Shown here: one piece after another, positions 1 through 64,000 of the stretch
Layout of the letters: the number at the start of each line of letters is the position of its first letter
Position numbering within the stretch: position 1 is the first letter of the stretch
Assembly (NCBI GenBank): GCA_963805605.1
Contig: CAWDUX010000002.1
Location: 119,672-183,671 of the forward strand
Direction of reading: 5' to 3'
Source: an uncultured Actinomycetota bacterium
GTDB taxonomy: Bacteria > Actinomycetota > Actinomycetes > Mycobacteriales > Micromonosporaceae
Length of the DNA: 64,000 nucleotides
Position numbers and translations under genes: made by a program
Notes under the pieces: model-generated
What the model was told of the DNA's origin: nothing
Database searches by the model: none
The model's input: only the letters and a program-made list of their open reading frames with translations

Positions 1-2
1 GG

Positions 3-272
3 GTCGTCCTGCTGATGGCGGCGGCCGTATACGGCGCGGGTTCGCGTCGTAGCCGGCGCTACCGTCCGGGCCGGCCGTTCGACTTCGTACCGGTGTGGTT
101 CCTGGCCGCGCCGGAACCGATCATCGGCCTGCCGGAAGACTCGACCGACGCGCACGCCACCGACGCCCGGGCGTTGCCGGCGGGCACCGGGAGCCGCGCC
201 GTCGAGGCGGCCGGTTCGGCGCCCACCGGTTCGGTGCACGGGGTCAAGGGAGGCGCAAGTGGCAGTTGGTGA
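3..272 (+). CDS. CtaJ-like small membrane subunit of the actinobacterial cytochrome bc1-aa3 supercomplex (5' partial)
   Basis: Frame open from the window edge with hydrophobic VVLLMAAAVY, then RYRPGRPFDFVPVWFL; overlaps the DUF5130 gene next to pepN, as for MSMEG_4693/4692. Confidence 0.6.
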   Translation, partial: VVLLMAAAVYGAGSRRSRRYRPGRPFDFVPVWFLAAPEPIIGLPEDSTDAHATDARALPAGTGSRAVEAAGSAPTGSVHGVKGGASGSW

Positions 273-750
273 GGCGCAGGTGACCGACCCGTCGGCCGAC
301 ATCCGACCGACCGGGGTACCGCAGGTGACCGATCACGGTTCGCCGGTGGAGACCCCGGTGACGCATGGCTCGCTGTACGACGGGATCGCGGGGGGACCGT
401 TCACCGCGAGCCAGTTGGTCCGGCTGGACGAGGCGCTGCGTGGCGCCGACAAAGGCTCGGGGCTGGCATTCAGTGTGTTCGTCGGTGAGCTCGAAGGTGA
501 GGACCGCCGGGCCGCCGCTTCCGCGTTGCACGACAGGATGGCGGAGCCGGATTCCAGCGTGCTGATCGCGGTGGCCCCCAACGAGCGGGTGGTGGAGATC
601 GTCACCGGTGCGTTGGCAGCCCGCCAGCTGCCGGACCGGATCTGCGCGTTGGCCGCGCTGTCCATGACATCCGCGTTCTCCGGCGGAGACCTGGCCGGTG
701 GTCTGGTGACCGGCCTGCGGATGCTCTCCGACCAGGCCCGCGTGCCGTAA
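259..750 (+). CDS. DUF5130/TPM-fold protein (CtaI/Rv2468c-like)
   Basis: GTG start after AAGGGAGG RBS; motifs LDEAL..A, FSVFVGEL, VLIAVAPNERVVEIVTG, FSGGDLAGGLVTGLRML; pepN synteny. Confidence 0.8.
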   Translation: MAVGEAQVTDPSADIRPTGVPQVTDHGSPVETPVTHGSLYDGIAGGPFTASQLVRLDEALRGADKGSGLAFSVFVGELEGEDRRAAASALHDRMAEPDSSVLIAVAPNERVVEIVTGALAARQLPDRICALAALSMTSAFSGGDLAGGLVTGLRMLSDQARVP

Positions 751-839
751 CGGCGGGGCGCACGTATCGACCCCACCGCCCCGGTAGCCCCGGGACCCGG
801 TGGGGTCAAGCCATGTACGGGCCCAGCTCATCCCGGCTC

Positions 840-1028
840 TCAGCTCATGCTGCGCCGGGGTCGGCCCAGCACCGGACGCGGTGCCACCGGACCTCCGGGG
901 TCCCCGCACTGTGGACATGCCACGAAACCCTGCACGGTGCGGTACTGCCGGTCGATGACGACCGACCGGACCTGAAACACCTCGCCGGATCCGAGACACA
1001 TGCCACACACACTTGTTGGTGCCGACAT
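840..1028 (-). CDS. Small putative zinc-binding protein (CxxCxGxG...CxxC)
   Basis: ATG at 1028 after AAGGTGA; CGMCLGSG and CPQC motifs; mostly GC3-rich codons. Confidence 0.5.
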   Translation of the reverse strand: MSAPTSVCGMCLGSGEVFQVRSVVIDRQYRTVQGFVACPQCGDPGGPVAPRPVLGRPRRSMS

Positions 1029-1156
1029 GGCGCTCACCTTACTGGTCTGAGCGTAGAGGTCCAATGCCGTGACCCGACGTTATTTCCGCCGGATCAGCAG
1101 GCATGCCGTGGCCGGCCGCGATACGCCAGGTCAGCGCACCGCGGCCGGCATGGCGA

Positions 1157-3712
1157 TCAGCTGACGGCTGCGTCACAGGCGCGGGCCCGCAGGGCGCGCT
1201 GGATTCCGTCCTTGCCTTCGGCGACCAACCGGCGTAGCGCCGCCGGCTGCTCCGAGCCGGTCAGCCAGGCGTCCGTCGCCGCCACGGTCTCGTCGCTGAC
1301 CAGCAGCGTCGGGTAGCCGAGTACGGCGAACACCTGGGCGACCTCGTTGTCGAAACGTTCGTACACCGCACCGACGTCGGCCAGGTAGCGGCCCCGGTAC
1401 GGAGTCAGCAGTTCCAGCTGCGCGGAGTGCCAGAAGCCCTGCAACATGGCCCGCTGCAACCAGTTCGGCAGTTCGGTGTCGGTGGTGATCCGACGCCACG
1501 TCTCCGCCTTGCTGTCCGCGTCGGGCCGCAACGCGCGGGCCATGGACGCCTGCCGGGAGCCGCTCGCGGTGTTGTCCGCGGACAGCTCCGCCTCGATCTC
1601 GCTCTCCCCGAACACGCCGTGCGCGACCAGCGACTGCACCAGCTGCCAGCGCAGATCGGTGTCGACGGTGAGCCCGTCCGGTACGCCGTTGCCGGCCAGC
1701 CAGCCGCGCAGCACCGCCAGATCGGCCTCGTCACGGACCAGCGAGGCGTACTCCTTGGCGAACGCCAGCTGTAGTCCGCTGCCCGGTTGGGCGGCACGCA
1801 GCGAGTCCGCGGTGATCCGGGTCAGGATCCCTCGGCCCTCGGACTGCCACGCGGGATCTGCGTACAGGTTGACCGCCTGGCGCGCGGTCCGCAGCAGGAT
1901 GGTGACCAGGTTGACGTCGGATTCGCTGGGCACCCCGGAGGCCACCAGCCGGACGAACTGCCGGGCCGGCAGTTCGGCGTCGCGCAGCATGTCCTGCGCG
2001 GCGCTCCAGACCAGGCCGCGGGCCAGCGACGAGGTGAAGCCGGAGATGTGCTCGACGATCGTGTCCATGGACCGCTCGTCGAGCCGGATCTTCGCATACG
2101 TCAGGTCGTCGTCGTTGACCAGCAGTACGTCCGCGACGGGTTCGCCGGCCAGTTCAGTGACCTCGGTACGGTCCCCGGACACGTCCAGCTCGACCTGCCT
2201 GCGGCGGGTCAGTACGCCCTCGCGCAGGTCGTACAGGCCGATGGCGAGCCGGTGGGTACGCAGTGTCGGGTAGTCCTTGGGTGCTTCCTGCAGGACCGTC
2301 ACGGTGCGGTAGTTGCCTGCACCGTCCAGCTCGACCTCCGGCCGCAGCGTGTTGACCTGTGCGGTGGTCAGCCACTGCGAGGCGAATTCACGTAGCGGTC
2401 GGCCCGACGCCTCCTCCAGCGCGCTCAGCAGGTCGTCGAAGGTCGCGTTGCCCCAGGCGTGCTTGGGGAAGTAGGCGCGCAGACCGGCCACGAAGGCGTT
2501 CCGGCCGACGTAGGCGACGAGCTGCTTGATGATGCTGGCGCCCTTGGCGTAGGTGATGCCGTCGAAGTTGTTCTCCACCGTCTCCACGTCGGGTACGTCC
2601 GCGTACACCGGGTGGGTAGTGGGCAGCTGGTCCTGGCCGTAGCCCCAGCGCTTACGCAGCGCCAGGAAGGTGGTCCAGGCGTTGGTGTAGCGGGTGCTCT
2701 CCGCGTTGGCCCAGTGGCTGGCCCATTCGGCGAACGACTCGTTCAGCCACAGGTCGTCCCACCAGCGCATGGTGACCAGATCACCGAACCACATGTGCGC
2801 CAGCTCGTGCAGCAGCGTGTTGGCGCGCTGTTCGTACTCGAAGTCGGTGACCTGCGAGCGGAACAGGTAGTGCTCTTCGGAGATGGTGATGCAGCCGAAG
2901 TTCTCCATTGCGCCGGCGTTGTACTCCGGTACGAGCAGCTGGTCGTACTTGGGCAGCGGGTAGCGGATGCCGAACTGCTCGTGGAAGAAGTCGAAGCCCT
3001 GCTTGGTGATGAGGAACATGTCGTCGGCGTCGAGGTGCTCGGCCAGGCTGGCGCGGCAGTACAGGCCCAGGTCGATGCCGTCGTGGGCGTCGCGTACCTC
3101 GTGGTACGGGCCGGCGCAGACCGCGGTGACGTAGGTGCTCATCACGGCACCTTCGGCGAACGTTACGACCTTGTCGTGGTCACGCTCGGTGGTGTCCTCG
3201 ACCGGGGAGTTGGAGACGACCAGCCAGTGCTTCGGCACGGTCACCACGAAGGTGTGCCGGGCCTTGAGGTTCGGCTGGTCGAAGCAGGCGAAGACGCGCT
3301 GCGCGTCGTTGGTCTCGAACTGGCTGTACAGGTAGACCTCTTTGTCGACCGGGTCGACGGCGCGGTGCATGCCCTGGCCGGAGGTGGAGTAGTTGCACTC
3401 GGCCTCCACGACCAGCAGGTTGTCCGCGGCCAGGCCGGTGATCGGCAGGCCCTTCTCCGACTCGTATGGGGAAAGGTCGACCGGGGTGCCGTTGAGGGTC
3501 GCCGAGCGCAACGTCGCGGCGCAGATTTCCACGAACGTGTCGGCGCCGGGCTCGGCGCACTGGAACCGCACCTCGGTGCGGGAGGTGAAGGTCCGCTCAC
3601 CCGGATAGCCGGACCCGTCGGTCAGGTCGAGCTCGACGCGGTACGTCACCCCGGACAGCAGCCGGGCCCGTTCGTCGGCCTCGGTCCGTGCGAGGTTGTG
3701 AATGCCGGGCAA
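1157..3712 (-). CDS. pepN: Aminopeptidase N (M1 family)
   Basis: 851 aa; GAMEN and HELAH-x18-E zinc motifs. Confidence 0.97.
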   Translation of the reverse strand: MPGIHNLARTEADERARLLSGVTYRVELDLTDGSGYPGERTFTSRTEVRFQCAEPGADTFVEICAATLRSATLNGTPVDLSPYESEKGLPITGLAADNLLVVEAECNYSTSGQGMHRAVDPVDKEVYLYSQFETNDAQRVFACFDQPNLKARHTFVVTVPKHWLVVSNSPVEDTTERDHDKVVTFAEGAVMSTYVTAVCAGPYHEVRDAHDGIDLGLYCRASLAEHLDADDMFLITKQGFDFFHEQFGIRYPLPKYDQLLVPEYNAGAMENFGCITISEEHYLFRSQVTDFEYEQRANTLLHELAHMWFGDLVTMRWWDDLWLNESFAEWASHWANAESTRYTNAWTTFLALRKRWGYGQDQLPTTHPVYADVPDVETVENNFDGITYAKGASIIKQLVAYVGRNAFVAGLRAYFPKHAWGNATFDDLLSALEEASGRPLREFASQWLTTAQVNTLRPEVELDGAGNYRTVTVLQEAPKDYPTLRTHRLAIGLYDLREGVLTRRRQVELDVSGDRTEVTELAGEPVADVLLVNDDDLTYAKIRLDERSMDTIVEHISGFTSSLARGLVWSAAQDMLRDAELPARQFVRLVASGVPSESDVNLVTILLRTARQAVNLYADPAWQSEGRGILTRITADSLRAAQPGSGLQLAFAKEYASLVRDEADLAVLRGWLAGNGVPDGLTVDTDLRWQLVQSLVAHGVFGESEIEAELSADNTASGSRQASMARALRPDADSKAETWRRITTDTELPNWLQRAMLQGFWHSAQLELLTPYRGRYLADVGAVYERFDNEVAQVFAVLGYPTLLVSDETVAATDAWLTGSEQPAALRRLVAEGKDGIQRALRARACDAAVS

Positions 3713-3878
3713 GGTTCCTCCTTGACGCCTGTGCCGGTGAACTAGCTGGGTGTACAGGCGAGTGTTCCATGCGACGAAGGTCTCCGGGTACCTGGTTAGC
3801 GCTACGCCGTCGGTTGGGGTAGTGATTGTTAGAACAGCATCGAAACATCACACGGTAGGACCGCCGGAAGGAGAAGTA

Positions 3879-4508
3879 GTGCCAGAGGAAGAACGTGTCA
3901 CCGTGCATATGTGGTTCGACCCGGCGTGCCCGTGGGCCTGGATCACCTCGCGTTGGCTGCTGGAGGTGGAGCAGGTGCGCCCGGTCCGGATCGAGTTCCG
4001 GGTGATGAGCCTCGGCGTACTCAACGAGGACAAGGACATTCCGGACGACTACCGGACCATGCTGTCCGGCACCTGGGGCGCGGTACGGGTCTGTATCGCC
4101 GCCCAACAGAAGTTCGGCATCGAGGTCCTGCGCGACCTGTACACCGCGCTGGGCACCCGCATCCATCTGCAGAAGGCGACGAAGGATCGGGACCTGCTGG
4201 TCGCTGCGCTCACCGAGGCCGGACTGCCCGAGGACCTGGCCGACGCGGCCGACTCGACGGAACTCGACCAGGAACTGCGCCGCAGCCACCACGAGGGGAT
4301 GGACCCGGTCGGCTACGAGGTCGGCACCCCGGTGATCCACGTACCGGGCCTGGACGGCGAGCTGATCGCGTTCTTCGGCCCCGTCGTCACCCCGGCGCCG
4401 AAGGGCGAGGCGGCCGGCCGGCTCTGGGACGGTGTACTCACCGTCGCCGGCACCGACGGCTTCTTCGAGCTGAAGCGGACCCGTACCCGCAGACCGATCT
4501 TCGACTGA
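3879..4508 (+). CDS. DsbA-like mycothiol-dependent oxidoreductase (Rv2466c family)
   Basis: WFDPACPWAWITSRW CxxW motif, VGTPVI, FFGPV, FFELKR; divergent from pepN; GTG after AAGGAG. Confidence 0.9.
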   Translation: MPEEERVTVHMWFDPACPWAWITSRWLLEVEQVRPVRIEFRVMSLGVLNEDKDIPDDYRTMLSGTWGAVRVCIAAQQKFGIEVLRDLYTALGTRIHLQKATKDRDLLVAALTEAGLPEDLADAADSTELDQELRRSHHEGMDPVGYEVGTPVIHVPGLDGELIAFFGPVVTPAPKGEAAGRLWDGVLTVAGTDGFFELKRTRTRRPIFD

Positions 4509-4661
4509 TCCGATCGTCGGGCGAGCCGATCTTCGACGATGCCGACGCACGCTGCCCCGGACCACTCTGCGGTCGTCCGGGGCAGCCGTGCCAGGGCGTG
4601 CGGCGGACCCGGTAGCGTCTGGGGGCGAGAGCTTCACCGCCGTGGACCGAGGAGAGCCGTA

Positions 4662-5924
4662 ATGCCGCACAGTGGACCGTCGCCGGTACATCCGATCGGT
4701 CGGGCCTGGATCTCCACCGGCGGTACCGGCGCGCAGAACTACGACGAGTTCGCCGACGACGCGGAGATCACCGAGATCGTGGCGGCGAACCCGGCGAGTG
4801 CTCTGGGCATCGAGATGCCGCACCGTACGCCTGAGGCGGTGGCGGCCGGACTGTCGTTCACCGATTCGCTGTCGGCAGCGGTGGCCCGTTTCGGGCAGCT
4901 GCGCGACGAGGGCCGCTACCAGCCGGCCGAGCAGGTCGTCGCGCTGTACCGGATCAGCGGCCCGGACGGGGTCGGCTTCGGCGTCTTCTGCATGGTCGAC
5001 ACCGACCAGATCTCCGCCAGCGCGGACGAGCCGGGTCTGGTGATCCGCAACGAGGACGTGTTCGTGGCCAAGGTACGGGAACGTACCGCGCTGGCCGCCG
5101 CGCTCGGTCACCTGCTCAGCCCCGTACTGCTGATGCAGACCGGCCCGGACGCCGCGCTGCACGCGGTGCTGACCGAGGTGCACGCCAGGCTCGGCGCACC
5201 GGCCGTCACCGACACCGACCCGCAGGGCCGCCGGCACGAGATCTGGGCGCTGGCCCCGGGGCCCGACCAGGACCGGGTACTGGCCGCTGCCGGCGGTGGC
5301 GAACTGATCGTCGCGGACGGCAACCACCGCACGCTGGCCGCGCAGGTCGGTGAGCTGCCCCGATTCCTGGCCGTGGTCACCAGCCCCGAGTCGGTCCGGA
5401 TCCAGCCCTATCACCGGCTGGTCACCGAGGTGGCGCTCAGCTCCGCGCCGGGTTCCGGCACGCCGGGCCAGCTGTCGGCCCTGCCGGAGCGGTTGCGCGC
5501 GGCGGGCGCCGAGGTCACCGAGCTGGCCGGCGCGGCCGAGGTGCCGACGGCCGGCACGGTGCATCTCTACACCGCCACCGGCGGCTACGCCGTACGGCTG
5601 CCCGTGCCGGCGGATGCCGGTGTGGTCGAGCGGCTGGACTACAGCGTGGTCGAGTCGGTGCTGTTCGGCCGTGTCCTCGCCATGGAGCCGGGGGACAAGC
5701 GGATCACCTACGTCGGCGGCGACTACCCGGCCAGCTGGCTGCGCGGCGAGGTGGACGCGGGTCGCGCCGACCTGGCGGTACTGATCGCGCCGGTCAGCGT
5801 CGAGGACTTCGTCGCGGTCAACCTGGCGCGGGAGAAAATGCCGCGCAAGAGCACCTGGTTCACCCCGAAGGCCCGTGGCGGCCTGGTCTGCGCCGAACTG
5901 GCTGCCGAACCGGCCGCCGGATAG
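4662..5924 (+). CDS. DUF1015 family protein
   Basis: Motifs IRNEDV, IADGNHR, IQPYHR, KMPRKSTWFTPK. Confidence 0.8.
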   Translation: MPHSGPSPVHPIGRAWISTGGTGAQNYDEFADDAEITEIVAANPASALGIEMPHRTPEAVAAGLSFTDSLSAAVARFGQLRDEGRYQPAEQVVALYRISGPDGVGFGVFCMVDTDQISASADEPGLVIRNEDVFVAKVRERTALAAALGHLLSPVLLMQTGPDAALHAVLTEVHARLGAPAVTDTDPQGRRHEIWALAPGPDQDRVLAAAGGGELIVADGNHRTLAAQVGELPRFLAVVTSPESVRIQPYHRLVTEVALSSAPGSGTPGQLSALPERLRAAGAEVTELAGAAEVPTAGTVHLYTATGGYAVRLPVPADAGVVERLDYSVVESVLFGRVLAMEPGDKRITYVGGDYPASWLRGEVDAGRADLAVLIAPVSVEDFVAVNLAREKMPRKSTWFTPKARGGLVCAELAAEPAAG

Positions 5925-5973
5925 TGCTGCCCGGGGGCCGACCCCCGATGATGTCGTCGGCCCCCATCGGCGG

Positions 5974-8375
5974 TCACTCGCTACGCAGCCCGTCGGGCCG
6001 CATCAGCCGCCACAGCGCCGGCATGCTCAGCGCCGTCACCAGCAGCACCACCGCGGCGCCGATGCCGATGATGCCGGCAGCGCTCTGCCAGTCGAACGAC
6101 ATCGGCTGGTGGGCCATCCGCAGCAGCGCAGCGCCCAGCAGTATGCCGGCCCCGATTGCCAGCAACAGACCGACGACCAGCGATATCGCCGTCTGCCAGA
6201 GAATCGACAGGGTCAGGGTCCGTCGACGTGCACCGAAGGCCGCCAGCACGGCCAGCGGACGTTTCCGGGTCCGGAGCTGCTCCAGGGTGTTGACCAGCAG
6301 GCTCGCTCCGATCAGCAGGAGTACTGCGATGGCGCCGGCCGACAGTCCGCGGCGGACGGTGCGGTAGTTCGCATCGAAGTGGCTGGTGGCGCCAGGCACC
6401 GTCACCGACATCAGTGGGGCGAGCCGCGCCGCGGCCGTCCGCACCTGGTCGACCGCGTCTTCTCGGCTGGGGTCGGTACGGATACGGAACTCCGGGGTCA
6501 GCGGAGCGGTCATCGCACTGTGCCGCTGCGCCGCCGGTGTCAGCAGCACCCCGGTGTACGGGACCTGGTTAGGGTCGTCACGAGGATTCGCGTGCCTGAT
6601 CCCGGCGGGGATCCGCCAGTTGAAGGACGGTGGGGCGGGTCGGGCGTAGCCCTGGATCGACACCATGGTGCCTGGTGTGAGCGGTCCGGTGTCGGGACCT
6701 GTCAGCGTGAATGCGTCGCCGTCCGCGCAGCGCCCGAGAATGGCGACGCCACGCAGCGCCCGAGAATGGCGACGCCACGCAGCGCAGCGCAACTGCCGAC
6801 GAGAATGCTGGCCGGCTGGTCGGTGCGGGGTTCCCGACCGCTGACGGTCAACGTCGCGTCGGCGAGTGTCCGTACGGACCGTACCCCGGGTGTTGACCGG
6901 AACCGTGCCGCCATCTGTTCGGCCCGCGTGCTGTCGACGGCACCCTCGTTCTGCACGATCAGCTGGTCGCGGTGCGGGTTCTGGTCCCTGGGGCCGGCGG
7001 CGACGTAGGTGTGCTGTATGCCAGCGAACAGGGTCTGCAACGCGATCGCTCCGGCGACCGCGACGGTGATACCGCTGACTGCCCGGGCCGCCGAGCCGCT
7101 GTCCAGTTGTAGTCGCCGTACCGCCAGCTGCCAGGCCACGCTGCCACCGCGCAACCGCCGTACGAGCGCTTCCACGCCCCACGGCAGCAGTGCTGCGACG
7201 CCGAACAGGAGAAGTACCACCCCGCCGGTGAGTTCGATGTCGACCAGGCTGCTGCCGGTGTTCGGTATCCCGCGCATCAGCGGCAGCAGTGCGGCCAGCC
7301 CGATCACCAGGGTCAGCAACCGCCACCACAGCCGACGGGTCCGTGCGGCGGCCTGGCGTACCACGCCCAACGGTTCGGCCACCACGCGACGCAACGCGAC
7401 GATCGTGACCACGACGGCGGCGGCGGGCAGGCCGAGCACTATCAGTAGCGCCAGTACGGGACTGGGCCGTACGTCGGAGGAGAAGGCGCTGATCCCGTCG
7501 AAGGTCACCAGTTCGACGAGCTGCCGCCCGGCCAGGAAGATCGCCGTGCCGACGATCAGACCGAGTATCGCACCGATCAGTGCCTCACCGGCCGCGATAC
7601 GCCGGGTCATCTGTCGGTCGGCGCCGACGAGACGTAGCGCGGCTTGTTGCCGGTCACGGGACTCGGCGCCGAACCGGACCGCGGCGCCGATGAACACCGC
7701 TACCGGTATCAGCAGCACCGATATGCCGACCAGCAGGATGACCGACAGTGTGGCGTCCAGCCCGGACCGGCCCCGCTGCGTACCGAACCGGGCCACGTGG
7801 AACGCCACAGGGTTGTCGCCGTCGAGCGTGTCCGAACCGAGGTAGTACCAGTACTCGTTCGGTCCGCCGAGCCCCGAATCGGCGATGGTGCCGGTGATGT
7901 GCTGGTACGGGATGCGTCTCCGCAGCAGCGTGCCGTCCGGTGAGTTCAGCAGGTCGAGCAGCTTGGGCGAGACCACCAGCTCGCCCGGTGCCGGCACCCT
8001 GGTCAGACCGGGCGGCACCACCGGATGTGCGCTCTCGGACTCGATCATGAAGCCGCTGACCGAGATGTCCCGGTAGTCGGTGGCGGCGTCGCGCATCAGT
8101 ACCGAATGCGCGGTTCTGTGCTCGGCGGGTATGTAGACCCGGGCATTGTTGCGGGCATGGCGTGCATCCAGGATGGCGGGCGCCGAGGCGGCGAGCAGCA
8201 GCATGCCGACGCCGAGCCCGACCCCGACGGCGGTCAGCGCCATCCGGGTCCAGGTGGACCGGCCACCTCGGGTGACCAACCGCACCCCGATGCCCAGATC
8301 GCGTACCCACCGGACGGCCCGGCCCGGGCCGGTGCCCGCCTCGACGTCGGGTCGGCTCTTGTGGTCGAGGCTCAT
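5974..8375 (-). pseudogene. FtsX-like ABC transporter permease broken by a 26-bp tandem duplication
   Basis: N-terminal part in ORF 6702-8375 and C-terminal part in ORF 5974-~6750; removing one 26-bp copy (6726-6751/6752-6777) gives one 792-codon frame with two FtsX TM blocks. Confidence 0.85.
6726..6785. repeat. 26-bp direct tandem repeat CGCAGCGCCCGAGAATGGCGACGCCA x2 plus partial CGCAGCGC
   Basis: Read directly from the sequence. Confidence 0.95.
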
Positions 8376-9067
8376 GCCACCAGCTCCAGGTCGCGGGTGC
8401 GGCCGTCGCGGACCACGATCTCGCGGTCGGAGTAGGCAGCCACCCGCGCTTCGTGGGTGACCAGCAGGACCCCCGCACCGCTCTGCCTGGCGGCCTCGCT
8501 GAGCAGCCGCATCACCCGTTCGCCGTTGAGTGAGTCGAGTGCGCCGGTCGGTTCGTCGGCGAAGATCACTCTCGGGTCGGTCACCAGGGCGCGGGCTACC
8601 GCGATGCGTTGACCTTGACCACCGGACACCTCGCCGGGCCGCTTGCTGCCGACGTCGTCGACCTCGACGCGCGCCAACCATTCGGTGGCCCGCCGTTCGG
8701 CCTCCCGGCGCCGTACGCCGTTGAGTCGCAGCGGCAGGGCCACGTTCTCCAGGCAGGTCAGTTCGGGTACCAGCTGACCGAACTGGAAGACGAAACCGAA
8801 CTCGCTGCGGCGCAGTGCGCTGCGCTCGCGGTCGGGCATCGCGGACAGCTCGGTGTCGCGGTAGAGCACCCGTCCCGAGTCCGCCCGCACGATGCCGGCC
8901 AGGCAGTGCAGCAGCGTCGACTTGCCCGAGCCGGACGGTCCCATCACGGCGACGATCTCGCCGGCCCGGATCTGCAGGTGCGCACCGGCCAGAGCGGGGG
9001 TCGCGCCGAACGTGTGGTGCAGGTCGGTGCCGACGAGCAGTGCGGCGTCGGTGCGGGGGGCGCTCAT
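8372..9067 (-). CDS. ABC transporter ATP-binding protein (LolD/MacB-type)
   Basis: Walker A GPSGSGKST, signature VSGGQGQR, Walker B IFADEPTG; ATGA overlap with the permease. Confidence 0.95.
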   Translation of the reverse strand: MSAPRTDAALLVGTDLHHTFGATPALAGAHLQIRAGEIVAVMGPSGSGKSTLLHCLAGIVRADSGRVLYRDTELSAMPDRERSALRRSEFGFVFQFGQLVPELTCLENVALPLRLNGVRRREAERRATEWLARVEVDDVGSKRPGEVSGGQGQRIAVARALVTDPRVIFADEPTGALDSLNGERVMRLLSEAARQSGAGVLLVTHEARVAAYSDREIVVRDGRTRDLELVA

Positions 9068-9588
9068 GACCGCACCTGCCGGGTGAGTTCCGCCAGCCGT
9101 GCCGTGGTCAGTTCCAGCCAGCGCAGGTCGGCCTCCAGATGGAACAGGGCGTGGTCGCAGATGAGCTGGTCGGCGAGGTCACCGGCGGTCTTGCGGCGGG
9201 TGAGGGTACGCATCAGCCGCAGGTGTTCGGCGCGCTGGGCGTCCAGGATGGGCGCTGCGGGCCGGTCGGTCAGCAGCGCCAGTACGACCTTGGTGTAGAG
9301 GGTGTTCTGCAGGTACGGCTCGGGTGCCTCCGGCTGCGTCAGCCACCGTTCGACGTCGGTGACGCCGGCGTCGGTGATGGCGTAGCGCTTGCGCTCCGGG
9401 CCGCCGCCGGCCTCGACTCCGTCCAGCTCTACGAGCTGGTTCTTCAGCAGCCGGGACAGCGTCGAGTAGACCTGGCCGTAGTGCAGTGGGTGGTCGTGGC
9501 CGAAGCGTTCGTCGTACGCACGTTTGAGGTCGTATCCGTGCCGTGGGCCGGCTTCCAGCAGCCCCAGCAGGGTGAGTCCGATCGACAT
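9064..9588 (-). CDS. PadR family transcriptional regulator
   Basis: LLGLL..GPRHGYDLK, GQVYSTLSRL, RKRYAIT..G motifs; coupled to the ABC genes. Confidence 0.93.
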   Translation of the reverse strand: MSIGLTLLGLLEAGPRHGYDLKRAYDERFGHDHPLHYGQVYSTLSRLLKNQLVELDGVEAGGGPERKRYAITDAGVTDVERWLTQPEAPEPYLQNTLYTKVVLALLTDRPAAPILDAQRAEHLRLMRTLTRRKTAGDLADQLICDHALFHLEADLRWLELTTARLAELTRQVRS

Positions 9589-9597
9589 GCGAGCGAC

Positions 9598-9627
9598 TAT
9601 ACACAGCGTCTATACACTATGTGTATA
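9598..9627. promoter_or_regulatory. Putative PadR operator TATACAC-N3-GTGTATA plus an extra TATACAC half-site
   Basis: Perfect AT-rich inverted repeat 9611-9627 and half-site 9598-9604, 10-40 bp upstream of the padR ATG. Confidence 0.6.
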
Positions 9628-9683
9628 AGCGCTCGATCCGGGCGGCTCGACGCCGGTGGGCGGGCGCCTGCCAGACTGACCGG

Positions 9684-10148
9684 ATGCGCGTCTATCTCGG
9701 CTCTGACCACGCGGGCTTCGAGCTCAAGGCCCACCTGCTCGACGTACTGGAGAAGGCCGGTCACGACACCGTCGACGTCGGCGCCCAGCGCTACGACAGC
9801 GCCGACGACTACCCGGCCTACTGCCTGGCCACCGGCGCCCGGGTGGTCGCCGACGCCGGCAGCCTGGGCGTGGTGATCGGCGGCTCCGGCAACGGCGAAC
9901 AGATCGCCGCGAACAAGGTGCCCGGCGTGCGCGCGGCGCTGGCCTGGAGCGCCGAGACCGCGCAGCTGGCACGGGAACACAACGACGCCAACGTGGTGGG
10001 CATCGGCGCCCGGATGCACTCCACCGACGAGGCCACCGACATCGTCCGGACGTTTCTGGGCAGCGCGTTCTCCGGCGGAGAGCGGCACGTACGCCGCATC
10101 ACCACCATCGCCGACTACGAGCGCACCGGCACGCTGCCGCCGCTCTAG
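9684..10148 (+). CDS. rpiB: Ribose-5-phosphate isomerase B
   Basis: GSDHAG, GGSGNGEQIAANKVPG, AREHNDANV, RHVRRI motifs. Confidence 0.96.
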   Translation: MRVYLGSDHAGFELKAHLLDVLEKAGHDTVDVGAQRYDSADDYPAYCLATGARVVADAGSLGVVIGGSGNGEQIAANKVPGVRAALAWSAETAQLAREHNDANVVGIGARMHSTDEATDIVRTFLGSAFSGGERHVRRITTIADYERTGTLPPL

Positions 10149-10696
10149 GCCTTCCCGGGTTCCTGATCGCGCGGCACCCAGTGCCGGCGTACGATCGTCA
10201 GGTCCCGCTGCGCGGCGGCCAGATCCGCCGCGGTCGGACGCGCGGCATCCCGGGCCCGCATCGCTGCGCCGACACCCACCTGTGAGGAACCCGCGCCGAT
10301 CAGGCCGCGCAGGCCCCGGTCGGAGTCGGAGAGATCGTGCGGATCACGCCAGGGCCGACGTCGTGGCGTCTCCGGATCGACCGGCAGGGCCGGCTGCCTG
10401 TCCCGGCCGGCCCGCGGAGCCGGCTGTGGCTCCCGGCCGGTCGGCGGCGGCGCGGGCAGCGGGTGGCGGGGCGGTTCGGGTACCGGCGCGCGGCGGGGGT
10501 TGTGGCCCCGGCGCCCCGAGCGCCCGGCACCGGGCTGTCGCGTACCGCCCCGACCGGCGGTGTCCGTGCCGGATTCGGCCTCCGGCGCGCTCTGGCTCTC
10601 GGGGGCGGACGGGGTGTCCCGGCGGGTACGGTCGCCGCCGTCCTGCCCGCCCGGGGCACGTCGGACCCGCCGTCGCCTGCGCTGAAACTCCGCCAT
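10145..10696 (-). CDS. Hypothetical protein with low-complexity Arg/Pro-rich N-terminus
   Basis: GC3-biased frame; ordered-looking C-terminus RGLRGLIGAGSSQVGVGAAMRARDAARP. Confidence 0.6.
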   Translation of the reverse strand: MAEFQRRRRRVRRAPGGQDGGDRTRRDTPSAPESQSAPEAESGTDTAGRGGTRQPGAGRSGRRGHNPRRAPVPEPPRHPLPAPPPTGREPQPAPRAGRDRQPALPVDPETPRRRPWRDPHDLSDSDRGLRGLIGAGSSQVGVGAAMRARDAARPTAADLAAAQRDLTIVRRHWVPRDQEPGKA

Positions 10697-10716
10697 CTGC
10701 CGACCGTACCGTGAAT

Positions 10717-11676
10717 TCAGCCCGACAGCCGCTGCCGCAGCAGGGACAGAGCCGCCTCGCCCTGCGCGCGCTGGAACATCCGTACCCGGGGCAGGCCCGG
10801 CGGTGGCGGCTGTGCCGAGCTGTGCACGAAGTACCCGGTCACCGCCGCGAGCACGGCGTTGAGAGGGTCGGGATCGACGTCACGGGTCAGCGGATGGGTC
10901 GTGACGATCCGCTGCGGGTCCCCGCCGCCCTGCATGGTCATGCTGGGCAGCAGGATCAGCAGGTCGAACCACGGCGCGCCCCGCAGCGCGCTCGGCCAGT
11001 CGACGAAGACGACCCGCTCGTCGGTGAGCAGGATGTTGTCCGCGCGTACGTCGCCGTGCAGCAGTGAATCGCCGGTCGCGGCCGGCGCCCAGCGCGACTC
11101 CAGCTCCGCCAGCTCACCCAGCCGCTCCCGCGCCCACGGATCCACCTCGGTGAGCTGTTCGGCCGGCCCCGCGGCCAGTTTCCGCCAGCCGGACAGGTTG
11201 TCGGCGAGTTCCGCGCCGATCTCCGGCACGTCCACCGGGCACGGGGTCAGCCCGGCCGCCATCCCGGCCAGCGCGGCCAGTACCCGCTGCTGCTCGTCCG
11301 GCTGCCACGGCATGGTCGGTGTCCGACCCTCGACGTCCTCGAACGCGAGCACCACCCAGTGCCCGTCGTCGTGGGACCACAACAGCTTCGGCGCCGGTAC
11401 CGACTCCGGCAGCCGCGCGGCGATCCCCGCCTCCCTGCGGTAGAACTGCGGGGCGTCCGGATTCTGCGCCGCGCTGACAGCCTTGAGGAACACCCGCCGC
11501 CCGTCGGCCAGCGTCAGCCGCGCGGCCAGACCGGGGGAGAACCCACCCTGCTGACTGTCCGCCTGCGACACCGCCGCACCGAGCCTGTCCTCGATCGTGG
11601 TGCGCAATGACCCGGGCAGCTGCGACCACGCCAGCCGGGTGCCGCCGGACCCCCGTAACGTCTGCTGATCTGACAT
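10717..11676 (-). CDS. Aminoglycoside phosphotransferase (APH/choline kinase-like) family protein
   Basis: GGFSPG, VFLKA, HGDVRADNILL (Brenner motif), FVDW. Confidence 0.88.
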   Translation of the reverse strand: MSDQQTLRGSGGTRLAWSQLPGSLRTTIEDRLGAAVSQADSQQGGFSPGLAARLTLADGRRVFLKAVSAAQNPDAPQFYRREAGIAARLPESVPAPKLLWSHDDGHWVVLAFEDVEGRTPTMPWQPDEQQRVLAALAGMAAGLTPCPVDVPEIGAELADNLSGWRKLAAGPAEQLTEVDPWARERLGELAELESRWAPAATGDSLLHGDVRADNILLTDERVVFVDWPSALRGAPWFDLLILLPSMTMQGGGDPQRIVTTHPLTRDVDPDPLNAVLAAVTGYFVHSSAQPPPPGLPRVRMFQRAQGEAALSLLRQRLSG

Positions 11677-11775
11677 ACCCAAGAGTGACCGAAACCCGCC
11701 GTACCCCGCACCCGCATTTCTCCCCGCGACAGGTCGGTCCCGGATGTCATGGCCTACGTGCAGCACTCCCGGTAT

Positions 11776-11794
11776 CGTTCCGATCTGCGGAACG
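11776..11794. promoter_or_regulatory. Putative XRE operator CGTTCCG-N5-CGGAACG
   Basis: Perfect 7-5-7 inverted repeat 21 bp upstream of the XRE gene, in a divergent intergenic region. Confidence 0.5.
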
Positions 11795-11815
11795 TGTTCG
11801 CATGGGAGGTCTGTA

Positions 11816-13003
11816 ATGGCTGAAGACTTCGTCGGTGCCAATGTGGCGCGGTGGCGGCGCCGCCGCGGGCTGAGCCAGAAGGTGCTCGCGGATCTGGCCG
11901 GGTTGTCGCAGGGATACGTCTCCCTGCTGGAACGCGGACATCGCTCGATCGACAGGCGTTCGACCGTCGTACGGTTGGCTGAGGCGCTGCGGGTGTCGGT
12001 CGCGGAGCTGACCGGAGAACCGTACGCCGTGCAGGACCCCGCGCACGACCGTGCGGATGCGGCCATTCCCGCCCTCCGAACGGAACTGGTAGGCCTGGCG
12101 TACGGGGACGTGGTCAGCACCGACCGACCGTTGGCGGCGGTCCTGGCCGATGCGGAGCGACTGTCGTCGGCGCGGCAGGCCAACGACTTCGCGGCGGCCA
12201 CGCCGTTGGCAGCCGGGGTGCTCAGGGAACTGCGCGCCTACATGTCGACCGGCGACGTGTCGGCCATGCGGGCGCTGATCGTGGCGCTCCACGACGTGGC
12301 AACGATCCTCAAGGCCATGGGTCACGTCGATCTGGCCTACATGGCGGCGGAGCGCATCAATGAGCTCGCAGCCACCCTGGACGAGCCGGCTTATCTCGGA
12401 CTCGCGGCATATTCGCGTCTGCGGATGTTACCCACGGAGAACCGTGGCCTGGGTAGCCGGCTTGCAGCGGCCAGCCTCGGGCAGCCCGGCCTGACCTCTA
12501 CACCGGAGGCACGGTCCACCTACGGCATGATCCATCTGGTCTCGGCTCTGGCAGATGCCGTGACGGACAAGGAGTCTGACGCTCTCGGCCACCTGCGTGA
12601 GGCCGCAGAGGTAGCCGACGCGGTGGGTGAAACTGCGGGGACCGGAGGCTTTGGCGGCCTGAACTTCGGCCCGGCGAACGTCGTCCAGTGGCGCGCGGCG
12701 ATCGCCATCGAGACGGGCAACCCTGGTCGGGCCATCGAGGTGTCGAACAAGCTTGCGCCCGAGTCCATCCGCTCGACGTCCCGGCGCGCGGCGTTCTATG
12801 TGGACCGGGGAGCCGCCTTCGCCCAGACCGGCCGCGAGGGTGAGGCGGTCGCTGCCTTCCTGTCGGCGGAAGGACTGTCTCCGCAGTGGGTCCGGTTGAA
12901 CTCGACGGTTCGCGACACGGTGGGGTCGATGCTCCGCCGGTCTCGGGCGAAAGCCGGTGGCGCTCAGCTTCAGGCGCTCGCTGCCCGACTCGGAGCCGCC
13001 TGA
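11816..13003 (+). CDS. XRE-family HTH regulator with long helical (TPR-like) C-terminal domain
   Basis: RWRRRRGLSQKVLADLAGLSQGYVSLLERG HTH; C-terminal FGPANV..W..AIAIETG segment; GGGAGG RBS. Confidence 0.88.
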   Translation: MAEDFVGANVARWRRRRGLSQKVLADLAGLSQGYVSLLERGHRSIDRRSTVVRLAEALRVSVAELTGEPYAVQDPAHDRADAAIPALRTELVGLAYGDVVSTDRPLAAVLADAERLSSARQANDFAAATPLAAGVLRELRAYMSTGDVSAMRALIVALHDVATILKAMGHVDLAYMAAERINELAATLDEPAYLGLAAYSRLRMLPTENRGLGSRLAAASLGQPGLTSTPEARSTYGMIHLVSALADAVTDKESDALGHLREAAEVADAVGETAGTGGFGGLNFGPANVVQWRAAIAIETGNPGRAIEVSNKLAPESIRSTSRRAAFYVDRGAAFAQTGREGEAVAAFLSAEGLSPQWVRLNSTVRDTVGSMLRRSRAKAGGAQLQALAARLGAA

Positions 13004-13091
13004 AAGGCATTTCCAGGGGTAATCGTTCGCGCTCGTACGCACACTTAGCATCACTCTCCGTACTTAATTGGTGATCGAGAGAGTGGGCGCG

Positions 13092-13280
13092 ATGTGGGTG
13101 GGTGGCTTGGCCGTACTGGGCGGCGTGGTGCTGGGGTTTCTTGCCGGGTTGACGGCGGTACGGCGCGCAGGGCGGTGGTGCCCCGGATGCGGGGTGACCA
13201 TGACCTGTCCGGTGTGCCGCTCGAATGTCCGGACTAGTGGAGCGGAATCACGAGCGTCGCAGCGGTCTCCGGGGAGCTGA
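13092..13280 (+). CDS. Small membrane-anchored putative zinc-ribbon protein
   Basis: Hydrophobic N-terminal helix followed by WCPGCG-x4-CPVC. Confidence 0.55.
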   Translation: MWVGGLAVLGGVVLGFLAGLTAVRRAGRWCPGCGVTMTCPVCRSNVRTSGAESRASQRSPGS

Positions 13281-13303
13281 GCGGGCCGGCGCCGCGCGAT
13301 CCG

Positions 13304-13498
13304 GTGCCCGAGGAGGGCGAGGTACTGGCCATCGAACGCGGCCCGATGTACCGGGTGCTCGGCGTGGCTGCTGCCGACGCACCCGGTGTGTTCCTGCTGC
13401 ACGGGTACGAGATCTGGCCCGAGCCGCTGCTCATCCGGGTGCGCCCGTACTGGTGGTGCGACGGGATCGCCACCCCGGCGCAACCGGAGGCCCCGTGA
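13304..13498 (+). CDS. Small hypothetical protein
   Basis: GC3-biased 64-aa ORF filling the gap before nei. Confidence 0.5.
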   Translation: MPEEGEVLAIERGPMYRVLGVAAADAPGVFLLHGYEIWPEPLLIRVRPYWWCDGIATPAQPEAP

Positions 13499-13585
13499 AC
13501 CCCGCCCGGTGGGGGAGCGGCGGCCCGGTGTCCTAGGGTCGTCACGTACCGGGAGAGCGGCGGCAGGAAAGGCGGTTGAGGGCAG

Positions 13586-14407
13586 GTGCCGGAGGGGCAC
13601 ACGATCCACCGGCTGGCGGCCGAGCACCGTCGGTTGCTGCGCGGTCGGGTGGTGCGTGCGGACTCCCCGCAGGGGCGGTTCACGGCCGGCGCGGCGCTGC
13701 TCGACGGCGCGACCCTGACCGGTACCGACGCCTGGGGCAAGCACCTGTACCACCGCTACCGTACGGCCGGCGGCGAGCTGCTGCGGCTGCACGTACATCT
13801 CGGGCTGGCCGGCAAGTTCTTCACCGGCCGGGGATTCCTGCCGGCACCGACCGCCTCGGCCCGGCTGCGGCTGACCAGCGAGGATACCTGGCTGGAGCTG
13901 CGCGGACCGAACGCCTGCCAGCTGCACACCGCCGCCGACCAGAAGGCACTGTACGCCCGGCTGGGTGCCGATCCGCTGCGGCCGGGATCGGACGGATCGC
14001 TACCCGCGCAACGGATCCGTCGGTCCCGGGTGACGATAGGCCAGCTGTTGATGGACCAGCAGGTCATTTCCGGCGTCGGCAACATCTACCGGGCCGAGGT
14101 GCTGTTCCGGCACGGCGTCAGCCCCTACCGCCCGGGCTGCGAGCTGCCTGCGGAGGTCTGGGCGGCGATGTGGGCCGACCTGATTGCGCTGATGCGTCTC
14201 GGGGTACGTACCGGCCGAATCGACACCGTGCGGCCTGAACACGAGCCCGAGGCGATGGGCCGCCCTCCCCGGGTCGACCCGCACGGCGGTGAGGTGTATG
14301 TCTACCGCCGCGCCGGCATGCCCTGCCTGGTCTGCGGGACGGCGGTGGCCACCGCCCCGATGGCGGCGCGCACCGTGTTCTGGTGCCCCACCTGCCAGCC
14401 CCGCTGA
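13586..14407 (+). CDS. Fpg/Nei family DNA glycosylase (Rv2464c-like)
   Basis: N-terminal PEGHT, GKHL, H2TH LLMDQ..SGVGNIYRAE, C-terminal zinc finger CLVC...WCPTCQ. Confidence 0.95.
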   Translation: MPEGHTIHRLAAEHRRLLRGRVVRADSPQGRFTAGAALLDGATLTGTDAWGKHLYHRYRTAGGELLRLHVHLGLAGKFFTGRGFLPAPTASARLRLTSEDTWLELRGPNACQLHTAADQKALYARLGADPLRPGSDGSLPAQRIRRSRVTIGQLLMDQQVISGVGNIYRAEVLFRHGVSPYRPGCELPAEVWAAMWADLIALMRLGVRTGRIDTVRPEHEPEAMGRPPRVDPHGGEVYVYRRAGMPCLVCGTAVATAPMAARTVFWCPTCQPR

Positions 14408-14464
14408 GGCCGTTGCCGCGCCCCGGAGAAGGGCCCGGCCGTCAGCCGGGCCCTGGTCGCCCGC

Positions 14465-15997
14465 TCAGAGGTCGCGGAACGTCTCGATCTTCGCGCCGAG
14501 CAGGTTGAGCCGGTCGGCCAGCTGCTCGTACCCGCGGTTGATCACGTACACGTTGCGCAGCACCGAGGTGCCCTTCGCGGCCAGCATCGCGATCAGTACG
14601 ACCACTGCGGGGCGCAGCGCCGGCGGGCAGATGACCTCGGTGCCCGACCAGCGGGTCGGGCCCTCCACGTACACCCGGTGCGGGTCGAGCAGGGTGACCC
14701 GGGCGCCGAGCTTGGTCAGTTCGGTGAGATAGACGGCCCGGTTCTCGTACACCCAGTCGTGGATCAGGGTCTGGCCCTGCGCGGTCGCGGCGATCAGCGC
14801 GAAGAACGGCAGGTTGTCGATGTTGAGGCCGGGGAACGGCATCGGGTGGATCTTGTCCAGCGGGGCGTGCAGCTTCGAGGGTCGGATGGTCAGGTCGGTC
14901 AGCCGGGTGCGCCCGTTCGCCGCCGGGTATTCCGGGGTGCGGTCGTGGTCGAGCCCCATCTCCTCCAGCAGCGCCAGTTCGATCTCCAGGAATTCGATCG
15001 GCACCCGCCGTACGGTGATCTCCGACGAGGTCACCAGCGCCGCGGCGATCAGGCTCATCGCCTCGATCGGGTCCTCGGACGGCGAGTAGTCGATGTCGCG
15101 GTCGATGACCGGTACACCGTGCACCGTCAGCGTGGTGGTGCCGATCCCGTCGATCTTGACGCCGAGTTCGGTGAGGTAGAAGCAGACGTCCTGCACCATG
15201 TAGTTGGGGCTGGCGTTGCGAATGATGGTGACGCCGTCCCGGCGGGCCGCGGCCATCAGCGCATTCTCGGTGACGGTGTCGCCGCGTTCGGTCAGTACGA
15301 CCGGCCGCTGCGGTGCCACGCTGCGGTCCACCTCGGCGTGGTAGGCGCCGCCGGTGGCCTTGACCTCCAGGCCGAACGGACGTAGCGCGGTCATGTGCGG
15401 CTCGACGGTACGGCTGCCCAGGTCGCATCCGCCGGCGTAGGGCAGCTCGAAGCGCTCGTGGTCGTGCATCAGCGGCGCCATGAACATGATGATGCTGCGG
15501 GTTCGGCGGGCCGCCGCGTCGTCCATGGCGGACAGGTTCAGCGTCGCCGGTGGCACGATCTCCAGGTCGTTGTGCTCGTTGAGCCAACGGGTCCGCACGC
15601 CGATGGAGTGCAGTACCTCCAGGATGCGGTTGACCTCCTCGATCCGCGCGACCCGGCGCAGCGTGGTCCGGCCCTTGTTGAGCAGGGCCGCGCACAGCAG
15701 CCCGACGCCGGCGTTCTTGCTGGTCTTGACGTCGATGCTGCCGGAGAGCTGCTGTCCGCCGACGACCCGCAGATGCATCGGCCCGGAGTGGCCGAGGGAG
15801 ACGATCTCGGAGTCCAGCGCGTCGCTGATCCGGTTGAGCATGTCCAGGCTGAGGTTCTGTCCACCCTGCTCGATCCGGTGCACGGCGCTCTGGCTGGTGC
15901 CGAGCGCGGTCGCCAGCTGGGACTGTGTCCAGCCGCGGTGCTTGCGGGAGTCGCGGATGAGCCGGCCGATGCGCTGGAGATACTGGTCATCAGGCAT
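14465..15997 (-). CDS. murA: UDP-N-acetylglucosamine 1-carboxyvinyltransferase with N-terminal XRE HTH
   Basis: First ~70 aa form an XRE HTH (GWTQSQLATALGTSQSAVHRIEQG); then KNA, GGCDLGSR (Cys retained), VTENALMAA, PFPG, INRGYE. Confidence 0.93.
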   Translation of the reverse strand: MPDDQYLQRIGRLIRDSRKHRGWTQSQLATALGTSQSAVHRIEQGGQNLSLDMLNRISDALDSEIVSLGHSGPMHLRVVGGQQLSGSIDVKTSKNAGVGLLCAALLNKGRTTLRRVARIEEVNRILEVLHSIGVRTRWLNEHNDLEIVPPATLNLSAMDDAAARRTRSIIMFMAPLMHDHERFELPYAGGCDLGSRTVEPHMTALRPFGLEVKATGGAYHAEVDRSVAPQRPVVLTERGDTVTENALMAAARRDGVTIIRNASPNYMVQDVCFYLTELGVKIDGIGTTTLTVHGVPVIDRDIDYSPSEDPIEAMSLIAAALVTSSEITVRRVPIEFLEIELALLEEMGLDHDRTPEYPAANGRTRLTDLTIRPSKLHAPLDKIHPMPFPGLNIDNLPFFALIAATAQGQTLIHDWVYENRAVYLTELTKLGARVTLLDPHRVYVEGPTRWSGTEVICPPALRPAVVVLIAMLAAKGTSVLRNVYVINRGYEQLADRLNLLGAKIETFRDL

Positions 15998-16008
15998 GAG
16001 CGGACTCT

Positions 16009-16024
16009 ATCTCATAGATGAGAT
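16009..16024. promoter_or_regulatory. Putative operator ATCTCAT-AG-ATGAGAT upstream of HTH-murA
   Basis: Perfect 7-2-7 AT-rich inverted repeat 11 bp before the murA ATG. Confidence 0.6.
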
Positions 16025-16116
16025 TTCACAACTTGGAAGACGTGAAACCGACCAGGTGTGATGGGGATCTAGGTGCTCACTACGATGCGTGTCATGAGGT
16101 TCACCAGGGGGCATCG

Positions 16117-16995
16117 ATGAGTGGGGAACGAGCCGTACGCCTCGACGCACCGGCACTGCTGGCGCGCATCACGGCCGCAACCGGTGTCGAATTTACCTAC
16201 CTGGGACCGTGCCCCGGCGGGGAGGTGGGGGCGGCGTACGTACGTTGGCCCGACGGCCGTCCGGCCGTGTTGACCTGGTGCCCGGGCACCAGACATGCCG
16301 AGGCGGTGCAGCGCAGCGCCGAGATCCTCGCGGTGGCCCGTGCGCACGGACTGCCGGTCCCAGAGTACCAGCTAGTGGTGCCGCTGCCGGACGCCGTGGC
16401 GCTGGTGCAGGAGCGACTCCCCGGTTCGGTACCCGCCGAACTGGACGCCACCCTGCTGACCGCGATGCTGGCCTGCCACGACCGTTTCGCCGGGCTGCTG
16501 GCCGAGCGACGCGATGTGCCGCCGGTGGAGCTGTACCTGCGCCGCAGCGGGCCGGGTTTCTGTCTGCACGAGCCGCTGGCCGGCCACTCGCCGCGTACCG
16601 TCCGGTTGCTCGACTGGGTACGGGAGGTGGGCCGCGCCACAGCGCCGACGATGTCCGGCGACGACCTGGTGCATTGCGACTTCCACCGGCAGAACGTGCT
16701 GGTCGGCCCGGACACCACCGGGCTCGGCCGGGTCATCACCGGCATCATCGACTGGGACGGGGTGGGCCGCGGCGACCGCCGATTCGACCTGGTCACCTTG
16801 CGCTTCGACATCCCGCCGGACCGGCCGGACCTGGCCGAGCGACTGGACGCCGAACTCGACGCGCGGCTCACCGCCGAGGAACTGCGCCCGTACTGGGCCA
16901 GCATGGCGCTGCGGATGGTCGACTGGACGATCCGGCACTACCCGCCGGAGGTCGTCGACCGCTACCTGACGTTGGCGGAGAGCCGGATGGACTGA
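16117..16995 (+). CDS. Aminoglycoside phosphotransferase family protein
   Basis: GGEVGAAYV, HCDFHRQNVLV, IIDWD motifs. Confidence 0.85.
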   Translation: MSGERAVRLDAPALLARITAATGVEFTYLGPCPGGEVGAAYVRWPDGRPAVLTWCPGTRHAEAVQRSAEILAVARAHGLPVPEYQLVVPLPDAVALVQERLPGSVPAELDATLLTAMLACHDRFAGLLAERRDVPPVELYLRRSGPGFCLHEPLAGHSPRTVRLLDWVREVGRATAPTMSGDDLVHCDFHRQNVLVGPDTTGLGRVITGIIDWDGVGRGDRRFDLVTLRFDIPPDRPDLAERLDAELDARLTAEELRPYWASMALRMVDWTIRHYPPEVVDRYLTLAESRMD

Positions 16996-17037
16996 AACCC
17001 GCTGTTGACCGCTACGGCGGTCCGCTAGCCTCGCGCG

Positions 17038-18312
17038 GTGACCACAGCCGACGCAGCGAACAGAACCAGTCGGGGCGGGGCGGTACTTGTCGCAGCGCTG
17101 GTGGTCGACGCCGTAGGCAACGGGTTGTTCATGCCGCTGTCGCTGGTCTTCTTCACCAAGCTCACCGACGTGCCGTTGGCCCTGCTCGGCGTGCTGATCA
17201 GCGTCGGCAACCTGATCACCCTGCCGATTCCGGTGTGGGCCGGCACGCTGGCCGACCGGTTCGGCGCGCTGCCCCTGGTGATCGGCGCACAACTGCTGCA
17301 GGCCGTCGGCTTCTTCGGCTACGCCTGGGTACACGGGCCGGTCGGGATCTTCATCACAGTGACCCTCACCGCAGTGGGCGTGCGGTTCTTCTGGTCGGCC
17401 ATCTTCACCGCCATCGCCGACTACACCGACACCAACCCGTCGACGCGCAGCAAGGACACCTGGTACGCCTGGTCCAACATGGCCCGTACCGGCGGCCTGG
17501 GGGCCGGCGGCCTGGTGACCGGCGCGGCCATCGCGGGCGGCAGCGCCGCCGGCTACCGGGCGACCGCCTTCGCCGCCGCAGGCTGCTTCGCCCTCGCGGC
17601 GCTGGCCATCGCGATCTTCGTACGGGTGCCCCGGCTGGTGCACGAGCACCCGGAGACCGGGCCGCGCGGCTACGGCATGCTGCTGCGCGACCGGCCGTTC
17701 CTCGGCCTGATCGGGGTGAACACGGTGTACGCGCTGTCGAGCATGATGCTCGGGCTGGCACTGCCGACCGTGGTGCTGACCGGGCTGCACGACCCGGCCT
17801 GGCTCAGTTCCGGCCTGCTGGTCGGTAACACGGTGCTGATCTCGGCGCTCGGGGCGCCGGTGATCCGGCGGGTGGCGGGGTACCGGCGGACCAGGCTGGT
17901 GATGGCCGCCGCCGGACTGTGGACGTTGTGGTGCCTGCTGTTCGCCACCCTCAGCCCCGGGCACCTGATCTGGACGGTGGTGCTGATGGTGGCCGCCACG
18001 CTGATGTTCACCCTGGCTGAGACGCTGCACGCGCCGGTCTCCGCCGCACTGTCGGCCGCTGCGGCGCCCGCGTCGGCGCGTGGCCGCTACCTGGCCACGT
18101 TCCAGTACTCGTTCACCATCGCCGGGATCATCGCGCCGACGTTCTTCACCACCCTGTTCGCCATCCACCGGTCGGTGCCGTGGCTGGTGCTGGGCGCACT
18201 CGACGCGGCCAGCATCGGTGTCATGCTGCTGCTGGAACGCACCCTGCCCACCGCCGCGCTGCGCGAACGGCCCCGATCATCGCCGGCTGCCGAGGAGCAG
18301 GTGGCGTCCTGA
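17038..18312 (+). CDS. MFS transporter
   Basis: About 12 hydrophobic helices; GTLADRFG motif A; ARGRY in the C-terminal half. Confidence 0.92.
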   Translation: MTTADAANRTSRGGAVLVAALVVDAVGNGLFMPLSLVFFTKLTDVPLALLGVLISVGNLITLPIPVWAGTLADRFGALPLVIGAQLLQAVGFFGYAWVHGPVGIFITVTLTAVGVRFFWSAIFTAIADYTDTNPSTRSKDTWYAWSNMARTGGLGAGGLVTGAAIAGGSAAGYRATAFAAAGCFALAALAIAIFVRVPRLVHEHPETGPRGYGMLLRDRPFLGLIGVNTVYALSSMMLGLALPTVVLTGLHDPAWLSSGLLVGNTVLISALGAPVIRRVAGYRRTRLVMAAAGLWTLWCLLFATLSPGHLIWTVVLMVAATLMFTLAETLHAPVSAALSAAAAPASARGRYLATFQYSFTIAGIIAPTFFTTLFAIHRSVPWLVLGALDAASIGVMLLLERTLPTAALRERPRSSPAAEEQVAS

Positions 18313-18334
18313 CCGGTGTCCACGGCGCTGTCGG

Positions 18335-18829
18335 CTAGTCGGGACGCTGCTCGCGGTGCAGCGGTCCGCCCGGTGTCCAGGTCGCCACGGACATGCCGGT
18401 TTCGTCGCTGAAGCTGACCGTGGCGGCGTGCTGCACGTCGAGCGCGAACAGGTGGTAGTCGCCGGTCGGGTGCCACTGGATCCGCGCCTCGATTGCCTGC
18501 TCGTAGGCCCGCCGCTGGTCCGGGTCGGTGACCTCGACGACCGCCCCGGTCAGCTTGATGTCGCCGTCCTTGTTGTCCTTGTCCGGCGGCACGCTGTGCA
18601 CTGTGATCCGCGGATCGCGCAACAGATCGAGCGCCTTACGCGACTGCCACATCATGCCCAGCAGTAGATCGCCGCCGGCGAAGTCGATCTCGCACGGGCT
18701 GACCCGCGCCGAGCCGTCCTGGCGGACCGTGCCCAGCATGACCAGCTGATCGCGGACGAACCGGTCCCGCGCCAGCGTCGCCAACTCCGGACACTCCGAC
18801 CGGAACTCCTGCCACCGCACGGCGACCAC
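18335..18829 (-). CDS. Pyridoxamine 5'-phosphate oxidase family (split-barrel, possibly F420-binding) protein
   Basis: LGTVRQDGSARVSP and KALDLLRDPRITVH motifs. Confidence 0.85.
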   Translation of the reverse strand: MVAVRWQEFRSECPELATLARDRFVRDQLVMLGTVRQDGSARVSPCEIDFAGGDLLLGMMWQSRKALDLLRDPRITVHSVPPDKDNKDGDIKLTGAVVEVTDPDQRRAYEQAIEARIQWHPTGDYHLFALDVQHAATVSFSDETGMSVATWTPGGPLHREQRPD

Positions 18830-18874
18830 CTCCTACCGGCAGGCTATGCCCAGCCCCCGACAGTTCGGTCCTGC

Positions 18875-19072
18875 TCAGGCGTGTTGGTTCTTCACGGTGG
18901 TGACGAATGCCTGCCAGGCGTCGGGTGCAACGGTGAGGACGGGGCCGCTGCGGTCCTTGCTGTCGCGGGTGGCGACGGCGTCGGCCACGAATGCCACCAC
19001 GACACAGGCACCGTTGTTACCGCTGCGGCTCGACGTGAACCACCGGGCGTGAGCCAGATCCGTTGCGACCAT
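18875..19072 (-). CDS. DUF397 (BldB/Scr2-like) protein, copy B
   Basis: WFTSSRS..NGACV.VA, RDSKD, W.AF motifs. Confidence 0.9.
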   Translation of the reverse strand: MVATDLAHARWFTSSRSGNNGACVVVAFVADAVATRDSKDRSGPVLTVAPDAWQAFVTTVKNQHA

Positions 19073-19133
19073 ACCGATCTCCAACCTATCCGCCGTTGAC
19101 CATTGCCTGACCGAGCTGGATGCATCGCCTGAT

Positions 19134-19331
19134 TCAGACGTGCTGGTTCTTCACGGTGGTGACGAATGCCTGCCAGGCGTCTGGTGCAACGGTGAGGACG
19201 GGGCCGCTGCGGTCCTTGCTGTCCCGGGTGGCGACCGCATCGGCCACGAATGCCACCTCGACGCAGGACCCGTTGTTGCCGCTGCGGCTCGACGTGAACC
19301 AGGCTGCTTCGCGATGGTCGGTCGCTGTCAT
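19134..19331 (-). CDS. DUF397 (BldB/Scr2-like) protein, copy A
   Basis: WFTSSRSGNNGSCVEVA, RDSKDRSGPVL, WQAFV. Confidence 0.92.
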   Translation of the reverse strand: MTATDHREAAWFTSSRSGNNGSCVEVAFVADAVATRDSKDRSGPVLTVAPDAWQAFVTTVKNQHV

Positions 19332-19344
19332 GACAGCCTCCAGA

Positions 19345-20190
19345 CTATGTGGCGCTGATCAGCGTCCTGAGCAACGCCAGGGAATCTTCGGGGGAGAGTG
19401 CGACGTCCCGCACGCTGGCCGCAGCCATCCTATAGGTGGCCACGTCGGCCTGGTCCTGTACGTACACGGCGCCGTCGAGCAGTTCCGAGTAGGCGACCGG
19501 CCGTGCGTCCTCGAATTCCAGCACCACGAACTCGCCTGTGACCGCAGCGTGCGGGCCATCCTCGGGACGCACGATCTGGATGGTGACGTTCGGGAGTTCA
19601 GCGTAGGTGATGAGCTGGCGGTACTGCTCATCCCGCACCGCCTGATCGCCGGTACGGAGCCGGAGGGCAGCCTCACCGATGACGGCGTGCAGGTGCAGCG
19701 GCGGGTTCTCGGTCAGCCTGGCGGCTCGGGCCAGTCTGAATGCGACGAAGCGTTCGTTGTGATCGGGCCGTACGAAGCCGGTGGACCGTGTGACCTCGTC
19801 CGCATAGCTCATGGTCTGCAGCAGGCCGGGAATCAGGGTCGGTTCGTAGACGAATTCACTGCGGGCCAAACCTTCGAGGCCGACAAAGGTCCGGAACCAG
19901 TCAGGTACGACGTGGCTCCACGGTGCCCACCAGGTATGTGCGTCCGACTGTCGGGCCAGGGATGTGAGCCGCTCGATGTCGGACGGGTCGGCACGGTAGA
20001 GGCCGAGGAGTTTGGCGACATCGTCGGAGCTCTGCTGATACCGGCCACTCTCCATACTGGACAGCTTTGCCTTGAGGATCCCGGTGCGGCGACCCGCTTC
20101 CGCCTGCGAGAGAGCGGCCTGCTTCCGGTAGTTCGTCAACTCCACACCGATCAGCCAACGCAGAGCAGAGGGGTCACTGCGTTCAACCAT
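19345..20190 (-). CDS. XRE HTH + DUF5753 regulator (WhiJ/Scr1-like)
   Basis: N-terminal HTH; FVGLE, LIPGLLQT..YA, AVIGEAAL, L...AELPNVTIQIV, YSELLDG motifs; directly upstream of the DUF397 genes. Confidence 0.92.
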   Translation of the reverse strand: MVERSDPSALRWLIGVELTNYRKQAALSQAEAGRRTGILKAKLSSMESGRYQQSSDDVAKLLGLYRADPSDIERLTSLARQSDAHTWWAPWSHVVPDWFRTFVGLEGLARSEFVYEPTLIPGLLQTMSYADEVTRSTGFVRPDHNERFVAFRLARAARLTENPPLHLHAVIGEAALRLRTGDQAVRDEQYRQLITYAELPNVTIQIVRPEDGPHAAVTGEFVVLEFEDARPVAYSELLDGAVYVQDQADVATYRMAAASVRDVALSPEDSLALLRTLISAT

Positions 20191-20338
20191 GGTTCTGCCT
20201 TCCGCGTGGCTGGTTTCCGCCCGTTGTCGACTTGGGTCCTACCGAATCCTCCCCGCCGGTCGCAAGTGTCCTCAGCGCGGGTCGGTTACGGCCATCAGGT
20301 GTCCAATAACTGACAGTATGGCAAAGTTGGATTTGATT

Positions 20339-20358
20339 GTTTCGCGAAACGTTTCGCG
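20339..20358. promoter_or_regulatory. Overlapping palindromes GTTTCGCGAAAC / CGCGAAACGTTTCGCG in a divergent promoter
   Basis: Perfect 12-bp and 16-bp palindromes read directly, in an AT-rich intergenic stretch. Confidence 0.55.
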
Positions 20359-20403
20359 TTAGATTCGGACATCGCCGGACAGTCGCCGTGAGCGACCGAG
20401 TGG

Positions 20404-20811
20404 ATGGAGATGGACCGAGTGGATGGAGATGGCATGAGCGGACAACAACCGGAACTGATCACCGGACCAGGCACGATGACCGATGCCGAGATGACTTCGT
20501 TGCTGGAGGAGCTGGCTGCGGACGAGACGCCGAGGTTGGTGGCGCTGTACGACGTTGCGCCCGACAACACTGCGGCGTGCGTGTTTGCCTGGGGCCTGGT
20601 CTTCGACAGCCGGGTGATCCTGGTGCATCCGGGGCCGGAGAAGACCACGTACGGCTCGTTGGGGTCACTGGACCGGGCCCTTCGACTGTTCGGCCGTAGC
20701 GGGCGGCGGCTGCGGATCGTACGACCCCGGGTCGCTCCCGACCGCGACTTCGAGGCGGCCTGGCCCGGCGACGAGGACGAGTACGCCGACCTGCCCGTAC
20801 CGATCGGCTGA
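20404..20811 (+). CDS. Hypothetical protein divergent from the DUF5753 regulator
   Basis: GC3-biased; PRLVALY...VFAWGLVF...ALRLF pattern; start may be 20476. Confidence 0.65.
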   Translation: MEMDRVDGDGMSGQQPELITGPGTMTDAEMTSLLEELAADETPRLVALYDVAPDNTAACVFAWGLVFDSRVILVHPGPEKTTYGSLGSLDRALRLFGRSGRRLRIVRPRVAPDRDFEAAWPGDEDEYADLPVPIG

Positions 20812-20865
20812 ACTTCGGCCGCGCGGCGCCAGGCCAGCCGATCGGCCCGGCGCCGCGGGCTGTAC

Positions 20866-21102
20866 CTACGAGGTGTGCTTCACGAAGGTGCCGCGTTGCG
20901 CCACCGTGAACACGAGATCCCGTCGCCTGAGCTCACCGATGGCATGGCGTACGGTCGCCCGGGCAACGCCGGCCTCCTGAACGAGGCACGCCTCCGACGG
21001 AATCGCCCTGTTCGGTGGGTAGGCACCGGATCTGATCCGACGCTCCAACTCGTCGGCGATCTGCAGGTATACGGCCACCGGTCCGTCCCGATCGAGCTCC
21101 AC
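20866..21102 (-). CDS. Stand-alone GntR-family winged HTH protein, probably leaderless
   Basis: VYLQIADELERRIRSG, IPSE, VARATVRHAI..L, QRGTFV; TACGGT -10-like hexamer 6 nt before the GTG. Confidence 0.85.
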   Translation of the reverse strand: MELDRDGPVAVYLQIADELERRIRSGAYPPNRAIPSEACLVQEAGVARATVRHAIGELRRRDLVFTVAQRGTFVKHTS

Positions 21103-21144
21103 GGGTCAACCGTAGAGACAGACTGCGACATCATGAGCCTGCGT

Positions 21145-21543
21145 CGCGTTGATCATGGCACCAGCGGTGTTGACCATGGCCTCATCGTCACGACACGCCG
21201 ACAGCGGTGGCCTCAATGCCATGATCAACGCGATAACGCTCAACGCCGTTCACTTAAGGACGGCTCCTGCGGCTGGATCCGCCGACGATCCAACCCCACT
21301 GCGCATTTTCCCCGAATAGACAGTTCTGCCCGAATTTTAGAAACGGACTTTCGGGGAATATGCACCTCTGAGCGCATGGAAAAGAGCATTTTTCCCGAAT
21401 GTACCTTTTAGAGAATCGGACCTAAGATCCATTCGGGGAAAATGCTCACCCCCGAGCGAAGGAAAATCGCTCAGAGGCGCGACCTCACTCGCATCGCCGG
21501 AACCTTAAGTGAACGGCGTTGGCGATAACGCCATGATCAACGC
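21145..21543. repeat. Non-coding nested inverted-repeat element (~400 bp; REP/MITE-like or structured RNA)
   Basis: Perfect IR pairs 21145-21160/21217-21232 (16 bp), 21146-21159/21530-21543 (14 bp), 21241-21259/21503-21521 (19 bp), 21303-21317/21431-21445 (15 bp), 21365-21374/21468-21477 (10 bp); four alternating GCATWTTYCCCGAA copies. Confidence 0.85.
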
Positions 21544-21600
21544 CCCGAAGGCCCCGGGCTGGCGCGTCACTCGACGCCCACAACGCTGGCCACATGCAGG

Positions 21601-22830
21601 TCAGAAGGACTCGATGCTGACCGGGGCTCGGTGCCAGCCGAACGCGGTACTCGCCGCCGCCACCGCGCCGGGGCGTTGTTCGGTGACGTGGCCGGCGGCG
21701 GCCAGCGCGGCCAGCGGCGTACCGCCCAGGTAGACGGCGCTGAGCCGGTCGATGTCCAGTACGAGATCCGCCGGCGCCTCGGTGCGTTCACAGTGCGCCG
21801 GGGCGCCCGCCTCGGCGCGCAGCCGCCAGCGGCCCGCGTTGTCGCTGAGCAGGTCGTCGGTGATGTCCAGGACCACGTCGACACCGGCGGCGTACCGGCG
21901 GCCGGTCAACGCGGCCGGCAGGTCCAGGATGCGCAACCACAGCCCGTCACTGGTACGGGCGCTGAGCCGGCGACGCTCGGTCACCAGGTACTGCAGCGGC
22001 TCGTCCACCGCGGCGAGGCTGTACTCGACCCGCCGGCTCAGGTCGATGCTGCACACGTACTGCCACAGCTGCCGGTACGCGGCCAGATCGGCGGCGACCA
22101 GCTCCTCGACGTTCACCACGTGCTGCGGGCCGCTGTCGTCACCGTCACGCCGGATCCGGAACAGCGCATAGCCGTCCGGCCCGTCCGGTCCCTCGTGCAG
22201 GACGGTACGCAGCCTGGAACGACCCCGCCGCCACGACTCCAGGTCGGCGCTCCAGTAGCGCCACCACTGCATCGGGCGGGCCGAGTAGCCGGGCCGGTCC
22301 CGACGGGCCGCGTCGAGAATCCCCGCGACCGTGTCGATGAACTCGGCAAGTTCCACCTCCCGCAGCTGGCCGTCCGGCGGGCCGGACAGCACGGTCAGCT
22401 CCCGGGTGTGCGCCGAGTACGCCACCGCCGAGCTGGCCGGCCCGTACCCGTACCGGCCGTAGATGGCCTCCTCGCTGGGCCACAGGATCGCGACCGGCTC
22501 GGTGCCGGTGGCGTGCAGGTCGGTCAGTTGCCGACGCATCAGCCGACTCAGCAGCCCGCGGCGGCGGTGGGTGCCGGCCACCCCGACGGCGGTGACGTGC
22601 GCGGCCGGCAGCAGGCCGCCCGGGACGCTGAACTCCCGGCCGAAGGACAGGGCGGTACCTACCACCCCGTCCCTTTCGTGGATGACGGCCAGGGTCCGCG
22701 GCAGGTCGATCAGGCCGCGCTCCAGCTGCGCCTCGTCGGCGTCGTAGTCCTTGCCGAACGCCCGTGCGAAGCAGCGGCAGAACGCTACGTACTCGTCCTC
22801 GGTGATCGGGCGGAGCTGATAGGGACTCAT
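21601..22830 (-). CDS. Eis-family (enhanced intracellular survival) GNAT acetyltransferase
   Basis: VTAVGVAGTHRRRGLL, SEEAIYGRYGYG, LWLRILDLPAAL..RRY, SCP2-like C-terminus ending in Phe. Confidence 0.9.
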   Translation of the reverse strand: MSPYQLRPITEDEYVAFCRCFARAFGKDYDADEAQLERGLIDLPRTLAVIHERDGVVGTALSFGREFSVPGGLLPAAHVTAVGVAGTHRRRGLLSRLMRRQLTDLHATGTEPVAILWPSEEAIYGRYGYGPASSAVAYSAHTRELTVLSGPPDGQLREVELAEFIDTVAGILDAARRDRPGYSARPMQWWRYWSADLESWRRGRSRLRTVLHEGPDGPDGYALFRIRRDGDDSGPQHVVNVEELVAADLAAYRQLWQYVCSIDLSRRVEYSLAAVDEPLQYLVTERRRLSARTSDGLWLRILDLPAALTGRRYAAGVDVVLDITDDLLSDNAGRWRLRAEAGAPAHCERTEAPADLVLDIDRLSAVYLGGTPLAALAAAGHVTEQRPGAVAAASTAFGWHRAPVSIESF

Positions 22831-23009
22831 GCCCACTGTGTATCCCACCGGAGGGCGTACTGCGTGCGGTTTATCCGGCCGCTGGTGGGTATTCCCCCAG
22901 ATCACCTGGGGGTTTGCCCGGAACTGGTGGAATCGGACTGACCGGGCGGGGCCGGTTCGCGCACGCTGGATACCCTCGACAGGCAGGAAATGACGAGGGG
23001 GGAGCCGCG

Positions 23010-25046
23010 GTGGAGCGGGATGTGGAACTGCTCGACCTGGTCTGCGGGCCCGCCAGCCCGCTGCCCGAGACCCATCAGCGCTACCGGCTGGTCCAGCACA
23101 TCGCCACCGGCGGCCAGGCCGAGGTCTACCGGGCCGTACGGCTGTCCGGGGGGATCAGTTCCGCGCCGGTGACGGTCAAGGTCTTCCGGCTCAACGACAG
23201 CCGGCCCCGCGCCGACCAGCTGCGGTCCTGGGACAAGGGCGACGCGGTGCTGATGGACCTCAACAGCCGTGGCGTACCGGGCATCTGCCGGCGCGCCGAC
23301 GGCTTCTACGGCCCGGCGCCGCACCCGCCGAACCGCAAGCCGAAGGGCAATCCGGAGCCCTACCAGGTGCTCGACTACCTGCCCGGCACCAACCTGCGCG
23401 ACTACGTCCGGGAACAGGCCAGCGGCCAGGCATCCGGCGACAGCCGGCTGGATGCGGTCGGCACCCTGGACACGCTCGTACGTGTCCTGCTCGCGCTGCA
23501 TCACCCGGCCGAACCGGGCGCCTCGGCGGTCGTGCACATGGACATCAAGCCGTCCAACGTGATGGTGCTGCCCAACGGCGAGGTCCGGCTGATCGACTTC
23601 ACCGGCGCCCGCTACTACCGCCGCAACCACATCACCACGATCGCCTACACGCGGGAGGCCGGCGGCCCGGAGGCCTTCAGCGGCCAGGTCGGCACCGCCT
23701 ACGACGTACACGGGTTCGGCGCGGTGGCCTACTACATGGTCACCGGCGCGTTCCCGCGTACCGAGTCACCGGCACAGCGGCAGGGCCCCGCCGACCAGCC
23801 GCTGCCGCCCTGGGCGGTGTTGCGCCGTCATCCCGTGCTCGACGCTCAACCGAGGCTGCGCGAGCACCTGCTCGCCCCGCTTGCCGACCAGCCCGAGGAC
23901 CGGCCCGGCACCGAGGAACTGACCGCGTGGACGGCTCGGCTGGCCGACCTGGTGGAGCGGTCCGAAACACCTGATGTGGGGCTGTTCTGGGGGGTTGCCC
24001 GCTCGGCGCGGGTGGTCGGACGGGCCAATGTGGAGCCGGTCACGGCGTCCGGCGACGGCACGTGGAACCGGATCGAGCGGCTGGAGCAGGAGATCGTCGA
24101 ACTGCGGGCGGCGTTGACCGATCCGGCCCAGCCGGCCCAGTCCACTCAGCGGGCCGAGGCCGGCAGTCCGGTCGGCGCCGGCTCGGCCAGCCGGCCCGGC
24201 GCGGTGGGGAATGCCGCCGCGAGCAAAGTTGCTGGTCAGGCGGGTCGAACGGGGTCGAACGCCACCGCTGCGGCGGCAATGTCGGCGGCGGACGGGCCGC
24301 TGTGGCCGGACCGCCCGGACGAGCAGAACCCCCGCACCAAGCGAATGGACCGTGACGAACCGACGGTACGCAACTCCCGCTCCGGACCGGCCGCGGGCAA
24401 CGGTCGGCCCGACCGCACGGTGCGTGCCGAGCTGGCCGGGGCGGACCGCACCCGGGTGAACGGGTCGGTGCCCGGCCCGGGACAGCAGAGTGGCGGATCC
24501 GGCACCCGGGTTATGCCCGGGCCCGGGCAGCAGAACGGCCCCGGTCAGGGCGGCCCTGGCCAGAGCCGGCCGCCTCAGCAGCAACAGCCGGTGCCCGGCA
24601 TGCGCGGTGTTGCGGCGGTGCCGAGTCCGGCGACCCGTCGGCGGGACGACGACACCGGGCCGGCTGAGCCGGAGCAACGCGAGCCGCTGCGACCGCTGCC
24701 GGGGGCCCGGCTGGACACGCTGCGTCGCGGCATGGGTCTGTCGGTGACGGGTGCGCTGTTCTCCTTCGTCTGCTGGGGGATCTGGGCGATCGACAACCGG
24801 CACGCATCGTTTGCCGGTAACGCGATGATGTTCGTGGTCGTACTGGCCATCGCGGTGGGTCTGTTCGCGCTCTGTCGGCTGGTGGGTCGGCTGGTGATCG
24901 AGGGGATGATGCGTCGGTCCCGGGCGAGCGCGCGGCTGTCACACCTCGCGGTCGCCATCTTCCTGGTGGCCACAGGCATCAGCTTCGCCGGGCGGGTCAG
25001 CTGGGTGGAGGTCGCGTACCACTGGATCCGGGTGCAGCTGCGCTAG
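23010..25046 (+). CDS. Atypical Hanks-like protein kinase with low-complexity linker and C-terminal TM helices
   Basis: ATGGQAEVY loop, VTVKVF, HMDIKPSN, IDFTG (DFG variant), DVHGFG; 3 C-terminal hydrophobic segments. Confidence 0.8.
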   Translation: MERDVELLDLVCGPASPLPETHQRYRLVQHIATGGQAEVYRAVRLSGGISSAPVTVKVFRLNDSRPRADQLRSWDKGDAVLMDLNSRGVPGICRRADGFYGPAPHPPNRKPKGNPEPYQVLDYLPGTNLRDYVREQASGQASGDSRLDAVGTLDTLVRVLLALHHPAEPGASAVVHMDIKPSNVMVLPNGEVRLIDFTGARYYRRNHITTIAYTREAGGPEAFSGQVGTAYDVHGFGAVAYYMVTGAFPRTESPAQRQGPADQPLPPWAVLRRHPVLDAQPRLREHLLAPLADQPEDRPGTEELTAWTARLADLVERSETPDVGLFWGVARSARVVGRANVEPVTASGDGTWNRIERLEQEIVELRAALTDPAQPAQSTQRAEAGSPVGAGSASRPGAVGNAAASKVAGQAGRTGSNATAAAAMSAADGPLWPDRPDEQNPRTKRMDRDEPTVRNSRSGPAAGNGRPDRTVRAELAGADRTRVNGSVPGPGQQSGGSGTRVMPGPGQQNGPGQGGPGQSRPPQQQQPVPGMRGVAAVPSPATRRRDDDTGPAEPEQREPLRPLPGARLDTLRRGMGLSVTGALFSFVCWGIWAIDNRHASFAGNAMMFVVVLAIAVGLFALCRLVGRLVIEGMMRRSRASARLSHLAVAIFLVATGISFAGRVSWVEVAYHWIRVQLR

Positions 25047-25447
25047 CGGGGTCAGGTCGAGCAGAGCGGCCCCGGTCGGGCGGAAACCGCAGGAGCGGTA
25101 GAACCCGGACAGGTGCGGCTCGTAGTCCACGTGCAACCAGCCCGCTCCAGACCGCCGGGCCGCGTCGGCCGCGGCGCGGACCAGTCGGGTGCCCAGCCCG
25201 TTGCGCTGCTCGTCGGGATGCACGGTGGTGTCGAGCAGGAAGGCGTGTACACCGCCGTCCGTGGCGACGTTGACGAAGCCGACCAGCCGCGTGCCCCGGC
25301 GCGCGGTGACCCAGGTCAGGCTGCGGGCCAGGATCGATATCCAGTCGGTGTGCCGGCCTGCGGCCAGGCGGCCGCGAACAACTCGTCCAGTTCGGTGTCG
25401 GTTGCCGCGCACCGGACATTCAACGATGGCTGGTCGGTTGCGTCCAT
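24939..25447 (-). pseudogene. GNAT acetyltransferase, frameshifted near 25365
   Basis: MDATD...LDELFAAAWP in one frame; HTDWISILARSLTWV...GFVNVATDGGVHAFLLDTTVHP...GLGTRL in another; the 3' frame runs ~107 bp into the kinase gene. Confidence 0.65.
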
Positions 25448-25500
25448 GTCGCCAGCCTGCCAGGTGGGGCGGAGCTCGCGGGCCGTGTAGGGTGGCGCAC

Positions 25501-25618
25501 GCGAAGGGGAGTAGCCCTCAACGTCGCGGTCGACATACTGGCGCTCCAGCGCCCGGCCGCACGGCCTGAGCGCTGCGGGCGGTTGTCGCCCGGACGGCCA
25601 GGCGGGCGAGACCTTCGA
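25501..25618 (+). ncRNA. yybP-ykoY manganese riboswitch
   Basis: AAGGGGAGTAGC, GTCGACATAC and GCGAGACC conserved blocks; CGAAGG/CCTTCG closing stem; lies upstream of a GDT1-family exporter. Confidence 0.85.
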
Positions 25619-25683
25619 TCCGGTAGGCGTACCGGATCGAGGTCACCCCGTGTCCCGGTCCGGTCTTGGACCGAAAGGTGACC

Positions 25684-26271
25684 ATGTCCGCGATCTGGGC
25701 AAGCCTCGCGCTGAGTTTCGGCGTGATCTTCATAGCCGAGCTGGGCGACAAGTCCCAGCTGATGGCGTTGACCTTCGCCACCCGCTACCGCTGGTTGCCG
25801 GTACTGGCCGGCATCAGCATCGCCACCGCGCTGGTGCACGCGGTCTCGGTCGGCATCGGCTACGGACTCGGCGCGGTACTGCCGACCGGCTGGATCTCCC
25901 TGGTGGCGGCGCTCGCCTTCCTGGCCTTCGCCGCCTGGACCCTGCGCGGTGACAAGCTCACCGCCGAGGAAGAACAGAAAGCGAACCGCAGCACCGGCTC
26001 CGCCATGGTCGCCGTGGGCGTTGCGTTCTTCCTGGCAGAACTGGGCGACAAGACGATGCTCGCGACGATCACCTTGGCCACCCAGCACGGCTGGTTCGGC
26101 ACCTGGCTGGGTTCCACTCTGGGCATGGTGGCCGCGGACGCGCTGGCGATCCTGGTCGGTCGGTTGCTGGGCCGCAATCTGCCGGAGAAGCTGATCCGGT
26201 ACGTGGCCGCCGCCCTGTTCCTGATCTTCGGGGTGTGGCTGCTGATCGAGGCGATCCGGCAGCTCACCTGA
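25684..26271 (+). CDS. TMEM165/GDT1 (UPF0016) family Mn2+/Ca2+ exporter
   Basis: Two ELGDK(S/T) repeats; about 6 TM helices; AAAGGTG RBS. Confidence 0.95.
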
Positions 26272-26386
26272 CCGTCGGTCGAGGGGCGGTGGCGCGCAGT
26301 CACTGCCGCATTTCGATCCTGCCCGGGTTGGTGCCACCGGGCAGGTAGATGGAGGCCGTCATCTCCGCGGTGGAAGGACAACGGGC

Positions 26387-27794
26387 ATGTACGACTACGA
26401 CCTGCTGGTCCTCGGATCCGGCCCCGGCGGGCAGAAGGCGGCCATCGCCGCCGCCAAGCTCGGCCGGCGGGCCGCGATCGTGGAGCGACGCACGATGGTG
26501 GGCGGGGTGTGCATCAACACCGGCACTATCCCCTCCAAGACCCTCCGCGAGGCGGTGCTCTACCTCACCGGCCGTAGCCAGCAGGAGTTCTACGGCTACA
26601 GCTACCGGCTGAAGGAGGACATCTCCATCGGGGATCTGACCACCCGGACCCATCACGTGATCGGCCGGGAGATCGACGTGATCCGCAGTCAGCTGGCCCG
26701 CAACCGGGTTGTCCTGCATCCGGGTACCGGACGGTTCGTCGACCCGCACACCGTGGCGGTCGCCGACGAGACCGGCGAGGAGCGGCAGCTGACCGCGGCG
26801 AACATCGTCATCGCGGTGGGCACCCGCCCGGCCCGACCGTCCACTGTCGACTTCGACGGCAGCACAGTGGTCGACTCCGACCAGATCCTGTCCATGGACC
26901 GGATCCCGGGTTCGATGGTGGTGGTCGGCGCTGGTGTCATCGGTATCGAGTACGCCTCGATGTTCGCCGCCCTGGGCACCAAGGTCACGGTGGTCGAACG
27001 CCGCGAGCGGATGCTCGACATGTGCGACCTGGAGGTGGTCGAGGCACTGAAGTACCAGCTGCGCGACCTGGCGGTGACGTTCCGGTTCCGGGAGACCGTG
27101 GCGGCGGTGGAGCGGCACGCCGGCGGCACGTTGACCTCGCTGGAGTCCGGCAAGAGGATACCCGCCGACACGGTCATGTACTCCGCCGGGCGCCAGGGCG
27201 TGACCGACACGCTGGATCTGGCCAATGCCGGGCTGGGCGCCGACCCGCGCGGCCGTATCGAGGTCGACGAGCACTACCGGACCAAGGTCGGGCACATCTA
27301 CGCGGTCGGCGACGTGATCGGCTTCCCGGCGCTGGCGGCGACATCGATGGAGCAGGGCCGCCGCGCGGCCTACCACGCCTGCGGTGAGCCGGTGGCCGGC
27401 ACACTCAGCGCCCTGCAACCGATCGGCATCTACACGATTCCCGAGATCAGCTACGTCGGGCGGACCGAGGACGAGCTGACCGAGCGCGTCCGTACCGTTC
27501 GAGGTGGGGGTGTCGCGCTACCGGGAACTGGCCCGCGGCGCGATCCTCGGCGACTCGTACGGGATGCTCAAACTGCTGGTGCACGCCGAGACCGGGGCGT
27601 TGCTGGGGGTGCACGTGTTCGGCACCGGCGCCACCGAACTCGTCCACATCGGACAGACTGTGATGGGCTGCGGCGGCACGGTGGAGTATCTGGTCGACGC
27701 GGTGTTCAACTATCCGACGCTGGCCGAGTCGTACAAGGTCGCGGCGCTGGATGCGATGAACAAGATGCGCGCGGTCGCCCGGTTCGCGGACTGA
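26387..27794 (+). pseudogene. sthA: Soluble (Si-specific) pyridine nucleotide transhydrogenase, +1 frameshift near 27485
   Basis: [35 protein letters not shown]; removing one C joins TEDELTE to [18 protein letters not shown] and gives 469 codons. Confidence 0.85.
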
Positions 27795-27802
27795 CGGACC
27801 GG

Positions 27803-27832
27803 CCCGGGGTCGGGCCGCGGCTCGACCCCGGG
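27803..27832. terminator. GC-rich hairpin between convergent genes
   Basis: CCCGGGGTCGGGCC/GGCTCGACCCCGGG inverted repeat. Confidence 0.6.
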
Positions 27833-27842
27833 TGGCGGTCGG

Positions 27843-28299
27843 TCAGCGCTTGTGCGCGCCGGCGACGGCCCGGGTGGCCACGTTGAGCCGGTTCCAGATG
27901 TTGATCAACGAGATGGTGAGCACCAGGCCGGCCAGCTCCCGCTCGTCGTAGTGCTTCGCCGCGTCGGCCCAGACGTCCTCGGGCACCGGGTCGACGCTGT
28001 CCGCGATACGGGTCGTGGCCTCGGTCAACGCCAGGGCGGCCCGCTCGGCGTCGGTGAAGTACGGCGCGTCGCGCCAGCCGGCGACGGTGAAGATCCGCTC
28101 GTCGCTCTCACCGTCCTTGCGCATGTCGGTGGCGTGCATCTCCAGGCAGACCGCGCAGCCGTTGATCTGGCTGGCGCGCAGGTAGATCAGGTTACGCAGG
28201 GACTCCGGCACGGTGTCGCTGGTCATCGTCGCGAGGTCGGTCAAGGACCTTCCTCGCCTCGGGATAGATCCGGACCGGATGGGTGATGCGTGCGTCCAC
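27843..28299 (-). pseudogene. Carboxymuconolactone decarboxylase/AhpD-like protein, +1 frameshift near 28247
   Basis: GAAGGAG RBS then GTG-DARITHPVRIYPEARKV; shifted frame LTDLA...LRASQINGCAVC...FTDAERAALALTE; 152 codons if one C is removed. Confidence 0.8.
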
Positions 28300-28447
28300 G
28301 GCTGGTCTCCTTCGTCGAAGGATTGTTGTCGGTCACTGATATGACCAGACCTGACGTCGAAACGTGACGGGTTGGTCGCAACTTTCGACGAGATTTGAAC
28401 GCCGTGCGGGGCACGCGGCCGGATCTGACCGGCTTTCGCCGCAACGG

Positions 28448-28801
28448 TCAGCGGCGGAAGCCGGCCGGATCGGCGAGATAGCGGTCCAGGTCGGGATCCT
28501 CGTGCATCTGCTCGGTGCAGTCGTGCAGCACCCAGTCGGCGCCGAGCTCGGTACGTAGCCGCACCACCAGATCGCGTACCGCCGTGTTGAACCGCTCGCA
28601 CTCCGGTTCCCGCCACGGCCCGGGATCGGGTGGGTAGTCGCGGTTGAGCGCCGTGTCGTACCAGTCGACGAGGCGCAGCAGCTCGGCGCGCAGGGTCGCG
28701 CTGACCGGGAGCTGTTCCGGGTCCGCCCAGCAGTCCGCCGCGTCCTCGAGCCAGACGCAGGTACCGGAGCCGTGGTCGAAGTAGACGTTCGCGGCGGGCA
28801 T
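28448..28801 (-). CDS. Hypothetical acidic protein
   Basis: GC3-biased 117-aa ORF. Confidence 0.65.
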   Translation of the reverse strand: MPAANVYFDHGSGTCVWLEDAADCWADPEQLPVSATLRAELLRLVDWYDTALNRDYPPDPGPWREPECERFNTAVRDLVVRLRTELGADWVLHDCTEQMHEDPDLDRYLADPAGFRR

Positions 28802-28976
28802 GCCTCAGCCTGATGCGGCCACCCGTCCTAGGTCAAACGGTCAGGGCAGGGCGGTACATACCATGCGTCACCGGTTCGGGTACTCAGGCGCGATGTGAGT
28901 ATGCCGACCCTGTTCTGCGCCGTTTGGGTCCTGGAAGGATCGGCTGTGTTGGTAACACCTTTTGAAGGGACCCACA

Positions 28977-29771
28977 GTGGACACGATCCGAAAGCACCGG
29001 CGGTTGGGGCGCGCACTGGCCGCCGTCGGCGTGGCGGCGACGCTGGCGGCGGCATGGACCGCGGCACCGGCACAGGCCGGTGTCACACCCCATGTCGCGC
29101 ACGGGAGCCCGGCGCCGGAGGGCGCGTACGGCTTCGCGGTGAAGTTCACCATGACCGACATCCCGCGCCCGGACGGCTCGACCTACGACAGTGCCTGCAC
29201 CGGCGCGCTGATCGCGCCGCAGTGGGTCCTCACCGCCGGGCACTGCTTCCACGACGTGTACCGCAACCCGGTGAGCGGTCCGCCGCAGTACGGCAGCACG
29301 ACCGCGACCGTCGGGCGTACCGACCTGTCGGAGAGCACCGGGCATGTCGTCGACGTGGTCGACGTGAAGCAGAACCCGTCGGTGGACATGGCGCTGGTGA
29401 AGCTGGCCTCGCCGGTCACCGACGTGCAGCCGGTCTCGCTGGGCCAGGCCAAGCCGCCGGCCGGCCAGATTCTGCGGATCGCCGGCTGGGGCGCGACCAC
29501 GGCCAATGGTTCGCCCACCACGCACCTGCAGACCGGGCAGTTCACCGTGACCAGTGTCGACCAGGAGTATGTGTACGTCGCGGGCTACAAGCCGTCGGCG
29601 GACACCAGCGCCTGCCCGTACGACTCGGGGGCGCCCTACTTCGCCGAGACGTCCGTCGGCGACATCCTCGTCGGTGTGGAGAACACCGGTCCGGACTGCC
29701 CGCACACGGGCGACGAGACCACCGCCCGGGTCGACACCAACCTGATCTGGATCACCGGCAACCTCAGCTGA
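28977..29771 (+). CDS. Secreted trypsin-like (S1) serine protease
   Basis: Signal peptide ending AQA; CTGALIAPQWVLTAGHCF (His), DMALVKL (Asp), CPYDSGAP (Ser). Confidence 0.9.
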   Translation: MDTIRKHRRLGRALAAVGVAATLAAAWTAAPAQAGVTPHVAHGSPAPEGAYGFAVKFTMTDIPRPDGSTYDSACTGALIAPQWVLTAGHCFHDVYRNPVSGPPQYGSTTATVGRTDLSESTGHVVDVVDVKQNPSVDMALVKLASPVTDVQPVSLGQAKPPAGQILRIAGWGATTANGSPTTHLQTGQFTVTSVDQEYVYVAGYKPSADTSACPYDSGAPYFAETSVGDILVGVENTGPDCPHTGDETTARVDTNLIWITGNLS

Positions 29772-29777
29772 TCCACC

Positions 29778-29810
29778 GCGCCCGTCGGGTCGCCACGGCC
29801 CGACGGGCGC
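29778..29810 (+). terminator. Hairpin after the protease gene
   Basis: GCGCCCGTCGGG/CCCGACGGGCGC perfect 12-bp stem. Confidence 0.65.
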
Positions 29811-29910
29811 CGCACCTGCGGCAACGTCGACCGCCGGGCGGGCAGCCAGGAGAAGTTCGCGTACCCGTACACGTACCACCGGTTCGTCGACGTAGACAGG
29901 AACGGTCCCC

Positions 29911-31907
29911 ATGAGTACTGCCCGAACCGCCCCGGCGGTACCGGCTGCCGAACTGGCCCGGGTGCTGGTGGCCGCGACGGCTGGGTGTCTGGTGGTGGCC
30001 ACCGGCACGTCGATGATCGCAGCGAGGTCATACCCGCCGGTGCTCGGTCTTGTACAGGTCAACGACTCCAGGAGCTGGTGGCCGTGGGTGACCGCGACGG
30101 CGCTGCTGGCCGTTGCGACCCTGGGTTCGCTGGCGTTGGCCCGACACTGGCCGTGGCTGATCCTCTGCGGTGCCGTTCTCGCCGCCCCGGTGCTGTTCCA
30201 GCAGTTCTTCCCAGTATCCGGTGGCGTGCTGTGGTTCTATCTGGGCTTGGTGGCGGCCGTGGCCAGCCCGATGGCCCTCATCGGTGTCCTGGCTGCCTCC
30301 CAGTGGCTGGCCGGCAACCAACGCCCCGGGTATGCCGCGGCCGTGGCCGGCGCCACCGTCGGTGCCCAACTGTTCGGAATCGCACTGGTCGGCGCCCGTT
30401 GGCTCCGATCACCTACCTCGGGTCCGGCCTGGCAGCTGGGACTGACCGTGGTGGCGGTCGTCGCGGTCCTGCCGGCTGTCCTCGTCCGGTCCACGGCCCC
30501 GACCGGACCGCACGGTGACAACCCCGGCAGGCGGTGGCAACGGTCCATGCCTGCCGCAGTCCTGGCCGTGGCCACGCTGGCGGTGTCGGTCCTGGTGACC
30601 GACCCACTGCTGTCCCGCGTGCTCGGGGTGAGCATGTTCGCGATGGAGCGCCACGGCTACGCCACCGTCAGCGTGGTGGGTGGGCTGGTTCTGTTGGGTG
30701 CACTCGCTGCCGTGGCGGTGGCGGGGCCGTGGAACGCTGCCGGCAGTCTGACGGTTGCGCTGATCCAGATCGTGGTCGCGGCGCCGATCCTGCTGGCTGC
30801 GTGGGCGCTGGCGTACGAGACGCCACTGCGGCTGATCGCCGCCGCGGTCGGGTTGTTGCTGGGCGTGCTGGTCGCCGCGAGCAGGTGGCGGATCCCGTTG
30901 GCCGCCGGAGCGTCGGTGCTGTGTGCACTCGCCCTGCTCATGGCGTTCGCCGCCACGACCGGTGCACCGGAGAAGCTGATCACGCAGCGCGCGGTCATAC
31001 CCGGCTTCCTGCTGCTGGTCGGTCTGTGCATCGCGGCCACCGCGCTGGTGGGCAGTGCGGTGTCCATCGTCGCTCGGCGCACCAACCTGCCGTTGGCGCT
31101 GGGGCCGCTGGCGGCGGCCCTGGTGTACGGCGGGAGCAGGGCACTGCAGGCCGAGTTACATCGGTGCCGACGGACTACCGGAGTCCAGCTACCTGAACCC
31201 GGTTCACCACCTGACCACCTCCGCGATGGGACTGCTGCTCGCGGCCGGCGCCGTCGGCGCACTGTACGGCGCGGATCTGCTGGTCACCCGACGGGCCGAG
31301 CGCCGTGAGACCGAGGAGATACGCCGGCAGGCCGCGCTCGCCGAACGCCAGAGGCTCGCCCGTCCCATCCACGACGGCGTACTCCAGGTCATGGCGCTGA
31401 TGGCCCGCCACGGGCCGGAACTCGGCGAACGGGGCGCCGAGCTGGCGGAACTCGCTGAGTTGCAGGGCACCGCGCTGCGCAAGCTGATCGCGGGAGAAGA
31501 CCGCGGCGGACACGACGTCGGGTGACATCGACCTGCGACTGCTCATCGCCCCGTACGAGTCACCGTCGATCCAGCTCGCGCTGCCGGCCGATCCGGTGCT
31601 GCTACCGGCGCGTCATGCCCGGGAGCTCGCCGCCGCGATCGGCGCGGCCCTCGACAATGTCGGGCAGCATGCAGGCAGGGATGCGCGGGCATGGGTGCTG
31701 GTGGATGACGCCCCGCATCAGGTGAATGTCAGTATCCGCGATGACGGGCCGGGCATTCCCGAAGGCCGACTGGTGCAGGCAGAGACCGAAGGACGACTCG
31801 GCGTCGCACAGTCGATCATCGGCCGACTCCGCGACCTCGGCGGCAGCGCCGAGATCGCCGGTCGGTCCGGCGAGGGCACCGAGATGGAACTACGGCTCCC
31901 GCGCTGA
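29911..31907 (+). pseudogene. Membrane sensor histidine kinase (HisKA_3/MacS-like) with very large TM region, two +1 frameshifts
   Basis: ~13-14 TM stretches; shifts near 31150 and 31521; ERQRLARPIHDGVLQ H-box, LDNVGQHA N-box, IRDDGPG, GVAQSI; 665 codons if two G are removed. Confidence 0.8.
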
Positions 31908-31925
31908 AGCTGCGGTGATGCCGGT

Positions 31926-32573
31926 CTACAGGCCGTTTTCAATCGCGTACCGGACCAACTCGACCCGGTTGTGCAACTGCAGCTTGCCGAGGGTGTTCTG
32001 GACGTGGTTCTGCACGGTCCGGTGCGACAACGTGAGCCGCTCGGCGATCTGCCGGTACGACAGGCCCGTGGCGACCAGTCGCAGTACCTCGGTCTCCCGC
32101 CCGGTCAGTCGCGGCGCCTCGGCGTCGGCTGGTCCGGTGGCACGAGCCAGTCGTCGGTACTCGCCCAGGACCAGCCCTGCCAGTCCCGAGGTGAAGACCG
32201 CCTCGCCCACAGCGGTACGGGCCACCGCCGACAGGAACTCGTCGCGGCCAGCGGACTTCACCAGATAGCCGATCGCCCCGGCCTTCACCGCCTCCAGCAC
32301 GTCCGCGCGTTGCCCGCTCGCCGACAGCACCAGGATCCGGAGGTCGGACCTTGCCGCCAGCAGACCGTGGATCACCTCGACACCGCGGATGTCCGGTAGC
32401 TGCAGATCCAGTACCACCACGTCGGGTGCCACCGCCGGCGCGATCCGCACCGCCTGCCGCCCCTCGCCGGTGTCGGCGACCACCTCGTAGCCGGCTGCGG
32501 CCAAGTCCCGCGCCACCGCCTCGCGCCACATCGGATGGTCATCCACCACCATCACCCGGATCGCCTCAGCCAC
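31926..32573 (-). CDS. NarL/LuxR-family response regulator (MacR-like)
   Basis: VVDDHP, LDLQLPD, GYLVKS receiver motifs; LT.RETEVLRLVATGLSYRQIA LuxR HTH. Confidence 0.93.
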   Translation of the reverse strand: MAEAIRVMVVDDHPMWREAVARDLAAAGYEVVADTGEGRQAVRIAPAVAPDVVVLDLQLPDIRGVEVIHGLLAARSDLRILVLSASGQRADVLEAVKAGAIGYLVKSAGRDEFLSAVARTAVGEAVFTSGLAGLVLGEYRRLARATGPADAEAPRLTGRETEVLRLVATGLSYRQIAERLTLSHRTVQNHVQNTLGKLQLHNRVELVRYAIENGL

Positions 32574-32688
32574 GCCGACACGATAGACGCCACCACCTGA
32601 TCGACCGAGTCGGACGTCACGACGCACAGCCCTTTCCGGGCGATCCCGGGCCGGACTCATCGTTGCGGCTCGGATCTACTCTCCAGGC

Positions 32689-34181
32689 GTGGAGCTGGGT
32701 TGGCGGGACGGGGGATACGGCGAGCTGCGCGCCGGCAATTCCGACCGCAGAGCCGTACAGAAACTGCTGCGAGTGGCCGAACGCGAGGGCCGGCTCGACG
32801 CTGCCGAGTACGACCGGCGCCTGCGTGCGGTCCAGGATGCAGACACCCGAGCCGACCTTACGGCGCTGACCGGGGATCTGCCGGCCCGGCGCGGTGAACG
32901 CGACTGGGTCGACAGGGCACGCTTCCGTACCGAGGACCGGGACACCGCCGTCGCGGTACTGGCCGACGGTGCGGCCCACGGGCGGCTGTCCACGCGGGAG
33001 TACGAACGACGGGTCGCGGTGCTGCAGGAGACCGTGACGTACGCGCAGCTCAAGGTGGTGCTGGACGGTCTGCCCGGATGGCCGGGCGCGCCGGACGACC
33101 TGCTGGCGGCCCAGCGCGACCGCGATGAGGCAACCGCTGTACTAACCGACGCCGTCGCCGACGGCCGGGTGGAACCGGTCGAGGTGCCCGCGTTGGAGGC
33201 CGAGATCGGCCAGGCGAGGCGTCGATCCGAACTGGTCCGGCTGACCGCGGCACTCAACGCCCGGGTCGGTGGCCGGAGCCGTGAGCGAGCGGTACAGCAG
33301 ATCGAGACGGCCTACCAGAACGGCCAGCTCGACGCGCGCGAGCAGGCCGCCCGGGCCGACCGCGCGCGGCGGGCGAGGACCGGCTACCCTCCGACACCGA
33401 TCGGAACGCCACGATCCGGGCGCTCGCCCGGGCGCTGGACACCGGCCGGCTCACCCTTGCCGAGTACGAGCGACGGTTGGGACTGTGTACGGCCGCGACC
33501 GGTACGGTCGCGCTTCGGCAGCTGGTGGCGGACCTGGTCGTTGCGCCGCGACAGCAACGGCGCGGCGTGCTGGACGCGCTGTTCGATCACGTCGTCGTCA
33601 ACTCTGCGCTGCTCACGCAGCCCCGGTGGTGGCTGCGCCCGTTCCCGAAACTTGCCTGGAAGCTCTATGCGGTCACCGGAACGGCGTTCTACGCCTGGCT
33701 GCTGGTGAAGAGCGGAAACATGATTCCGCTGCTGCTGACCCCGCCGGGGCTGATCGTGTACTGGCTCTACATGGTGACGTTCCGGAGCATCGTGCGAGGT
33801 GTGGTCGGGAAGCGCGTTCTTGAACGTCAGCGAGCGGTCGTCGCGGCGATCAGGGCAGAACTCGGCCGGCTGCCGGGCGTCAGCGACGTCGAGATCGTCT
33901 ATCCGACCAGAAACCACAAGGGAGATCCGAACAAGAGCGAGATGCGGATACGTTTCGTGCTCGCACGCGAGGCGACCACGAACGGCGATGCGGCCATCCG
34001 GACGCTGACCCGGGAGCTGTGGCGCAGCCGGTTGTATCCCCTGCACACCATCGTCGTGGACTGGATCCGCGGTTACTCGTCGCTCCCGGAAACGAAGCTG
34101 ACCTGGAATCGTGCGGAACGGCGTCGGCTGCGTGACGAGTACGGTCCGCGGCCCTACGGTTGGCTGCCCCGCTGGTACTAG
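32689..34181 (+). pseudogene. Five-repeat DUF1707 membrane protein, frame broken near 33375
   Basis: Four R.(S/G)..DR...L..A...GRL...E..RR repeats in the first frame; a fifth (RLPSDTDRNATIRALARALDTGRLTLAEYERR) in the second frame, then 2 TMs and a C-terminal domain. Confidence 0.72.
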
Positions 34182-34239
34182 GACCCTGCGACCGACGAGC
34201 ATCGCCACGGGTCAGCTGAGTGAACTCAGCGACCACGGG

Positions 34240-34911
34240 TCAGGCAGGTTGGCTCAGTGCCCGCTGCGCGTCGGCGTAGCTGTCGACCGCGTGGCGTATC
34301 AGCTCGAGCGCGTTGTCGTAGTGGGGCCAGTCGGTGATGTCGTAGCCGTGGAAGTCGAGACCGAACTCGTCGCTGAGCGCGCGGGCCTGTTGCGGTGTGG
34401 CCAGTACGAACACAGCATCCTGGCAGGACTCCGGCTTCGAGCGGATCACCTCGTGGAACACCCGCGGGTCGGCGCCGCCCGGGTCCACGTCGTTGATCTG
34501 CTCGGACACCGCCGCCTGGTCCACGTACTCGTCGGACTCGTGCTCGACATGCCACCAGAACGACCGGCCGTCGCGCCGGAAGTGCAGGAACTCGTACCCG
34601 TCCTCATCGTCGGGGTCGCGGACCAGCCGTACGTCGCTGATGAGTACCTGCCCGTCCGTACATGCCGCCACCTGGTCCTCGAGCAGGTAGCGGTAGTGGT
34701 CCTCGACATGGTCGACGTCGTCGCCGTGTACCGAGAGGGCCACACCGAATTCGGGCAGCCAACTGATCAGGTCCCGTTCCGTCAGCGGCTCGTCCAGGTG
34801 CTCCATCCGCCACTCGCCGATACGGGCCAGCACCGTGGCGGACTTCTCCTCGGTCAACATGCCCAGTGCCACCATGCTTTCGGCCAGGTCCCGCAGTGTC
34901 CTTCCAGCCAT
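34240..34911 (-). CDS. Hypothetical acidic protein (immunity-protein-like composition)
   Basis: GC3-biased 223-aa ORF rich in D/E and aromatic residues. Confidence 0.65.
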   Translation of the reverse strand: MAGRTLRDLAESMVALGMLTEEKSATVLARIGEWRMEHLDEPLTERDLISWLPEFGVALSVHGDDVDHVEDHYRYLLEDQVAACTDGQVLISDVRLVRDPDDEDGYEFLHFRRDGRSFWWHVEHESDEYVDQAAVSEQINDVDPGGADPRVFHEVIRSKPESCQDAVFVLATPQQARALSDEFGLDFHGYDITDWPHYDNALELIRHAVDSYADAQRALSQPA

Positions 34912-35165
34912 GCTGCCGGATTGTGGCAGCACCCTCCGACAGTTCAGTCAGTGCCTACCTGACTGTCGCGCCGCCGGAGGGCGTCGTAGTCGGCGAAGGT
35001 GAACATCCGCTCGCCGGTGGCCAGCGGCTGGGGCTGGCCGGTGAAGCGGTGCACGCCGACCCCGAACGTGACGTCCGGCGAGGAGAGCCACCGGCGCTGG
35101 AAGTCGAGGCGTTCGAACCGGTCGCAGATCATCGGTACCCGGTCGGGTACGCGACGGGCGCGCTG

Positions 35166-35762
35166 GTGGTGGCCCTGACCTTGGTCGTCTACGTGGTGCG
35201 CGGTGCCGCGGTGAACAGCCGACACGCAGACACCTGCCTCGCGATCTTCGACTCCGGCATGGTGTACACCGACAACCAGGGCGATGCCCGTGTCTTCCAC
35301 TGGCGCACCACCACCGTCCGGCAGCGGATCGTGCACTACACCCGCGTCGGTTCCACCGTACGTACGAGCTACGAGTACCGGCTGACCGGGCCGGACGGCA
35401 GGGAATCGCTCACTCTGCAGCAGAGTTCGAACCTGGCCGGGCTGGCAAGCCCGGAGAAGTGGGGCCCGGAGATCCAGGAGGGCGTCACCCGCGCGCGGCT
35501 GCCTGTCGCGTTGCGGACCGTCGCCGACGGCGGCACCGTCACGTTCGGTCCCATCGAGGTCGACAGCCGGGCAGTGACCGCGAGGGGCAGCTGCGTGCCG
35601 TGGTCGGACATCGAGCAGATCAAGGTCGTCGCCGGCCACGTGTCGCTGCGGGTGGCCGGCCGATGGTTGTCGCTGATCAACACCGAGGTCAGCAAGATCC
35701 CGAACTTCTTCGTCTTCCACGCCCTGGCCGAGCAGCTGCGGACCTTGGCCGGGCGCTCATGA
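35166..35762 (+). CDS. DUF6585-like protein, 5' end unclear or truncated
   Basis: One TM then beta-rich domain; GGTVTFGPI, PWSDI, KIPNFFVFHAL pattern. Confidence 0.55.
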   Translation: MVALTLVVYVVRGAAVNSRHADTCLAIFDSGMVYTDNQGDARVFHWRTTTVRQRIVHYTRVGSTVRTSYEYRLTGPDGRESLTLQQSSNLAGLASPEKWGPEIQEGVTRARLPVALRTVADGGTVTFGPIEVDSRAVTARGSCVPWSDIEQIKVVAGHVSLRVAGRWLSLINTEVSKIPNFFVFHALAEQLRTLAGRS

Positions 35763-36257
35763 CCCGGTGGTGACGCCGGGGTCAGCGTCGGCGGTCAGGG
35801 CGGAGGCCAGCTCGTCGAGCCGGTCGAAGGCCCGGGCCATGCCAACGTGGTGGCCGTAGTCACGGGATTCGACGATGACCCCGTCGCGTACCCGGGTGAC
35901 GAAGATGCACGGCAACGCGAACGGACGGCCGTTCACCGTGCCGACATAGTCGAATTCGAAGATGACGACCTCGGGGTCGGCGGTCTCGTGCACGTGGCCG
36001 ACGGCCTCGTACCGGTCGACCCTGCCGACCCGTGCCGGCCCGGCGGCGAAGTGTCGGCGCAGTTCCGCGCGGGTGCGTAGCGGTGTGTCGCCCAGCGGCG
36101 CGAACGGGTGCCGGACGTCGGTGTGCTCGGCGTACAGGCTGGCCAGCTCGTCGAGTTGACGCTCTTTCTCCTGGTCGGACAGGTTGCCGGCGATGAGGCG
36201 GCTGACGCCGGCTGCGACGGCGCGGACCACGTCGGCTGGGGCGGACGGCTGGGGCAT
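35757..36257 (-). CDS. SnoaL-like/NTF2 family protein
   Basis: LASLYAEH..VRHPF, HETADPEVVIFEF, RDGVIVESRDY. Confidence 0.85.
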   Translation of the reverse strand: MPQPSAPADVVRAVAAGVSRLIAGNLSDQEKERQLDELASLYAEHTDVRHPFAPLGDTPLRTRAELRRHFAAGPARVGRVDRYEAVGHVHETADPEVVIFEFDYVGTVNGRPFALPCIFVTRVRDGVIVESRDYGHHVGMARAFDRLDELASALTADADPGVTTGS

Positions 36258-36275
36258 GGCTCCTCCACGGAAGTT

Positions 36276-36320
36276 AAACGGAGTCTCGACTTCGTTTACT
36301 GTAGCGGAGTCTGGACTCCG
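36276..36320. promoter_or_regulatory. Two tandem TetR-type operators, core CGGAGTC-N2-GAC(T/C)CCG
   Basis: Near-perfect palindrome 36276-36297 and perfect 7-2-7 palindrome 36305-36320 between the divergent snoaL and tetR genes. Confidence 0.7.
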
Positions 36321-36359
36321 ATTACAATCTGCTGCGTCGACGGCGGAGGAGAGGTCCGG

Positions 36360-36905
36360 ATGCGGCAGGACGCGCAGGAGAACCGGGAACGGATCCTGGC
36401 CGCAGCAGAGGTGGTGTTCGGCAGCCACGGGCCCGCCGGATCCACCGAGGAGGTCGCGCGGCGCGCCGGCGTCGGTATCGCCACCGTCTTCCGCCACTTC
36501 CCGACCAAGGACGAACTGATCGCCGCGGCGCTGCTGCGACACTTCGACGCGCTCAACGTTCGGGCGCAGGAACTCATCACCGGGGCCGACCCCGGCGCGG
36601 CCTGGCGGAGCCTGGTGCGTTCGATGATCCAAACCGGCGCCACGAAGTTGACGCTCCTGTCGATGCTGACCGAACACGAGGGCCTGCACACCGAGGTCGT
36701 CGCCGCGTCGGGGCGGTTGAAAGCCGCCGTCAGCGACATGCTCCGACGGGCGCAGGAGGCCGGCGAGGTACGGCCCACGGTCACGGTCGAGGAGGTCTAC
36801 CTGCTCATCCGCGGGCTCGCGCAGGCATCGGCGAGCATGCCCGCCCGGCCCGGGGTCCTCGACCGCGCCATCGACGTCGTACTCGCCGGCCTGACCCAGC
36901 ACTAG
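36360..36905 (+). CDS. TetR family transcriptional regulator
   Basis: RERILAAA..VF, EEVARRAGVGIATVFRHFPTKDEL. Confidence 0.93.
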   Translation: MRQDAQENRERILAAAEVVFGSHGPAGSTEEVARRAGVGIATVFRHFPTKDELIAAALLRHFDALNVRAQELITGADPGAAWRSLVRSMIQTGATKLTLLSMLTEHEGLHTEVVAASGRLKAAVSDMLRRAQEAGEVRPTVTVEEVYLLIRGLAQASASMPARPGVLDRAIDVVLAGLTQH

Positions 36906-36978
36906 CACGCTGTCGCCGGTGATGGGCACCCCGGCCATTGGCGTTGCGGTCGGCCGGACGACAGCACAGACTGGCGCG

Positions 36979-37749
36979 GTGGATCAGGTCCGGAAGATCG
37001 TGGCGCTGGTGGACACCGTGCTGGGCGCGGAGGCGATCGGCGTCTACCTGCACGGCTCGTCGGTACTCGGTGGTCTGCGCCCGGCCAGCGACGTCGACGT
37101 GCTGGTCGTCGCCCGGCGGAGCCTGACCGAGCAGCAGCGACAGGCGCTGGTCAGGGGCCTGCTCCCGCTGTCCGGATCGCGGAACCGGGCCCGCCCGGTG
37201 GAGCTCACCGTGGTCGTCGGGTCCGAGATCCGACCGTGGCGCTACCCACCGAACGGCGACTTCCTGTACGGCGAATGGCTGCGCGCCGAGTACGAGTCCG
37301 GGAAGGTCCCGCAGCCCGAACCGATGCCCGATCTGGCTCTGCTGCTGCACATGACCCGCGCCGGTGGGAACCCCCTGAGCGGTCCGCGCCCGACGGCCGT
37401 ACTCGACCCCGTCCCGCGCGCCGACCTGGTTCGGGCGAGCGTAGCAGGAGTACCGGATCTGGTCGACGACCTGGACGACGACACCCGCAACGTCCTGCTG
37501 ACCTTCGCCCGCATCTGGACCACCCTCGCCACCGGCGAGATCCGGTCCAAGGACGCCGCCGCGGACTGGGCACTCACCCAGCTACCACCCGGACATCGCC
37601 CGGTGCTTGAGCACGCCCGGCATCTCTACCTGCATTGCAGCTATGCGGAGGAGTCCTGGAGCGATGCGTTGCGGGCGCAGGTAGGTCCGCACGTCGACCA
37701 CGTCCTCGCCGAGATCGCGCGCCTCACCGAAGCCCCAGCCGGCGGATGA
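36979..37749 (+). CDS. Aminoglycoside adenylyltransferase family protein (AadA/ANT-like, DUF4111)
   Basis: YLHGS..LGGLRPASDVDVLV nucleotidyltransferase motif, RPVELT, FLYGEWLR, RNVLLTFARIW.T, SKDAAA.W. Confidence 0.88.
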   Translation: MDQVRKIVALVDTVLGAEAIGVYLHGSSVLGGLRPASDVDVLVVARRSLTEQQRQALVRGLLPLSGSRNRARPVELTVVVGSEIRPWRYPPNGDFLYGEWLRAEYESGKVPQPEPMPDLALLLHMTRAGGNPLSGPRPTAVLDPVPRADLVRASVAGVPDLVDDLDDDTRNVLLTFARIWTTLATGEIRSKDAAADWALTQLPPGHRPVLEHARHLYLHCSYAEESWSDALRAQVGPHVDHVLAEIARLTEAPAGG

Positions 37750-37951
37750 CCTGGACCGCACAGGTCGTAGGGCCCGCCGCCGAGGTGTCGACGCTGGCAT
37801 CCAGGCCGAGCCCGTCATGGCGGTCACGCGCCTGACCGGTCGTCCACCCTCCGCAGCACGGGCACGACGGGCATTCCTGCAGTGGACGCCCGGCGGGGGA
37901 CGTACGGCGGTGGGGGCGGGGTGGGGCTCGACCACCACCCCGAGGACCTGC

Positions 37952-38383
37952 TCATCGTCGGCCGGCTCGACGAGTGCCAAGCTCCCCGGGAGCCAGCGAC
38001 GACGCCGAAGCCATCACCAGGCCGTCGGCGGCGTACGCGAAGCTGGAGCCTGCGCCCTCGGCGGCATTCAGCGACAGGATCTCGGCGCCTGTGCGCGACA
38101 CGGCGGTGAGCACCTCGGGCCGCATCCCCTCCTGCCCCATGGGCTCCCAGACCTCGACGACACCGCCCAGGTCCTGGCCACCGTTCCGTACCGCGATGCG
38201 GGCCCGTTCTGCGGAGTCTTCGTTCTCCGCCCCGAGTTCTTCCAGATCGGCGTAGACGCAACGGACCGGGGCGGAGTACGCGCGGCCCCAACACGCCAGT
38301 ACGTCCGGTGCCCCGACCCCGCGCACCAGCGACGCCATGACCGACACCGACCGGTCGGCCCACGCAAAGGGATCCAGCGACAT
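37952..38383 (-). CDS. DUF6461-like protein, probably truncated or frameshifted near 37980
   Basis: LVRGV, VEVWEPMG, AVSRTGAE..S, FAYAADG pattern; GC3-rich reading appears to continue in another frame. Confidence 0.45.
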   Translation of the reverse strand: MSLDPFAWADRSVSVMASLVRGVGAPDVLACWGRAYSAPVRCVYADLEELGAENEDSAERARIAVRNGGQDLGGVVEVWEPMGQEGMRPEVLTAVSRTGAEILSLNAAEGAGSSFAYAADGLVMASASSLAPGELGTRRAGRR

Positions 38384-38495
38384 CCGGCCATCCTCCCGTA
38401 CCGGCGCCGGTGTTGGTGCTGCCTCACCGCGTCCCGAGCCGCCGCTGGCCGGACGGCCGATGGCCGCGGCTTGCTGCGGTCGGGACCATGGACGC

Positions 38496-39014
38496 GTGTC
38501 TCCGAGCCGGATGTTCCGTTGGGCTGTTCTGGGCTCCACCTACTGCGTGATCACGGTGGGCGTGACGTTCCTGCCCGGGCTACCTCGGCTGCCACGAGCG
38601 GTGATCCTGCCGGCGGCACTGATCATGGCTTTCTGTTTCCTTGCCGCGTTCACCGTGACGTTCAAGGCAGGTGTGCGCGCAGCCGGTGCACAAATGAAGT
38701 ACCTGATGAGTTCGGTACCCAGCCGTGTGCGGGTACTGGGCCTGACGGTCGCGGTCGGTCTGTTCCTGGTGATGGTGCTGTCCGAGTTGGCTGTCCATCA
38801 ATCCGGGGTTGCCGGCTCGACTGGTCACTCCGCCGCCCGGGCGGGCAGAGAGCAGCGGTATCAGTTGCGCGCCACCCTTTCTGCGGCCGGCTGGCTCACC
38901 ACGCTGGCCGGGCTCATGCTCGCCGGAGCCCGCAGGCGCGAGCCGGGACCGGCCCAGGCGCCCACGACGTTTCACAATGAGCCTTTCCGCGTAACGGGCC
39001 GTGGCGTTCGGTGA
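38496..39014 (+). CDS. Hypothetical membrane protein with C-terminus altered by the IS insertion
   Basis: About 4 hydrophobic segments; the frame reads into the IS end at 38979. Confidence 0.55.
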   Translation: MSPSRMFRWAVLGSTYCVITVGVTFLPGLPRLPRAVILPAALIMAFCFLAAFTVTFKAGVRAAGAQMKYLMSSVPSRVRVLGLTVAVGLFLVMVLSELAVHQSGVAGSTGHSAARAGREQRYQLRATLSAAGWLTTLAGLMLAGARRREPGPAQAPTTFHNEPFRVTGRGVR

Positions 39015-39990
39015 TCATGTTGTGCGGTTGTGCTCGACGTGTAGGAGTACGAGGGCTGCCGCGGTGATCCTGCCGATGTTCCAGGGGCACAGACTGACGT
39101 TGCGCAGTGCTTTGAAAGTGGTCTTGAGTAGGGAGTTTCCGCGTTCACCGATGGCGCGGACGCTGTTGTGGGCTTTGTTGAACATCTGCTGCACGTCGGT
39201 GCAGGCACCGCCGCGCGGTTTCTTGAACGCGATCGTGATCGTGCCGGCCTCGCCTTCGTAGCCGAGGTCGGCGAGTACCCGCCGGCCCTCGTCGGTCCAG
39301 GCGGCCAGCAGGGGCAGGATGTCGTGTTCACGCAGAGCGGTCGTGTCGTGTTCCCGGCCGGGCCGGACCGGCGAGGTCCACAGCGGCCACCCGTCCGGAG
39401 CGGTCACGACCTGCACGTTGCCACCATGGTTGTCATGTTTGCCCGACCACCACAGGTCCACTCCCGGTGTCGGCCCCGGCGTGCGGCACCGATCGGTCTC
39501 GATCAGGGTTCCGTCGATGTTCACATGGGCGTAGCCGGCTATCTTCGCTGCCAGCAGCACCGATTCCAGTCGCGGCGCGTGGGCGGCGAGGACCCGGATG
39601 CCCTCGTGTAGGTAGTCATAGCCGGTCGACGAACTGACCTGGTTGTCCCCAGCCAACTGCTTGATCCGAGTGCCGTCGAGGAACCAGCGGATCACCAGGA
39701 CCGCCTGCTTGAAGCAGCCCAACGCACGGGTCCCGGTACGGGTCCCGAGCCGTTGCCGTTCAGCGCGCAGGAGCCCCGACAGGAACAACACGGTCTCCTC
39801 GCGCACCGACAATGTGGCCGTGTATGTGACACTCATAGCGACGCAGGACCCCTACTGAAGTTGATCTGTGAGAGGACCACTTCATACCGGGGTTCTGCGT
39901 CTTCTCGTTGCACCACCACGAGTTCCGGCGTGTCTACACCGACCACCACGACGGCCACCCGACGTACTCACACCGTTACGCGAAAGGTTC
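38979..39990 (-). mobile_element. IS5-family insertion sequence, 1012 bp
   Basis: Imperfect TIRs GAGCCTTTCCGCGTAACGG (38979-38997) and CCGTTACGCGAAAGGTTC (39973-39990); AAT on both flanks (38976-38978, 39991-39993). Confidence 0.9.
39015..39836 (-). CDS. IS5-family (DDE_Tnp_4/HARBI1-like) transposase
   Basis: IDGTLI, SGKH..HGGNVQV, PG..HD, LADLGYEG, R..GER...LLK motifs. Confidence 0.92.
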   Translation of the reverse strand: MSVTYTATLSVREETVLFLSGLLRAERQRLGTRTGTRALGCFKQAVLVIRWFLDGTRIKQLAGDNQVSSSTGYDYLHEGIRVLAAHAPRLESVLLAAKIAGYAHVNIDGTLIETDRCRTPGPTPGVDLWWSGKHDNHGGNVQVVTAPDGWPLWTSPVRPGREHDTTALREHDILPLLAAWTDEGRRVLADLGYEGEAGTITIAFKKPRGGACTDVQQMFNKAHNSVRAIGERGNSLLKTTFKALRNVSLCPWNIGRITAAALVLLHVEHNRTT

Positions 39991-40052
39991 AATGGGCAGC
40001 TCCGTGAATGACTTGGAGACGCCGCTTGCCCCGGATCAGGAACGGTACGGAT

Positions 40053-40292
40053 ATGGAATCGGACCTGCCCACAGTGAACGTGTGCCTGTGGAGAGCGGAC
40101 GCCATCGTCCTCTTCGACTGGCTCAACAGCATCGACCTGAACACCGTCCCGGTCACCCATCCTGCGCAGAAGCAGGCGCTCGCCGACCTGGCCTCACGGT
40201 TCGAGTGGGCAACTGATGTCGACCTCACCGAGGTCAGCGCCGAGGAAATCTCTCAGGCGCAGTCAGAGGTGGCACGCGGCATAGGCTGGTGA
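40053..40292 (+). CDS. Small acidic hypothetical protein
   Basis: 79-aa ORF with plausible codon usage. Confidence 0.6.
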   Translation: MESDLPTVNVCLWRADAIVLFDWLNSIDLNTVPVTHPAQKQALADLASRFEWATDVDLTEVSAEEISQAQSEVARGIGW

Positions 40293-40326
40293 GATCCCGG
40301 ACTGCAGCTGCGTACGGCGTGACTGC

Positions 40327-40907
40327 ATGGTGGTCGCAGCGGATACTGGCGCGGTGGCGAAGGACGAGGCGTTGCGACGATTGCGGACCGCTGCTGCCCT
40401 GTGTGCCATCGGGGATGCGCATGACGGAGCGGCTGTGGATGCCGCCTGTGCCGCTCTGATGGCGGGGTACGACGATCCCCAGCCGCGCATACGTGCTGGC
40501 GAGGCGCGCTCCCTCACCGTCAGCGAGTTGAATGACCTTCTGCCCGCGGCCTTGGCCGAGGTCGGACTCAGCTGCTACCCGGCGGGAAGCGATGCAGCAG
40601 CCGTGGCGCCGTCCAGGCCATGGCCGCAATGACGGTACGGGGCGAAATGAGCCCGGCAGCTCTGGCCTCCTGGGCGCATACCTGGATCGGCCACGACGGG
40701 CCGGAGCTGGCGCAAGAGCTTGTCGACCTGGACGACGTACACGACTCGTTGGAGCACTGCTCGATGACTGAGACCGACTTCCAGACCGCGGTACTCGTAG
40801 CGGCGCGACGTGTCGAGGTCGCCCCGGAGCCGTCATGCAGTGACGGCCAGTGGCCCGGACTGCGAGCTGTGCGCGCATTCGCGCAATCCGAGCTCGGTCG
40901 GCGGTGA
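40327..40907 (+). pseudogene. Hypothetical helical (immunity-like) protein split by a -1 frameshift near 40605
   Basis: DAAAVA joins AVQAMAAMTVRGEMSP if one base is added, giving 194 codons. Confidence 0.55.
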
Positions 40908-40952
40908 GGCGCAGCTGGCCAGCGCGCCAATGCACGACACCTGACGGGAGGC

Positions 40953-41660
40953 ATGGTCGAAGTGCGGAAGAGGTTACGGGAGCTACATGTCGCTGGCCGG
41001 AGCTTTGTCTGGAAGGCTGAGATCCTCCATGTGCCAGCCGAAGGCGACTGCCATCGGTGTATCCGGGTGCGGGTATGGGGAAGCGGAAAGAACAGTCAGG
41101 CGCTGCAGGCTGACCTGTTGTCGACGAGTTGGGACTCGCACTGGGGTGCGTGCGCAACCGATGGCACCTACCCCTCGTCGGGCGATGTGCGGGCGCTCAT
41201 CGTGTACGCCGTTGCCCATGGTTGGGAGCCTGATCGTGTGGGCGGCACATTCCTGCTGAGCGAGCGCGACCACGCTTTCGAGTTGGCCAACTTCCTGATC
41301 ACCGACCGCCTCCACGACCCCACGGCGCCGGATCCCACCGCGCGCGTCCAACGTCGGTTTGTTGCGCGGATGCGGCTCCGGGTGGATGCGGAGTGCGTCT
41401 ATGCCGACGACCAGTACTGGGGTCGTCGGGAGATGCCGCGCGATCAGGTCGTGCGCATCGTCGTGGGTGGTTCCGTGTGGCGCGTCGAAGCCCGGGACGG
41501 TTCGATTCTGCGTCTGGTCACGCCACAGGAAAGTGCCCCAGCCGGTAAGGAAACCGATGCTGACCGCAGCATTCACGAAGCTGGGTCGCTGCCTGCTTCC
41601 GGCGATCCATTCAATGGCTGTAACCGCGGCAAAGACCAGCAAGATCCCCACGAAGCCTAG
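40953..41660 (+). CDS. Hypothetical protein, possibly chimeric after ~41360
   Basis: GGGAGG RBS; first ~135 aa look like a coherent domain; the tail overlaps a minus-strand hydrophobic ORF (41720 downward). Confidence 0.5.
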   Translation: MVEVRKRLRELHVAGRSFVWKAEILHVPAEGDCHRCIRVRVWGSGKNSQALQADLLSTSWDSHWGACATDGTYPSSGDVRALIVYAVAHGWEPDRVGGTFLLSERDHAFELANFLITDRLHDPTAPDPTARVQRRFVARMRLRVDAECVYADDQYWGRREMPRDQVVRIVVGGSVWRVEARDGSILRLVTPQESAPAGKETDADRSIHEAGSLPASGDPFNGCNRGKDQQDPHEA

Positions 41661-41787
41661 AGCGCCGTACTGACGAAGAGTCGGTGGCGTCACACGAACC
41701 CAAGTAGACACGGAGATCACGATGGTATGAGATGCGCGCTCACAACAGGTCAGCCAGGACTCTGCCGGTTCACGTGGCCTCCGCTAC

Positions 41788-42285
41788 CTATGGTTGCAGA
41801 CATCCGAGACCTAGCCGCTCGGCGAACTGGGTGAAGGTCGGCGTGACGATGCGCCTAGCGCATTGCCGTGGGTTGGTCCAGAAGTCGCTGGCCACGACCC
41901 GGGGGTCGGTCGGGCTCGTGCGGTAGTCCAGCGCAACCGCGACGTCATCGCCTGGGTCGCGATTGACTGCGATGAGGAGAGCCTGCTCGATGTCCAACCA
42001 CGGCAGCTCGACAGGATGCGTGACACGGCTGCCGCGGACTTCACGGAAGAAGCGTGCTGAGGGTGCGTCATCGGCGACCATCTCCAGTGGGGTGCTCGCG
42101 TCACGGATCTGGTCCAGGCCGGACAAGAAGATGAGCGGATCTTCAAACCAGGGCATGACTACATGTAGCGCACTGTCATCCGGTTTACGCCAGAGACCCG
42201 CCCGCAGCTGGTGAACCAGGAGTTCGGGCAGCCGCAGACCTCGGACGGTCCAGTCCTGGCGGTCATGGTCCTGGCCGCCGGCCAT
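41788..42285 (-). CDS. SMI1/KNR4-like putative immunity protein
   Basis: LRLPELL N-terminus; VALDYRTSPTDPRVV; TFTQFAERLGL C-terminus. Confidence 0.55.
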   Translation of the reverse strand: MAGGQDHDRQDWTVRGLRLPELLVHQLRAGLWRKPDDSALHVVMPWFEDPLIFLSGLDQIRDASTPLEMVADDAPSARFFREVRGSRVTHPVELPWLDIEQALLIAVNRDPGDDVAVALDYRTSPTDPRVVASDFWTNPRQCARRIVTPTFTQFAERLGLGCLQP

Positions 42286-42385
42286 GTGTCCTCGTTCTTC
42301 CATGCTGCGCATGGTGCCCGAGCCTCTCTCATCGGTTAAGCAGGATCCCACCTGCCTTTTCGCTTACTGCGGACCCATCCGATAC

Positions 42386-42457
42386 AAGATCAACTAAGTC
42401 GTCATCGCGAAGGAGGCCAGATCGGGGAGTGTCCTGACCTGGCCTTGTGGTGTGGAG
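42386..42457. repeat. Degenerate copy of the tRNA-Gly 3' end plus downstream hairpin (att-like scar)
   Basis: Shares exact AAGATCAACTAAG, the hairpin and terminal TGTGGAG with 43297-43371. Confidence 0.75.
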
Positions 42458-42505
42458 GGCACACCGTAATGGCCGCTAATGGCCTAACAGGCCTAGCATC
42501 TCGAT

Positions 42506-42838
42506 ATGCGGATGCCGTGGCAATGGTCGCCATCCGACGACCCGGTGCGTGACCTGCTCGATGCGTTGGACGAGCTGGTGGAGCTGCTTCGTACGCACGA
42601 TGAGAGGCACTGGGCGGACTGGATGGAGACCGCCCGCCGCGACTTGGCCACGGGTGATCTGGCAGCGGCGAGGCATGTGCAGGCCGCCTTCGGAGGGATG
42701 GGCAGCATCAACGACGTGACCTGGATGCCCAACGAGGGAGAGTCACCGCACGAGGTCTACCTGCTCTTCGAGGTCATTTCCCGGCGGGTGGCTGGATGTG
42801 CTGGGAGGGTGTCCGCGGCTACAGGCCCACAGCGTTAG
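42506..42838 (+). CDS. DUF6966-like small helical protein (immunity-like)
   Basis: L.ELVELLR..DERHWADW and AFGGMGSINDV motifs. Confidence 0.6.
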   Translation: MRMPWQWSPSDDPVRDLLDALDELVELLRTHDERHWADWMETARRDLATGDLAAARHVQAAFGGMGSINDVTWMPNEGESPHEVYLLFEVISRRVAGCAGRVSAATGPQR

Positions 42839-42908
42839 CTCTTCCCGCCCATCTCAGAGCAGGAGGCCCCCGCTGGAGGCATGTCGGTGCCGGCTGGCAA
42901 CGGGGCCA

Positions 42909-43229
42909 CTATCGGTGAGGAAAAACGCCGAGTCGTACGTGGCCGCGTCCATCGTGCCGGGCATCGAGTTCGAGTTCGTCGTAGAGCGACCGCCAACCTC
43001 GGGCCCCCTCCCACCCACGCCAGTCAGCCGCTAAGGACGTGGCGAACTCAGGAAGAGACCCTTCACTGCTGAACCGGGCATGGACCGCAGCGTTGGTGGA
43101 CGCGCGCATCGTGTCGTCGTCCAGCTCCGTTGCCGCGAAGTAGATGTCTCCGCCGCCGTCGGGGTCGGCGAGAGGGTGGATGGTCCAGCGGGGGCCACCA
43201 GTGGCGCGCAGGACGAACGACTCGGTCAT
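42909..43229 (-). CDS. DUF6228-like protein, possibly C-terminally truncated
   Basis: F..LAADWRGWEGARGWRSL..EL.L.ARHDGRGHVRL pattern. Confidence 0.6.
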   Translation of the reverse strand: MTESFVLRATGGPRWTIHPLADPDGGGDIYFAATELDDDTMRASTNAAVHARFSSEGSLPEFATSLAADWRGWEGARGWRSLYDELELDARHDGRGHVRLGVFPHR

Positions 43230-43323
43230 GGCAGTGACCGTATTCGGCAACGCCGAACAAGCCCTGCCCATGGCGCCTGCAAGGTAGTGGCCCACGAAGA
43301 TCAACTAAGGCGGTGCTCATGAG

Positions 43324-43361
43324 AAAGCCCAGGTCGGGGAAATGCCCCTGACCTGGGCTTT
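43324..43361 (-). terminator. Hairpin downstream of tRNA-Gly
   Basis: AAAGCCCAGGTC...GACCTGGGCTTT stem with T-tract on the minus strand. Confidence 0.75.
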
Positions 43362-43366
43362 CGTTG

Positions 43367-43440
43367 TGGAGCGGGTGACGGGAATCGAACCCGCACCATC
43401 AGCTTGGAAGGCTGAGGCTCTACCATTGAGCTACACCCGC
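43367..43440 (-). tRNA. tRNA-Gly (TCC)
   Basis: Reverse complement GCGGGTGTAGCTCAATGGTAGAGC...TTCCAAG...GGTTCGATTCC...CCGCTCCA folds as a cloverleaf with encoded CCA. Confidence 0.97.
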
Positions 43441-43549
43441 GGAGCGTCGTACGACGTCGCACTGTCAGGGTACATAGTACGGGCGTGAGACTCGCGGTGA
43501 TATCGGGTAGGGCTGCGCGAACAGCACCCCGTACACTGACGGTCGCGTA

Positions 43550-43626
43550 CGGGGTGTAGCGCAGCTTGGTAGCGCACTCGCTTTGGGAGCGAGGGGCCGT
43601 GGGTTCAAATCCCGCCACCCCGACCA
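43550..43626 (+). tRNA. tRNA-Pro (TGG)
   Basis: CGGGGTGTAGCGCAGCTTGGTAGC...CTCGC TTTGGGA GCGAG...GGTTCAAATCC...CCCCGACCA. Confidence 0.97.
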
Positions 43627-43694
43627 GTGTTTTCGCAGGTCAGAAGGCTTGATCGCAGGCGATCGGGCCCTCTGACCGTCTCCCCGGGACAGCA

Positions 43695-44741
43695 TCAGCG
43701 GGCGTAGTCGGTGCGTACGCCCAGCAGCCGTACCGGCCGGTGCTCGGTGAACTTCTCCAGCGCGGCGAGCGCGGCCTGCGCGATCGGGGGCGCCATCCGG
43801 GTCGGCGGGTCCAACGGTTGGCCGTGGGTACGGGTGACGAACGGGGCGTAGCGCACCTTCACCACCACCCGCGCCACCGTCCGCGGCGGCTCGTCCGGCC
43901 CGGTGGGCGGATCGTCGGCCAGGTCGTCGGCGACCCGGTGCGCCAGCGCCACCACCTCCTGCCGCACCTGCGACCAGTCGGTGAGGTCCTGCTGGAAGGT
44001 CGTCTCCCGGCTGCGCGAACGGGCCACGTACGGCTCGGTGGACACCGGCGAGTCGTAGCCGCCGCGGGCCAGGCCCACCAGCCACGGTCCGGTCGCCGGT
44101 CCCAGCTCGGCGGCCAGCTGCGCGGGATCGGCGTCGGCGAGCTGTCGTACCGTCTCGATGCCCAGGCCGCTGAGCCGTTTCGCGGTACGCCCGCCGATGC
44201 CCCACAGCGCGTCGGTCGGCCGGTCGCCGAGCACGTCGTACCAGGTCTCATCGGTCAGCCGGAACACCCCGGCCGGCTTGCCGAACCCGGTGGCCAGCTT
44301 GGCCTGCAGCTTGTTGCCGCCGATACCGACGGTGCAGTCCAGTCGGGTCGCTTCGCGTACCCGCCGCTGGATGCCGCGTGCCACCGCCTCCGGCTCGTCG
44401 TCCTCGACCGCGACGAACGCCTCGTCCCAGCCGAGCATCTCGACGACCCCGCCGCCCTCGCGCAGGGTGGCCATCACGGTCTTCGACGCCGCCTCGTACG
44501 CCTCGCGGTCCACCGGCAGGAACACCGCCTCCGGGCAGCGTCGCCGGGCCACCCGCAGCGGTAGCCCGGAGTGCACGCCGTATTCGCGGGCCTCGTACGA
44601 CGCGGTGCTGACCACACCCCGCTTGTCCGGATCACCGTCGCCGCCGACCACCACCGGCCGCCCACGCAGCTCGGGCCGGCGCAGCAGCTCGATCGCCGCG
44701 ACGAACTGGTCCATGTCGACGTGGAGTACCCAGCGGGTCAC
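43695..44741 (-). CDS. dinB: DNA polymerase IV (Y-family)
   Basis: LHVDMDQF, STASYEAREYGVHSGLP, GWDEAF, KLQAKLA..KPAG, VRLLGV. Confidence 0.92.
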   Translation of the reverse strand: MTRWVLHVDMDQFVAAIELLRRPELRGRPVVVGGDGDPDKRGVVSTASYEAREYGVHSGLPLRVARRRCPEAVFLPVDREAYEAASKTVMATLREGGGVVEMLGWDEAFVAVEDDEPEAVARGIQRRVREATRLDCTVGIGGNKLQAKLATGFGKPAGVFRLTDETWYDVLGDRPTDALWGIGGRTAKRLSGLGIETVRQLADADPAQLAAELGPATGPWLVGLARGGYDSPVSTEPYVARSRSRETTFQQDLTDWSQVRQEVVALAHRVADDLADDPPTGPDEPPRTVARVVVKVRYAPFVTRTHGQPLDPPTRMAPPIAQAALAALEKFTEHRPVRLLGVRTDYAR

Positions 44742-44803
44742 GGCCCATTCTCGCCCGGATCGGGCCGGACGGGGGACAGGTCCGGCCCGATCCGGGCGCA
44801 GAG

Positions 44804-45223
44804 TCAGCCCGTCGCAGCCTTCAGCTGGCCGAACCGGATCCGGTTGCCGAACGGGTCGCGCAGCCCGCAGTCGATCCCGTACGGCCGCTCGGTTGGCTTC
44901 TCGGTGAACTCCACGCCGCGACCGAGCAGCGTCTCGTAGGTTTTCTGGCAGTCGTCGGTGGTGAAGATGAGCCAGCCACCACCGGCGCCCTTCGTCAGCA
45001 GCTCACGTACCTGCTCGGCGGTGGCTTCGTCGAGGGCCGGTGGCCCGGGCTTCTCCAGCAGGATCTCGCGGTCCGGGTGCCCCGGCAGGCATACCGTCAG
45101 CCAGCGCATGAACCCGAGGTCGGCGTCGGTGTGCACCTCCAGCCCGAGTTTGCCCACGTAGAAGTCGAGTGCCTGGTCCTGGTCGAGGACGTAGATCTGT
45201 GACTGCGTCAGTGCGGTGAACAT
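44804..45223 (-). CDS. VOC/glyoxalase family protein
   Basis: IYVLDQDQALDFYVGKLG, RWLTV, GVEF, RPYGIDCGLRDPFGN. Confidence 0.9.
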   Translation of the reverse strand: MFTALTQSQIYVLDQDQALDFYVGKLGLEVHTDADLGFMRWLTVCLPGHPDREILLEKPGPPALDEATAEQVRELLTKGAGGGWLIFTTDDCQKTYETLLGRGVEFTEKPTERPYGIDCGLRDPFGNRIRFGQLKAATG

Positions 45224-45237
45224 GCCGATGACGCTAG

Positions 45238-45762
45238 TCAGACCAGGACTGCGGGCGCTTCTCCGAAACTGCTCACTGCACGATCCGGTGACATCGGGTC
45301 GTGCGGCACCGGATCGTGCGGCGCGGGTTCCCCGGGCGCCGGAGCCCGTCGTACGGCGCTGGAGGCGCCGGCGCCGCTGGGTCGCAGCCAGGCCATGGCG
45401 AAGCAGCTGGGTACCGCCACCGGCCCGGTCCTTTTCCGGTACGAGCTGGGCGATTCGCCGACGATCGCGTGGAAGGTCCGACTGAACGTGCCGAGGCTGG
45501 AGAAGCCGATCTCCAGACAGATGTCGGTCACGCTGCGGTCGGATTCGCGCAGCAGGAACATGGACCGCTCGACCCGCCGGCGCTGCAGGTATCGGTGCGG
45601 TGTCTCGCCGAACGTGGCCCGGAACGTACGGATGAAGTGGGCCGGGGACACGTGCGCGACGCGGGCCAGCGCGGGGATGTCCAGCGGTTCGGCGTAGGCG
45701 CCGTCCATCATGTCGCGGGCACGCAGCATGCGGCGGTTGCTGTCCTCCACGGCCCTGCTCAC
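45238..45762 (-). CDS. AraC-family HTH regulator
   Basis: LARVAHVSPAHFIRTFRATFGETPHRYL, VTDICLEIGFSSLGTFSRTF; adjacent to the VOC gene. Confidence 0.92.
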   Translation of the reverse strand: MSRAVEDSNRRMLRARDMMDGAYAEPLDIPALARVAHVSPAHFIRTFRATFGETPHRYLQRRRVERSMFLLRESDRSVTDICLEIGFSSLGTFSRTFHAIVGESPSSYRKRTGPVAVPSCFAMAWLRPSGAGASSAVRRAPAPGEPAPHDPVPHDPMSPDRAVSSFGEAPAVLV

Positions 45763-46000
45763 CCCGTGATTCCACCACACGGCAGGCGAGATACGCCGAC
45801 CGTCCGCAGTGGCCCACATCGATACGCTACGTGACTCGGGTCACGGTGCGAATGCAGGAGAACATGATTACGTAGAGTAGCAACACTGCTGTGGTGGTCG
45901 TCCGAATGGTCGATAGCGTGGACCGGCCGGTCGGTGTTGCAGGCGCGGATCTCGAGCAAGAATCAGTGCTGGCCGTCGACCCCAAGGTGGATGGATTACT

Positions 46001-46258
46001 GTGAGTGAGATTGCTTGGCGAGCAGCGCGCGACTTCGCCCGTAAGCTTCGTGACCCTGAGTTCAGATCCTTCGCCGCAAGTGCCGGTTACCGACCAGGCA
46101 ATGAGCTCGTCCTGGCGTTGGAACACGAGCCGGTCAGATCCGTACTGGACCGCCTCCAGCAGCAGTCCACCGGTGCACCGGTCACCCTGGTGGTATACCG
46201 CCCGGACACCCGTCGCGGTTTCAGCTTCGTCGCTCTCGGTGAGTCGCAGGCGGCCTGA
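46001..46258 (+). CDS. Small hypothetical protein
   Basis: 85-aa ORF in a lower-GC patch; GTGA overlap with a short upstream frame. Confidence 0.45.
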   Translation: MSEIAWRAARDFARKLRDPEFRSFAASAGYRPGNELVLALEHEPVRSVLDRLQQQSTGAPVTLVVYRPDTRRGFSFVALGESQAA

Positions 46259-46470
46259 GTACGCCGTGGCATCGCGAGCCGACGCTGGTTCTTGCCCCCG
46301 GTAGGCTGGTGGTGGCTGCTGTCGCGCGTGCGTTGCGGGTACCCGGACACATGCCCGGCTCTTCGCGTTGCCCGCGGCTCGCCTAGACTCGGTCGGTCAG
46401 CCTCCGGCGCGGGCCGTGTTCGAGCCGTCAGCCGAGAACCGAAACCCATCACCTGCTGAGGAGTACCCCT

Positions 46471-47880
46471 GTGAAGAGCGCCGTCGAGACGTTGAGCCCT
46501 ACCCGGGTGAAGGTGTCGGTCGAGGTGCCCTTCTCCGAGCTCGAGCCGAGCGTGAAGAAGGCGTACCGGACCATCGCCCAGCAGGTGAACGTCCCGGGCT
46601 TCCGGCCCGGGAAGGTGCCGATGCGGTTGATCGACCAGAAGGTCGGTCGCGCCACCGTGCTGCAGGAGGCCGTGCAGGAGGCGCTGCCGGAGCAGTACAT
46701 GGCGGCCGTGCGGGAACACGACATCAAGGCCATCGGCCGCCCCGAGGTCGAGGTCACCGAGCTGGCCGACGGTGAGAAGGTCACCTTCACCGCCGAGGTC
46801 GACGTCCGGCCCGAGATCACCCTGCCCGACCTGGACAGCCTCACGGCCACTGTGGACGAACTGTCCATCGATGACGAGGACGTCGAGGAGCAGGTCTCCG
46901 CGCTGCGTGACCGGTTCGCCACACTCAAGGGCGTCGAGCGGGCCGCTCAGACCGGTGACTTCGTCCAGGTCGACCTGGCCGCCACCGTCAACGGCGAAGA
47001 GGTCGAAGGCGGCACCGCCAACGGCATGTCGTACGAGGTCGGCAGCAAGCAGCTGCTGGAGGGCATCGACGACGCGCTGGTCGGCATGAGCGCCGACGAG
47101 ACCGGCACGTTCACCAGCAAGCTGGTCGGTGGCCCGCACGCCGGCCAGGAGGCCGAGATCACGGTCACCGTCCGCAGCGTCCGGGAGAAGGAACTGCCGG
47201 AGCTCGACGACGAGTTCGCCCAGCTGGCCAGCGAGTTCGACACGCTGGACGAGCTGCGCGCGGACGTCCGCGGCCGGGTGGAGCGCAGCAAGAAGCTGGA
47301 GCAGGCGTACCAGGCGCGGGACAAGGCGCTGGAGTCCCTGCTGGCGGCCACCGAGGTGCCGGTCCCCGAGGGCGTGGTGTCCGAGGAGGTCGACTACCGC
47401 AAGGAGTCGATGGGCGAGCAGCTGGAGCAGATGGGCAGCAACCTGGAGCAGTACCTGGCCGCCGAGGACAAGTCCGCCGAGGACTTCGACAACGAGCTGC
47501 GTACCAATGCCCAGGAGGCGGTCAAGACGCAGCTGGTGCTCGACACGCTGGCCGACGCCGAGGAGATCGGGGTCAACGACCAGGAGCTGACCGAGGAGGT
47601 CGTCCGCCGGGCGCAATCCTCCGGCCAGCCGCCGCAGCAGTTCGCCGACCAGCTGGTGCGTTCCGGCCAGCTCGGCGCGGTCGTCTCCGACGTACGCCGC
47701 GGCAAGGCGCTGTCGTTGCTGCTGGAGCACGCGACGATCACCGACACTGCGGGCAACACCGTCGACCTGGCCGCCGTACTGAACCCGGCAGGCGAGCCGG
47801 CCGATGAGTCTTCGGACGAGCCCGACACGGCCGACGAGAACGCTGCCGAGACGCCCACGACGGCATCCACCGAGTCCTGA
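46471..47880 (+). CDS. tig: Trigger factor
   Basis: VPGFRPGKVP ribosome-binding motif, FKBP-like middle domain, synteny with clpP. Confidence 0.97.
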   Translation: MKSAVETLSPTRVKVSVEVPFSELEPSVKKAYRTIAQQVNVPGFRPGKVPMRLIDQKVGRATVLQEAVQEALPEQYMAAVREHDIKAIGRPEVEVTELADGEKVTFTAEVDVRPEITLPDLDSLTATVDELSIDDEDVEEQVSALRDRFATLKGVERAAQTGDFVQVDLAATVNGEEVEGGTANGMSYEVGSKQLLEGIDDALVGMSADETGTFTSKLVGGPHAGQEAEITVTVRSVREKELPELDDEFAQLASEFDTLDELRADVRGRVERSKKLEQAYQARDKALESLLAATEVPVPEGVVSEEVDYRKESMGEQLEQMGSNLEQYLAAEDKSAEDFDNELRTNAQEAVKTQLVLDTLADAEEIGVNDQELTEEVVRRAQSSGQPPQQFADQLVRSGQLGAVVSDVRRGKALSLLLEHATITDTAGNTVDLAAVLNPAGEPADESSDEPDTADENAAETPTTASTES

Positions 47881-47896
47881 GCACCGCACTACGCCT

Positions 47897-47928
47897 CCGG
47901 CCCGCATCCCGCCCGGGATGTGGGCCGG
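47897..47928 (+). terminator. Hairpin after tig
   Basis: CCGGCCCGCATCCC/GGGATGTGGGCCGG stem. Confidence 0.6.
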
Positions 47929-47959
47929 AAGCGTGCCGTGGGCCACTCCGGCCGTACTG

Positions 47960-47973
47960 CGCTGAGAGCGAAC
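47960..47973. promoter_or_regulatory. ClgR-type binding site (GTTCGC-N5-GCG on the minus strand)
   Basis: CGCTGAGAGCGAAC upstream of clpP1 matches the established actinobacterial ClgR box; TAGGGT -10-like hexamer ~40 bp downstream. Confidence 0.7.
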
Positions 47974-48095
47974 AGTGCCCCGGTGGCGCGCTGCCGGGCC
48001 GGCGTACCGGCTAGGGTCGAATCACCACCAGCTAGCGCGAGAGTGCCGGCTACTTCACAGCCGGTGCCCCTGCGGTGCCGAGAGGACTGCCTACC

Positions 48096-48734
48096 ATGAC
48101 TGACCTGAACACGCCGGCGGTGCCTACCGCGCGCACGCCGGAGAGCGGCAGTGGGTTCGACGATCTCGTCTTCAACCGCCTGCTCCGCGAGCGCATCATC
48201 TTCCTCGGTAGCGAGGTCACCGACGAGTCGGCCAACCGGGTCGTCGCTCAGCTGCTGCTGCTGGCGGCCGAGGACCCCGAGCGCGACATCTCGCTCTACA
48301 TCAACTCGCCGGGTGGCTCGGTCTTCTCCGGCATGGCGATCTACGACACGATGCAGTTCATCCAGAACGACGTCGCCACCTACGCGCTGGGCATGGCCGC
48401 GTCGATGGGGCAGCTGCTACTGTGCTCCGGCGCGCCGGGCAAGCGCTTCGCCCTGCCGCACGCGCGGATCATGATGCACCAGCCGTCCGGCGGTATCGGT
48501 GGCACCGCGGCCGACGTCGCGATCCAGGCCGAGCAGATGGTCTACACCAAGAAGATGTTCCAGGAGTGCGTGGGCCATCACACCGGTCAGACCCTGGAGC
48601 AGATCGAGGCCGACTCCGACCGGGACCGCTGGTTCACGGCCGAAGAGGCCCGGGACTACGGCTTCATCGACCACGTGGTCACCGGCGCCCTGCAGGTGCC
48701 CGGCGGTGCGGGTCTGGCTGAGTCGTCCTCCTGA
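48096..48734 (+). CDS. clpP1: ATP-dependent Clp protease proteolytic subunit 1
   Basis: YINSPGG, AASMG (Ser), MMHQP (His), DRDRWF. Confidence 0.96.
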   Translation: MTDLNTPAVPTARTPESGSGFDDLVFNRLLRERIIFLGSEVTDESANRVVAQLLLLAAEDPERDISLYINSPGGSVFSGMAIYDTMQFIQNDVATYALGMAASMGQLLLCSGAPGKRFALPHARIMMHQPSGGIGGTAADVAIQAEQMVYTKKMFQECVGHHTGQTLEQIEADSDRDRWFTAEEARDYGFIDHVVTGALQVPGGAGLAESSS

Positions 48735-48814
48735 CCGGCGGTGGTGGCCGGTCCAGGTTCGTCACGGACCGACCCGCCACCGAATCCCACTGGCCCGGCT
48801 TGACCGAAGGAACC

Positions 48815-49480
48815 ATGATGAATCTGATGACACCGTCCCAGTCCGGCTTCGCGCCGGTGCAGAACCGCTACATCCTGCCGTCGTTCGTTGAGCGCACCTC
48901 GTACGGGGTCAAGGAGTCCAACCCGTACAACATGATGTTCGAGGAGCGGATCATCTTCCTCGGCGCGCAGATCGACGACGTGTCCGCCAACGACGTGATG
49001 GCGCAGCTGCTGGCGCTGGAGTCGATGGACCCGGACCGCGACATCACCATGTACATCAACTCGCCCGGTGGCTCGTTCACGGCGATGACTGCGATCTACG
49101 ACACCATGCAGTACATCCGCTGCGACATCTCGACCGCGTGCCTGGGCCAGGCGGCCTCGGCCGCCGCCGTGCTGCTGTCGGCCGGTGCGCCCGGCAAACG
49201 GATGGCCCTGCCCAACTCGCGGATCATCATCCACCAGCCCGCCACCGAGGGAGGGTACGGTCAGGGCTCGGACATCGAGATCCAGGCCAGGGAGATCATG
49301 CGGATGCGCACCATGCTGGAGGAACTGATCTCCAAGCACTGCCACCGCGATGTCGAGCTGGTGCGGCGGGACATCGATCGAGACAAGATCCTGACAGCGG
49401 CCGAGGCCAAGGATTACGGCTTGGTCGACCAGGTGCTGCCCAGCCGCAAGAAGAACGCGGTGGCGGTAGCGGCGGGCTGA
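48815..49480 (+). CDS. clpP2: ATP-dependent Clp protease proteolytic subunit 2
   Basis: YINSPGG, QAASAAA, IIHQP, DRDKIL. Confidence 0.96.
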   Translation: MMNLMTPSQSGFAPVQNRYILPSFVERTSYGVKESNPYNMMFEERIIFLGAQIDDVSANDVMAQLLALESMDPDRDITMYINSPGGSFTAMTAIYDTMQYIRCDISTACLGQAASAAAVLLSAGAPGKRMALPNSRIIIHQPATEGGYGQGSDIEIQAREIMRMRTMLEELISKHCHRDVELVRRDIDRDKILTAAEAKDYGLVDQVLPSRKKNAVAVAAG

Positions 49481-49597
49481 ACCCCGTTCGGGGGTCCGCT
49501 ACGGGCCCCCGAGCGGGTACCGTCGAAGAATCGGTACGTCCACATAGTCGTACGCGGCCGGGTGCAAACCCGGTCGCCGGTGCAGGGGGAGTCGTAG

Positions 49598-50893
49598 GTG
49601 GCACGGATCGGCGACGGCGGTGACCTGCTCAAGTGTTCCTTCTGCGGGAAATCTCAGAAGCAGGTCAAGAAGCTCATCGCGGGCCCCGGGGTCTACATCT
49701 GCGACGAGTGCATCGACCTGTGCAACGAGATCATCGAGGAAGAACTCAGTGAGTCGGGCGACGTCAAGTGGGACGAGTTGCCCAAGCCCAAGGAGATCTG
49801 CGAGTTCCTCGATCAGTACGTGGTGGGCCAGGACCAGGCCAAACGGGCACTCTCGGTGGCCGTCTACAACCACTACAAGCGTATTCAGGCGGAATCGGCC
49901 AATCACCGGTCCGGCAGCGGCGACCCGGTCGAACTGGCCAAGTCGAACATTCTGCTGATCGGGCCGACCGGGTGTGGCAAGACGCACCTGGCGCAGACCC
50001 TGGCCCGGCTGCTCAACGTGCCGTTCGCGATGGCGGACGCCACGGCGCTGACCGAGGCCGGCTACGTCGGTGAGGACGTGGAGAACATTCTCCTCAAACT
50101 CATCCAGGCAGCCGATTACGACGTCAAGCGGGCCGAAACCGGCATCATCTACATCGACGAGATCGACAAGATCGCCCGCAAGAGCGAGAACCCGTCGATC
50201 ACCCGCGACGTGTCCGGTGAGGGCGTCCAGCAGGCCCTGCTGAAGATTCTGGAGGGCACCACCGCCTCCGTGCCACCGCAGGGCGGCCGCAAGCATCCGC
50301 ACCAGGAGTTCATCCAGATCGACACCACCAACGTGCTGTTCATCTGCGGTGGTGCGTTCGCCGGCCTGGAGAAGATCATCGAACAGCGGGTCGGCAAGAA
50401 GGGCCTCGGCTTCGGTGCTCAGCTGCACAGCAAGGAAGAGCGTTCGACCGACGACGTGTTCTCCGAGGTGATGCCGGAGGACCTGCTGAAGTTCGGGATG
50501 ATCCCGGAGTTCAACGGCCGGCTCCCGGTGGTCACCAGCGTACGGAACCTGGATCGCGAGGCGCTGATCCGGATCCTCCGCGAACCGAAGAATGCGCTGG
50601 TCAAGCAGTACGCGCGGCTCTTCGAGCTGGACGGTGTCGAACTCGGCTTCGACGATGACGCGCTGGCCGCCATCGCCGATCAGGCGATTCTGCGGGGCAC
50701 CGGTGCCCGTGGGCTGCGGGCCATCATGGAAGAGGTCCTGCAGCCGGTGATGTACGAGATACCGAGCCGGCTGGACGTCGCGCGGGTCGTGGTCACCCGC
50801 GAGGTCGTACTGGAGAACGTCAACCCGACGATCGTGCCGCGGGACGCGCGGGAGACCAGAACCACGCGGGAACGCCGGGAGAAGTCGGCCTGA
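49598..50893 (+). CDS. clpX: ATP-dependent Clp protease ATP-binding subunit
   Basis: C4 zinc finger CSFCGK...[31 protein letters not shown] loop, GARGLR. Confidence 0.98.
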
Positions 50894-50940
50894 GGGCTGC
50901 AACACGGTAACAACGGGACTGCGTACGTGAGGCGGGCGTC

Positions 50941-51624
50941 ATGACGACGCTCGCCTCCGTGCTGCGTCTGATGGAGACCGGGCGTTCCCTTCCCGCCGAC
51001 GGCGGGGTGACGGTGCTGCCCGCCCCGTCCGATCGGGACGCGCTGGTACTCGGGCTCACCGGGCACCACGTGGTGGCGGCGGACGTACCGTCGAACTGGG
51101 TCCGGCGCCAGTTACCTGCCGGTGACCTGTCGGCGCCGCTCAACCCGCCCTTCCTGACCGCTCTGGGTGCGCGGCTGGGCCGGGTGCCCGACAACCTCGA
51201 CCTGCTCCTGCTGGCCCCTGCCTGTCCCGGTACGCCGGATGCGGAGCTGGTCGAAGCCACCACGCGGGTCGGGGCGGTCGAGCATCCACGGGTGGCCCGG
51301 GCCCGTGGGCACCGCGACGAGGTACGGGTCTGGTGCGCCGATGGCGGCCTGGCCACCCTGGGCCGGGGTGTGGCGGGTCGGCTGGAGGCAGCGATCGAGG
51401 TCGACCCGGCCGCCCGGGGCCGTGGACTGGGTCGCCGGCTGGCCGGCGCGTTGCGGCACGCCGCGCCCGCCGGTAGCAGCATCTGGGCGCAGGTCGCGCC
51501 AGCCAACGTGGCGAGTGTGCGCGCGTTCCTCGCCGCCGGCTACCGTCCGGTCGGGGCTGAGGTGCTGTTCTGCGCAGCCACCGGCCCGAACCTCCAGATC
51601 CGGGCGTCGAACACCGGTCGGTAG
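50941..51624 (+). CDS. GNAT family acetyltransferase
   Basis: C-terminal V.PAARGRGLG and NVASVRAFLAAGY motifs. Confidence 0.75.
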   Translation: MTTLASVLRLMETGRSLPADGGVTVLPAPSDRDALVLGLTGHHVVAADVPSNWVRRQLPAGDLSAPLNPPFLTALGARLGRVPDNLDLLLLAPACPGTPDAELVEATTRVGAVEHPRVARARGHRDEVRVWCADGGLATLGRGVAGRLEAAIEVDPAARGRGLGRRLAGALRHAAPAGSSIWAQVAPANVASVRAFLAAGYRPVGAEVLFCAATGPNLQIRASNTGR

Positions 51625-51782
51625 CCCTGGTGACAGTGCTCGGCCAGCGCGGTCGCCAGTTCGGCCGGCATCGGACTCATGCCAAGGCCCGAACACCCGG
51701 GCGTCGGATTCGCGTTTGATGTGCACCCGGTGATTACCGGGGTCCGTTCGGACCAGACCGCACCTGGTTTTCGCCGGTTACC

Positions 51783-52265
51783 GTGACAGCCATGAGCTAC
51801 CTGCCGGAGACGCCGGTACCGCGGGCCCCGGACAGACCGCGTGGTGTGACCGGAGCCGGGATCGGCCTGATCGTCGCGGGTGCCGTCAGCTTCGTGTGCG
51901 GCGCGATCTGGATGGCGGCCGGCCTCTCCGTCCTCAGCGACGAGGCCAGAACCTCGCAGTTCGGCGGGGCCAGCGACATATTCGCGTACGTGGTGGTGTT
52001 CTCGCCGGTCGTCACGGTGTTCCTGGCGCCGGCCACCATCATCGGCGGTGTGCAGCTGCTGCGCCGCGCGAACCGGGGTCTGGTCACGGCGGGGGCGATC
52101 GCTGCGGTCGTACCACTGTCGTCGTGCTGTTTCCTGGTCGGTGTTCCGTTCGGTATCTGGGCCTTGGTGGTGCTGCGGCGGCCGGAGACGCGGGCCTGGT
52201 ACGCCGGCGACAGAGCCACACCCGCCGCCCGGACCGGGTATCCGTCCCTACCCGACTGGTACTGA
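51783..52265 (+). CDS. Hypothetical membrane protein (paralog 1)
   Basis: 3-4 TMs; PLSSCCFLVGVPFGIWALVVLRRPE motif. Confidence 0.75.
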   Translation: MTAMSYLPETPVPRAPDRPRGVTGAGIGLIVAGAVSFVCGAIWMAAGLSVLSDEARTSQFGGASDIFAYVVVFSPVVTVFLAPATIIGGVQLLRRANRGLVTAGAIAAVVPLSSCCFLVGVPFGIWALVVLRRPETRAWYAGDRATPAARTGYPSLPDWY

Positions 52266-52319
52266 CCAACGCGAGGACGCGGTGTTCCCGCGGACCGCTG
52301 TGCGGTCTAGCGTCACAGC

Positions 52320-52892
52320 ATGAACTGGGAGACGGCGCGGCAGCAGCCGAAGGGGGCGACTGGATCGGGCTCCGGCCTGATCGTCGTCGGCACGGTGAAC
52401 TTCCTGACCGCGGGCATCTACCTGATCGGCGGGCTGTCCAACATCGGCGGCGGTGAACTGGACAAGAGCGTCAGCTCCGGGGACACTGCCGGAACCGTCG
52501 GCTACGTCATCGGCTCGGTTTTCCCGATTCTGTGTCTGATCCTGGCGCCCGCCACCATCATCGGCGGGGTGCAGCTGATCCGCGGCCGTACCCGCAACCT
52601 CGCTGCGGTGGGCGCGATCGTGGCGCTCGTACCGCTGACATCGTGCTGTTTCCTTGCGGGCATCCCGTTGGGGGTCTGGGCTCTGGCGGTGCTGCGCCGG
52701 CCCGACGTGCGGGCCTGGTTCGCCGGTCGCCCCGGCGCCGACGGCCAGCAGTACCCGGGTCAGCCGTACCCCGGCTACCCGCCGTATCCGCTGGCCGGCA
52801 GCGGTCAGCAGCAGCCGTACCCTGGTCAGCCGTACCCGCCGTCCGGGGGCAACCAGCAGTACCCGCCGGACCCGTACCAGCCCTGGCGTTGA
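52320..52892 (+). CDS. Hypothetical membrane protein (paralog 2) with PGQPY-rich tail
   Basis: 3-4 TMs; PLTSCCFLAGIPLGVWALAVLRRPD motif. Confidence 0.75.
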   Translation: MNWETARQQPKGATGSGSGLIVVGTVNFLTAGIYLIGGLSNIGGGELDKSVSSGDTAGTVGYVIGSVFPILCLILAPATIIGGVQLIRGRTRNLAAVGAIVALVPLTSCCFLAGIPLGVWALAVLRRPDVRAWFAGRPGADGQQYPGQPYPGYPPYPLAGSGQQQPYPGQPYPPSGGNQQYPPDPYQPWR

Positions 52893-53011
52893 CCGGCACG
52901 TCGAGGGTGTGTGGGCGGTAGGGCGTACCAGCCCTGGCGGCCCCGGATCCGCGGCTACCGGAGTGGCACCGGGAGACGGGGAGCTGCGGTCGGTTCCGTA
53001 GACTTGGCGGC

Positions 53012-55693
53012 GTGACCGTGACTCCACAGACCCAGGCCGCGACCGAGCTTCCCGCCCAGTACCAGCCGGGTGAGGTAGAGACCCGCCGTTACGAGCAATG
53101 GGTGGCCGCGGGGTATTTCGGTGCGGACGGTGGATCCGGCAAACAGCCGTTCAGCGTCGTCATACCGCCACCGAACGTGACTGGCTCTCTGCACATGGGT
53201 CACGCGCTGGACCACACGATGCAGGACATGATGGTCCGCCGCCGCCGGATGCAGGGCTACGACGCCCTGTGGATGCCCGGTATGGACCATGCCGGCATCG
53301 CCACCCAGAACGTGGTGGAACGTCAGCTCGCTGCCGACGGGCTGTCCCGCCACGACCTGGGCCGGGACGCCTTCGTGGACCGGGTCTGGCAGTGGAAGGA
53401 AGAATACGGCGGCCGGATCCTGGGCCAGATGCGCCGGCTCGGCGACTCGGTCGACTGGAGCCGTGAGCGGTTCACCATGGATGCGGGCCTGTCCCGGGCG
53501 GTCCTGACGATCTTCAAGCGGCTCTACACCGACGGCCTGATCTACCGCGCCGAGCGCATCATCAACTGGTGCCCGCGCTGCTTGACCGCGTTGAGCGACA
53601 TCGAGGTGGAGCACTCCGACGACGAGGGCGAACTCGTCTCGTTCCGGTACGGCGACGGGGACAGCTCGATCGTGGTGGCCACCACCCGTGCCGAGACGAT
53701 GCTCGGTGACACCGCGGTGGCGGTGCATCCCGACGACACCCGGTACGCGCACCTGATCGGCACCGAGGTCGAGGTGCCGTTCACCGGGCGGCGGATCCCG
53801 ATCGTGGCGGACGCGCATGTGGACCCGAACTTCGGCACCGGCGCGGTGAAGGTGACCCCGGCGCACGACCCGAACGACTTCGAGATCGGCCGGCGTCATG
53901 ACCTGCCGTCGCTGACCGTGCTCGACGAACATGCGGTGATCACCGCGCACGGACCGTTCCAGGGACTGGACCGGTACGAGGCCCGCCCGGCGATCGTCGC
54001 GGCGCTGCGCGAACACGGTCGGGTGGTGGCGGAGAAGCGCCCGTACGTGCATGCTGTCGGGCACTGTTCGCGCTGCCAGACCACGGTCGAGCCGAGGCTC
54101 AGCAAGCAGTGGTTCGTCAAGGTGGAGCCGCTGGCGAAGGCGGCCGGCGACGCGGTACGCGACGGCCGGGTCAGCATCCAGCCACCGGAACAGAACAAGC
54201 GCTACTTCGCCTGGGTCGACAACATGCACGACTGGTGCATCTCCCGCCAGTTGTGGTGGGGGCACCGGATCCCGATCTGGTACGGGCCGGACGGGGAGAC
54301 CGTGTGTGTCGGTCCGGGCGAGGAGGCGCCCACTGGTGAGGGCTGGGCCCAGGACACCGACGTACTGGACACCTGGTTCTCCTCGGCGCTGTGGCCGTTC
54401 TCCACCCTCGGCTGGCCGGAGCAGACACCCGAACTGGCGAAGTTCTATCCGACCAGCGTGCTGGTCACCGGGTACGACATCCTGTTCTTCTGGGTCGTCC
54501 GGATGATGATGTTCGGCCTGTACGCGATGGACGGTCAGCCACCGTTCCACGAGGTGGTCCTGCACGGGCTGGTCCGCGATCAGTTCGGCAAGAAGATGTC
54601 GAAGTCGCGCGGCAACGTGGTGGATCCGCTGGAGTGGATGGACACCTACGGTGCCGACGCGACCCGCTTCACGCTCGCCCGCGGTGCCAACCCGGGTGCC
54701 GACGTGGCGGTATCCGACGAGTGGGCGCAGGGCTCGCGCAACTTCTGCAACAAGCTGTGGAACGCGACGCGGTTCGCGATGATCAACGGCGCTACGGTGG
54801 CCGGGCCGTTGCCGGCCGGTACCGAACTGTCCAGTGTGGACAGGTGGATCCTGTCCCGGTTGCAACACACCCTGACCGAAGTGGACCGGCAGTTCGACCG
54901 GTACGAGTACGCCAAGGTCTGCGACCTGCTCTACCACTTCGCCTGGGACGACGTCTGCGACTGGTACCTGGAGCTGGCGAAGCCCGTACTGGCCGAGGGT
55001 GGTGGGGCCGCGGAGGGCACCCGTCGGATACTCGGTCACGTCCTCGACGTACTGCTGCGTCTGTTGCATCCGGTGATGCCGTTCGTGACCGACGAGCTGT
55101 GGGGCGCGTTGACCGGTCGCGAGGGCACCGCGCCCGCCGACCGGGTCGACGCCGCGTCCTTCGAGGACATCGACAGCATCATGGTGGCGAGCTGGCCGAC
55201 CAGCGACCCGACACTGGTGGACGATCCCGCCGAGGCGGAGATCGCCGCGCTGCAACGGGTCGTGACCGAGGTCCGGCGGTTCCGCTCCGACCAGGGCCTC
55301 AAGCCCGGTCAACGGGTGGCGGCCCGGCTGTCCGGCCTCGAAGCGGCCGGTATCGGCGGCCACCAGGCACTGATCCGTTCGCTGGCCCGGCTCACCCAGC
55401 CGGCCGAGGACTTCCAGCCGACCGCGAGCCTCACCGTGTCCGGCGCCGGGGTCGGCGTCGAACTCGACACCCGGGGCAGCATCGACGTGACGGCTGAGCG
55501 TACCCGGCTGGACAAGGACCTGACCGCTGCCCGCAAGGAGGCCGAGGGCTGCACCAGGAAACTGGCCAACGAGGCGTTCCTGGCCAAGGCCCCCGAGCCG
55601 GTGGTGGCGAAGATCCGTGGTCGGCTGGCCGCGGCGGAGGCTGAGATCGCCCGACTGACCGCGGCGCTGGAAAGTCTGACCGCGCATGGCTGA
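53012..55693 (+). CDS. valS: Valine--tRNA ligase
   Basis: [13 protein letters not shown] (HIGH), [18 protein letters not shown]-terminal coiled coil. Confidence 0.98.
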
Positions 55694-57032
55694 CAGGAAA
55701 GGCGCCGCGGAGGACTTCGCGGCCGTCGACACGGAACTGCTGGAACGCGGCTTCACCCGGATGGTGTTCGAGCCGGAGCGCATCACCAGCCTGCTCGACC
55801 TGCTGGGCAGCCCGCAGCAGGCATTCCCGTCGATCCACCTGACCGGAACCAACGGCAAGACGTCCACGGCCCGGATGATCGACTCGCTGCTGCGGGTACA
55901 CGGCATGCGCGCCGGCCGCTACACCAGCCCGCACCTGGAGACCGTACGGGAACGGATCGTGCTGGACGGCGAGCCGTTGTCGGAGGAACGTTTCGTCGAG
56001 GTGTACCGCGAGATCGGCCCCATGGTCGAGATGATCGACCGCGAATACCCGGAGCCGGTCACCTACTTCGAGCTCACCACCGCGATGGCGTTCGCCGCGT
56101 TCGCCGACGCGCCGGTCGACGTGGCAGTGGTGGAGGTTGGTCTCGGCGGTGCGACCGACGCGACGAACGTGCTGCACGCGCCGGTCTGCGTACTGACCCC
56201 GGTGGGGCTGGACCACGCGGAATGGCTCGGTGACACGATCGCCGAGATCGCCACCCAGAAGATGGGCATCGTGCAGGAGGGCGCCACGCTGATCTGCGCG
56301 GCGCAACCGGAGGAGGCGGTCCGGCCGATCCTGCAGCGTTGTGCGGACGTCAACGCCACGCTGGCCCGGGAGGGCGCCGAGTTCGGGGTGCTGCGCCGCC
56401 AGGTCGCGATCGGTGGCCAGATGCTCAACCTGCAAGGGCTGGGCGAGGTGTACGAGGACGTCTTCCTGCCGTTGCACGGCGCCCACCAGGCGCAGAACGC
56501 GGCGCTCGCGTTGGCCGCGGTGGAGGCGCTGCTCGGTGCCGGCGGTGGCCGGGCGCTGTCCGCCGAGCTGGTCCGGGAAGGGTTCGCGCAGGTGAGTTCG
56601 CCCGGCCGGCTGGAACGCCTGCGGGCCAATCCGACCGTACTGGTCGACGCGGCACACAATCCGGCGGGGATGACCGCCACGGTGACCGCGTTGCAGGAGG
56701 AGTTCCAGTTCCGCCGGCTGGTCGTACTGATGGCGCCGCTGATGGACAAGGACGTCGCGACGATGTTGGAACTGCTGGAGCCTATCGCGGACGAGATCGT
56801 CCTCAGCCGCAACTCCTCGCCCAGGGCGATGCCGCTGCCGAGCCTGCAGGAACTGGCTGACGAGATCTTCGGCCCGGAACGGGTCCGGGTGGAGCCGGAA
56901 CTGCCGGATGCCATCCAGGAGGCGGTCGGTCTGGCCGAACACGGTGAGGATGCTGCGCTCGGTGGCCTCGGCGTCCTGATCACCGGTTCGGTGGTGACCG
57001 TTGCGGACGCACGGAAACTGTTGGTGCGATGA
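55686..57032 (+). CDS. folC: Folylpolyglutamate synthase/dihydrofolate synthase
   Basis: [34 protein letters not shown]. Confidence 0.97.
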
Positions 57033-57544
57033 GCGATCCGGCCGACGGGACCCCCGGCGATGGTGCCGACTCCCGCGAGGGTGCTGAGCCTCGCGACGGT
57101 GCTGATTCCCAGCCTCGCGACGGTGCTCAGTCCGGCGACGGCAGTGCATCCGGCAGCGATGCCGAAGCTCGCGATGAGATCGCCGCCGACGCATCGGCGC
57201 CGCAGTCGGGTCTGCGCAATCCGGCTGCCGCGCTGCGTGGCGTAGGCGCTGCGACACTGGCCATCGAGGCACTGGTGCTGTTGCTGGCGATCCAGCCGCT
57301 ACGGGTGCTGGGAGGTCACCTGTCCGGCCCGGGGGTCGGCGTGTTGGTGGCGCTGGCGGTGCTCTGCTGCGTACTGGCCGGGCTGCTCCGACGTCGATGG
57401 GCGTGGTTCGCCGTGCTGGTGCTGCAGTTACTGGTGATCGGGACCGGGGTCCTACAGTGGGCGCTGATCGTCATCGGTCTGGGCTTCGCCTCGATCTGGC
57501 TGTACGTTCTGCATCTGCGTAGCACGATCCTTGGCCGGATCTGA
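57029..57544 (+). CDS. DUF4233 family membrane protein
   Basis: About 4 TMs, between folC and ndk; N-terminal in-frame 24-bp repeats (57087-57127). Confidence 0.8.
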   Translation: MSDPADGTPGDGADSREGAEPRDGADSQPRDGAQSGDGSASGSDAEARDEIAADASAPQSGLRNPAAALRGVGAATLAIEALVLLLAIQPLRVLGGHLSGPGVGVLVALAVLCCVLAGLLRRRWAWFAVLVLQLLVIGTGVLQWALIVIGLGFASIWLYVLHLRSTILGRI

Positions 57545-57589
57545 CCAGCTGAGCGCCGTGGAGCCGCACCGCGACCCCGCGGCCACCGA

Positions 57590-58786
57590 TCAGTTCCGTA
57601 GGGCCACCGGCATCCGGTGGTAGAGCCGACTGCGTACAGCGGTCCAGCAGCGGATCAGCAGATCGCCCAGCGGTCGGGAGAAGCGGTTCTCCACGGCCAC
57701 ATGCAGCAGCCACGCCAGCCCGGTCATCAGGGCCAGGGTCAGTCCCATCGTCACCCAACGGTCCACACCCAGGCCGGCGTGCAGGTAGTCGATGGTGATG
57801 AACCCGATGTTCTCGTGGATCAGATAGAGCGGGTAGGTCAGGCCGGCGACGACCGAGACCCGGCCGGCACCGGGCAGCCGGGCGCCGGAACAGATCGCCG
57901 CGAAGATGGCGAAGATCGCGGTCACCACCCCACCGATGATCACCGGCGAATAGCTGACGTCGTACCGGTCGGCCAGCACGGTGAAGTAGTGCACCGCCCA
58001 GTGCACGCAGCAGGCGTACGCCGCTGCCAGCGGCACCACGTACTTCCAGCGCCAGCCGTCCCTGGCGACCAGAGCGAACAGCATCCCCGCGACGAAGTAG
58101 CAGGCCCACGAGGGAACCAGGACCAATTGGATCCAGTCGGGCGCGGGCAGATAGGCGTGCACCATGGAGAGGGCGAGCCAGCCGGCGCAGAATCCGATGA
58201 CCCGGTTGGTGGTCAGACCGATCTTCACGAACCCGAGCATCATCAGGTAGAACGCGAGTTCGATGGTGAGTGTCCAGTAGACGCCGTCGACATAGTCGAC
58301 GCCGTATGCCTCACTGAACATCGACAGGTTCATCAACCATTTGTCGAACGACACGGTGTACCGGTCGCCGGGGCCGAACGCGATGATCAGCGCGGTCAGG
58401 GTGCAGGCCACCCAGAAGGCCGGATAGAGCCGGCCGACTCGGGAAGCCAGGAATTTGATCGGCGTCCGGTTCCATGCGCTGTTGAGGATGACGAAGCCGC
58501 TGATGACGAAGAACAGCGGCACCCCGATGTTTCCGTAGTGGAACACGCCACCCGGGTCGGAGAAACCCGTGTGGGCCAGTACCGGATCAGTGGTGCCGGC
58601 CCGGAAGAAGAAATGGAATCCCACCACCCCGACGGCGGCGAGCAACCGCAGCAGATCCACTTCGTGGTACCGGCGCCGACCGCCGAATCCCGCGCCGCGC
58701 GGCTCACCGACCCGGTTGCTTCCGGTGTCCTGGGGGGCACGGGGGGCAATATCGTGCGGCGCAGTGGCCGTGGCAGTGGAACTCAT
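57590..58786 (-). CDS. Acyltransferase family 3 (OafA/OatA-like) membrane protein
   Basis: DLLRLLAA..VV.FH, GVPLFFVISGF, R..RLYP, YWTL.IE..FY, YPLYLIH. Confidence 0.92.
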   Translation of the reverse strand: MSSTATATAPHDIAPRAPQDTGSNRVGEPRGAGFGGRRRYHEVDLLRLLAAVGVVGFHFFFRAGTTDPVLAHTGFSDPGGVFHYGNIGVPLFFVISGFVILNSAWNRTPIKFLASRVGRLYPAFWVACTLTALIIAFGPGDRYTVSFDKWLMNLSMFSEAYGVDYVDGVYWTLTIELAFYLMMLGFVKIGLTTNRVIGFCAGWLALSMVHAYLPAPDWIQLVLVPSWACYFVAGMLFALVARDGWRWKYVVPLAAAYACCVHWAVHYFTVLADRYDVSYSPVIIGGVVTAIFAIFAAICSGARLPGAGRVSVVAGLTYPLYLIHENIGFITIDYLHAGLGVDRWVTMGLTLALMTGLAWLLHVAVENRFSRPLGDLLIRCWTAVRSRLYHRMPVALRN

Positions 58787-59035
58787 CCCAACCTTCATAC
58801 CCATCGAAGCTGTGAAGAAACTCCGCATAAACCTAGACAACTCAGCTGTACGGAAGGCCAGGACCAGGAAATAGCAGGACGCTGTGGCTCTTTTCACAGC
58901 AGGTCGGGCCTTTTGTGTGGCTGTGGACACCCCGGAATGGGGGGCAGGAGGTTGGTTAGGCTCCCGTACACAAGGTGTCGCCGACCGTCGGTCCTCGGCC
59001 GGACACCCCACCGCTGTTACCTCACAGGAGGAATT

Positions 59036-59443
59036 GTGTCCGAGCGCACGCTGGTGCTGATCAAACCGGACGCCGTCCGGCGCGGCCTGGTCGGCGAGAT
59101 CCTGACCCGCCTAGAGCGCAAGGGTCTGCGCCTGGAGGCAGGCGAACTGCGCACCATGGACGCCGCCCTGTCCGACCAGCACTACGCCGAACACCTGGAG
59201 CGGCCCTTCTACCCGCCGCTCAAGGAGTTCATGACCTCCGGCCCGCTGCTCGCCCTGGTCGTCTCCGGCGACGAGGCCATCGCCGTGGTACGCACCCTGG
59301 CCGGTTCCACCGACGGGCGCAAGGCGCCGGCCGGCACCATCCGCGGTGACCACTCCCTGTCCAACCGGGAGAACCTGATCCACGCCTCGGACTCGGTGGA
59401 CTCCGCGAAACGCGAGATCGCCCTCTGGTTCCCGAACCTCTAG
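59036..59443 (+). CDS. ndk: Nucleoside diphosphate kinase
   Basis: RTLVLIKPD, HYAEH, GTIRGD, NLIHASDS; AGGAGG RBS. Confidence 0.98.
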   Translation: MSERTLVLIKPDAVRRGLVGEILTRLERKGLRLEAGELRTMDAALSDQHYAEHLERPFYPPLKEFMTSGPLLALVVSGDEAIAVVRTLAGSTDGRKAPAGTIRGDHSLSNRENLIHASDSVDSAKREIALWFPNL

Positions 59444-59568
59444 CAGGCGTCCGCGGCGCTGCCGCCGGGGCGACCGGCGGCAGGGCCGAGGCGACCGCTC
59501 CGGTCGCGGCACCCGATGGCCCGAGGGTGCCGCCGGTAGGGGTGGCGGCCGGCTGAGAGGATGCCGAC

Positions 59569-60219
59569 ATGGTGGACGATCCGGCCGGCCGGCTGTACGA
59601 GATGGCGATCGAGCTCGGCGCGATGGCGCAGAACGGGCTGAACTACTCCACCGACAAGTACGAGCTGGACCGCTACCGGCGGATCCGGGAGATGACCGCC
59701 GAGCTGTACGGCCTGATCGCCGACCGGGAACCGGACGAGTTCCATCGGGCGCTGTCCGCCGAGATCGGGCACGCCACCCCGAAGCTGGACGCCCGGGGTG
59801 CGCTGTTCGACGACGACGGTCGGGTGCTGCTGGTGCGCGAGGCCGCGGACGGTTGCTGGACCCTGCCCGGTGGCTGGATCGACGCCCTGGACACCCCGCG
59901 GCACGCCGCCGAACGGGAGTTCGCCGAGGAGGCCGGGCTACGCGTACGGGCCGCCACGCTGGCCGCCCTGCACGACGGCACCCGGCACAACGGCCATCCG
60001 GCCGGGGCGGTGATGTGGCACATCTACAAGCTGTTCTTCATCATGGACCGGCTCGACGACGCCGCGCCGGTGGCCGGCCTGGACGGCGAGACCACCGATG
60101 TCGGCTTCTTCGCCCTGGACGCGTTGCCTGAGCTGTCCACCCGTCGTACCACCGAGGCGCAGTTGCGCCTGCTGTGGAGCTACCACGAGGACCGGACCCT
60201 GATCCCGGAGATCGACTGA
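59569..60219 (+). CDS. NUDIX hydrolase with Nudix_N domain
   Basis: AQNGLNYSTDKYE N-domain, HATPKLDARG, Nudix box GG...AEREFAEEAG. Confidence 0.9.
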   Translation: MVDDPAGRLYEMAIELGAMAQNGLNYSTDKYELDRYRRIREMTAELYGLIADREPDEFHRALSAEIGHATPKLDARGALFDDDGRVLLVREAADGCWTLPGGWIDALDTPRHAAEREFAEEAGLRVRAATLAALHDGTRHNGHPAGAVMWHIYKLFFIMDRLDDAAPVAGLDGETTDVGFFALDALPELSTRRTTEAQLRLLWSYHEDRTLIPEID

Positions 60220-60278
60220 CGGCGCGGACCGCACCGGTCCACGCCGTCAGTGTCGCCGATCCGGCCGCGCTCAGCCGG

Positions 60279-61256
60279 TCACGAGCCCATCTTGGTCAGG
60301 ATGCCCTTGCAGATGTCCACGGCCATCTTCTTGGCGTCGTCCTTGGTGGTGCCCTTGTGCGTGCCGATCGTCAGCGTCAGCTGCAGCGTCATGTTGCTGT
60401 CCAGAACGTTGACGGACTCACTGAAGACCGAGAAGTCGTCGCCGGCGGAGCTGCTGGAGTTGTCGTACGTGTAGTAGCCCTTTTCGCCGACTCCGGTGAG
60501 TTCACCGAACTCCCGGCCCTGCGAGGTGGTGTTCTTCTCGGTCTTGTGCGACGAGTCGTACGAGCTGCTGGCCGGGCCGACCTTGCTGTATACGGTCGCG
60601 CTGGCGTTGATGGTGACCGACTCGTAGTTGCCGCTGTCGGTGTCGCTCAGCTGGATGCGGCACGTCAGATACTTCGTTGCGCTGGAGTAGCTGTGGTCGT
60701 CGTGCGCGGTACTGGTCTTGTTGCTGGAGATCGACTCGGCCGGCTTGGTGTCCACCGCGGTGCACAGGTTGTCGATCGCCTTGTACTTGCCGGAGCTGTT
60801 GGCGTTGCTGTCGCCGCCGCCGAACACCGCCACCCCGACCACGATCAGGATGACGATGACCAGTACGACGGCGCCGCCACCACCGATCAGCCACGGCACC
60901 CAGTTGGTCTTCTTGGGCGGCGGGGGGCCGCCGAAGCCGCCCTGCTGGTTGTAGCCCGGGTAGCCCTGCTGGGGCGGGTAGCCCGGCTGCCCGTAGCCCT
61001 GCTGCGGGTACGCCTGGTTCGGGTCGGGTGCGCCGTAGTTCGGCTGCTGCCCGTAAGCCTGGTTCGGGTCGTACGGCTGCTGGTAGCCCTGCTGACCGTA
61101 ACCCTGCGGCGCGTTCGGGTCGAAGCCCGGTCCGCTGGTGGGCGGCGAGACGTTGTAGTGGGTCTGTTCCGAAGGGGGCTGCCAGTCGCCACCGGGCCCC
61201 CATTGTCCGCCGTACGGCTGCTGTGGTCCGGTCACCAGGAGCCTCCTTGGGAGCAT
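60279..61256 (-). CDS. Membrane-anchored protein with Pro/Gln/Tyr-rich cytoplasmic N-terminus and Cys-containing extracellular domain
   Basis: QQGY/QPGY low complexity, single TM, Ser/Thr-rich ectodomain; start codon uncertain. Confidence 0.75.
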   Translation of the reverse strand: MLPRRLLVTGPQQPYGGQWGPGGDWQPPSEQTHYNVSPPTSGPGFDPNAPQGYGQQGYQQPYDPNQAYGQQPNYGAPDPNQAYPQQGYGQPGYPPQQGYPGYNQQGGFGGPPPPKKTNWVPWLIGGGGAVVLVIVILIVVGVAVFGGGDSNANSSGKYKAIDNLCTAVDTKPAESISSNKTSTAHDDHSYSSATKYLTCRIQLSDTDSGNYESVTINASATVYSKVGPASSSYDSSHKTEKNTTSQGREFGELTGVGEKGYYTYDNSSSSAGDDFSVFSESVNVLDSNMTLQLTLTIGTHKGTTKDDAKKMAVDICKGILTKMGS

Positions 61257-61543
61257 GCTGGGTAGTGATGTCAGTACTGATCCTCACGGGGTGACGGCGA
61301 AACCGCCGGACCGTACCGCGGTGTCATCAGCTTAGGAGAAGCGGGCAACCGGAGCCGAGGCCAGGGGCGGTACGCAGCGCCCCGCACAGGCCCGGTCGCG
61401 TTGCGTTCAGTGATCGCCCGGATGGAGCTCCCCCGGCCCGGACCCCGCCCGCCGCGGACCCGCCGCGTACGCTGGTGGATTGGCCGGCCGGGCGTACCTG
61501 TCCCGGGCGGGGTCCAGTTGCCGACAACGGGAGTTCCCACACC

Positions 61544-63484
61544 ATGTCCGACACTGTCACCTCCGCAGAGGACAGCGTCTTCGATCGGCTGGAACCGTTG
61601 CTGCCCCGGGTACAGAAGCCGATCCAGTACGTCGGTGGCGAGCTCGGCGCGGTGACCAAGGGCTGGGCGGAGTGCGCCGTGCACTGGGCGCTGATGTACC
61701 CGGACGCCTACGAGGTGGGGCAACCCAACCAGGGCGTGCAGATCCTGTACGAGGTACTCAATGAACAGCCGGACGTGCTCGCCGAGCGGACCTACTCGGT
61801 CTGGCCGGATCTCGAGGCACTGATGCGCGAGCACCACGTCCCGCAGTTCACCATCGACTCGCACCGGCCGGTGGGCGCCTTCGATCTGTTCGGCGTCTCC
61901 TTCTCCACCGAGCTCGGCTACACCAATCTGCTGACCGCCCTGGACCTGGCCGGTATACCGCTGCTCGCGGCGGAGCGTACCGACGCCGATCCGATCGTGC
62001 TGGCAGGTGGGCACGCCGCGTTCAACCCGGAGCCGATCGCGGACTTCCTGGACGCCGCCGTACTGGGCGACGGCGAGGAGGCGGTACTCGACATCACCGC
62101 CATCACCCGGGACTGGAAGGCGGAGGGCTGCCCGGGTGGCCGGGACGAGTTGCTGCTGCGGCTGGCCCGGACCGAGTCGGTCTACGTACCGCGCTTCTAC
62201 GACGTCGACTACCTGCCCGACGGGCGGATCCAGCGGGTCGTGCCGAACCGGGCGGACGTCCCGTTCCGGGTGCACAAGCGCACCACGATGGATCTGGACG
62301 CCTGGCCGTACCCGAAGAAGCAGATCGTCCCGCTGGCCGAGACGGTGCATGAGCGCTACGCGGTGGAGATCTTCCGGGGCTGCACCCGCGGATGCCGGTT
62401 CTGCCAGGCGGGCATGATCACCCGCCCGGTCCGGGAACGCTCGATCACCACGATCGGCGACATGGTGGAGAACGGTCTGAAGGAGTCCGGCTTCAACGAG
62501 GTCGGACTGCTCTCGCTGTCCTCGGCGGACCATTCGGAGATCGCCGAGGTGGCGCACGGGCTGGCAGACCGCTACCAGGGCAGCAACGTGTCGCTGTCGT
62601 TGCCGTCCACCCGGGTCGACGCGTTCAACGTGACCCTGGCCGAGGAACTGGCCCGCAATGGCCGCCGGTCGGGCCTGACCTTCGCCCCGGAGGGCGGCAG
62701 CGAGCGGATCCGCAAGGTGATCAACAAGATGGTCACCGAGGAGGACCTGATCCGCACCGTGGTCACCGCGTACTCGGGTGGCTGGCGGCAGGTGAAGCTC
62801 TACTTCATGTGCGGGCTGCCGACCGAGACCGACGAGGACGTACTGCAGATCGCCTCGCTCGCGCACCGGGTGATCACCTCGGGGCGGGAGGCCACCGGCT
62901 CCCGGGACGTGCGGTGTACCGTGTCCATCGGGGGTTTCGTCCCGAAACCGCACACTCCGTTCCAATGGGCCGCGATGACCGATCCGGAGACCATCGACCG
63001 GCGGCTGATGGCACTGCGCAGCGAGATCAACAGCAACCGCTCGCTGGGCCGGGCGATCGGCTACCGCTACCACGACGGGCGCCCCAGCCACATCGAGGGA
63101 CTGCTGTCGCGCGGCGACCGTCGGGTCGGCCGGGTCATCCGGGCGGTGTGGGCTGCCGGCGGCCGGTTCGACGGCTGGAGCGAGCACTTCTCGTACGACC
63201 GCTGGGTCGCCGCCTGCGAGGCGGAACTGCCGTCCCAGGGCGTGTCGCTGCCCTGGTTCACCACCCGGGAACGGGAGGAGGCGGAGGTCCTGCCATGGGA
63301 CCACCTGGACTCCGGGCTGGACAAGGACTGGCTCTGGGCAGACTGGCAGGATTCGCTCAGCGAAGTCGAACAGGAAGACTGCCGTTGGACCCCCTGCTTC
63401 GACTGCGGTGTCTGCCCGTCGATGGACACCGAGATCCAGATCGGGCCGACCGGACACACCCTCCTTCCGCTGACCCCGATCTAG
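61544..63484 (+). CDS. TIGR03960-type B12-binding radical SAM protein
   Basis: VQKPIQYVGGELG, YPDAYEVG, CTRGCRFC, KLYFMCGLP, C-terminal CFDCGVC. Confidence 0.93.
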   Translation: MSDTVTSAEDSVFDRLEPLLPRVQKPIQYVGGELGAVTKGWAECAVHWALMYPDAYEVGQPNQGVQILYEVLNEQPDVLAERTYSVWPDLEALMREHHVPQFTIDSHRPVGAFDLFGVSFSTELGYTNLLTALDLAGIPLLAAERTDADPIVLAGGHAAFNPEPIADFLDAAVLGDGEEAVLDITAITRDWKAEGCPGGRDELLLRLARTESVYVPRFYDVDYLPDGRIQRVVPNRADVPFRVHKRTTMDLDAWPYPKKQIVPLAETVHERYAVEIFRGCTRGCRFCQAGMITRPVRERSITTIGDMVENGLKESGFNEVGLLSLSSADHSEIAEVAHGLADRYQGSNVSLSLPSTRVDAFNVTLAEELARNGRRSGLTFAPEGGSERIRKVINKMVTEEDLIRTVVTAYSGGWRQVKLYFMCGLPTETDEDVLQIASLAHRVITSGREATGSRDVRCTVSIGGFVPKPHTPFQWAAMTDPETIDRRLMALRSEINSNRSLGRAIGYRYHDGRPSHIEGLLSRGDRRVGRVIRAVWAAGGRFDGWSEHFSYDRWVAACEAELPSQGVSLPWFTTREREEAEVLPWDHLDSGLDKDWLWADWQDSLSEVEQEDCRWTPCFDCGVCPSMDTEIQIGPTGHTLLPLTPI

Positions 63485-63550
63485 TCATCCGGCTGGTGGC
63501 AGTACACGAGCGGCCCGGTCGGGGGACGCCGGACTCTTCAGGAGACATCG

Positions 63551-64000
63551 ATGAGTAAGCGAGCACGTCCGGACAGCCATCAGGAGCCGGTGGTGGCGCG
63601 GCTGCGCGTGCGGTACGCCAAGCGCGGCAGGCTCAGGTTCACCTCGCACCGGGACTTCGCGCGTGCGCTGGAGCGGGCGATCCGGAGGGCGGCCGTGCCG
63701 ATCGCGTACTCGGCCGGGTTCAGCCCGCACCCGAAGATCTCGTACGCCTCGGCGGCGCCGACCGGGGTGGCCAGCGAGGCGGAGTACCTGGAGCTGGGGC
63801 TGCAGGCGCAGATGTCACCCGACGAGGTGCACAGCGCGCTGGACGCGGCCCTGCCGCCGGGACTGGACGTTCTGGAGGTCGTACCCGCGCACGGCGCTGA
63901 CTTCGCCGGACGGATCACCGCGTCCCGGTGGCGCATCGAGCTGCCGGGGGTCGCCGGCGGTGTGGCCCGGGATGCGGTGAGGGCCTTCCTGGCCGCCGAC
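63551..64000 (+). CDS. TIGR03936-type radical SAM-associated protein (DUF2344), 3' partial
   Basis: RVRYAKRGRLRFTSHRD, AYSAGFSPHPKISY, GVASEAEY. Confidence 0.92.
   Translation, partial: MSKRARPDSHQEPVVARLRVRYAKRGRLRFTSHRDFARALERAIRRAAVPIAYSAGFSPHPKISYASAAPTGVASEAEYLELGLQAQMSPDEVHSALDAALPPGLDVLEVVPAHGADFAGRITASRWRIELPGVAGGVARDAVRAFLAAD

Follow-up and report, generated by a model that had tools for sequence, protein, structure and literature searches.

A MurA-type enolpyruvyl transferase fused to an XRE helix–turn–helix is a candidate repressor of its own leaderless promoter

Trigger enzymes such as BirA, PutA and NadR are single polypeptides in which an enzyme also carries a DNA-binding domain, with an operator at genes of their own pathway. 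MurA, the enzyme that starts cell-wall synthesis and one that Actinobacteria need, is controlled post-translationally in the known cases: by ClpCP/ReoM proteolysis in Firmicutes, by CwlM activation in mycobacteria and by formation of a dormant complex with UDP-MurNAc. Enzymes with an aspartate at the position of Cys115 (E. coli MurA numbering) are of the fosfomycin-insensitive type, as in mycobacteria.

In S. coelicolor, the MurA2 gene SCO5998 is divergent to SCO5999 (PMC12161575). Its counterpart murA2 of S. venezuelae (sven5810 / vnz_28735) is a BldM-WhiI target of late sporulation (PMC4125116), and its over-expression had no phenotype (PMC11005364). The gene has been treated only as a second MurA and BldM-WhiI target (PMC4125116, PMC11005364), and we found no description of an HTH, an operator or autoregulation of MurA2 or of any HTH-MurA in the searchable literature.

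We analysed a 64,000-nucleotide stretch of DNA (the window) from an uncultured actinobacterium of the Micromonosporaceae. It encodes a protein in which an XRE-type HTH precedes a MurA-like enolpyruvyl transferase domain, and a dyad-symmetric site is placed directly in front of the gene. The features are listed in Table 1.

Table 1. Positions in the window of the fusion gene, its domains and its putative promoter-operator
Feature	Position	Strand	Basis or remark
CDS, XRE-HTH::MurA-like fusion, 510 aa	14465..15997, stop codon included	-	Open frame, 510 codons
MurA-like enolpyruvyl transferase domain, residues 74–510	14468..15778	-	NCBIfam, PDB and fold matches
Cys191 codon, counterpart of E. coli MurA Cys115 (fosfomycin target)	15425..15427	-	Alignment; Cys in 81/81 members
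Flexible linker between HTH and enzyme fold, residues 62–73	15779..15814	-	pLDDT <50 at residues 67–70 (AlphaFold2)
XRE/Cro-C1-type HTH domain, residues 1–65	15803..15997	-	Pfam HTH_3 and model helices
Recognition helix TSQSAVHRIE	About residues 34–43 of the fusion		Near-invariant in 81 sequences
ATG start codon, putative transcription start (leaderless mRNA, no Shine-Dalgarno)	15995..15997	-	Geometry
-10 hexamer TAGAGT (family pattern TAnnnT)	16004..16009	-	T at sixth position in 99% of loci
18-bp dyad, putative operator	16008..16025		Gene strand AATCTCA-TCTA-TGAGATA; family consensus TATCTCA-YATR-TGAGATA
-35-like hexamer TTGTGA, immediately 5' of the operator, 16-nt spacer	16026..16031	-	Weakly conserved (TTG)

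The sequence-only reading of this DNA had described an HTH-MurA fusion with an intact HTH, and the domain searches bear this out. Pfam HTH_3 (PF01381) matches residues 14–65 with 48.5 bits, above the gathering cut-off of 23, and a full-length EPSP_synthase domain is found at residues 80–497 with 153 bits. In the AlphaFold2 model (mean pLDDT 92.4), the HTH is made of four helices (residues 4–20, 25–32, 36–43 and 51–61) with a pLDDT of 88–92. According to the model and Foldseek, the MurA-like domain adopts the two-lobed inside-out alpha/beta barrel fold, with target-normalised TM-scores of 0.88–0.94 to solved MurAs (0.93 to 1UAE); PDB entries 3SWD and 3SU9 are among the structural matches. The sequence match to PDB MurA is likewise strong (E = 3e-49), and the matched solved chains are all too short for such an N-terminal domain. 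The closest proteins are from Actinocatenispora, with 92–95% identity, which makes this genus the probable source of the window. At the family level, the fusion exceeds the cut-off of the NCBIfam MurA subfamily NF006873 (312.4 bits versus 297) and stays below that of the murA equivalog TIGR01072 (294.5 versus 392.7 bits).

Cys191 aligns with E. coli MurA Cys115, and the fosfomycin-target cysteine is thus kept, as had been claimed. Throughout the 81 family members (the window protein and 80 orthologs, see below), K22, N23, R91, C115, R120, H125, D231, D305, R331, R371 and R397 (E. coli MurA numbering) are invariant. The catalytic and PEP-binding set by which we judged MurA identity (K22, C115 or Asp, R120, D305, R371 and R397) is therefore complete in 81/81. 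Asp369 and the sugar-nucleotide loop S162-V163-G164 are not retained: position 369 is Pro or Ala, and the loop reads G-D-T. The G-D-T loop is invariant across the family, and so are the replacements of V163 by Asp, M306 by Asn and D369 by Pro or Ala. In a tree built after searching 1.8 billion cluster representatives, proteins with this D163/N306/non-D369 signature form a separate clade, which holds all fused forms together with some unfused proteins of 440–460 residues at 44–55% identity. Canonical MurA, to which E. coli MurA and the two MurAs of the window genome belong, falls outside this clade.

That genome encodes two AroA proteins and two canonical MurAs (L002 and L004, with TIGR01072 scores of 508 and 414) in addition to the fusion. 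With canonical MurA (1UAE; L002, L004), the fusion shares the fold and K22, N23, R91, C115 (Asp in L002, the best-scoring MurA of the genome; PGGDAIGSR), R120, D305, R371 and R397. It differs from canonical MurA in being only about 26–30% identical, in belonging to the separate clade below the equivalog cut-off and in carrying the additional N-terminal HTH.

Among 30 fusion-carrying genomes, an HMM search returned the fusion as the sole MurA-subfamily match in nine, a result that comes from one HMM and includes six genomes without a completeness figure. Three of the nine are G328, G339 and G125, and six stand behind loci labelled Dermatophilus congolensis, 'Rothia sp. ARF10', Knoellia subterranea, Knoellia remsis, Piscicoccus intestinalis and Mobilicoccus massiliensis. 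G328 is a single contig rated 100% complete. Since Actinobacteria need MurA and no other was found in these nine genomes, the fusion would have to be the working enzyme there, and we predict from this pathway need that it serves as the MurA of these lineages. By eye, operator match counts show no clear trend with sole-MurA status.

In the species-genome collection, at least 587 stretches encode a relative of the fusion. Its spread is patchy: of 401 genomes sampled from the phylum, 16 have it, and it was found neither in the one sampled genome of the same family nor in any of the nine of the same order. It is present in 10/10 sampled genomes of one genus with 7- to 10-Mb genomes, at 77–78% identity. 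Three of these (G054, G306 and G282) have one full-scoring canonical MurA each beside the fusion, and G306 has one further match below the cut-off. In G054, the fusion gene is divergent to aconitase, the same arrangement as that of SCO5998 and SCO5999. Judged by this gene arrangement, the fusion family is very probably Streptomyces MurA2 (SCO5998; sven5810 / vnz_28735).

The palindrome noted by the sequence-only reading, ATCTCATAGATGAGAT, is present at 16009–16024, 11 nt from the ATG. Its division into 7+2+7 (ATCTCAT-AG-ATGAGAT) did not hold up, as conservation follows a 7+4+7 pattern (TATCTCA-N4-TGAGATA). The layout on the gene strand is TTGTGA-AATCTCATCTATGAGA-TAGAGT-CCGCTC-ATG. The -10 hexamer shares its first two bases with the end of the operator, and 6 nt separate the hexamer from the ATG. 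The stop-to-stop frame around the gene comprises 513 codons. The TAG within the -10 is an in-frame stop three codons upstream of the ATG, and the start codon is therefore fixed; a leader or a Shine-Dalgarno sequence cannot fit. Judged from this geometry, which also places the start site, the promoter is leaderless and the dyad operator makes up the entire spacer and part of the -10, in agreement with the earlier proposal that the palindrome sits where a leaderless or short-leader promoter would be. A scan of 15900–16250 for consensus promoters and terminators at a threshold of 9/12, too strict for TTGTGA/TAGAGT, returned nothing, and a repeat search of the window did not report the 7-nt palindrome arms. 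Another inverted repeat, TTTCAC-N12-GTGAAA at 16024–16047, is not conserved in A. comari and was discarded.

Within the window alone, the dyad is within chance (one match at two or fewer mismatches versus 0.52 expected), and its significance therefore comes from the comparison across loci. For this we assembled 80 orthologous loci with 71–92% identity from many actinobacterial orders; among the groups represented are Pseudonocardiaceae, Kribbella, Jiangella, Actinopolymorpha, Kitasatospora, Streptacidiphilus, Dermatophilaceae, Intrasporangiaceae and others. Together with the window, this gives 81 upstream regions. All 81 contain a match of at least 10/14 to TATCTCA-N4-TGAGATA at the same position, directly 5' of the start codon. 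A search for the palindrome upstream of other HTH-murA genes had been proposed as a check that could overturn the sequence-only reading; with the site found in 80/80 loci, the outcome is decidedly in its favour.

When the regions are aligned on the site, the information content is limited to its 18 positions and to one T four bases further on, which ends the -10; the 34 positions 5' of the site carry about 0–0.4 bits each. TAnnnT starts at operator position 17 and is followed 6–8 nt downstream by an in-frame ATG or GTG in 78/79 loci, and a weak TTG is seen at the place of the -35, 16 nt upstream. The left half-site mirrors the right, with A2, T5, C6 and A7 at 95% or more. We note that the right half-site overlaps the -10, such that promoter constraint could explain part of its conservation. 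No operon partner is conserved across the 80 loci, and the largest cluster of neighbours (excluding the gene itself and overlapping frames) comprises 20/80. It is thus the fusion gene, and no neighbour, that the site accompanies.

With a position weight matrix derived from these sites, a single strong site is identified in the 5.9-Mb window genome, with 29.6 bits at window position 16008. The next-best match, located within the ATP synthase beta gene, has 13.6 bits. We considered the weaker matches (12.5–13.6 bits) as regulon targets and rejected them, as they are located in coding DNA or are single half-sites. In G054, G306, G282 and G328 (3.6–9.2 Mb), the exact sequence TCTCA-N4-TGAGA occurs once per genome, always at the fusion ortholog and 19–32 nt upstream of its match.

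In the 81 sequences, the recognition helix TSQSAVxRIE hardly varies, and threonine at position x (residue 40) goes with the symmetric operator variant TAACTCA..TGAGTTA in 7/7 cases from two lineages. An ortholog with 64% identity (G230) has a diverged recognition helix, MTEQDIEQIE, and its upstream region lacks the palindrome, with a TACGAT -10 retained seven nt 5' of its ATG. Upstream of two unfused relatives of the enzyme domain, no such palindrome was found. Taken together, these comparisons indicate that the HTH and the operator change together.

A dyad operator implies a dimer. In a two-copy model of residues 1–500, the pairing score is 0.47, versus 0.00 for the best of three controls. 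Of 30 proteins solved as one-chain pairs, 20 reach this mark, as does 1 of 23 single-chain proteins; these counts hold only roughly because we supplied our own alignment. At least 84% of contacts agree between the runs, and the partner pLDDT is at least 83. The confident interface is located in the MurA fold (residues 199, 234–238, 260–264, 287–289, 338–346, 380–390, 413–415 and 437–441) and adjoins the loops lining the sugar-nucleotide cleft, with the HTH domains outside it. The interface residues are also conserved in canonical MurAs, so the result may just mirror likeness to solved MurA oligomers, and the predicted dimer may not be specific to the fusion.

We propose, with a probability of roughly 0.7, that the protein is a self-repressing MurA-type enzyme and thus a candidate trigger enzyme, which would bind as a dimer to the 18-bp dyad of its own leaderless promoter. 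The XRE HTH would be tethered by a floppy 12-residue linker to the N-terminus of a working MurA-type enolpyruvyl transferase. The dimer would occupy TATCTCA-N4-TGAGATA, and since the dyad fills the spacer between -35 and -10 and overlaps the -10, the bound protein would block RNA polymerase. The enzyme would thereby limit its own level by negative autoregulation. No second site was found in the genome, which suggests that the output of the system is enzyme activity and not a regulon: a regulator that targets only itself needs another output, and this would be catalysis. The earlier suggestion that the enzyme represses its own gene stands in the form of a prediction, as autorepression is the best reading of a site present in all 80 loci.

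Other explanations of these data assign different roles to the protein or to the site. If the MurA-like domain were a ligand-binding pseudoenzyme, the fusion would be a sensor-only transcription factor that controls other genes through weaker sites. Distant fused relatives that have lost the catalytic residues and lie beside real murA-murB genes (see below) would fit such a role, as would the missing Asp369 of the actinobacterial clade and the two other MurAs of the window genome. We consider it unlikely, however, given that all catalytic residues except Asp369 are invariant in 81 sequences, that searches of nine genomes returned no MurA homologue besides the fusion and that no second operator was found in five genomes, which would leave a non-catalytic, self-only regulator with no output. 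It is distinctly unlikely that another protein binds the dyad, or that the dyad is no more than a conserved promoter feature, with the fused HTH acting elsewhere or not at all. Conservation of the right half-site could in part be promoter-driven through its overlap with the -10, but the left half-site, which is outside the -10, mirrors it. Moreover, the site accompanies the gene regardless of which genes lie beside it, is unique in every genome examined, is lost together with the recognition helix in G230 and is absent before the unfused relatives.

The location between a weak -35 and the -10 is also where MerR-type activators bind, and the fusion might activate its own promoter from the spacer in this manner. 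MerR promoters have an over-long spacer of 19–20 nt, whereas the spacer here has 16 nt and the site overlaps the -10; XRE-family proteins bound at this promoter position are classically repressors, which makes activation very unlikely. The sequence-only reading had further noted that the site faces the divergent APH-MFS genes, and a fosfomycin-sensing switch controlling this APH-like kinase and MFS transporter would account for the retained Cys115 and for the divergent gene pair in the window and in A. comari. A role of the site at these genes is not supported, and we regard such a switch as most improbable: the neighbourhood is common only to the congener A. comari and is not conserved beyond the genus, and the operator is about 90 nt 5' of the likely APH start (16117), outside the likely APH promoter. 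In addition, Asp already takes the place of Cys115 in the main MurA of the genome, L002, and this makes a role in fosfomycin defence less plausible in the window genome.

Self-repression by a working enzyme can be set against what has happened in distant fused proteins (32–39% identity) of low-GC uncultured bacteria. These have lost most of the residues for catalysis and PEP binding (K22, R91, C115, R120, R371 and R397). D231, D305 and the S/G-D/N-T/S loop persist in five of them with 34–39% identity (P0144, P0148, P0153, P0154 and P0162); in the two most diverged (P0223 and P0253), almost none of these residues is left. The genes of P0144, P0148 and P0162 have a Mur ligase or ddl gene downstream and, on their other side, a divergent operon with a real murA, which is accompanied by murB in two cases and by a Mur ligase gene in the third. 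In two of the three (L096 and L100), ATATCA-TATA-TGATAT lies between a TTGACA -35 box and the start codon, and in the third, TATAAC-ATAT-ATGCTATA is found 5' of the start codon with no recognisable -35 box. The upstream regions of P0133 and P0153 contain no clear dyad of this type. Compared with the actinobacterial operator, the distant dyads, which come from relatives with 35–39% identity, have about one base changed in each half-site, and such near-identical operators suggest that the HTH-operator pair is old. P0144, P0148 and P0162 thus have the same architecture as the window protein and an operator at the same place before the start codon, but with their catalytic and PEP-binding residues lost they look like pathway regulators beside mur genes and not like enzymes. 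We predict that in the low-GC branch the MurA fold became a sensor for a peptidoglycan-precursor regulon.

The degenerate relatives support the idea that the MurA fold can gate DNA binding; for the window protein itself, an effect of active-site occupancy (UDP-GlcNAc, UDP-MurNAc or a PEP adduct) on DNA binding is speculative. If the fusion were a trigger enzyme gated by metabolites, the dimer geometry and hence operator binding would shift when the cleft closes on UDP-MurNAc or UDP-GlcNAc or when the Cys-PEP adduct forms, and the module, once devoid of catalysis, would later have become a dedicated regulator of murA-murB and Mur ligase genes in the low-GC uncultured bacteria. We put this forward tentatively, as a possible but not a probable extension of self-repression. 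The tight binding of UDP-MurNAc by MurA is a precedent for product sensing by this fold.

Like BirA, PutA and NadR, the fusion is a single polypeptide with an enzyme part and a DNA-binding part, and its putative operator is located at a gene of its own pathway. It differs from them in that the only target found is its own promoter and in that ligand control of DNA binding is speculative. ClpCP/ReoM, CwlM and the UDP-MurNAc complex limit flux at the same pathway step as the control proposed here; they act post-translationally, whereas that of the fusion would be transcriptional and built into the enzyme. In our best reading of the sequence comparisons, with binding, repression and catalysis all predicted, a self-repressing MurA of the MurA2 type would be a new variant among trigger enzymes.

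If this is true, MurA levels would be set in a new and very compact manner, through a repressor domain carried by the enzyme itself. The family very probably takes in the Streptomyces developmental gene murA2, and several Dermatophilaceae and Intrasporangiaceae, including genomes labelled Dermatophilus, Knoellia, Piscicoccus and Mobilicoccus, apparently have no other MurA. With its single site, the leaderless promoter-operator pair would be a ready-made orthogonal repressor-operator part, and the degenerate relatives may illustrate how an enzyme can be converted into a pathway sensor.

The HTH-murA fusion gene and the neighbouring Fpg/Nei-type glycosylase gene are convergently oriented, and the fusion gene is therefore monocistronic in the window. 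On its other side, the APH-family protein resembles APH(7'')-Ia no more than weakly, and the MFS transporter has a weak similarity to MdtH; the two genes possibly form a small resistance or efflux pair. In L096, a low-GC uncultured relative, the gene that follows the degenerate HTH::MurA-like regulator fuses a D-Ala-D-Ala ligase to a Peptidase_C39_2 domain, an uncommon combination.

Features discussed in this section, with their positions
Feature	Location	Strand	Remarks
Fpg/Nei-type DNA glycosylase	window 13586-14407	+	H2TH, Fapy_DNA_glyco and zinc-finger domains
APH-family phosphotransferase	window 16117-16995	+	Pfam APH, 56 bits
MFS transporter	window 17038-18312	+	downstream of APH-family gene
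L002, canonical MurA	G000:C2:540669-541907		best-scoring in genome; outside window
L004, second canonical MurA	C2:198068-199342		~14 kb past window's end
L092, interrupted fusion ortholog	G230:C1:1261300-1263900
D-Ala-D-Ala ligase–Peptidase_C39_2	L096 4493-6082		next gene after degenerate regulator

In the intergenic region (window ~16040-16097), the window and Actinocatenispora comari share two conserved blocks, which on the gene strand read CTCATGACACG.ATCGTA and CCATCACA; the TACGAT that they contain could be the -10 element of the divergent APH-like gene. An inverted repeat, TTTCAC-N12-GTGAAA (window 16024-16047), adjoins the putative operator and overlaps the -35-like hexamer. This repeat is not conserved in A. 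comari, so it probably arose by chance or serves a regulator peculiar to the strain.

The two canonical MurAs of the genome to which the window belongs differ at the position of Cys115, the fosfomycin target. L002 carries Asp (local sequence PGGDAIGSR), as mycobacterial MurA does; L004 retains the Cys, and its open frame runs ~65 residues further upstream.

L092 is the sole MurA homologue found in genome G230, which is rated 100% complete. Its frame is broken by a frameshift near residue 388, the HTH recognition helix is diverged and no operator is present at the gene. Either the assembly is wrong here or the lineage is in the course of remodelling the gene. The ortholog L090 (G009:C11; 67% identity) has an AT-rich variant of the putative operator, TAGCTCATATCTGATATA, at ~470-500, accompanied by a TATTTT -10 element. 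This variant shows how far the predicted site can drift with TCA-N4-TGA still kept.

Follow-up and report, generated by a model that had tools for sequence, protein, structure and literature searches.

A composite of three nested repeat families in a Micromonosporaceae intergenic region, with hairpins of a putatively nuclease-partnered, REP/REPIN-like type

The gap between a GntR-like and an Eis-like gene in the genome of an uncultured Micromonosporaceae bacterium, a soil dweller as judged by its closest relatives, holds about 400 bp in which perfect inverted repeats lie within one another around an AT-rich core. The question raised by this locus is whether it is one structured element, as an earlier note had read it, or a composite of parts that also exist independently. 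The window, i.e., the whole stretch of 64,000 nucleotides that was analysed, corresponds to contig C2:119672-183671 of a 5.9-Mb assembly (69% GC, 93% complete), which is labelled G000 here. The labels G000 to G007 stand for the genus of the source genome (eight congeners), while G022, G166, and G101 belong to a second genus of the Micromonosporaceae. The sister species G002 (MAG MFD00822.bin.1.227) shares approximately 92% nucleotide identity with G000 in syntenic blocks.

Every inverted repeat listed in the earlier note is present in the sequence, and its observation is confirmed. Its interpretation is partly supported. Whole-genome searches in G000 revealed that the region is not single-copy and that its parts, termed A, B, and M here, occur apart from each other (about 24, four, and 60 loci, respectively), which contradicts one element made of five nested inverted repeats. 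Positions 21146-21543 are therefore likely to represent three nested interspersed repeat families and not a single element, with the M hairpins as presumed nuclease-partnered, REP/REPIN-like repeats. The span had been given as 21145-21543; its right end holds, and its left end lies one base later, where the first repeated word starts (21146). The features of the region and its two neighbouring genes are as follows.

20866..21102, minus strand: gene encoding a GntR-family HTH protein (78 aa), flanking; start codon 43 nt from W1
21146..21159, plus strand: W1, outer left word of A, GCGTTGATCATGGC (inverted-repeat search; canonical A spacing)
21167..21180, plus strand: W2, inner left word of A, GTGTTGACCATGGC (canonical A spacing)
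21181..21217, unstranded: loop of the A element, 37 nt (canonical A spacing)
21218..21231, minus strand: W2', inner right word of A, GCCATGATCAACGC (inverted-repeat search)
21230..21239, plus strand: target-site duplication, copy 1, GCGATAACGC (last GC of W2', 6-nt spacer, and first GC of W1')
21240..21521, unstranded: B, 282-bp MITE derived from the IS4 family (near-identical copies, terminal repeats, target duplication)
21241..21259, plus strand: left terminal inverted repeat of B, CAACGCCGTTCACTTAAGG (18/19 identical to IS ends in G166)
21303..21363, unstranded: M hairpin unit 1, GCATTTTCCCCGAA - 33 nt - TTCGGGGAATATGC (motif and doublet alignment)
21386..21445, unstranded: M hairpin unit 2, in opposite orientation to unit 1 and forming a REPIN-like doublet with it (motif and doublet alignment)
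21503..21521, minus strand: right terminal inverted repeat of B (19-bp perfect inverted repeat)
21522..21531, plus strand: target-site duplication, copy 2, GCGATAACGC (perfect direct repeat)
21530..21543, minus strand: W1', outer right word of A, split off from the remaining A by B (excision restores the spacing)
21601..22905, minus strand: gene encoding an Eis-like GNAT acetyltransferase (434 aa), flanking; stop codon 57 nt from W1'

The GC content of the core is 46-47%, compared to approximately 70% in the surroundings. Contigs assembled from short reads of soil metagenomes run across the borders of the insert with the outer repeat on both sides; the layout is therefore not an assembly artefact.

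An IS4-family MITE within a palindromic repeat

The outermost layer is the A element, a 106-bp palindromic repeat made of GCGTTGATCATGGC words (W), of which G000 contains about 10 full copies among its A loci. In the canonical form, two words are followed by a 37-nt loop and two complementary words (W 6-7 W 37 W' 6-7 W'). The 14-bp terminal repeats of the earlier note do exist; they belong to this pre-existing palindrome, which was split by a MITE. The left hairpin had been described as 16 bp long, and it is likewise present, with 17 out of 17 bp paired (21144-21160 with 21217-21233). Among 41 relatives, W words are restricted to G000 and G002.

The second layer is B. The 19-bp inverted repeat that was described around the AT-rich core is present and corresponds to the terminal repeats of an IS4-family MITE. 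These terminal repeats are abutted by a perfect 10-bp direct repeat, GCGATAACGC, at 21230-21239 and 21522-21531; on the left, a single additional T (21240) separates the terminal repeat from the duplication. The statement that no target duplication exists was thus incorrect. When positions 21240-21531 are removed in silico, the words are spaced W 7 W 37 W' 6 W', which is the canonical arrangement of A, and the A model then scores 61.9 instead of 46.6 bits on the minus strand. In agreement with the earlier note, the 282 bp of B contain no convincing ORF, and B carries no transposase.

B is present in four copies in G000, which are 99.3-100% identical across a 281-bp body. Apart from the copy in the window, they are located at C1:107054-108306, at C2:2101735-2102015, and, as a duplicate of the last-named, on the small contig C5; the read depth on B is 2-4 times that of the flanks. 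The copy on C1 possesses its own exact 10-bp duplication (GCGCTGAGGC) and occupies the same position in a separate, diverged A element, which is about 87% identical to the one in the window. At C2:2101735-2102015, no duplication was found; one flank is of the left-arm type and the other of the right-arm type, and the locus may be a recombinant of two insertions. The genome of G000 contains about 22 terminal-repeat modules in total, 14 of which are located 8-9 nt from a W word. This is the distance that would result if the element had inserted between two W words, in their GC-N6-GC spacer.

A pattern search with these ends covered 300 Micromonosporaceae genomes. The complete 8.6-Mb genome of G166 harbours six elements of 1,522 bp, the ends of which are identical to those of B at 18 of 19 positions. 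All three G166 copies examined were flanked by 10-bp duplications and located in the stem of a REP-like palindrome. The ORF of one copy was scanned and encodes a 495-aa IS4-family transposase (Nterm_IS4 and DDE_Tnp_1), which matches NF033592. Since the 19-bp terminal repeats match IS4-family IS ends, B is assigned to the MITEs of this family. The ends are all that B and the G166 element have in common. No autonomous IS with matching ends was detected in the 93%-complete G000 assembly, the best transposase relative in tblastn being 47% identical and lacking these ends. Neither the reads nor G002, where the locus is rearranged, contained an empty-site allele of the insertion in the window, and a search for empty sites of the B copies in G002 and G005 revealed rearranged flanks and no clean empty site.

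These results show that B moved as a MITE, that the move created a 10-bp duplication, and that B came to lie at a fixed position within an A element. An IS4-family DDE transposase with a preference for the neighbourhood of W words would have mobilised it in trans. At the locus in the window, an A-type palindromic repeat thus occupied the gap between the Eis-like and GntR-like genes, and B inserted between the inner and outer right-hand words of this A element under duplication of the 10 bp, with an M doublet as its cargo. The composite at this locus is most likely a passenger.

The M hairpins and their distribution

The innermost layer is the M family. Its unit is a 60-nt hairpin consisting of GCATTTTCCCCGAA, about 32 nt, and TTCGGGGAAAATGC. 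The four alternating copies of GCATWTTYCCCGAA in the window were confirmed by position (21303, 21350, 21386, and 21432), as was the further 10-bp inverted repeat (CCTCTGAGCG / CGCTCAGAGG, inside 21362-21374 and 21468-21480). Together, the four copies form two units in inverted orientation. Of the 60 M loci of G000, 31 are such inverted doublets, each about 150 bp long, and the other 29 hold a single or partial unit; the 14-mer occurs in 88 exact and 167 near-exact copies (up to two mismatches). The unit itself is asymmetric, and the inverted arrangement of the units in the doublet resembles that of REPINs. While W begins with GCGTTGA, M begins with GCATTTT. According to a crude gene call based on GC3, 56 of the 60 loci are intergenic; 18 are located between convergent and eight between divergent genes, compared to a background of 811 to 810.

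An alignment of the 31 doublets and of 38 oriented single units revealed near-invariant arms, four per doublet, and spacers that are close to random. The latter contain a weak inner stem (GTCC...GGAC) and a one-sided WTAAC bulge. The inner stem is paired in 66% of the cells, compared to 31-47% in slid controls, with almost no compensatory changes. No compensatory change was found in the arms, which are invariant and hence uninformative with regard to covariation. The conservation of the arms in place while the rest drifts indicates that a specific sequence is recognised and not an RNA fold.

The distribution of M is patchy. Within the genus, M copies are abundant in three of the eight congeners (90 in G000, 165 in G002, and 24 in G005) and nowhere else. 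In the second genus, all four sampled genomes carry the family with 30, 140, 150, and 444 copies, and in one of them the hairpins occupy roughly 200 loci. The unit of the second genus consists of GCAGTTTCGGGGAAASTGC, 16-22 nt, and GCASTTTCCCCGAAACTGC. About 150 other sampled Micromonosporaceae genomes contained 0-5 copies, and no paper carrying the M motif was found in the literature searched. The comparison of G000 and G002 showed that the presence or absence of M varies at syntenic sites. In syntenic doublets, the arms are kept and the spacers are 67-76% identical; three doublets are 99-100% identical and lie within locally near-identical blocks, while the identity of the other doublets is 67-88%. 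At four loci, G002 carries an M doublet where a GC-rich, terminator-like hairpin is located in G000. The intergenic flanks of doublets that are present in G002 and absent from G000 were unalignable, so that neither boundaries nor duplications could be read from them.

A predicted nuclease gene bracketed by hairpins

Among the explanations offered in the earlier note was a REP/BIME-like mobile repeat served by a nuclease in trans. This comes close for two of the three layers, the W palindrome and the M doublet, whereas B is an IS4-family MITE. The note had also proposed to look for DUF559 or HUH nuclease genes next to the repeats. Screening pairs of nearby M loci in G000 yielded a predicted nuclease gene of the former kind, C2:1145223-1146155 (310 aa, outside the window), which is bracketed by two M doublets and located between galK (galactokinase) and icd (isocitrate dehydrogenase). 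It is the sole gene of its kind found in G000. For comparison, the chance of a two-sided bracket within 250 nt, as calculated from the repeat density, is approximately 5e-6 to 5e-5 per gene. No gene of the HUH kind was found near the repeats: the Y1_Tnp matches at C1:704 kb, C3:1023 kb, and C2:381 kb, considered as RAYT-type partners, are unrelated IS copies or fragments with no M or A nearby. A lone W match near a Y1_Tnp gene is a chance match within a response-regulator gene.

The protein encoded by the bracketed gene displays weak Pfam matches to AbiEi_1, MTES_1575, and DUF559, the last two being below the cut-offs. Its sequence and its structural model suggest two fused domains, a DNA-binding winged helix of the AbiEi-like kind and a predicted endonuclease domain of the Vsr/DUF559 (EDxHD) type. 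The AlphaFold model (pLDDT 94) has its best whole-chain match in the AbiEi-like protein Rv2827c, and the C-terminal domain can be superimposed on the catalytic domain of the homing endonuclease I-Bth0305I (3r3p) with a TM score of 0.77 and an rmsd of 3.0. The residues D240, E251, D253, H257, and D266, among them those of an E-x-D-G-x-x-H motif, are invariant in 67 sequences. The partner thus resembles Vsr-like EDxHD homing endonucleases such as I-Bth0305I in the predicted fold of the catalytic domain and in its acidic and histidine residues; it differs from them in being encoded by a free-standing gene, which is not part of an intron or intein and is bracketed by dispersed hairpins. With AbiEi antitoxins, it shares the whole-chain fold match to Rv2827c. 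In contrast to these, no gene for an AbiEii nucleotidyltransferase toxin is located beside it, so that it is not assigned to the AbiE type IV toxin-antitoxin systems.

Within the genus, an orthologue of the gene was found in G000 and G002 only, which are the two M-rich species with good assemblies, and in G002 it is likewise bracketed by M on both sides. The M-less genomes G001, G003, and G006 contained no orthologue at E <= 1e-15, and in M-less congeners a different, GNAT-like gene fills the gap between galK and icd. A search in the M-bearing G005 (assembly of 1000 contigs) gave no match. The galK contig of G005 ends in an M arm. G004 and G007 harbour only paralogues with 30-37% identity. W-like hairpins, the words of which read GTTGATCATGG or GTTGATCAAGG, flank the G007 paralogue on either side and lie clearly upstream of the one in G004.

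The best homologues within G022, G166, and G101 are 43% identical to the G000 protein, orthologous to one another, and not syntenic with regard to galK-icd, and they are flanked on both sides by the M-type units of their own genus; a second, paralogous locus is flanked on one side only. In other actinobacteria, homologues are annotated as 'endonuclease domain-containing protein' or 'very-short-patch-repair endonuclease'. Those of Micromonospora WMMD710, Klenkia, Modestobacter, and Blastococcus have mutually similar hairpins of their own on both sides, and five further homologues have hairpins on one side. Two of the arm types next to these actinobacterial homologues are themselves dispersed in other Micromonosporaceae genomes. 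A TT(A/G)TCCACAGG box precedes the start codon in all homologues examined. The gene family is much wider in range than the M motif. A literature search yielded no paper that connects DUF559 genes to repeats, be they flanking or dispersed.

From these correlations between genes and hairpins we infer a partnership of M and the nuclease. In this view, the AbiEi-wHTH/Vsr-like protein would recognise the M arms. It would bind to the hairpins, perhaps nick them, and either maintain or disperse them, similar to RAYT proteins with REPINs. The A hairpins are probably also REP/REPIN-like repeats with arms that would serve as nuclease recognition sites. Their family may be the counterpart of M for a paralogous nuclease that has since been lost from G000; this genome carries A elements, and no second, A-linked nuclease paralogue was found in it. 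A wider reading, which we put forward tentatively and regard as close to evenly balanced, is that the M and A hairpins are the dispersed progeny of a nuclease-repeat partnership found throughout the Actinomycetota. A vertically inherited gene would be bracketed by lineage-specific hairpins, which its product would recognise and maintain or spread to tens to hundreds of intergenic sites. Such a partnership would be a PD-(D/E)xK analogue of the RAYT-REPIN system and would be exploited by other mobile DNA.

Alternative explanations and related repeat systems

The strongest competitor holds that the M (and A) hairpins are immobile. They would be sites selected by the host, e.g., for a nucleoid-associated or regulatory protein, as bidirectional transcription stops, or as insulators at the ends of genes, and the hairpins around the nuclease gene would be an autoregulatory operator as for AbiEi. 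We consider this explanation unlikely, even though several results fit it. Invariant arms next to drifting spacers indicate selection on each copy in place, M loci are more frequent between convergent than between divergent genes (18 to 8), and the four loci with an M doublet in G002 and a GC-rich, terminator-like hairpin in G000 would suit a role in termination. The AbiEi-like N-terminal part of the partner and its fold match to Rv2827c are in line with an operator, since the promoters of AbiEi genes contain inverted repeats to which their own products bind. However, a conserved host function is not expected to be as scattered as M, which is confined to three of eight congeners and one other genus, and copy numbers vary 15-fold within one genus (30 to 444). 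Furthermore, the two sister species differ in the presence of M at syntenic sites, and the endonuclease domain is conserved and appears catalytically intact as far as its sequence tells. Termination in particular is at odds with the lack of T-runs after the hairpins: between 20700 and 21800, no GC-rich stem followed by a T-run was found on either strand, nor was any pattern of a sigma-70-like promoter or an intrinsic terminator.

Two further explanations concern the region in the window as a unit. According to the earlier note, it might be a structured ncRNA, and a single RNA of this kind or a cis-regulatory leader could be situated between the Eis-like and GntR-like genes, which are encoded on the same strand. 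The predicted folding energy is indeed very strong: as single-stranded DNA, the 416-nt region 21137-21552 reaches -108.8 kcal/mol, compared to -63.8 +/- 4.3 kcal/mol for shuffled sequences (z = -10.6), and none of 100 shuffles was as good. Against an RNA, however, the paired arms lack compensatory changes, and the inner stem is only 66% paired and shows almost no double changes. Besides, the sequence is palindromic and both strands fold alike, each of the three modules is found on its own elsewhere, at dozens of loci with no relation to this one, and the orthologous intergenic region of G002 is shorter and arranged differently. The scan of 20600-22000 against Rfam 15 (E up to 10), also suggested in the earlier note, gave no match near the threshold, the best one reaching 27 bits against a cut-off of 90 (hairpins resembling plant miRNA precursors), and the region was present in no RNA run, soil-metagenome contigs alone containing it. 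An RNA or leader is therefore highly improbable. We give still less credence to an iteron-like or operator array, in which the four GCATTTTCCCCGAA copies would bind the adjacent GntR-type regulator or a replication initiator. The 82-84-bp period of the copies, the AT-rich core, and the HTH gene 43 nt away speak for this idea, but the copies alternate in orientation instead of forming direct repeats, and no replication gene is located nearby. The motif is dispersed over 60 loci with unrelated neighbours, the three other near-identical B copies are flanked by genes that differ from those in the window, and the GntR orthologue of G002 is not adjacent to a comparable array. Decayed junk, finally, is contradicted by the modular, dispersed, and strand-symmetric nature of the parts.

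The reading of the region as nested mobile repeats relates it to several known systems. REP sequences and REPINs with their RAYT genes (REPtrons), as well as BIME mosaics, are known from enterobacteria and pseudomonads. Like these, M and A are short, dispersed, intergenic hairpins, often in inverted doublets, with conserved arms and variable loops; they occur in lineage-specific sequence types and in mosaic clusters of different modules, and a single-copy gene for an enzyme that cuts DNA, here by prediction, is bracketed by the repeats. Compared to REP sequences, M with 60 nt and A with 106 nt are longer units, and the palindromes of M and W do not start with a GT[AG]G head. The bracketed gene also differs, as it would encode an AbiEi-like wHTH protein with a Vsr/DUF559 domain (PD-(D/E)xK, EDxHD-like) and not a Y1 HUH transposase (PF01797). 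Most of what has been established on REP-like repeats and the enzymes that go with them concerns Proteobacteria and HUH transposases, and we know of no equivalent system described in high-GC Gram-positive bacteria. The pneumococcal BOX elements, the Correia elements of Neisseria, and ERIC sequences are comparable in that they, too, are intergenic, modular, and palindromic, measure 100-150 bp, and have conserved ends, although they have no sequence relationship to A, B, or M; to our knowledge, none of them has a bracketed cognate gene.

MITEs, the insertion of IS into palindromic repeats, and REP-like mosaics are already known kinds of elements. The remaining point of interest is a REP-like system with a candidate partner enzyme that is not an HUH nuclease, which is so far suggested by genome comparison. 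For annotation, the locus illustrates that a seemingly exotic 400-bp structured element can follow the ordinary logic of mobile DNA, i.e., an IS4-family MITE in a palindromic repeat. If the nuclease is the partner of the hairpins, a very large 'endonuclease domain-containing' family of unknown role would gain a testable function, and the origin of intergenic palindromes in actinobacteria would be explained. It would also represent a second, independent solution to the lifestyle of a repeat with a domesticated enzyme. The window shows the dispersed side of such a system, with its copy numbers, the invariance of the arms across genera, the co-occurrence within the genus, and the interplay with IS.

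With regard to this interplay, B is similar to other IS4-derived MITEs, because its ends agree with a full-length IS at 18 of 19 positions, and because it has a 10-bp duplication, no transposase, and near-identical copies. It differs in that no autonomous partner was found in G000 and in that its interior is not derived from an IS and consists of an M doublet, which hitch-hikes on the MITE. The IS elements IS1397 and ISKpn1 use REP palindromes as specific insertion sites, and both B and the full-length IS of G166 are likewise located within palindromic repeats. For the IS4-family MITE, one hairpin family is the landing site and another the cargo.

Nuclease gene block and M doublet sites in the sister species

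The nuclease gene of G000, the assembly under study, lies together with the end of galK and both flanking M doublets (inverted pairs of the 60-nt hairpin repeat M) in a 3-kb block (G000 C2:1143400-1146400; L054 4400-7400). This block is 99-100% identical to contig C3 of the sister species G002, compared with about 92% in the surroundings, and the two nuclease proteins are 100% identical. The sequence comparison suggests that the two lineages exchanged this block recently.

Short tandem repeats with the units CCAGCA, CACGG/CACGA, and CCTCACT directly adjoin M doublets, and their copy number differs between species. At four gene junctions holding an M doublet in G002, the same junction in G000 has a GC-rich terminator-like hairpin instead.

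L054 ~5950-5990 / L051; L019 4330-4395; L145 2900-2930: tandem repeats abutting M doublets
L090, L098, L111, L116 versus G000 C2:101250, 1451720, 2935380, 2519640: M doublet (G002) versus terminator-like hairpin (G000)

Gene order in window region 18875-20811 is not kept in G002: there, the genes that separate the Eis-like gene from the counterpart of window 18001-18271 are arranged differently and include a single GntR-like match.

18892-19125, minus strand: putative second small ORF (77 aa)

Distribution and nesting of the repeats

No copies of M, A (106-bp palindromic repeat), or B (282-bp IS4-family-derived MITE) were found on the whole of G000 contig C3 (1.3 Mb) or on C1 beyond 600 kb. 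All 60 M loci of G000 are located on the remaining 4.2 Mb, while approximately 17 would be expected on C3. Either only some of the genome carries these repeats, or the history of C3 is not that of the other contigs.

Two copies of a 969-bp IS5-family element in G000 have each inserted into a B-type MITE, at the TTAAG/CTTAAG of its right terminal repeat and with a TAA-type duplication, which adds a third layer of nesting.

G000 C1:107322-108290: copy 1, 286-aa transposase (NF033580)
G000 C2:643017-643985: copy 2, 286-aa transposase (NF033580)

On C3, an IS200/IS605-type Y1 transposase gene adjoins an IS4-family transposase gene (1023684-1025623). The IS4-family transposase is 47% identical to that of the IS in G166, another genus of Micromonosporaceae, and an identical second copy of the Y1 transposase is present at C1:704526-704815.

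DnaA-box-like motif upstream of the nuclease genes

The DnaA-box-like motif TT(A/G)TCCACAGG was identified just upstream of the start codon in every nuclease gene homologue examined (L125-L127, L133, L147-L155, L157, and L158), at a distance of tens of nucleotides, up to about 110. In the Geodermatophilaceae homologues, the box is in reverse orientation. A cluster of these boxes is also located at G000 C2:2129850-2130070, 25 kb from dnaA, with a single M unit on one side and an M doublet on the other.

Follow-up and report, generated by a model that had tools for sequence, protein, structure and literature searches.

The repeat beside tRNA-Gly(TCC)

The window, i.e., the whole stretch of 64,000 nucleotides of DNA that was analysed, contains a tRNA-Gly(TCC) gene behind which a direct repeat of ~75 nt encloses two small accessory genes. 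The features of this locus are as follows:

39015-39836, minus strand: DDE_Tnp_4 transposase (Pfam; IS, IS5/Harbinger-like) in the left part of a low-GC island
42386-42398, minus strand: distal 13-mer (motif search and arm alignment)
42414-42445, minus strand: distal hairpin (module D), -20.7 kcal/mol, z -3.5
42451-42457, minus strand: distal CTCCA(CA), read as all that is left of an earlier partial copy of tRNA-Gly, whose remaining ~40 nt of core are missing
42468-42483, minus strand: paired motif GCCATT-AGCG-GCCATT, 9 nt from the distal CTCCA, read as a far-arm (P-arm) remnant
42506-42838, plus strand: DUF6966 gene, accessory and rare in the family (Pfam PF22294, E 9.9e-16)
42909-43229, minus strand: DUF6228 gene, accessory, with alternative starts at 43271 and 43304 (Pfam PF19739, E 5.8e-16)
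43255-43296, minus strand: putative degenerate arm-type pair and residue of an integrase 3' end (alignment A5)
43297-43309, minus strand: proximal 13-mer, CTTAGTTGATCTT on the tRNA strand (motif search and arm alignment)
43323-43362, minus strand: proximal hairpin (module T), terminator-like, directly after the tRNA, -33.1 kcal/mol, z -6.1
43367-43440, minus strand: tRNA-Gly(TCC), the presumed integration target (ARAGORN; Rfam tRNA 75.8 bits)
43550-43626, plus strand: tRNA-Pro(TGG) (ARAGORN)

The two copies of the repeat are located at 42386-42457 (distal, copy D) and 43297-43371 (proximal, copy T), and each is composed of a 13-mer that is exactly shared, a hairpin whose stem differs between the copies by a compensatory G:C/C:G swap, and the CTCCA tail of the tRNA; together these are referred to below as the module. 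Because tRNA-Gly(TCC) occupies 43367-43440 on the minus strand, the TGTGGAG at 43365-43371 and at 42451-42457 reads as the complement of the CTCCA end of the tRNA plus two flank bases. In the pairwise alignment the edges of the repeat are sharp, with the 13-mer at one side and TGTGGAG at the other. The copies are ~76% identical and their longest exact run is 13 nt. The 13-mer, AAGATCAACTAAG, is found at exactly two sites in the window (42386 and 43297), also when up to two mismatches are allowed, while 0.09 matches are expected by chance and two sites occurred in 0 of 100 shuffles. When copy D is used as a query against the whole genome, the proximal copy is retrieved with E=1e-4 at 76% identity. 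An independent short-read metagenome contig covers 39953-43394 with zero differences and the duplication is, therefore, not an assembly artefact; a large protein word-index search gave three matches, which yielded only the short-read contig of this same locus. The initial annotation, made from the sequence of the window, had described a duplication of the 13-mer, the hairpin and the tRNA end that brackets ~840 bp with two small genes, and all of these features are indeed present, the genes being those for the DUF6966 and DUF6228 proteins.

Hairpin structure and distribution of the module

The swap between the two hairpins (AGGCCAG/CTGGCCT versus AGCCCAG/CTGGGCT) is a true compensatory pair, as had been proposed. 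Over 15 related copies the swapped pair is GC in 7, CG in 6 and UA in 1, and double compensatory changes occur in 5 of the 13 hairpin pairs (15 copies, alignment A4). The outer stem covaries in this way, whereas CCAGGTCA/GACCTGG, which forms the inner stem, hardly varies over the 15 copies; its invariant sequence could point to recognition by a protein besides a role in structure. An intrinsic terminator would be a stable G+C-rich stem-loop with a U-run behind it; here the stem is stable and covaries, but the U-run is short and interrupted (CUUUCUCA). In related genomes the hairpin of module T is part of an arm that is carried by integrative elements, and the hairpins behind the two tRNA copies of one element are homologous, not identical. 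The hairpin may have been retained because a stem-loop follows, and probably terminates, tRNA-Gly, with every element carrying its own copy.

The assembly in which the module was searched (G000; 5.9 Mb in 8 contigs, 93% complete) holds three copies, found with copy D as the query, and no more were retrieved with a profile of these three. The third copy, which was overlooked in the initial annotation, lies at G000:C2:1925536-1925619 (matched by copy D over 1925540-1925613), directly after tRNA-Gly(CCC), the 3' end of which is identical to that of tRNA-Gly(TCC). Since there are only three copies and all are linked to tRNA-Gly, a generic terminator repeat was rejected and the module is specific to tRNA-Gly 3' flanks; of the 11 matches to motif plus hairpin in the genus, 8 are likewise situated at tRNA-Gly flanks. 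The scattering of the motif over the whole genome, which the initial annotation had named as the result that would speak against it, is thus not what was found.

Gene content of the island

The interval lies within an island (~38.9-43.3 kb) with a GC content of 62-66%, compared to 70-73% in its flanks. The island is strain-variable and synteny with two relatives (G002 and G005) breaks at it. Short-read contigs break at the edge of the transposase (~39940-39953), and the small open reading frames at 41788-42351 (minus strand), 40953-41660 (plus strand) and 40008-40907 (plus strand) lack Pfam matches (E<=0.01) and have a low GC3. A search for integrase, rep or tra fragments in the 39-43.3 kb region by tblastn, with the proteins of two intact elements discussed below (in G004 and G001), gave no match, and no match to PF00589 is present near the tRNA in the window. 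With no integrase, RepSA or Tra in the island, the window contains at most a remnant of an AICE and not an AICE. Towards its left end the island showed no additional att remnant.

The two enclosed genes have different distributions. DUF6966 is present in 6 of 151 genomes of the family and DUF6228 in 51 of 401. In the loci examined they never occur together, nor beside AICE genes, and homologues of either are absent from the intact elements of G001 and G004. The idea that they are a conserved mobile pair, or cargo of intact elements, hence receives no support from these loci and elements. In two other genomes a DUF6228 gene is found directly downstream of a tRNA-Gly, in the same orientation and with no att scars, i.e., in G007 (TCC; L024 14968-15282) and in G142 (CCC; L044 1463-1722). 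A general linkage of DUF6228 to tRNA-Gly was considered and rejected: it concerns 3 of ~60 matches, two of them from a single locus of one genus, and all 30 further DUF6228 loci lie away from tRNA-Gly. The pair may be either leftover cargo or old host neighbours that became trapped between scars; the scar-free DUF6228 gene after tRNA-Gly(TCC) in G007 means that the two genes may be host neighbours and that the order of events is uncertain.

Integrative elements at tRNA-Gly in related genomes

Seven genomes of the same genus, which we infer to be Actinocatenispora (Micromonosporaceae), were searched with the locus. In this genus both tRNA-Gly(TCC) and tRNA-Gly(CCC) are hot spots of integration, occupied by intact pSAM2-type AICEs of 14-15 kb, and a clearly virgin site was not found among these genomes. 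Partial copies of tRNA-Gly are present at 1.2-15 kb from the intact tRNA-Gly(TCC) or (CCC) in G001, G002, G003, G004 and G007; mostly they start in the anticodon loop, and a degenerate copy in G007 starts from ~position 43. An unpublished genome, G031, enters only the tally of the locus search and supports none of the conclusions. Immediately beside the intact tRNA a PF00589 integrase is encoded in G001 (TCC locus) and in G004 (CCC locus), and these two elements also encode RepSA (PF20199, E ~1e-93), an FtsK/SpoIIIE protein (FtsK-like Tra) and a GntR regulator. Despite the different isoacceptors that are targeted, the integrases of G001 and G004 are 76% identical (L019, L025); the 3' halves of tRNA-Gly(CCC) and tRNA-Gly(TCC) are the same except for one base, at the anticodon. 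The integrase family adjoins tRNA-Gly in ~38 of 48 loci, which span Micromonospora, Actinoplanes and Plantactinospora (Micromonosporaceae) as well as Kribbella, Frankia, Actinosynnema and several MAGs.

A second AICE subfamily was also observed at tRNA-Gly(CCC), in L026 (G002:C6 1-6600), with a frameshifted integrase of ~40% identity and a different arm pair, CGTGCCCG-NN-GCGTGCCCG (GTGCCCG type). The arm pair of this second subfamily is also found downstream of the G004 element (L019 18340-18400), which indicates a probable tandem accretion of different AICE subfamilies.

The arms of the intact elements have a regular anatomy. On the side of the tRNA the order is tRNA, hairpin, TAGTTGATCTT(G), a pair CGTGCCATTA-(C/G)-CGTGCCATTA and the stop codon of the convergent integrase; the paired GTGCCATTA motif, TAGTTGATCTT and the hairpin thus make up the integrase-proximal arm, which is followed by the genes for RepSA, the FtsK-like Tra and the GntR regulator. 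The far side has, in this order, another pair (CGTGCCATT-NN-CGTGCCATT), ~100 nt, GTTGATC(T/G)TGGTGCG and the 45-nt 3' half of the tRNA; an GTGCCATT pair thus precedes, at a distance of ~100 nt, the partial tRNA copy of 45 nt, which begins in the anticodon loop. In an intact element the two repeats are exactly identical only over this 45-nt block, from the anticodon loop to CTCCA. Strand exchange would be expected within the block, which we take to be the exchange site by analogy with pSAM2. The integrase-bearing elements conserve the core of the 13-mer, TAGTTGATCTT, in their integrase-proximal arm, between the hairpin and the arm repeats, so that a role as a protein-binding site is possible. 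The initial annotation had suggested the 13-mer as an arm site of a recombinase; the paired GTGCCATTA repeats, which are present in both arms, seem better candidates for arm sites than the 13-mer.

Integrase genes beside tRNA-Gly in these genomes range from complete to absent:

G004 and G001: integrase intact
G003 (CCC locus): integrase aa 167-411, fused to a truncated repSA
G003:C23: integrase of ~100 aa
G002:C6: integrase frameshifted
G007 (CCC locus): last 39 codons of the integrase
G000 (both tRNA-Gly loci): no integrase

At the CCC locus of G003 (L020 6381-8498) an integrase gene minus its first 166 codons abuts a repSA gene minus its C-terminal part. This is, by its gene structure, a decaying AICE and would be a clear example of internal deletion. 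In G003:C23 a partial tRNA copy is followed by another arm and the 100-aa integrase fragment, an explicit tandem remnant. The CCC locus of G007 has an interval of 1.25 kb, from the intact tRNA and its module to a degenerate T-arm plus a copy of the module, and the architecture of this remnant is that of our window. The window would then be the next step down in this series of integrase decay.

The CCC locus of G000 itself was also inspected. The region G000:C2:1925432-1925640 (L004 1432-1640) contains tRNA-Gly(CCC) and, behind it, the same hairpin and TAGTTGATCTTG together with the arm-type pair GTGCCAT-GAGC-GTGCCAC, but no integrase. With this arm-type pair, the flank likewise appears to be an element scar, and it is read here as a second AICE scar in the same genome.

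Comparison of the locus with the element arms

The repeats of the window and their flanks are homologous to the arms of the integrase-bearing elements and one of the repeats abuts the 3' end of the tRNA. Copy T aligns over its full length with the integrase-proximal arm and the similarity ends at ~43255 (alignment A5). The stretch 43255-43296 aligns with two features of G004, G003 and G007, the GTGCCATTA-CC-GTGCCATTA pair and the region around the integrase stop; in the window the pair is degenerate (CGTGGGCCAC-TACC-TTGCA) and ~20 nt correspond to the 3' end of the integrase. By blastn, homology with G005 ends near 43261. An integrase 3' remnant that had been read by eye in the flank of G005 was dropped, as tblastn gives it no support.

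The identity block, i.e., the 3' half of the tRNA, is not present in both repeats of the window, as the distal one keeps CTCCA alone. Beside this distal CTCCA lies the single occurrence of GCCATT-N2-5-GCCATT in the 5.9-Mb genome, and in ~130 kb of the loci of relatives the same pattern is found in element arms only. We infer that the GCCATT pair is a far arm that was fused by a deletion to the last bases of a partial tRNA copy. This far-arm assignment is based on a motif of ~20-28 nt; a complete far-arm profile run against the genome gave no significant match at the distal site, and MAFFT also aligns the site, equally briefly, to another, GGCC-rich part of the far arm. On the other side of the distal CTCCA, hairpin D and the downstream TAGTTGATCTTGT resemble the integrase-proximal arm, with faint traces of arm repeats. 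The distal 13-mer and hairpin D may accordingly be the integrase-proximal arm of an older element, or flank that predates the last integration.

Origin of the repeats

These comparisons make it quite likely, in our opinion, that the repeats are the worn footprint of pSAM2-type AICEs at tRNA-Gly, which accreted in tandem and then decayed by deletion. Copy T (43255-43371) would be the integrase-proximal arm left by an element that has lost its integrase through deletion, and copy D with the GCCATT pair (42386-42483) would be the far junction of that same element, where a deletion would have removed the rest of the arm together with ~40 nt of the tRNA core, in all ~130 nt if the GCCATT pair represents the arm-type pair. 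The distal 13-mer and hairpin D would be flank that predates this integration. This flank itself looks like an arm left by an even older element, so that tandem accretion is implied. The two enclosed genes would then be remaining cargo or genes that were caught between the scars. As the crossover core is lost and the assembly contains no cognate integrase (the best match to the family is truncated, 31-34% identical and located at 809 kb of C2), the structure would be immobile under this explanation. The module could also be partly host flank rather than element arm.

An explanation that dispenses with an element at the distal site is that copy D is a local duplication, or the product of ectopic gene conversion, of the 3' flank of a tRNA-Gly and that the GCCATT pair is coincidental. 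Copy D indeed matches the tRNA-Gly(CCC) flank (80% identity, E 4e-10) better than it matches the proximal copy, with 76% and E 1e-4, and the evidence for a far arm is short. However, copy D starts exactly at CTCCA, the only GCCATT pair of the genome lies 9 nt away and this motif is otherwise confined to arms. Furthermore, the CCC locus of G007 shows the same architecture with clearer remnants, and the CCC flank in G000 that would serve as the donor itself appears, by its arm-type pair, to be an element scar. We, therefore, regard this alternative as rather unlikely.

The initial annotation proposed site-specific integration at tRNA-Gly of a very small unit without an integrase. The first half of this proposal stands in so far as the repeats appear to be att-derived; the second half does not fit the relatives, where the units measure 14-15 kb and carry their own integrase. 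It was further suggested that such cassettes accrete stepwise with an integrase acting in trans, and accretion does seem a fair description of the locus, although the distal copy has no core and a cognate integrase is missing. In its fullest form, this would make the interval a functional, integrase-less, CIME-like mini-cassette, with T and D recombined by an integrase in trans or by an incoming AICE, leading to stepwise accretion and mobilisation. Att-derived direct repeats do flank an interval that contains neither integrase nor transfer genes, as in a CIME, DUF6228 adjoins tRNA-Gly in three genomes, and for Streptomyces it has been suggested that AICE remnants, though decayed, may be mobilised in cis (PMC9513070). 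However, the distal copy is devoid of the 45-nt identity block that is common to the repeats of intact elements and is consequently an unlikely recombination partner. With ~76% identity and a longest exact match of 13 nt, homologous recombination between T and D is also unlikely. The integrase of the AICE family is absent from the assembly, and no joint or deleted form across the interval was found in the contigs of four soil-metagenome runs, which would miss rare forms. The gene pair is not conserved elsewhere either, and tRNA-Gly adjoins 0 of the 30 further DUF6228 loci. Taken together, a functional cassette seems very improbable.

A variant of this proposal holds that T and D are recognised by a tRNA-Gly-specific AICE integrase through the CCAGGTCA/GACCTGG stem and TAGTTGATCTT, and not through the anticodon-loop core, which would turn the 0.9-kb DUF6228-DUF6966 unit into a minimal cassette that can be mobilised in cis or in trans. 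We give this little credence; if it were true, the position of DUF6228 after tRNA-Gly in G000, G007 and G142 would reflect mini-cassette traffic. Finally, the distal copy keeps CTCCA and a terminator-like hairpin, which could be the tail and the terminator of another tRNA-Gly gene in tandem, with a decayed body, but this was rejected as highly implausible: the 70 nt upstream of the distal CTCCA give no tRNA signal even at E<=10 and match an element arm motif instead, and no tandem tRNA-Gly(TCC) exists at the locus in the seven relatives of the genus and four more distant genomes (L007-L017).

Relation to known systems and implications

Accretion and decay of AICEs at tRNA genes are known from Streptomyces. 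Te Poele et al. (2008; PMC2440964) described tandem AICE integration into a regenerated tRNA, with an att site of ~44 bp between the elements, in S. avermitilis, and listed AICE remnants for S. coelicolor and Salinispora. The classical pSAM2-type gene set described there matches the integrase, RepSA, FtsK-like Tra and GntR of the relatives. Choufa et al. (2022; PMC9513070) reported successive AICEs at one tRNA site in natural Streptomyces populations and their decay by deletion to small traces flanked by direct repeats, and raised the possibility that leftovers are mobilised in cis. In this AICE literature (PMC2440964, PMC9513070) we found no description of tRNA-Gly (TCC, CCC) as a target in Actinocatenispora.

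The elements of the relatives agree with pSAM2-type AICEs in that the 3' half of a tRNA is targeted, direct repeats flank the element, and RepSA, Tra, a KorSA-like GntR regulator and, adjoining the tRNA, a tyrosine integrase are encoded. The window is different: it has no integrase, rep or tra, its distal core is lost, and only the apparent arm scars and two accessory genes are left. Its similarity to the decay in Streptomyces (PMC9513070) is close, with successive elements at one tRNA site and small repeat-flanked traces, but genus and tRNA are different here and the distal site of the window is without the identity block, so that mobilisation in cis is unlikely.

Streptococcal CIMEs (ICESt1/ICESt3-type) are similar to the window in being a segment without integrase and transfer genes, with att-derived repeats next to the target and an origin from an integrative element. 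CIMEs, however, retain two functional att sites, whereas in the window one site is without its core and no helper element is present. The CIME concept would cover the mechanism that was initially proposed, and the window appears to fall short of it by not having two functional att sites.

The window is a new instance of a known process, as AICE accretion and decay have already been described in Streptomyces. What looked like a mini-cassette would be an ordinary decayed integration scar for which no new mechanism is needed, and a false lead is thereby cleared. As a by-product, the comparison shows how the att arms are built in a widespread AICE integrase family that is specific for tRNA-Gly, with a hairpin, TAGTTGATCTT and paired GTGCCATTA motifs in both arms. 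It also provides a clear decay series within one genus that could aid the annotation of tiny AICE remnants that escape gene-based detectors.
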